Notes: generated by a model from the sequence alone, not told the origin. A stretch of 63,825 nucleotides of DNA, filler included, from Reclinomonas americana ATCC 50394 (GCA_048213135.1; 5 parts of 2 records of this genome joined end to end with filler, not necessarily neighbours in it); one strand, 5' to 3'. Numbered from the whole stretch's first letter, positions 1-63,825 are shown. Made by a program: numbers and translations.

Positions 1-111
1 GAAGGACGGGGCGGGCCGACGAACGTTAGTAGGAGGACGTCGCGTCGTACGGTCCGAACGACGGACGTGTACGGTACGTACGCTACTCTCTCTCCTCTCT
101 CTCTCTCTCTC

Positions 112-171
<60 letters not shown>

Positions 172-245
172 ACATTCTTCCTCTCATCACTCATTGCCCT
201 CTCTTCCCCTCGCCTCTCTCTCACTCACTCTCCTTCTTCTCACAG

Positions 246-3200
246 TCGTGCGCGACGCACCTCCTGGACCGACCTCAGCTGCCTCCTCCTCTGCTGGTGC
301 CTCTGCTGCCGCTGCTGCTCCGGCTCGACATCGACCGGTGTTTGGCGAGCCGCTTTCGTCGGTGCTGCAGAGGGATTATGGACCGGCGGCGAGTCGGGGA
401 TGGCTCATTCCGCGCTTCATTGTGGAGGTGGTGACGGCGTTGGAGAAAGGAGGAGGTGATTATGAGAAGGGGCAAGAGGTGGGCGAAGAGAACAGAGAGT
501 GGGAGAAAGCGGAAGGGAAGCGAGCGAAGAGGAGCGGAAGAGAACAAGGGATTGTGGCAAGGAGGGTAAAGAGACAGACGCGAGAGCGCATTCGTTTTCA
601 GCGACTGGCAGAGACAGGGAACGCGCGAGAGGATGAAGAAGAGGAGCAGAGGCGGATGAAGAGAAGAGAGACTGGGAGATATCGGGAGGGAGGTGAGCGA
701 AGAGAAGTGAAAGATAGAACGATGGATTGTGGCAAAGAGGGTATGAAAGAGAACGACACAGGAGCGCCTTCGTTTTCAGTGGAGGGCAGAGACAGGGAAC
801 GCGTGAGAGAATGAGGCATGAGAAAGATAAGAATCAGAGATGGACATCGCTGACAGTGTTTTGTCGTGTCTAGCTCTCTCTCCTCGCTGGTTTGCGTCTC
901 TCTCTCTCTCTCTTTGTCTCCTTCTCTCACACACACTAATTCTCTGCTACCCTCCGCTGAAAACGGAAGGCGCTCTGCTCTTGTGTCGGTCTCTTTCATG
1001 CCTCTTTGCCACGATCCATCGTTCTCTCATGCTACGAGGAATGATAGACGGATCGACAGCAGAAAGTGTTCATGTCGCGTCTTTGGATGGGCGTCTGCTC
1101 ACTCTCGCTGTTGGTTTGCGCGCAGAATGTTACTCATTCAGTCGTCGTGTCATTCTTTTCTCATCCCCATTTTCTCTTCCTTGCGCCTTCACTCCTTGTG
1201 ATTTCACCACAATGCACTTTTCTCTTCTTTCCTCCCCTTTCCCTCTCCCTCACCCTTCCCCTCCATCCCCAGGCCTCCGCACAGAGGGCATCTTCCGCGT
1301 GCCACCCGCCATTCGCGATCGGGATCGTCTCAAGGCCGAGATCGAGGACGGCCGTCCGGTGACCTTCCTCGGCCAAGATGAGCACACGCTGGCTGGCATC
1401 TTGAAACACTACGCCGCCTCGTTGCCGACGATGCTGCTCGGCGAGGGCACCGACGCTCGTGGCTGGATCGAGTGGGCCGACCGGTGGGACGCTGCGGCGC
1501 ACAATCCGTCGGTGCGGAACGGCTTGATGGAGGAGGCCCGCTCGCGCTTGCGCGGTATGCGACCACCGGAGCAGAGCCTGCTGGTTCTCATTTTGCACAC
1601 GGCACAACGCGTCGTCGACAATACGTACACCACGCGCCTGAATGTGGCCACCGTGTCGGGTTGTCTGCGCCAGTGCCTGCTCGATGTACCTCTCGACGAT
1701 GTCAGCCGACCACCCGGAGGTATCTCCTTGGTTCTCTTTTCTCTTCCCCCACCTTTACTCACTTCTCTTCTGTCGACAGACCTCGACTCGATGCGACACG
1801 CCGCGGCGGTCTCCAAGCGCGCTGCGCGCGTGGTGGAGATCCTCGTGGAGATGGAGCCGTATATTTTCCGAGAGGCAAATGCGCAGCTGGACGAGGTGTT
1901 GCGTGCGTGCTTTGGCGACGCGTACATGGAGCGCGTGCGCGAGAGGCGGGCGCAGATTGAGGAGCAAATGGTGCGCTCCGCGCAAGTTCGTGGTGGCTCC
2001 GAGGGCCTGGTGACGGTCGCCCAGAAGGGCACGCCCTCACGCGTGGCCAACGAGGTCGGTGGATCGTCGCCCGCCCCGGCCCCGCCAACTGCGTCGTCGA
2101 TGCAGGGCGAGGAAGAGTTGATAATGGAGGCTCCAGTGGTGAGTCGTGGATATTGTGCACCGTTGTGTTGCTGCCGCGAGGACTCACATTCTCGGCTGCA
2201 GTCGAGTGCGCAAATGGAGGAGTTGCGTGCGTTGGTGCAGCAGGTGCAGGACGAGCATGCGACGAGCTTGGAGCGGCTGACCACGGTGCTGGAGAGTGAA
2301 CGCGCCCATCACGCCGAGTCGGAGCGCCTGTTGCACGAGCGACTGACACTGGAGTTGGAGCACGTGCGACAGGAGACAGTGTCGGAGTTGGAGTTGTTGC
2401 GCACAGAGGTATGCAACAACAACAACAACGACGTCACCGACCTTGATTTCAATATTCCTCCTGACCCTCTTGCTTCGTGCACGAAAGATTCGCGACTCGG
2501 TTCGCCGACTGGAGGACGAGCAGCAGCGACAGGGCACGGCGCTCATGTCGCTGACTCGCGACGACACGGATGCCATGGAGCGATTGACGCGCAGTCAGGA
2601 TACACTGTCGGAGGAGATTCAGCTGTTGTGGCGGCGGTTGGGCGACGCCGAGGCCGCGGTGGTCACGCTCACTGAATCGCACCGGCGCACGCGCGATCTG
2701 AACGATCTCAAGATCTCCGCGCCACCGGGTGTGGACTACGAGGCGGCGCGAAAGCTGCAACAGCGGGTGGTATCGTTGGAGGATGAGGTCGAGCGCAGTC
2801 AGCTGGCCAACAAGCAGTTGCAGCATGAGGTGCGCTCGCTGCGCGAGCGAGCCGAGGATCGCGTGAATCGCGTCTCTCAGCTGCAGCAGACGCACCAGGC
2901 GTCCATGTCGGCCGGCAGTGCGGCCGGCAACGACGTCGAGATGCTGCAGTTCCCCAGTGCCAGCGTCAACAAGGCGGTGTCGCCTGTGGCAGTACCGGTG
3001 TCGGTGCGGTCACAGAGTGGCTCTGCCGGTGCGTCGCGCCCCACCACGCTGCCCGCGAGTCTGGCCAAGCCGGCCATGTACGCCACTGTCGATGCGGATC
3101 GCACGCTGGCCGGCCCGACGGCGGCGGCGACTCTTTATGTGCCCGCCCCGCCGCGACGGGCACCACCAACTGTGCCGTCGACTCGGGGGACTGGCGCACG

Positions 3201-3246
3201 CCCGCAGTCCACCACTCTTGGTCGCACTTTCAATGGGCGAGTGTAG
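246..3246 (+). CDS. RhoGAP-domain protein with C-terminal coiled coil (multi-exon, 5' end truncated)
   Basis: Exons give PVFGEPL...IPRFIVEVVTALEK, GLRTEGIFRVP (arginine finger) and DEHTLAGILKHY, typical of RhoGAP, then a heptad-rich E/L/R region. Three short GT-AG introns lie in 1720-2507. Stop at 3244-3246. Confidence 0.88.
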
Positions 3247-3280
3247 TATGCGTGTGTCTGTTTGTGTACACTTGGTTTTT

Positions 3281-7222
<3,942 letters not shown>

Positions 7223-7867
7223 CGCAATACGAGAGGCAACGTTGTCTGTCCTGTGGCGCTTGTCTACAGCAACTAGAAGCATTACTGGGTGCGAGTGATC
7301 TTAGCGTGCTTGAAAACAAGGAGTTCCAGCAGTTGCCTGTCGCGTTATTTTCCGATATCGGTCGATTGCGACGTCAACGTCGATCGACTGTTTTTTGGAA
7401 CCCTTTCCTCGCGCATGGCGGTCCTGTGGCACTGCTGTGCCGGGTCCGGAAGGTGCCTGCTGTCGTGCAGCTCCCCAGCCTGCCGCATGCCGAAACTCCA
7501 GCGTGCGAAGTCGACCTTCAATCGTTTGATTGGCTTTCCTCCTGCAAAGGAAGATGACTGTTGGAGAAGAGGAAGGTCCAAGAGGAACTGTATCTATGTA
7601 TTGTTGGTGTGCCAAGGTCATTATCGGCAATTACAAGGAATCGCTGCGGTGGACATGCATTCGCATTAATATGTGGCGAATGTAGTGTTTTGTTTCATCC
7701 GAGCCTCCGCCTTTGTCCCTGCTGAACGCCTCAGAAGTAGTGTCGTCGTTGCTGCATCTAGCAAGCTTCTACGGACCTGGATCACGGCCGATCAGAAGCT
7801 TCTCGACAACTTTTGAACCGTCCTGGAGGATTGTCCACCCAATCAATCGTCACACAGGAGCGTGGGG

Positions 7868-10800
7868 ATGGCGTCCAGTGGCGTCCCTCCACACTCCTCC
7901 TCCTCCTCTTCCTCCTCCTCTGTGGATGGGACTGCCCTTCATCAACAACAGCAACAACAACAACAACACGGCTTTGTGAGCATGTTTAGTGACACACCGA
8001 CGATTCCCGATGTGCCGACGCCCTTTGCCGCTGTCGGGCCCATGAATCCGTTCCTGCATCCTCATCTACATCCTCATCTGCACCATCACATACCGTCGAG
8101 TGTGCATGTTGGTGAGGAAGAGAGAAGAGTGAGACAAGAGAGAAGAGAGAAGAGCAGAGAGAGAAGTGAGTTCTAAGCATTCAAACACACACGCACGCAC
8201 GCATGCTCCTCGTGCTCTCTCTCTCTCTCTCCCTCTCCCTCTGTGCGTGCAGTTCACTCCATGCATTCCATTTGTGGATGCTTGTTGACCTTCTCTCTAT
8301 CCAGGCACCTTTGATGACCCCATCCCTCCTGTCGACTCCTACGACTTGATGGACGCGTACCGCTTCACTGCGCCTGCGCCACCTGCGCTGTCACTGCCTC
8401 CACCCAACTTGCCACCACCACCACCACCACCACCACCTCCTGCACCTCCGTACGGTTACATTCCGCTGCCGGTGAAGCCGCCGCCGCCTCCTCCTCCGCC
8501 ACCACCACCACCGCCACCAGCAGCAGCAGCTGTCGCTCCGTCACCTGCTGGCGGCTTGAAACCGTCGGCGTCCACCTCGTCGCTGACCTCCAGCAGCTCG
8601 TCGGGTGATCTGGCCCGTCTGGCAGGTTCCTCTGCGGCTGCGGCTGCTGGTGGCACCGGTGGCGCGGCGCGTGAGCAGCTGTCCAATGCTCGTGAGCCGC
8701 CGTCACTAGCGGAGCGGGTGTGGCTGGTGGGAGCGTCGGGTGCCAAGGTGCAAGTGAAGACAGCCGACTCCACCGTGTGGACCTTGGATCGAGCCAATAG
8801 TGTTGCGTGGTGCTCTTTTTGTTTTGAGCGTGGCATCGACGACATCACACTCAATGCGTCTTTGGCCAGTGGAGTGATGCACAGACCGACTGGTTCTCCT
8901 TCCGGTTCGGCTCGGTGCGCCAGTTGGCGGCCGGCGATCGCAGCGGGGGCGATGGAACCATTCGACCGTCCCTCATCAAGACGCGGCACTACATGCTCCA
9001 ATTGTTTGTCACCAATCCAGTGCTGTCGCGTGTGCGGGTGTTGGCCCGAGTGGCCTTGCTGGAGGCCGGTACGGAGAAGCTGGTGCGCGTCCGTGACCCC
9101 AAGACCGGCGTCATTGACGATGGATTGGGACCGTTGCGTCTCCGCCACCACCACCACCGCAACCGCTTCCTTTGGGTGTTGTGCTGACTGTGCGCGCGCG
9201 TGGTGTTTTGGCGCTGCAGAGCCTCGTCGGCCGACATCAACATGGTCAGCCAGGGCGATTCACTCTTTGGCCAAACGGAAATACGATTCGCCTTCCACAG
9301 CAATGTGTACGACTCGATGCGTGTCACGGATGTGGATGGTGGAGCCAGCTCATCGTCCTCTGCCGCGACCACTGCCACCGCTGCATCCGCAAATGATTCC
9401 GACAGCGACTCTGCAAAGTTGGCCACTCGCAAATCACCCAAATCGAGCAAGTCGCCAAAGGCGACTGTCAGCAAGACGCCGTCGTTGCGTCCACGCACAC
9501 ACATATATGTATGCCATTCTTGCGTCACGTGCCGCTTACACCACAGTGCCGCAGAATGACGCCGCGCTTCAAACTGCGCGTCACGTACCATCTTCTGGGA
9601 ATGGACGACGAAGTGCAGGAGGTCCCGTTTGCGACTGTCTTGTCGCCAATCTTTGAAATCTTGGCGCGAGCTGGCAAGGGTGGTGAGGCACACCGCGAGG
9701 CTCTTGTCCCCAGCGTGCGTGCATGCAAACTCCTTGCTTTCCCCCACTTTCTCTCTCTTTCCCATTGCAGATCGTGTGTATGCTGGCTACGCGCGCGATG
9801 AGGCACAGTACGAGGAGCAGTCGGTTGTGGTGGAACGTGACACCGCCATGGATTCACCTCGGTTTGTGGAGATGCCGGCGACACAGTCGGCTCCGTCGAC
9901 TCGTGCCCCCACTCCATCGCTCCCTTCAGCGGTCTCCTCGCCAGAGGCTCCCAGACCGCCTGCCATCATGGTGCCGCCTGCCGCCTCGTCCTCTTCCTCT
10001 GCGCCACCCGCCAGTGCCGCGTATACTGCCGTTCCTCACGACAGTCAGCGACGAGCCGCAGACTTGTCAATTGAGAGTTTCGTGCAAGTGTATGTGTGCC
10101 CGCCCATTGTCTACTCGTTTGCTCATCGCCCGCGACTGGCAGTACCGCGGTCCATGTTGGCACCCAAGATGCCGGCACCGTCGCCGACGCTACACCTGGA
10201 ACTCGACGAATTGCTGCGCCTCTTCTGGCTCAATCCCACGTTTATCGAACAAACACACCGGCGCAATGTCCTGGTGGGCTTTGTCGATCGCGTGACGCAG
10301 CTGCAGGGTTTGTCACCATCTCTACGTCGACACAGTCCGTCTCTCCCTCTCCCTTACCGTCTTGTCCACAGACGACGATCAGCAGTACCTGCTGGCCCTG
10401 TTGCGTGCGCGACTGCCAAACCTGTTTGCGAGTGTGGCTTCGTACGGTTCGGCGCCTGGATTTGGTACTTCGATTGGTGGTGTTGGTGTTGGTGGCAGCA
10501 GCAGCAGCAGCAGTGGTGGTGTCGGTGGTGGTGGTGGTGGTGGTGGCGGCGGTGGCGGAGGAGGAGGAGGGTTAGGGGGAGGAGGAGGAGGAGGGGCTGG
10601 TATCGGAGGTGCAGGTGGCAGCGGTGGAGTGAGCGGTCTACATCTCATGTCGTCGCAACGAGGCGCCTCGTCGGGCGGTGCAGACGATTTCTCCCGACTG
10701 CTGATTGAGACGCCGCCGCCACCACCGCCGTCGTCGCAGACAGTGCCACCTCCACCTCCGCTAGCTCCACCGCTCCCATCTTCTCTGTCGTATGATGCAC

Positions 10801-11527
10801 CAATGCGGCAGCAACTCCTGCAGCCGTCTCTCCAACTGACGACGACACCGGTTCGCAATCCTCCGCTGACGCAGCGGCCGACAGATGCGCTGAACCCGCC
10901 GCGCGGTCAGGCGCCTCCATCGTTCTCCGGAACAACGCCGTCGTCATCGGCGGCCCATCCAGCGGGCGCACCATACGACGATGATCGGAGTGCTGGTGAA
11001 CAGTCCATGCTGAATGGCATGGAACGGTTTGTGTTGCTCACATTGCGCGCTCTCTCTCCCCGTATTTTGTCGCTGACATGGGTGGTGTCGGGGCAGGAAA
11101 CGATCGTATTCTTCCGCGGTGTCGTCGTACTTGGTAAATGTGGGCGACGACCTGGGCGACAGTATTGATGATGATGGTGCGTGATGATCCTCACGAACCG
11201 TGACAGCTTTTTGTCACCGCTTACCAATGGTGCTGCTTCGCAACAGACTGGATGCCGCCAACGAAGCGCGCGAACACTGCCGTTGGCATGAGTGGAGCGG
11301 GTGGCAGTGACCACCGATCACAGTGGCGAGAAAACGAGGGCGTGTTTGACACCATACCTGGCGCTGGTACCGGTCTGCACTTCCGATCGCAGCAACCGCC
11401 GCCAGCCGGCCAATCTTCTCCCCCGGCGCCGCCATTGCCTCCTCCTCCTACAGGCCCGTTTAGCTCGCCACCTTCTCGGCACTCCAATTCACCGGGAGGC
11501 ACACGACCGGAGAATAAGGGTGGTTGA
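7868..11527 (+). CDS. Uncharacterised protein, paralogue 1 of a putative DNA-binding family (Q/H/P/G low-complexity flanks)
   Basis: The multi-exon model stays in frame across about 9 GT-AG introns. Core FSFRFGSVR..KTRHYMLQL..RVALLEAGT..EIRFAFHSNVY..PRFKLRVTYH..SPIFEILAR is shared with the gene at 20468-24484. Basic patches RKRS and PTKR could be nuclear localisation signals. Confidence 0.7.
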
Positions 11528-11597
11528 TATGGAGGACGGTGTGCGACAGACAATACAGTTCTTGTTTATGTGGATAGCTATGCTGCAGAGTGGGGCT

Positions 11598-14500
11598 TTA
11601 AAGGTACTCCTCCTCGTCGTCCTGCCGTGCCATGATGGCATCCAGCTCTCTGCGCACGACTCCACGCCAGGCCGCGTTCATGCGTGCCTTCACCTCTTCC
11701 CAACTGGAATCCAGCAGTGCAAGGTCCGTCACTCCCATCTCATCGCTCAGCAGCCACTCGACCAGGGTCGCGGCGATCTCGGGCTTCAAGTTCTTGTGCT
11801 TTGTGCACCAGACTGCGCGATACAGAGGCGCAACAGTGAATATGTGTGTGCCAAGACAGACAAAAACAAACGAAAACAGACAAACCATGGAATGCGTCGC
11901 GAACGGGCGTTGACGGCAGCAGCTGCAACTCCATTGGCACTGAGGCCTCGCTAGCCGAGTCGGGATCTCGGACGCGGCTAGGGCCTCGTACGCTGGCGGT
12001 CGGTGCAGGCGGCACAGGTGCCGATGGCGCCGGCGCCGGCGCCGTCCGAGCAGCAGACGACGCAAACATGAAGTTACCGGAGCCGAAAGGTGCGGAGGCG
12101 GCGGTGCTTGCGCTTCCAGCCGAACCGGCCGGGAGCCACGAGCTGCCCGACGCGCGCACTGGAGTGGTGGGCGAGTGCGACGTCACCGAGGCCACATCGC
12201 TCTGCGGTGGCGTCACGGTGCCGTTGGCGCTCGAGTGGGACGGCGTGGACGCAGGTGATGCGAAGCTTAGGTTAAAGGGCGGGCGTGCCCAGGCACCCGC
12301 CAAGCCGGCAGCACCCGCACCACCATACGGACTGGCGATCGCTGGTGCCGGCACCGGCGGCTGCGCGAACATTGGTGCAGATGGCTGCTGCGCGAACATG
12401 GGTGCAGATGTCTGCTGCGCGAACATGGGTGCAGATGGCTGCTGCGCGAACATGGGTGCAGATGGCTGCTGCGCGAACATGGGTGCAGACGGCGGCGCCT
12501 GCTCCGACTGGCGACGACCATCGCGAGCGCTGAGGGGTGCAGCGGCCATGTTCACTCGCGCACTCGGCAGCGACGCCTCCGAATCTGCGTCAGCGTCAAA
12601 CTCGGCACCGCGGCGACTGACTGCCGATGACGGTCGCTCCCCCTCCGCTCCCTGATGGCGGCTGACTGCCGACGATGGTCGCTGTCGGCGGGCACGCTTG
12701 CGAAGCTTGCCCTTCACCAAGGCCTCAGCAGCGGACAGTGCGTGCATGAGTGGCTCCAGAACCAGCACCTCCGCCCCCTTGTCGCGGTACGAGTTCGGTC
12801 CCGTGTACGACACAGTGGGATAGATGCTGGCGCGGGTGATGCCGCTCTGTTCGGCAAAGCGATCCAGCGTCTTGTCCACCAAATCACTCTCGAGAGCGCG
12901 GATGGCGTTCTTGTGTCGCAGACGCGGGTCGACCATGTCCATGCCGGCCAGAACCACCATCGGCTGCAGGCCCTGTTCGCCGAGAAGCTGGCCCAACTCA
13001 CGCAAAGCCCACATCTTGTCCTCCTGGCCCAGCATGTTCACGTGGCAGCACAGAATGACGCCATGCACACGGTGAGCGACGCCACCCTTCCACGGTGCCA
13101 CTTGGTCCAGATCGTCGTCGAAGCGGAAGCCGTCAGGCAGGGTGCCTTCCACCAGGGCGCTCGTCACGTCGTTCGAGTAGTTGGTGTTTGTCGCCTCTGC
13201 CGGTGGGCGGTAGACGCCTTCCGCGTTGCCGGGCTGGCGGATTGCGTCCGAGTGGTAGCCCTGGTGTGTGCACACAGCAGTGAGCGTCATGCATCCGGAA
13301 GTAGTGGGGCGCGCGCACAGAGCTCTCAACACTCACCCAGCAGTCAATCAGGTTAAGGTGGTCCGCCACGGCGTAGGTGACCTTCTTCTGTGTCACACCA
13401 GCATCCGACGGGCAGCTTGGCGCGACCGAGAAGAAGCGGTTGTTCAGCGCGCTGGCCATGGTGTTGATGGTGGCACTCTTGGCACCATTCTATCACACCA
13501 ACACATACGGAAAAGTCAGCAACGACGAGCGTCGTGTGGTGGGTGGTCACAGACGCACAACGCAACTCGGAGACCGACAAACAGAATGTTGTAGGCACCC
13601 ACTTCAGCCGGACAGTTGCGCTGGTACTCGTTGATGGTCGCCAGAATAGTGTCGCGCTCCGCCTCCAGGTTTTGTTGAGAGATGCGAGGTGCTGTGGCAT
13701 ACACACGTGAGTGACGAAGATGCACATGATCAACGTTGGATGAGAAACGCACCAGGGAGTGTGTAAAAATCGGTCTCGTCCGAGTACGAAGTCCGCGTGC
13801 CATCTTTACGAATGCCTTGCACGCGCAACGTCACGAGTTCATTGGCAGGCAGCTCGCTCACCCAGTACTCGTTGATGCTCACGTCGGCTTCACCCACAAT
13901 CTTCCAATGCACTGTGGCAGAAGCCGTGCACGACATGTGAGTGTGACTGCACGCGAAGGGGGTTTGCTTGAAAAGCGCAGTGACACAATACCTCGCATTT
14001 TGCTGTCGGGCCCACGGTTTCGCACTTTGCGCTCAATGTGGATCCTGTCGAGGTTGAAGTCCAGCAGCGACCCGCTCGGCATCGAGAACTTGAGCATCAG
14101 CTCAGTCGATGTGCGGTTTCCAGTGGTCACCGAGGGGCTGTGAACAGTGGAAGATGAGCAACGAGGTCGACAACGACAACGAGGGCACATACAAACACAC
14201 CATGCATTGCTGGAGACCGACGCCGGGCCAAACAGCTTCTCGACCTGCTCACGCGAGTCGACGAAGAATGTGTTGCGCTGCGAGGTGCCGAGCAGCTTGA
14301 TGTCTTCACGCGCAGCGTCGTCGCGAGGAGCGTGCAGGGCGAACACCACAGTCGGGATCTTGGCGTCGTGCAGCGAGCAGTTGGCCTCCATCTTGGCTTT
14401 CTGCGGGAATGGCAGTGCGCCTGCACGTGAAGTACTTGTTGTCAGATCGAGGAAAACAACGACGACAAGTCAGCTGTGCAAGAAGAGTGGACACCAACCT

Positions 14501-15023
14501 ACAGTCACCAACACCACGAGATTCTTCGGGTTTTGTCGTGCGCACGTGCCCAGGTGTTGCGCAGCGATCTTGATGGCGCTGGCTACACCGGCATTCTGGG
14601 TGGCCGCCACAGCCGCGTCGCCCTCCACGTCCAGAAGCGGTTCGGCATAGTCCTCGGCGCGCGCAGCAAAGTCAAACAGTGGTTGGCGATCGTTGGTGAG
14701 CACTTGGAAGTTCACCGCCGGCGTGTGCTGGCCATACAGCACCACCGAGAAGTTGACAGATCGCGGATCATCGCGATCCAGACGCGAATGGCTCAACAGC
14801 ATGCGCACAATGCTCTTGACGGTCAGCACCTCCCATGCCATCGGCAAGCACTGCAACAGGGAGCACACACAAGGAAATCGTCAGAGGCAGGCGAGAATGC
14901 AATCACACAGAGGAGAGAGTGGACTAGGAAGTAGAACGCAACGAGGACGATGTTGGTGCTCTCGCTGAGTGGCGGGAGCACAATGCTCTGCAGGCGTTGA
15001 TGTTCATCGCCGGCAATATCCAT
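11598..15023 (-). CDS. vWA-like + FN3 + IFI44-like GTPase (degenerate G1/G4) + C-terminal helical domain (copy A)
   Basis: Spliced: VNFSVVLYG/KNLVVLVTVG (vWA-like strands); VSELPANELVTLRVQGIRKDGTRTSYS (FN3); YNILFVGLR|NGAKSATINT, LIDCW|G, GTLPDGF, RVHGVILC, PMVVLAGMD, SGITRASIYPTVSY, EVLVLEPL (IFI44-family pattern). Confidence 0.8.
12361..12489 (-). repeat. 27-bp coding tandem repeat x5 (SAPMFAQQP)
   Basis: CTGCGCGAACATGGGTGCAGATGGCTG unit repeated about 5 times in frame in the linker of copy A. Confidence 0.95.
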
Positions 15024-15682
15024 GACAGTCAAAGTGGTTCTCTCTCCGAGGCAGAAGTGGAAATGTGTGGAAACAACCTGTCATCGACAGTGCCATGTCG
15101 GATCGCAGACATTTCCGGCTGACGACTGCCGGCACCTGTTGTCCGCTGGTCTCCCGGACACGTTGGCAGCCGCGGAGCTCGAGGGTGCCACAGGCGAGGG
15201 AGATGACGACTGCGCACTTGCAATTGAAACGATCATCGATCGCGATTATTTACGTACGCGCTGCGTGTTTTGAACCAAAACCCGCTTGCAGCTCACGCGC
15301 GCAGGCGAGCATGCCGTGAGAGGAGGAGGGAAAGGGCAAGGAAGGGGATACGTGGTAGCGGGGCACAGTCGCACGGTTGACTTCTGCCGGGTCGCGCAAT
15401 GATATCGTCAGCCGGGAATGCAATTGTTCGCGTCCTGTCGAAAGATGGAAATGCACGCGCGCACTGCGCGTACTGCCCGGCAAACTGAGGACGCGTACTC
15501 TTCTCCCTACTATCACTGCGTCGCACATTGACGCAAGTGAGCACACCTTGCGACTCTTGGTGTATTTGCATGTCCAGTCGTATTCGGATCAATTGCGAAC
15601 CCGGCATGTCCCGTCGCGCGGTACATTTCCTGTCACACAACTCGCTTTTTCTCTGTGTCTGCTGAGCACTTGCAACGCGAAC
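15024..15682. promoter_or_regulatory. Probable bidirectional promoter/5'UTR region between divergent paralogues
   Basis: 659 bp separate the inferred ATGs of two head-to-head paralogous genes. No specific motif recognised. Confidence 0.5.
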
Positions 15683-18600
15683 ATGGCTGCTCTCGAACCC
15701 GTTGTACCCGACTTTGTCGCCGCAGACGACTTTCGTGCACCGCCACCGGCGCCCCGGCTGTTGCCGGCGGCGCCTCTGGTCCTCACCGAGGCGGACCAGC
15801 TGCGACTGGCCCACAAGTTCACTGGACCGGCGTCGCAGACGGCTGATGTAGTGGTCGTTGCGTGCGATGTATAGAGAGAGGGATGAGGGAAGGCTGGGAG
15901 GAGGGGAGAGCGTTACTTCGTTGTCTTCTTGTCGGCTGTCCTACATTTGCTTTGTCTGCGTGGTGAGAGCAAGATCGGTGAAGTAAGAAGTAGGAGATGG
16001 AGGCAGGAGTCGTCTCTCTCTCTCTCTCTCTCCCTCCCTTCATCATGCTACTCTTATTCTTCTTCTCCGTGTGTGTGTGTTTGTTGTTGTCAGATTGTTG
16101 CCTTCTGCTCCTTCAACACTGCGTGGAGTGCAATCACTGCTCTCTCTCACACATACCTCTTGATCCTTCTTCTCTGTCTGTATGTGTGTGTGTTTGAGTG
16201 TGAGTGACTTTGTCTGTTTTTGACTGCGTTGCCACTTGTCTTTCTCATTCGTCTTCAATCACGCCTTTCATCTTTTTTGCTTGTGTGCATGTTGTCAGAG
16301 TGACATCTCTCCCCTTCTCTTCCCTCCTCTCCTACCTCTCTCATCCTCCCTCTCTCTCTCTCTCCGTCTCTCTATCGCGCCGTTCTTCTCATCCATGTTG
16401 TCAGATCTTGTCTTGTTGTCTGCTGCTTGCTCACTACTTCATCTCCACTCTTTCAGGCCTTCCCGAACGGCGCCAACACCAACCTCAAGTTGACCCAGCA
16501 CCTGTACCGCGTCCTCGCCACATGCCTCAACCTCGATGAATCGAATCGCGCCGGCACTGCGCTTGCCGTCGTGTACTACGGCAGTGAATTCCTGGATGGC
16601 GCCAAGGTGGAGACCGACCTGACGTCGAACTCGCGCTTGCACCTCGAGCGTGCTGCCGGTTGCGTCTTGATCAGCGAAGGATATATTCTTTCTTGCACTT
16701 TGTTTCTCACACCACGCGATTTACAGTCATGGAAAAGAACCCGGCAGCCACCTCCACGCACATCCACAAGGCCATTGACGTCAGCCACAATCACATGTTG
16801 GGCCAGGAGCCTGGTCGCCGCAAATTTGTTGTGCTGGTGGTCAATGGTACGCTGCACGACGCATGTCCTCCTTTTCCCCTGCGTGGTGATTGTGCTGCTC
16901 ACATCGCATTGCTTTGGCGTGAACAGGTGACATCCAGGACGCACAGGCTGCTGAGCGCCACGCTTCCAACCTTCACACTGCCCGAGTGACGACTGTCGCC
17001 TTTGTCCTCGGTGCTGATGCCTGCCACAGTGCTACAGTGGAGGAGGCACTGCGTCCAGTGATCTCCGCCGACTGCTTGTTCCGCGCAGAGCGACTTGAGG
17101 AAATCGAGTTTCTCTTTGGCAAGACCTCCACCGTCGTTCGCCCGGTGCCACAGATCGAGGCACACAATCGCACCTCGTCCAAGCTCGAGCTGAAGTTCAA
17201 GATGAGCTCCGATCAAAGTGCGGCTGGAGCCGTGAAGTCTTTTGAGCTGGAGCGCCGCATTCGTGGAAGTCCCATGGAGGTGGCATCGGCACCAGCTGCC
17301 GCCGGTGAGTATATTTTTTAGAGAGTTGATTGCTCTCTTGCGTCTGTGAGGCGCTGACGGGAATTCTCTCTCCAGATGACGCTTCTGGTTCTCAGGCTCG
17401 TGTGGGAGAACGTTGCGTCTCTACGGAAGTGATTCTCTGCCTCTTGTCTTTTGCTCACTGCATGACTACTTGAACAGCCAAGTGGGTGGAATTTGGTAGC
17501 GTGGCAGCCAACATCAACGAGCTGCACATTGAGCATCTCGAGCCCGACGAGCTGCTGGTGTTGCGTGCATGCGCCGTGTTTGAGGATGGCTCTCAGTCGC
17601 CATGGTCGCCAGTGACCGAGTACCGCACGCTGTCCAGTTGCGTGCGCTGCACAAGACCACTTGGTGACGTTTGCAACTTTGTGCTGATGGCGCAACTGAA
17701 ATGCAGGGCCCCGTTTGCGTGCTGAGGACTTGCCAGACTACCGGCAGGCCTTGGTGGCGCGCGTTGAGAACTTTGCCCGCGACCGCCATGCCATTGTGCC
17801 GTACAATGTGCTACTTTTCGGAAACATGGGTGCGGGCAAGTCATCCACGGTCATCACCACGATGAGCGCCATGAAGGGCAAGTTCGTGGCGGCCGCGACG
17901 GCACGCAAGCAAAACGGCACCGTCACGTTCACCAACTCTGACTATTCGGTGGTCGACGACAGTGTGTATCTGCATGATGTGTGGGTGCGTGCATTCGCTT
18001 GTGCTGTCTTGGTGATTGATAACCACTACTTTGTATTCACGCTTAGCTTGTGGTTGCAGGGCTACGACGCCAGGATGTACACCGAGGAAGTGACAGAAGA
18101 CCTTATCAATGGTACTCTCCCAGACGGGTTCGACTGCCGCCACAAGGGCAAACCTGCAGCGGCTGCAAGTGGCAGTCATGTGCGCGGCAGCAGTCGTCTT
18201 GTGCACGCCAATTCGGAGCCGGAGGACGATGTGCTCGAGAGCTGCTTGGCAACGCACATGCACTCAGCCATGGTCGTTTTTGAGGCTGACGCGTTGGACA
18301 ATGGCCTTAAGCTCTCCGAGCTGAAGGAGATGCTTGCGTTGCTCACTCGCCACGGTTAGCATGTTGTTTTTCGTGACTTCTTCATCTATGTTTCTTGCTC
18401 ACCTTCTGTTATCCACAGACTTGCAGTTTGTCGTTCTTTTGAGCAAGCTCGACATCATTGACCCGCGCCTGGCAGGCCACAACGCCGTACTGGCTCTGGA
18501 CAGTGACATTGTCGCCAAGGCCATGGAGGACTTTGCCGCGCGTGCCGGCATTCCTCTCGGCTGCGTGTACCCAGTTGTCAACTTCAGTGGTCCCAACGCG

Positions 18601-19422
18601 TATCCCGACCTCGGCAGCGAGGTGCTCGTGCTCGAGGCACTGCTGGGTGCACTGGAGCTGGCGGACGGCTACTGCGTCACTCAGCGTCGTGCTGCGGCGG
18701 CCAAGCTGGTTCACGGCCACGTTCGAGATGCCGACACGCAGTTTGCATTGAACACTGTGCGCAACAGAGGCTTTGATGTGCCCGCCGCATTGGTGGAGGC
18801 TGCACAGCAGACGGACGACTTGCGAGCGCTGGTGAATCACCTGGTGCGCGAGTGCGGCTACGACGCGGCCATGAAGGCTGTGTTCGATGTGCCCAAGGCG
18901 GATGAGCAGGAGAGGGTGGTGGCTGCGCCCATGCCAGCAGCGTCTGTTCCGTACCAGCCCAACGTTGCTGCCGGTGGTGGGTGGAACGCCAGGTCTTTTG
19001 CCGCACCGGCACCGGTACCGTCGTATGTGCCGCCGTATGCCGGCGGCTACTCGGCTCCAGTCAAGCCTGGCAACACGACTCCTTTGTCGGTGCCGAATTT
19101 GGACGACGTCGACGGCTTCGCGCCTGAGAGCGATGTCGGCGGCTGGCTGGGCAGTTGCGTTTGGCTACTGTATCACCATGTCACTCCCATGCGACATATA
19201 TGCTCACTTGTGTCTTGCACGTCAGCTCTGTGCGACCGGAACAGGCACTGGAACCGGGATAGTGTCGACGAACTGGTGGAGTGGCTGCTTGAGGAGAACA
19301 TCTCCTCGCTGCAGGCACTGTACCGGCAATGGTCGACGGTAATGAGCAACGGCCCTACCGTGGATCGTTCCGTGTGCCAGAGCATTTACGGAGAGCTGGA
19401 CGCCATCATCACCATGTCGTGA
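15683..19422 (+). CDS. vWA-like + FN3 + IFI44-like GTPase (intact) + UBA-like + C-terminal helical domain (copy B)
   Basis: ALAVVYYG/RKFVVLVVNG (vWA-like); IEHLEPDELLVLRACAVFEDGSQSPWS (FN3); YNVLLFGNMGAGKSS (Walker A, 17820-17843), LHDVW|G, LINGTLPDGF, VVLLSKLD, AGIPLGCVYPVVNF, EVLVLEAL; NRGFDVPAALVEAAQQTDDLRALVNHL (UBA-like). Confidence 0.85.
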
Positions 19423-19569
19423 AACAAACACCCACTAGTATCTGTAAAATGAAGATGTGCTCGCTGCAGATGCGCAAGGGGAGGGGAGGGGAGGGAAGGA
19501 GGGAGGGGAGAGTGAGAAAAAGGCCGAAAACAACAACAGCTTGAAGACTGGCGTTTGTAGTAGTCGCAT

Positions 19570-20032
19570 GCAAGACAACAACAACAACAATTCATTCACC
19601 AACAAACAAGCAACAGCTGTCTTGATGACCAAGTTCAACCGTATCCAAAACATCAACACCAACACCAATCTTGAGGCAGCAGCAGGTTCCTTGTGTGTGT
19701 GTGCACGTGTTCGAATTCGCTCTCGGAGCTTCGAACAAGTCGAGAACTGCGATCTTCACCGCATAAGCGTGGTTGCAGCTGCATGACCATCTTGGGTCGA
19801 TAGCAGCGTGCGATCACTATCGCGAGCCCAGGTAAGTGGCTGGTGCGTAATTAGCATCACTTACAGCATGAAAAACTCCTTCTTGTTCAAACACTTCATT
19901 CACCACATTCCAGTTCAACCTCATCAAGTACTCTTCACTTGTTTGCTTCGAATTCACGGATCCGGACCCATTGGCCAGTTTGCTTTATTATGCTTGCCTG
20001 CATGCTTATGGCCTTTTCCCGAATTCGATGTG
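19570..20032. repeat. Dispersed intergenic repeat, copy 1
   Basis: 19731-19759 is an exact 29-bp reverse complement of 36253-36281. 19588-19613 is an exact 26-bp reverse complement of 20136-20161. Confidence 0.75.
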
Positions 20033-20076
20033 NNNNNNNNNNNNNNNNNNNNNNNNNNNNNNNNNNNNNNNNNNNN

Positions 20077-20088
20077 TTAATTAATTAA
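20077..20088. other. Artificial contig linker TTAATTAATTAA (also 41192-41203, 57567-57578, 62356-62367)
   Basis: Identical 12-mer with stops in all six frames, embedded in N runs four times. Confidence 0.97.
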
Positions 20089-20467
20089 NNNNNNNNNNNN
20101 NNNNNNNNNNNNNNNNNNNNNNNNNNNNNNNNGAATTGCTTGTTTGTTGGTGAATGAATTGCAGTGTTTGTATGCGATGAGGTTTTGATTGGGCTTGATC
20201 CCCAAGTTGCTAGTTTTGCAACTGAGCGTATGAATTGCAAGCTTATGCGTTGTCTTGGTGAAGTGGACAAACTTTGTCCCGTCAACAAACACACACACCA
20301 CACACGCTGCGTTGCAGGCCGCGCACACAGAGGCGCACACACAACACACACGCACACGCACGCAGAGCTCCACCTCCCTCTCTGCCTCTTCCATCCTCCG
20401 CGCGCGCACACGCATTTTCATCGTCACCAAAGTGCCGCGTGACCCGTGACCCCGACACACACACACG

Positions 20468-23400
20468 ATGCAGTCAGACCTGTCTTCCGTGGCAGTGCCT
20501 CCCTACGAGGACTACCAGCCTCCACCTCCTCCACCACCACCACCACCACCACCACCTCCACAACAACAACAATCATCATCATCGTCCGACTCCTCCTCCT
20601 CCTCACAATCCACCATCATCGTCGCCTCCTCGGCCGACACTGGCGATGACGCCACGACAACCACCATTGTCGCCAGTGGAATTGTCACGGCGGGTGCAGG
20701 CGGGCCGCCTCCACCTCCACCTCCGCCTCCGCCTCCGCCTCCACCGCCTCCGCCACCGCCGCTGATCACTGGTGACTCGGCGTCCATGGCCTCCGCAGCA
20801 ACGCCTTACCCGTTCAATGATATGTCGGTGCGTACGTGAAAGTGTGTGAGAGTGTTTGCGTCACTTTTTTTTTGGCGCGTGAATTTTTTTGTGCGGTGGC
20901 TCTGTTGTGCGCGCGCGTGTGTGTGTGTTGCGTGTGCGCGCGCGTTTTGTTTGTTTTTTGCGTTGCGCGCGCGCGTGTGTGTGTCTTTGTGTGTGTTGCG
21001 CGCGTTGCAAATTTCGACGATGAATTTTGTGGTTGAATGCACGTGCTCTGCACTTTGGTGTCATGTGCATGTGTGTGTGCGCGCGTGTGTGTGTGTGTGC
21101 GTGTGTGTGTTGTGTCTGTGTGTAATTTGATTGTGTGATTTCGCTCCATTTCCATGTGGAAGTATTTGTGGCTCATTGTGTGCGTCTGTGTGTGTGCAGT
21201 TCATGCCATCGCAAGGAGGTGCGTTTTACATAAGCCGGCTTACACTTCCGTAAAAGAGCCTCATATTCTTTGATGCAGGGTACCCGTTCATGTCGCCGGG
21301 TGCTTTCCCTGGTGGCGATGGTGCGTGCGGACTTGTCTTCCATTTGCTCCTTTTTGTGGTGTTGACTGGCGTGTGGTGCAGTGATGGTGCCGCCACCGGA
21401 GAGCGCGGATACGGGAGACAGCGGTTCGTCGGGCGATGATCGCCTGTGGGTTGTGCGGACACGAGTTGCGGCGTTGGTCGTGCGCCGTCTCTTGGCTCTT
21501 GTCTCGTATTCATGCCTCTTTTTTTTTTGCGAGCAGCAAGAGGGAGTGCTGCCGTCGCACTTCCGCTTCGAGTTTGGCTCTGTGCGCGACTCGCGACGCG
21601 GCGGCATCGACGAGCATCTGTACAAGCCGCGGCATTACGTGCTGAAGGTTGTGAGATTCATTTTTCCTTTTGTCTGTTGGTTCATGGCGCTGATGTGTGC
21701 GAGGCAGTTGGAGCTGTTGCCGCCGCTCACCATGTACCGGTTGCGTGCGCGTGTGCTGCTGCTGGAGGCGGAGACCGGTCTGCCGGTGGCCATGTACGGT
21801 GGCAAGAATAACACGGGACCGACCACCAATGGTCTGGATTACAAGTCCAAGTTGCGCGGTGGGGGAAAGGGGAGGAGGGAGAGAGAGAAGGAGGAGGAGG
21901 AGGGGAAGGTGGTGGGCTCTCTCTTGCTGTGTGTGTCTTTGAGAGAGAGAAACGGGAAAGATACGCGCATGTGTTTGTGTGCGACTATGAGTGAAGGTGA
22001 GAGTGAGAGGGCATGATAAAACGGGAGCGAGGGAGCAGATTTGTGTGTATGTGTTCGTGTGTGCTGCCGAGAGAGTGGGAGAGAGTGAGAGGAGATGAGA
22101 AAACGGGAACGATGGAGCAAACGTGTGTGCGCGGGTGCGTTTTGTGAGAGATTTTGCGCGTTCAGTCGTGCGTGCACGCGCATCGCAGTATTTGTTTGAC
22201 ATGGACTCGTCGGCGTGGTGGAGATAGATAAGGAGACAAACGAAGAGAATGTGTGATTTTGCTTCATGTGTATGAGCGTGCGTGTGAGAGGAGAAAGAGG
22301 GGAGACACACGATGAGATTTTGTGATTTTTGCTTCGTGTGTGTGCGCGTTTGTGTGAGCGAGAATGGGATTTTGGTTTCACAGACAATGAGCTGTCTCCT
22401 TTGTCTGTCTCTCCAACATCCCTTCTCATCTTCGTCGCCGCGCCACGCAGTCCCGAATTTGTCGAAATGGAAGCAAGGCCACCACACATGCCCAACATGC
22501 TGTCGGCCGAGGTGCGAATCCGTTTCGTCCTGCACAGCAATAATTATCACAAGCTGCGGGCGCGCAAGACCCCGCAACTGCGCAATCTGCCACCAGCGTG
22601 AGTCGTCTATATCCGTCTCGTTTCTTCCTCTATTGTGTTGTTCGTGTGTCCTCATTTTTTATGTTGTCTGCAGCAATGCTCCGCGGTTCCGCCTGCGCGT
22701 GTGCTTCCATGTGGCGCTCCCCGACGGCTCCATGAATGAGCAGCCGTTGGTGACGTGCGACTCGCCCGACTTTGACATTTCTGCACGTGTCGACAGTTGC
22801 GTGTGTTGCTACTTGTTCATGATTTAGAGGCTGTTCCTCGTCATCTTACTTGCGCATTTGCAGCCAATGAACATCCCGTGTATGTCACGAAGAGCGAGAA
22901 GAAGAAAGAGGGCGGTCCTCCGACGCCAAAAGAGGTGAGTCGTGTCGTCGCTTGTTCTTTGCCGCTCTCGGTCGTCGTTGCATGCGCGTCTCTATCTGGT
23001 CTCTCTCCACATAGCCGCCATTGTCTTGTTGATAATGAGCGACATGAAGTCCTTCGCTCTCTTTCTCCCTCTCCTCTCACTCTCCCGCTTCTCCCACCCT
23101 CTTCTCCTGTGATGGGCGACGTGAAGTCCTTCGCTCTCTTTGCCCTCTCCTCTCGCTCTCATTGTTTCTCGCGGCTTTCCTCTCCTCCTCTAATGAGCGC
23201 CATGAAGTCCTTCGCTCTCTTTGCCCTCTCCTCACTCTCATTGCTTCACGCGCCTTTCCTCTCCTCCTCTAATGAGCGACAAGAAGTCATTTGCTCTCTT
23301 TGCCCTCTCCTCTTCTCTCTCGTTTCTTTTCTCCTTTTATCCTCCGATGACCGACGTGAAGTCATTCACTCTCACTTTCTTTATTCACCCTCCCCCTCGC

Positions 23401-24484
23401 CTCTCTTCCTTTCTCTTTCCCCTCTTCTCCCCCTCTCCTCTCGCTGTTTCGTTTCTTCCCCCTACCCCTCTCATTTTTCTCACTTCCATTCCCCCCTTCT
23501 CCCCCCCCTTCTCCCCCCCTTCTCTCCCCTGCTACATAGAGCTCCGGCAGCTCCTCCCGCCCCTGCCAGGTGCTGGTCACGCACGACGAACCCATGCCCA
23601 TCGTCCTCGACGACGTGGTGTCGCTGCCGCCACCGCCGCCGCCACCGCAGCCGCGGTTCTTCCCGGGTTCCGGCGCGCTGCCGCACAGTCACAGTGCTCC
23701 GATGATGCCTGGCGTCGAGGGCCTCGGCTCGCCGTCGTCGTCGTCGGCGTCGGATATGATCGTCTCGAGCCTGCTGGCGTCAGGCGGTCCCCCCGACCCC
23801 GAGATGATCCAGCTGTTGAGCTTCTGGCGCAACCCGTTGCTTTTTACGAGCGAGCAGCGTCTGGCGGTTGTACGCAGTTTCATTTCGCGCTTTGCCATGT
23901 GTCCTGGTGAGTCGTGTGGTGTTGTGGTGCCACGATCAGGCAGCATCTCGTGCTAAACTTCACTGCGCGCAGCGTCGGAGCATCCCGCGGTAGCTAATAC
24001 CGTGACGGCCATGTTGCTGCAAATGGGCCCGGAGTCCATTTGTGCGTCGTCCTCCCTTCTCATTCCTTTGTGTACCCGGTGCTGTGTCTGATTATTCTCT
24101 TTGTTTGTGTGTTGAGCAGCCGCAGGCTTCCAGTCTTCGCCCTCTGTTCATCGATCCCCGTACGAGACGGATCAGAGGTTCTCCGCCCTTCGTTGTTTTT
24201 CCCCAAGAAACGTGTCACTGTGCCGTTGCTGACTCTCTGTTGTTTCCCCTGCAGGAAACGTGCTCGCGATACGTCGGCCGCGTCCGACGATGAGGATGTC
24301 GACTCGGGTCGTTGCGTCGCTCTCGTAATCTGCCGTCCACTGTGTGTTTGTTTGCCACGACTTACCTCTCTTGCCACCAATAATAGTCCATCCACCTCGC
24401 AAGCGAAATCGCAATCGCAGCAGCGACGATGGCGACGACGATGATGACGACGATGACGATGATGATGACGACGATGACCAATAG
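20468..24484 (+). CDS. Uncharacterised protein, paralogue 2 of the putative DNA-binding family
   Basis: Core FRFEFGSVR..KPRHYVLK|LEL..RVLLLEAET..RIRFVLHSNNY..PRFRLRVCFH..SPDFDISAR; second block LLSFWRNP; poly-P N-terminus; RKR patches; acidic tail ending TAG at 24482-24484. Confidence 0.7.
23032..23375. repeat. Intronic degenerate ~79-bp tandem repeat x5
   Basis: TAATGAGCGACATGAAGTCCTTCGCTCTCTT-like block recurs at about 23032, 23110, 23190, 23270 and 23346. Confidence 0.8.
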
Positions 24485-24747
24485 TCCCCCCTTGTCTTGT
24501 TGCTTTCTTTCTCACTCTTCAATCCTCTCTATGTTTCTGCTTGCTTGCTCTCTCTCTCTCTCTCTTTTTATCGCTCATTCTCTCGCTCGCCATTCTCTAA
24601 CACAAGTGAAAAGACGTTCGTATTGGTGGTTTGTGTCTATACATTGGTGGTAGTGCCGCGCAAGAAAAGAAAGGCAGTCGGCTGTGGAGTTGATTGGTAC
24701 ACTCACACGTGCCGGCGACGATGATGATTGAGACAGGAGGAGACCCA

Positions 24748-28162
<3,415 letters not shown>

Positions 28163-28661
28163 GTCGTGTCTTTTGTCTCTTTCTGTTCTGCTTCTTCTTG
28201 GGAGAGAGTGTTGTGTTTTCTCCAATCGAGTTGAATTTGGATTGCAACGGTCATTCATGCAGGACAAAATTGATTTACGACGTTTTGCAGACGGGGAAGT
28301 GAGTTGGCAGAGAGTTGAGAAGTCACTGTCGAAGATGCTTGGACTGGAGCGAGACGCGCAATGGAAAAAACAACAAAGATTTGTCAGGCATATTTTGTCG
28401 CGCGCGACTTCGCAACTCTCAGAGCCTGCTGCGATTCAATGAGGCCTTGAGTTGGCAAAGAGTTGGAAGGTACTGTCTGAGGTGCGCGGGCTGGAGCGAG
28501 ACGCGCGATGCAAAAAGAAGCTGGATTTGTCAGCCACCGCGAAACTCTCCTGCAGGTATTGAGTTGGCTTTGAGTTGGGGAGGAACTGCTGGAACTACTT
28601 GGTCTGGGGCTCATAGTTCTCCATGCTGCGCACGAGACCCCGCTGCAATTAAATATGTGAT

Positions 28662-30820
28662 TTACTTGGTGGTTAGCAAGTATTCCACGTCGCTGCGCGC
28701 CGGAAGCAGTCAGAAGCGTGATAGAAACTCACAAAAACGCAAACGAAGAACCTCAAGCGTTTGCCAAGAGCTGGCGGCAGCGGAGGCAGTGGTGAACCGG
28801 CGGCTGTTGCCACAAACCGTCGCAACAGCTGAACAGCCTCCGACGCAATATCGTGCAGTGCGTTGGTTCGCGCGGCGTTCCACTTGGCGTCGGGGGAGCC
28901 GGGTTCGAGAATGACGGAGCGGAACTGCAGGCGGTCCATCACGTCGACGGCGTTTTCGGCCACGACAAGAGTGGACGTGTGGGACTGCAACAAGGGAGAG
29001 GGAGGGAAAGGGTGGGGAAGGGTGAGGGAAAGGGGACATAAAGAGAAAGGTGTGTGCGTGTGTGTTCGTGCGAAGATAGAGCACCTTGGTTTCCTCGGGA
29101 CCGAGGGTCAGTGCCTGCGACCAGAAAAGAAAGAATGAGATGGGACTCACGAAAAATAGGCACTGCTCGCACGTACCGATGAGCACTGATCTAGGGCGTT
29201 TTCAAAGGCGGCCGAGTTGGTGTAGCAGCTCGCCAGGTGGTTGTGCAGCTGAATCAAGGCCGGTATCCGTTGCTCGACGATAGCAGCGTCGGTTGAGTCG
29301 GTGAGGTGGCGCAGGTGGGCAAGGGACTGGGTGGGGGACAGGGGAAAGGGCAAGGGGTAAGGGCAGAGGAAGCAGCGAGAAAAGGAATGGAGAATAAAGA
29401 AGGAGAAGGGAGGGGAAACGGGGGAAGGGAGCAGAGAGAGGGAGAACGAACCGGGAGAGGAGGGGAAAGTGAGACGGGAAGAGAGAGGAGAGGAAGCAGC
29501 GAGAAAAGGAATGGAGAATGAAAAGAAGGAAAAGGGAGGAGAAACGAGGGGAAGGGAGAAGAGTGAGAGAGAACGAAATTGGGAGACAGAGGCAGGGAGA
29601 ATAGGAATGGAGGAAAAGGATGAAAAGGAAGGGAGGAGGGAATGAGGAAGAACGAGCAAGCAGAGAGAAAGAAGGAAGAATGGAGACAAGAGTGTGAAAA
29701 AGTCAGAAGGGCGGAAGGGAGGGCAAGGAAGAGTCGAAGAATGTGAGGAAGAAGGAAAAGAAAGAGAAAGAAGGCACGTGTGGCCAGGGAGACAAGGGCA
29801 ACGGAGAAGCACAGAGAGGAGAAAGAGGCACATGAGGTAAAAAAAGAGCGCATTCCCACCTTGTTGAACAAATCCAATGCCTCAAGAACTTGTTTCCTTC
29901 GCAAATGGTCGGCACCTCGACTGCCGGCAGAAAATGTCAGTCTGAAAGAAAGCACAACACATGCCCGAGACGAAGAAGGGTGCACCTTTGAAGCTCCTTG
30001 GCGCGTGACAAAATGTCGGCGTCACTCTGTGCATCACCAATGTGTCATCATTAATCAACCACCTCAGCGAGACCCTCCACGACAACCAACCTGCGTCACA
30101 TCCACTGAGGCCTCGGCGGGTGGAATCTGACTCCTCATCCGTTCCACCAGCTCGCGAGCCTCCAGCCGCTGTCCACGCTTGTAGAGGTTGGCGGCCAGGT
30201 TTTCGACGGCCGCCAGTGTGTCGGGGTGCGAGGGACCCAGCAGGCGTTCCCGACCGAGAAGTGACTCGCGGAACAACGCGTCGGCCTCGTCGCACTTGCC
30301 AATGTATGACAGACACGTGGCGAGGTGCGACATGGAGGCGAGGCTGTCGAGGTGCAGCGGACCGAGCACCTGTCTCCGCATCTCGCAACACCGGCGAAGC
30401 AAGTCGGCGGCCTGGTGCAATCGCTCCTGGCGGAACAGGCAGATGCCGAGGGTGCTGAGCGTGGCCAGCGTGTCGCTGTGCGCCTCGCCAAGCGCCTTCT
30501 GCTGCATGGCCAGACATTCGCGAGCCATCTTCTCCTGCTCCTTGCGGCGCCCCTGCTTGCCGAGGCACACGCTGAGGTTGAAGAGTGAGCGCAGGGTGTC
30601 GGGATGCTTCTCGCCAAGAGAGCGAGTCTGCAGATCGAGACACTCGCGCGTCAGGCGCTCTTGCAGCTCACGATCGCCCAGTTCGCCAACACAGGGCTGT
30701 GTTCATAAAAAAAATCGAATGAGTGACCGCAGCCGTAAAAAGTCAACCACCCTGCGCAGGAGGAAGAATTGCTTCCTCTCCACCAAGGTCTCTGCCTCCT
30801 TCCATCATCAGTAGAATGAC

Positions 30821-30859
<39 letters not shown>

Positions 30860-57412: not shown

Positions 57413-57485
57413 GTGTGTGTTGAATCGCCTCGCGTTCATCTCTCTCTCTCTCTCCCTTCCTCTCGCTCTCCCTCGCTTCCTCTTG

Positions 57486-57516
<31 letters not shown>

Positions 57517-58385
57517 CCTCCCNNNNNNNNNNNNNNNNNNNNNNNNNNNNNNNNNNNNNNNNNNNNTTAATTAATTAANNNNNNNNNNNNNNNNNNNNNN
57601 NNNNNNNNNNNNNNNNNNNNNNAAATCTGTGCAAGTGGGAAAAGGAGATGAGATGGATGGGGAAGAGAGGAGAGGGAAGAGAGGGTAGGGAGGGAGAAGG
57701 GAGGGAGAAGGAAGGGAGAATGAAGGGAAGGAGGGTGGGAGAGAGAATAGAGGAAAGAGAGAAGGGAGAGAGAGAAAGAGACAGAAAGAGACAGAGGGAG
57801 AGGGAAAAGGGGGAGAGAAACGTGAGAAGGGCGAGAGAGAAGCGCGAGAGACAAGGCAAATGGAAACGACGGAACAGAGAGTAGGAGTGACGGATGAGAT
57901 GAAATGGAGAGTAGGAGTGACGGATGAGATGAAATGGAGAGAAGAAAGGAAGGGAAATGAATGGTGACGAAAGAGATGGGAGAGAGAAGAAAGGAAGAAA
58001 ACATCAAGGAGAGACGAGAAGATGGTGAAAATTGAGGGGAGAGAGGGAGAGGAAAGGGCGAGAGTAAAAGGTTAGAGACAGGGGAATGGAAAAGACGGAA
58101 GAGAGAGTAGAAGTGATGGATAAGATGAAACGGAGAGAAGGAAGGGAAAGAGAGATAGCGCGGAAAGAGAAGAAAGAGAAGAACGAGAGAGAGAAGGGAG
58201 GGAAGAAAGGGAGAGAGAAAAGAGAACACAGAAAGACAAACGGAGAGAGACAAGGGAGGGGGAACGAGAAACGCGCGGGAAAGAAAGAAGGGAGAAGACA
58301 GAGAAGGAAAATAGACAGAACGGAGAGCGAAAGGAGGCATAGAGTGGAAAGAATTTTAAGAGTAACGTGTTACCCAAAACACACA

Positions 58386-61300
58386 CCTCATTGGTGATCT
58401 CCTCCTGCAGCTTCTGGCACAACTCCGTCTGCTGATCCATCTCGTCCTGGAGTTGGAGTATCTCAGAGTGCCATTCGGCACACAGTTGCAGGGCCTCGGC
58501 ACGCTCTCGTTCCGCCACCGACAGCGCCTCTTCCATGTGTCGTGCAGTCATCCCTGATGCCGCCTGCTGGTTCTGCAGCAAGCTCGTCAGTTGCTGCACG
58601 CGGGTGTGATGTAGTGCGTGCAGCTTGTCGAGTTGCGCTCTCGAAACGTCGACCAGAGCGTCCACCGAACTCGAGGCGGTGTGACGGACCACGCGGCACT
58701 TGCTGAGCTGCGCGGTGCACACATGGTACAAGGCCTGCGACACCTCGGCGTCGCGCACTGACCGATCACGTTCCCGTTGCACACGCGCCAGTTGCTGCAA
58801 GGCCACATGCAGGTCCTCTTCTTGCTGCTCCTTGGCAGCACGGACGTGCAGAAGCTCTGCCGCGCGGTCATGAGGGGAAAGGGAGGAGCGCGAACGCATG
58901 CATCAACACGACACCATCCATACCTTGCTCAACGCCATCCAGTGACGACCTGGACAGTGCGAGTTCTGCTTCCACGGAGCGCAAGTGCGCCAATGTGTCG
59001 TCAACCTGGCGCTCCAATGCACCGACCGTCGCCTGCAGCTCTGTTGTTGACGACGAGCGGAAAGCGATGAGTTTGTGAAAGCAACATAAAGGACAAAATC
59101 GCATCAACAAACCGTCGCGTTCCCTCTTGGTGGCATCCAACTCGTCAAGTGTGGCAGTCACGCTGTCGTGCGCCCGGGCAAACTCGGCCTGCACTTCTGC
59201 CAAGGCCGTTCGCGTGTCGTCCAGATTCGCGCACGTGACACGCAGTTTTTCCATCGACGATCGCACATACTCGCTGTCCACCAACGGAGATGCAGCGGTG
59301 ACCGCCGCCACCGCCGCCGTCACCGCATCGGCCACAATGGCGGAGGTAATGGGCGGATCAGAGATCAGCACGGCGGCCTCTTCCGCCTCCGCCTCCAGCT
59401 GCTCGACATGCAGAAGCAACTCATCGCGCTCGCGCTTCACACGCTCCAGCTCGTCGCTGACCAACTCGTGCACCGTCTCCACATCGTCCAAGTTGTGCCG
59501 CAGCGCGTCGCTCATTTCCTCACGCAGTCGATCGAACTGCTGCCGCTCGACCACCAGCTGCGCCTCGAGCTGCGCCACCCGTACACGCCACGCCACGTCG
59601 CCACCAGCACCGGTGCCATCGTCCTGACTGGCGGCCAGTAGTGCGCCGCGTAACCTGCTGACCTCGGTCTCGAGCTGCTGAATGCGCGCGCTCGCACCCC
59701 GATCCTGGTCCTGGTCGGCCAACAACGACAGCGGTGACTCGACATCGCGCAGCTGCTCTTCCAGCTCGACCAGGCCCGCGCGGCACTCGCCGACGTCCTC
59801 GTACAGGTGGTCAATAGAAGAGGATGATGAAGTGGAAGAAGAGGCGGTGGTGGTGGTAGTCGTGGTCGCATCGGTGGCCGCCGACTCGTGATCACGGTCG
59901 GCCACATTGCGCGTCACGTGGGTGCCGCGGCATACGTCGGCCAGCGCCATGCGGTGCCATTGGCGGGGTTCGCGGTCGCGGAGGTCGGTGATGTGGGGGA
60001 CTGCAATAGGGGGAAGGGGTTAATAGGGGAAGGGTGACAGGGACAGGGTGAGGAGAGTGGAGAGAAGCATGATGGAGGTGCGGCGACTCTACGATCTCTG
60101 TGTGAAGGAGTGCGATGAAACAATGGACTTGCAACTGCAGAAGGAGGGGGAGAGGCGCGACGGAGGAGCGGCAGTCAGATTGCAATGGGTGATGATTGAT
60201 GGTGCAAGAGAAAGTGAGGAGAGAGAGAGAGGCGCGACGGAGGTGCGGTGATACGAAGATCTCACAAGCAGTGTGCAGAGAGAACGATGAAGGATCGCGC
60301 AATTGCAGAGGGAGAGGACGAAGCACAGTGGAGGTGGTAAAAGATCGTGCAAGAGAAGAGTGAGGGGAGAAGGAGAAGCGCGACAGAATTGCGACGATAC
60401 GAAGATCTCAGCCAGAATGCGAAGGGAAAGACAAATGGCTGTGTCCAGCTCAAACGGCCGAGAGAGGGAAATGAGGAATGTGTGCGATGACGATGAAGGA
60501 TCGTGCACGAAATGAGTGGGGGAAGAGGGAGAAGCGACGGAGGCGAACTGGGATGAAGGATGATGAGAATCGAGTATGGTGCAACTGCAGCAGGAGAGGG
60601 ATAGGCGCGACGGAGGTGAGGCGATACGAAGATCTGTCTCGGATAGTGTGCGACGAGATACGACGATAGTGACAAGCACGGAGGTGCGGCACGCAAAGTG
60701 TGAGGGGCGAGGGGAGAAGGAGAAGCAAGGCGATAAGAAAGTCTGCCTGGGATGAATGGCGATGAGAACCGATGAAGGATTGTGCGACCGCAGAAGAGAG
60801 AGAAACGCGACGGAGGTGCGGCGATACGAAGATCTGTCTGAATGACGATCTGAAGGCGAACAGTGTTACGATATCTTTGAGAAAAAGGACGAGGCTCCCA
60901 TCTGAGAGGAAGAGTGAGCAACGCGGCGATCGCTGCGAGTATGATGATCTCGCCGACGACGCGAGAGAAAGAGTGAGAGGATGCAAGGAAAGGCCCTCTC
61001 AAATGCGCGATCAGGACGTGATATCTCTTCTCTCTCTGCACCTCTCTCTCTCTCTCTCTCACTCTCTCTCTCTNNNNNNNNNNNNNNNNNNNNNNNNNNN
61101 NNNNNNNNNNNNNNNNNNNNNNNNNNNNNNNNNNNNNNNNNNNNNNNNNNNNNNNNNNNNNNNNNNNNNNNNNNNNNNNNNNNNNNNNNNNNNNNNNNNN
61201 NNNNNNNNNNNNNNNNNNNNNNNNNNNNNNNNNNNNNNNNNNNNNNNNNNNNNNNNNNNNNNNNNNNNNNNNNNNNNNNNNNNNNNNNNNNNNNNNNNNN

Positions 61301-62284
61301 NNNNNNNNNNNNNNNNNNNNNNNNNNNNNNNNNNNNNNNNNNNNNNNNNNNNNNNNNNNNNNNNNNNNNNNNNNNNNNNNNNNNNNNNNNNNNNNNNNNN
61401 NNNNNNNNNNNNNNNNNNNNNNNNNNNNNNNNNNNNNNNNNNNNNNNNNNNNNNNNNNNNNNNNNNNNNNNNNNNNNNNNNNNNNNNNNNNNNNNNNNNN
61501 NNNNNNNNNNNNNNNNNNNNNNNNNNNNNNNNNNNNNNNNNNNNNNNNNNNNNNNNNNNNNNNNNNNNNNNNNNNNNNNNNNNNNNNNNNNNNNNNNNNN
61601 NNNNNNNNNNNNNNNNNNNNNNNNNNNNNNNNNNNNNNNNNNNNNNNNNNNNNNNNNNNNNNNNNNNNNNNNNNNNNNNNNNNNNNNNNNNNNNNNNNNN
61701 NNNNNNNNNNNNNNNNNNNNNNNNNNNNNNNNNNNNNNNNNNNNNNNNNNNNNNNNNNNNNNNNNNNNNNNNNNNNNNNNNNNNNNNNNNNNNNNNNNNN
61801 NNNNNNNNNNNNNNNNNNNNNNNNNNNNNNNNNNNNNNNNNNNNNNNNNNNNNNNNNNNNNNNNNNNNNNNNNNNNNNNNNNNNNNNNNNNNNNNNNNNN
61901 NNNNNNNNNNNNNNNNNNNNNNNNNNNNNNNNNNNNNNNNNCCCTCTCCCCGCCTCCTCCTTCGCACTCACCAACATCCTCCTCGCCATCCACCAGCCGC
62001 TCCATGAGCACCCGCACCGCCTCATCCATCCGATCGAGCAGCGATGTGGCATGCACGACGAGCGTACGCGCACGCAACACCACAGGCATTGAGCCACCAC
62101 CGCTCCCGTGATGCGAATGATGATGATGATCGTGGAGATTGCTTGGTTTGGACTCGTCATTGACAATCACTAATGGTGGTGGCTGCTGCTGTTGTTGTTG
62201 TAATGGTTGTTGTTGTGGTGGTGGTAATGCAGTCACTGGCAGTGACGATGTCGTCGAGGAGGGTGGCGGGAGGGCTGACGCCAT
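58386..62284 (-). CDS. Long coiled-coil protein (multi-exon, 3' end truncated)
   Basis: E/L/R/Q heptad-rich exons at about 58386-58860, 58920-59040 and 59113-60000; first exon MASALPPP at 62284. No family recognised. Confidence 0.7.
60050..61020. repeat. Intronic degenerate repeat array
   Basis: GCGCGACGGAGGTGCGGCGATACGAAGATCT and GATGAAGGATCG-like blocks recur about 5 times. Confidence 0.75.
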
Positions 62285-62411
62285 GAGAGCGGGACCAACC
62301 GAATACAGCGGNNNNNNNNNNNNNNNNNNNNNNNNNNNNNNNNNNNNNNNNNNNNTTAATTAATTAANNNNNNNNNNNNNNNNNNNNNNNNNNNNNNNNN
62401 NNNNNNNNNNN

Positions 62412-63127
62412 GCCTTGTCGGCGGTCGGCAGCTTCGGCAGCGCCTTGGCCGGCTCCTTGCCGGTGACGGCATAGGCCTTGATCGTGCCGGCCTCGACATT
62501 GGGGACGACGTTGACGATCTGGTCGCAGATGAAGTCGACCTGCTCGCCGATCAGATCGTTCATCGCCGGCCCGCTGCCGCGATAGGCCACCTGCGTCAGC
62601 TTGACGCCTGCCGCATCGGCGAAGAGCAGGCCGCACAGATGCGAGGCCGAGCCGACGCCGGCATGCGCGTAGGTCGTCTTGTCGGCGTTCTGCTTCACAT
62701 AGGCGATGAGCTCGGCGAAGCTCTGGGGAGCGAGTTGCTTCCGCGCGACGAAGACCGAGGGCAGCTCGGCGACGAGGCCGATCGGCTCGAAATCCTTCAT
62801 CACGTCGTATTTCAGGTTCGGGTAGAGGAACGGATTGGTCGCCTGGCTGACATGGATCAGCAGCAGCATATGCCCGTCCGGAGGCGCCGAAGCGACCCGC
62901 GCGCTGCCGATCGTGCCGCCCGCGCCGGCGATGTTCTCCACGACGACTTGCTGCTTGAGGGGGCCGCTCATCGCCTGCGCCAGGATGCGCGTCAGCGTGT
63001 CGCCGGGCCCGCCCGCGGCGTAGGGCATCACCATCGAGATCGGCTTGCTCGGGAAATCCTGCGCCAAGAGGGGCGGCGAGGCGGCGAGGACAAGGCCGGC
63101 GGCCAGACTGAGGATTGCAGCTTTCAT
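62412..63127 (-). CDS. Bacterial tripartite tricarboxylate transporter substrate-binding protein (Bug/TctC family), 3' truncated
   Basis: Signal peptide, FPSKPISMVMPYAAGGPGD, VVVENIAGAGGTIG, HAGVGSASHL, VAYRGSGPAMNDL; intronless with high GC3. Confidence 0.93.
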
Positions 63128-63202
63128 GGTCGTTCTTCCCTGTGAGATGTCGATTGGCGGGACGCTCTTGCGGCGCCTTGCGATGCGGTCGGTTCGAAGA
63201 AC

Positions 63203-63825
63203 TCAGGCCGCGGACCGTGCGGCGGCGGATGATTTCCCGAGCACCCGGTCGATCATCTCCCCGGCGAGGCCGAGATAGTTCGCCGGGTCGCAGCAGCGCT
63301 CGATCTCTTCGCGGCTGCCGAGCGCCTCCACCACTTCCGGTATGCCGGCGAGGATGTCGGCGAGGCGCCCGCCATGCTCGATCGCCTGCCGGCAGGCGCC
63401 GTAGACGACGTCATGCGCATGCTGGCGGCCGAGCCTGGGCGCCGCCGCCATCATCACCGCTTCGGCCACGATCAGCCCGCCGGTGAGGTCGAGATTGGCG
63501 CGCATGCGCTGCTCGTGGACGACGAGCCCGCCGAGCATGAAGTTCGCATTGGCGAGCGCGGAAGCCGTCAGCAGGAAGCTTTCCGGCAGGGCGATCCATT
63601 CCAGGTGCCAGGGCCCGGTCGCTCGCTCGAAATCATGGATCATGCCGTCAAGCATGGTCGCGACGTGCTGGCGCACGGCCTTGGCTGCCGCGAGGATGAG
63701 TTCGCTGGAGATCGGATTGCGCTTCTGCGGCATGGTCGAGGAGGCGCCGCGCCCCGGCACGAAGGGCTCGGAGACCTCGCCGAACTCCGTTGCCATCATC
63801 AGCATGACGTCGGTGGCGATCTTGG
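63203..63825 (-). CDS. pcaB: Bacterial fumarate-lyase superfamily enzyme, probably 3-carboxy-cis,cis-muconate cycloisomerase (5' truncated)
   Basis: Signature GASSTMPQKRNP, HDFERATGPWHLEW, RMRANLDLTGGLIVAEAVM, DPANYLG. An adenylosuccinate-lyase-like paralogue cannot be excluded. Confidence 0.65.
   Translation of the reverse strand, partial: KIATDVMLMMATEFGEVSEPFVPGRGASSTMPQKRNPISSELILAAAKAVRQHVATMLDGMIHDFERATGPWHLEWIALPESFLLTASALANANFMLGGLVVHEQRMRANLDLTGGLIVAEAVMMAAAPRLGRQHAHDVVYGACRQAIEHGGRLADILAGIPEVVEALGSREEIERCCDPANYLGLAGEMIDRVLGKSSAAARSAA

Follow-up and report, generated by a model that had tools for sequence, protein, structure and literature searches.

Two divergently transcribed genes, here called A and B, encode ancient paralogues in which a vWA-like domain, an FN3 domain, a GTPase domain, a linker and a small helical module follow one another, a design that is undescribed. 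Our overall reading, to which we assign a probability of about 40%, is that both proteins carry a vWA-FN3 head, that B is an active switch and A its impaired partner, and that the two are co-regulated as a pair. The genes lie head to head in the window (the whole 63.8-kb stretch of DNA that was analysed), and our hand-built models, in which 16 of 16 introns are GT-AG, give each gene an open frame:

11598..15023, minus strand: coding region of gene A, 941 aa, nine exons (15023-14943, 14850-14499, 14420-14201, 14137-13992, 13911-13753, 13691-13567, 13489-13337, 13260-11886, 11812-11598)
15024..15682, no strand assigned: region between both start codons, 659 bp from ATG to ATG, putative bidirectional promoter and 5'UTRs
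15683..19422, plus strand: coding region of gene B, 845 aa, nine exons (15683-15856, 16457-16658, 16727-16846, 16927-17304, 17478-17636, 17707-17984, 18060-18354, 18419-19153, 19226-19422)

The exons have a GC3 of 0.74 (A) and 0.73 (B), compared with an intron GC of 0.52 (A) and 0.48 (B), and every exon junction of A is backed by paralogy to B. A blastp comparison of the two proteins aligned 607 aa at 27.7% identity (E-value 1.7e-58) and returned a further segment, at E 0.001, that covers the C-terminal module; with MAFFT, 244 of 769 aligned positions were identical. Moreover, six of the eight intron positions are common to both genes in the same phase:

shared introns of A and B, as residue/phase: A27/0 = B58/0, A144/1 = B165/1, A266/1 approximately B291/1, A319/1 = B344/1, A412/0 = B437/0, A870/1 = B780/1

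A and B are thus ancient paralogues, the product of an inverted duplication. An identity of only 28–37% per domain marks the duplication as old and leaves room for functional divergence. The original prediction of two divergent, highly diverged paralogues with several common intron positions is in full agreement with these intact models. No signal peptide was evident by eye at the N-terminus of A or B, and both are predicted to be cytosolic multidomain proteins.

The domains were examined by local hhalign of spliced A+B profiles, which consist of two sequences only, against bacterial domain alignments. The N-terminal head comprises the following parts:

14206..14969, minus strand: A, vWA-like domain lacking the metal site, aa 19-216
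15824..17144, plus strand: B, vWA-like domain lacking the metal site, about aa 48-238
13753..14205, minus strand: A, FN3 domain, aa 217-319, intron-split
17145..17636, plus strand: B, FN3 domain, aa 239-344, interrupted by an intron of 173 nt

When aligned with 46 bacterial VWA domains, the A+B profile reached a probability of 78% (local P 1.8e-5 over 149 columns; global P 2.1e-6 over 176 columns), and B alone gave P 1.1e-4. The best of 40 column shuffles scored 18.7/11.7, compared with the observed 38.3/34.1; the reversed query scored 24.2/21.8, but over just 16–32 columns. The hallmark strands of A and B align with those of the bacterial VWA domains, Pfam VWA (PF00092) was found at sub-threshold E-values of 0.07–0.12 in A only, and a PDB profile search returned 0 matches. 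With moderate confidence, we take the N-terminal domain of both proteins to have the vWA alpha/beta fold. At the DxSxS position, A has P-M-A followed by a gap and B has P-N-G-A-N, while at the TDG position A has TVG and B has VNG; judged by these residues, the MIDAS metal site has been lost from both. For the FN3 domain (PF00041), alignment with 30 bacterial fn3 domains gave a probability of 94.0% (81 columns, P 1.4e-7; 91 columns in global mode; P 1.0e-4 for B alone). Its reversed query gave P 0.33 and the best of 30 column shuffles scored 11.2, compared with 41.5 observed. Pfam fn3 had no match on the exon halves of this region.

Next to the head lies the NTPase, supported by hhalign and by its neighbours in the Atlas embedding:

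12703..13691, minus strand: A, G domain and the helix before the P-loop, aa 320-598
17707..18690, plus strand: B, G domain and the helix before the P-loop, aa 345-626

Compared with 19 bacterial Dynamin_N domains, this region reached a probability of 90.6% over 177 columns locally and 94.1% over 198 columns globally (P 2.3e-8), with the G3 region placed at low confidence, and B alone gave P 8.3e-5. Dynamin_N was the best fit among the five P-loop templates compared, a set that does not contain IFI44. Against 30 bacterial MMR_HSR1 domains, G1 to G5 were co-linear over 172–178 columns (P 3.7e-5 to 7.1e-5). The reversed and column-shuffled controls scored far lower, and Pfam Dynamin_N had no match on any exon of A or B. 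These alignments indicate that both proteins contain a full-length TRAFAC-class G domain. We give next to no credence to the alternative that the NTPase is an AAA+/DUF815-type ATPase, even though Pfam DUF815 on B 17709-17984 came just below its 23.8 cut-off (23.1 bits, E 4.8e-5; P-loop stretch only), the local hhalign probability for DUF815 was 78.6%, and the Atlas neighbours include clusters with DUF815 in 12–59% of their members. The DUF815 and AAA matches cover just 34–43 columns near the P-loop, with P 0.96 and 0.65 in global mode, whereas the GTPase templates are co-linear through G1, G3, G4 and G5, and B has DVWG and SKLD where GTPase motifs are expected.

The nucleotide-binding motifs of the two G domains differ:

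17820-17843, plus strand: B, Walker A/G1, GNMGAGKS, canonical
17976-17984 and 18060-18062, plus strand: B, G3, DVWG, intron-split before the Gly
18442-18453, plus strand: B, G4, SKLD, near-canonical
13575-13567 and 13489-13475, minus strand: A, Walker A, GLRNGAKS, intron-split between Arg and Asn, with Ala in place of the last Gly
13345-13337 and 13260-13258, minus strand: A, G3, DCWG, intron-split before the Gly
12948-12937, minus strand: A, G4, AGMD, without the Lys

In both proteins the residue after DxxG is Tyr (DCWG-Y in A, DVWG-Y in B) and there is no catalytic Gln. The degenerate motifs of A could stem from relaxed constraint instead of a regulatory role. A separate alternative is that A is a decaying copy, a pseudogene or a non-functional pseudo-GTPase, with B alone functional. 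Consistent with such decay are the Ala at the last P-loop Gly, the missing G4 Lys and the scores of the single proteins, which are lower for A than for B in each of the three domain tests (vWA, FN3 and G domain). We nevertheless consider it very unlikely, given that A keeps an open frame in all nine exons and eight intact GT-AG introns over 3.4 kb, that its GC3 is no lower than that of B, and that B and A show good conservation in the C-terminal module and around G5.

Downstream of the G domain, the two proteins continue as follows:

11886..12702, minus strand: A, Ala/Ser/Pro-rich linker, 272 aa with 56 Ala, 44 Ser and 41 Pro
18691..18915, plus strand: B, insert of 75 aa following the G domain, predicted to be helical, from the pairwise alignment
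18916..19153, plus strand: B, Ala/Val/Pro-rich linker, from composition
11601..11812, minus strand: A, C-terminal helical module, aa 871-941, sharing LVEWLL and ELDAI with B
19226..19419, plus strand: B, C-terminal helical module, aa 782-845

Within the linker of A, a 27-nt unit encoding SAPMFAQQP is repeated in tandem 5.1 times (12356-12493, 95% matches). At the position of the B insert, for which a sub-threshold Volactin hit (E 0.004) was the sole Pfam match, A has low-complexity sequence. The C-terminal modules are 31% identical, and AF2 on the A+B alignment predicts a four-helix unit of 65–70 aa (mean pLDDT 72.1; helices 10-20, 30-35, 37-43 and 46-69), with which a fold search found no match. 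The predicted domain order of vWA-like, FN3, GTPase, Pro-Ala linker and small helical domain is thus recovered in both A and B from hhalign, composition and AF2, the Pro-Ala linker being Ala/Ser/Pro-rich in one and Ala/Val/Pro-rich in the other.

Between the two start codons, we found a short element in two copies:

15110..15125, minus strand: 16-nt element TCGTCAGCCGGAAATG, sense-oriented, 87-102 nt upstream of the A ATG
15405..15420, plus strand: 16-nt element TCGTCAGCCGGGAATG, sense-oriented, 263-278 nt upstream of the B ATG

TCGTCAGCCGGAAATG and TCGTCAGCCGGGAATG form an inverted pair with 94% complementarity. They are the only two matches in the window at up to two mismatches, where 0.07 are expected, and when the 659 bp were dinucleotide-shuffled 200 times, such a pair appeared in 0 cases. 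This shared upstream element is one hint that A and B may be co-regulated. It bears on another explanation, namely that A and B are independent, subfunctionalised paralogues acting separately, e.g., as homodimers, the head-to-head layout being a relic of the inverted duplication. The low identity per domain would fit such separate action, as would the 75-aa insert peculiar to B and the 272-aa repeat-bearing linker peculiar to A. Chance is, however, an unlikely source of a sense-oriented element upstream of each ATG, the pair is still adjacent despite its deep divergence, and the loss of nucleotide motifs is confined to A, which is the pattern of active/inactive partner GTPases. On balance, we find separate action somewhat doubtful and a co-regulated pair of B as active switch and A as impaired partner the preferred reading.

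Head-to-head pairs are known for plant NLRs (RGA4/RGA5 and RRS1/RPS4), functional pairs for the IRG GKS/GMS proteins, and active/inactive partner GTPases for IRG GKS/GMS and the septin groups. A and B resemble the plant NLR pairs and IRG GKS/GMS in being divergent or functionally paired paralogous NTPases, one of which departs from the canonical nucleotide-binding motif. These comparators belong to unrelated NTPase classes, however (STAND NB-ARC; IRG), and the analogy is one of logic only. A paired immune module would combine divergent adjacent paralogues and a shared regulatory region with co-expression, physical interaction and induction by pathogens; of these features, the locus has the adjacent paralogues and the shared region, with the 659-bp gap and the 16-nt element.

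The G domains had also been proposed to be those of IFI44-like GTPases. In the Atlas embedding, where 4 to 10 of every 100 shuffled proteins attain a score of 0.9 and no E-value is attached, 'interferon-induced protein 44-like' came at rank 2 with a score of 0.93 for the B residues from 17709-18353 (N-terminal part of the G domain; 15 of 30 neighbours in that family set), and IFI44-like proteins at rank 6 with 0.85 for the A residues from 12706-13260 (C-terminal part of the G domain). The two G-domain parts that have IFI44-like neighbours do not overlap. According to the excerpted text of a preprint on these proteins, IFI44 and IFI44L have a G1 of the form GXXXXGKS and a hydrophobic residue after DxxG, as in dynamin-like GTPases, while G4 is incomplete in IFI44 and complete in IFI44L (bioRxiv 10.1101/2020.02.24.963900). 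As far as that text goes, both of the first two features are found in B, whereas A has DCWG-Y but GLRNGAKS as G1; further likenesses are the cytosolic nature of the proteins and the presence of one paralogue with a complete G4 and another with an incomplete one. There are differences as well. A and B have vWA-like and FN3 domains at the N-terminus and no TLDc (no Pfam TLDc match at E up to 10 in any exon or ORF piece of A and B), they carry in addition a disordered linker of considerable length and the helical module at the C-terminus, and their genes lie head to head. In addition, searching 1,835,955,588 representative proteins gave 0 hits at E<=0.001, and three word-index searches gave 0 at E<=10. 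The IFI44 proposal is weakly supported: the nearest named language-model neighbours speak for it, and sequence searches brought no alignment statistic to join them. The antiviral effect of human IFI44 persists after G1 deletion, as described in the same excerpted text (bioRxiv 10.1101/2020.02.24.963900), which makes the GTPase logic uncertain for the comparator too.

The dynamin superfamily (Pfam Dynamin_N; bacterial dynamin-like proteins) has in common with A and B a large G domain without a catalytic Gln after DxxG, and, of the templates compared, its profile matched best over the full length (177–198 columns). Unlike its members, A and B have no stalk, middle domain, GED or paddle, and a low-complexity linker follows the G domain instead; the placement of G3 is uncertain, and for the G domain of B the dynamin-family cluster had a lower Atlas rank (0.87, rank 27, as against 0.93 for IFI44-like). 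It is conceivable that A and B are housekeeping dynamin-like GTPases of membrane or cytoskeleton remodelling or of trafficking, with no tie to defence and an IFI44 resemblance at the superfamily level only. Besides the Dynamin_N fit, this explanation can draw on the presence of only two copies in the window, without the local expansion typical of immune families, and on the ordinary signalling genes in the neighbourhood (RhoGAP, WD40, Ank). We nonetheless regard it as unlikely: a disordered linker stands where a stalk, middle or GED-like helical bundle would be expected, the Atlas places IFI44-like clusters above the dynamin family, and the extreme divergence, with no orthologue among 1.84 billion representatives, would be unusual for housekeeping genes.

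If A and B work as an active switch with an impaired partner, the vWA and FN3 head would bind a protein ligand, with no metal ion involved, and the G domain would act as a nucleotide-dependent dimerising switch. The latter is suggested by the Tyr after DxxG, where dynamin-, GBP- and IFI44-type GTPases likewise have no catalytic Gln. B, with GNMGAGKS, DVWG and SKLD, would be the GTP-binding and hydrolysing subunit, while A, with GLRNGAKS and AGMD, would serve as a nucleotide-impaired regulatory or sensor partner; the tethered C-terminal module may recruit downstream factors, and the 16-nt element may co-regulate both genes. By analogy, a cell-autonomous defence role of A and B is plausible. The most specific version, in which catalytic B and pseudo-GTPase A form an obligate asymmetric heterodimer that acts as a cytosolic recognition and defence switch of a unicellular eukaryote, is a deep-branching vWA/FN3-headed relative of IFI44 and arrived at its pairing logic independently of plant NLRs, appears distinctly improbable to us.

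Measured against 15 billion proteins, the A and B sequences are orphans. In animals, interferon strongly induces IFI44 and IFI44L, and their biochemistry is still unclear. If A and B are true IFI44 relatives, then the IFI44-type G domain predates animals and was originally joined to ligand-binding heads (vWA, FN3) rather than to TLDc, and the locus would offer a tractable microbial system for probing the role of IFI44-type GTPases. If the link to IFI44 holds at the superfamily level only, the locus still represents an undescribed multidomain design of dynamin-like GTPases. The combination of an active and a degenerate member at one locus is a natural test of whether asymmetric dimers are the working form of such GTPases.

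Genes A and B lie back to back in draft eukaryotic nuclear sequence (16 runs of N in the window; GC about 55–63% around the locus). Their models, of nine exons each, were assembled by hand from stop-to-stop ORFs and the sequence, and the list below gives them together with the neighbouring ORFs that have a domain match.

Gene A, minus strand, 941 aa: exons 15023-14943, 14850-14499, 14420-14201, 14137-13992, 13911-13753, 13691-13567, 13489-13337, 13260-11886, 11812-11598
Gene B, plus strand, 845 aa: exons 15683-15856, 16457-16658, 16727-16846, 16927-17304, 17478-17636, 17707-17984, 18060-18354, 18419-19153, 19226-19422
831-2675, plus strand: neighbour ORF with a RhoGAP match (E 2e-13)
39872-41086, minus strand: neighbour ORF with a WD40 match (E 1e-33)
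49310-50680, minus strand: isocitrate/isopropylmalate dehydrogenase exon (E 3.5e-9)
51938-54091, plus strand: neighbour ORF with ankyrin repeats (E 7e-27)

The neighbours are eukaryotic genes of ordinary kinds, and nothing obvious ties their functions to the pair. Just past the 3' end of gene A, ORFs at 9560-11168 (plus strand) carry long Gly, Pro and Gln homopolymer runs and Trp/Arg-rich stretches, and had no match in Pfam.

All 16 introns of the two genes are GT-AG; 14 measure 61–92 nt, one 173 nt and one 600 nt. GC3 in the exons is 0.74 (A) and 0.73 (B), compared with an intron GC of 0.52 (A) and 0.48 (B). An in-frame stop lies 21 codons 5' of the first ATG of gene A, and in the alignment the N-terminus of A pairs with B only from B residue 38 on; gene A might have an additional upstream exon.

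The two genes are clearly paralogous. By blastp, A and B match with an E of 1.7e-58 (27.7% identity across 607 aa), and a second segment joins their C-terminal modules (E 0.001). A MAFFT alignment has 244 identical residues among 769 aligned positions, six of the eight introns in each gene occupy common positions in the same phase, and identity falls from 37% in the G domain through 33% in FN3 and 31% in the C-terminal module to 26% in the vWA-like domain. Taken together, these observations put the paralogy far beyond chance. The original prediction, which described divergently oriented, highly diverged paralogues about 660 bp apart with several shared intron positions, was thus borne out: the pair is real, intact, deeply diverged and divergently transcribed, with a measured ATG-to-ATG spacing of 659 bp. 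No third copy was found by tblastn within the window.

Several features of the introns are recorded here as side observations. The hexamer GTTGCG opens 6 of the 16 (donors at 14942, 13566, 15857, 16659, 17637 and 19154), and across the window it accounts for 74 of 7186 GT-hexamers, ranking 17th of 253. As a 5' splice-site consensus this is unusual, and it may be a general trait of the organism. Three introns, 14138-14200 (minus strand), 17985-18059 (plus) and 19154-19225 (plus), are divisible by three in length and contain no stop codon in the frame of the exons, so that their retention would keep the frame and add 21, 25 and 24 residues, respectively. The first intron of gene B (15857-16456, plus strand) is 600 nt long, compared with 64–173 nt for the other B introns, and is rich in CT/GT low-complexity repeats.

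The shared 659-bp region contains one inverted pair of 16-mers, TCGTCAGCCGG[A/G]AATG, which places a sense-oriented copy before each ATG, 87–102 nt upstream in A and 263–278 nt upstream in B. Allowing up to two mismatches, these two copies are the only ones in the window, where 0.07 would be expected and one shuffle in 100 had at least two, with the search pattern being taken from the same data. When the 659 bp were shuffled 200 times with dinucleotide composition kept, no such pair arose. The 16-mers are a hint, at the sequence level, that A and B may share regulation. The same region also holds a direct repeat, CTG[C/A]GCACTTGCAA, at 15210-15223 and 15662-15675 (plus strand), the second copy being 8–21 nt upstream of the ATG of B; this repeat may be due to chance.

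Turning to the domains, nothing in Pfam scored above threshold on any piece of A or B. VWA appeared below threshold on the second exon of A only (E 0.067 and 0.12), and DUF815 on the P-loop exon of B (E 4.8e-5, 23.1 bits versus a cut-off of 23.8). The fn3, TLDc, SAM and GTPase families had no Pfam match on any piece, and a search of NCBIfam gave no match. The domain assignments given here come from hhalign (secondary-structure scoring off). For each domain, the spliced A and B sequences formed a two-row profile that was compared with templates built from bacterial instances of Pfam families. The vWA template comprised 16 cyanobacterial and 30 Bacillota domains, the fn3 template 30 Bacillota domains drawn from 150 Bacillota genomes, and five cyanobacterial genomes supplied 30 MMR_HSR1, 19 Dynamin_N, 13 Ras, 20 AAA and 4 DUF815 domains. 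These five genomes contained no fn3 domains and yielded no IRG (PF05049) or GBP (PF02263) templates. Their AIG1 matches, weak look-alikes of Era/EngA-type proteins, were left out as templates.

The FN3 domain was recovered with a probability of 94.0% (P 1.4e-7, 81 columns; 91% over 91 columns in global mode). The reversed query gave P 0.33, all other templates gave P of at least 0.15, and the observed score of 41.5 compares with a maximum of 11.2 in 30 column shuffles. For the vWA-like domain the probability was 78%, with P 1.8e-5 over 149 columns locally and 2.1e-6 over 176 columns globally, and scores of 38.3 (local) and 34.1 (global) against maxima of 18.7 and 11.7 in 40 column shuffles. 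When reversed, the query scored 24.2 and 21.8, though across just 16–32 columns, and with the 16-sequence template alone its score was nearly equal to the forward one (27.5 versus 28.4). Because of these high reversed-query scores, we regard the support for a vWA fold in the N-terminal domain as moderate. The hallmark elements of vWA domains align in the right order. At the position of the MIDAS DxSxS motif, A has P-M-A-gap and B has P-N-G-A-N, and TDG is replaced by TVG in A and VNG in B; judged by these residues, the metal site is gone from both proteins.

Among the G-domain templates, Dynamin_N was best (probability 90.6% over 177 columns, P 1.3e-6 locally; 94.1% over 198 columns, P 2.3e-8 globally), with low confidence in the middle part of the alignment, G3 included. 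MMR_HSR1 was co-linear with the G domain from G1 to G5 (172–178 columns, P 3.7e-5 to 7.1e-5), and Ras aligned locally over 54 columns (probability 68.8%). Reversed queries gave P of at least 0.18, and 30 column shuffles scored at most 23.1. An AAA+/DUF815 ATPase, as the Pfam match on the P-loop exon of B might suggest, was also considered. The DUF815 alignment spanned 43 columns and the AAA alignment 34, both confined to the P-loop, and in global mode both failed (P 0.96 and 0.65). On these comparisons the G domain is that of a TRAFAC GTPase, and the ATPase reading is rejected.

The motifs of this TRAFAC GTPase domain differ between the paralogues. In B the Walker A motif is canonical (GNMGAGKS), followed by DVWG and SKLD; in A it reads GLRNGAKS, with Ala replacing the Gly before Lys, and is followed by DCWG and by AGMD, which lacks the G4 Lys. 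Tested as single proteins, B scored better than A for vWA (P 1.1e-4 versus 0.022), FN3 (1.0e-4 versus 1.9e-3) and Dynamin_N (8.3e-5 versus 8.1e-3). Being intact across nine exons with high GC3, gene A nevertheless resembles a diverged partner more than a pseudogene.

After the G domain, gene A has a linker of 272 aa (56 Ala, 44 Ser, 41 Pro), which includes one tandem repeat:

12356-12493, minus strand: tandem repeat, 27-nt unit, 5.1 copies, 95% matches, encoding SAPMFAQQP

The tail of gene B has a predicted helical insert of 75 aa followed by a linker shorter than that of A. The insert (18691-18915, plus strand) is missing from A; by eye its pattern is reminiscent of a UBA-type three-helix unit, and in Pfam it gave only a sub-threshold Volactin match (E 0.004). 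Both genes end in an exon that codes for a conserved module of 64–70 aa, which AF2 predicted from the two-row A and B alignment as four helices (mean pLDDT 72.1). Foldseek against the PDB returned no matches to this module at E <= 0.001, and VIA-align none at Z >= 5 among 48,161 chains. A SAM-like module, the best Foldseek match (E 6.7, probability 0.04), is thus unsupported.

The proposed order of vWA-like domain, FN3, GTPase, linker and helical module therefore stood. Titles and abstract openings in the literature yielded nothing on protist GTPases of the IFI44 type and nothing on a design that joins vWA, FN3 and a GTPase, and the design seen here, with a vWA domain lacking MIDAS, is undescribed.

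Relatives were not found by alignment. A homologous-protein search covered 1171 candidates (291–928 aa) with none at E <= 0.001, a repeat had none at E <= 10, and with the A and B profile 8000 candidates (325–2000 aa) were scored, again with none at E <= 10. B 17709-18353, queried with its 25-aa in-frame intron, had no matches at E <= 0.001 among representative proteins. No related loci were found among metagenome, viral and genome contigs. PDB sequence and profile searches gave nothing useful, one of them returning weak GTPase P-loop matches only (FtsY, E 0.0078; EngB, 0.063). AF2 of B 17709-18353, the N-terminal two-thirds of the G domain read through the in-frame intron, had a mean pLDDT of 34.2.

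The original prediction had assigned the GTPase to the IFI44 type. In Atlas, whose scores are leads only by the tool's own warning, B 17709-18353 had "interferon-induced protein 44-like" at rank 2 (0.93, 193 of 256 features common), with 15 of 30 matches in that family set and plant clusters, partly with DUF815, at ranks 1 and 3. For A 12706-13260, the top three were unnamed or "G domain" chordate clusters (0.92–0.93), and the IFI44-like cluster was at rank 6 (0.85). The two pointers to IFI44 come from non-overlapping parts of the G domain in different paralogues. As described in a preprint (Busse et al., bioRxiv 10.1101/2020.02.24.963900), IFI44 and IFI44L both have the G1 motif GXXXXGKS and, like dynamin-like GTPases, a hydrophobic residue after DxxG; G4 is present in IFI44L and incomplete in IFI44. 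A and B match this description with DCWG-Y (A) and DVWG-Y (B), and the Dynamin_N result can thereby be reconciled with an IFI44-type assignment. Unlike IFI44 and IFI44L, however, A and B lack the defining TLDc domain. An equation of paraseptin with IFI44 was dropped, the relevant passage of PMC8640212 not stating it. As to whether another family matches the G domain better, Dynamin_N was best among the bacterial templates compared (Dynamin_N, MMR_HSR1, Ras, AAA and DUF815). The Atlas neighbours and the DxxG-Y motif speak for the IFI44 label and the missing TLDc against it, the blank alignment searches decide neither way, and we consider the label plausible but unproven.

A possible mechanism can be outlined. 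The vWA-FN3 head would bind protein independently of metal, and the G domain would dimerise on GTP, with B as the active and A as the impaired subunit. The C-terminal module could serve as a tethered recruiting module, and the 16-mer might place both genes under common regulation. IFI44, GBP, IRG and GIMAP proteins and paired plant NLRs are defence analogues; a role of A and B in defence is speculative, because it is argued purely from analogy with them. That the pair may form a paired immune module, with one regulatory and one structural hint, is an attractive hypothesis.
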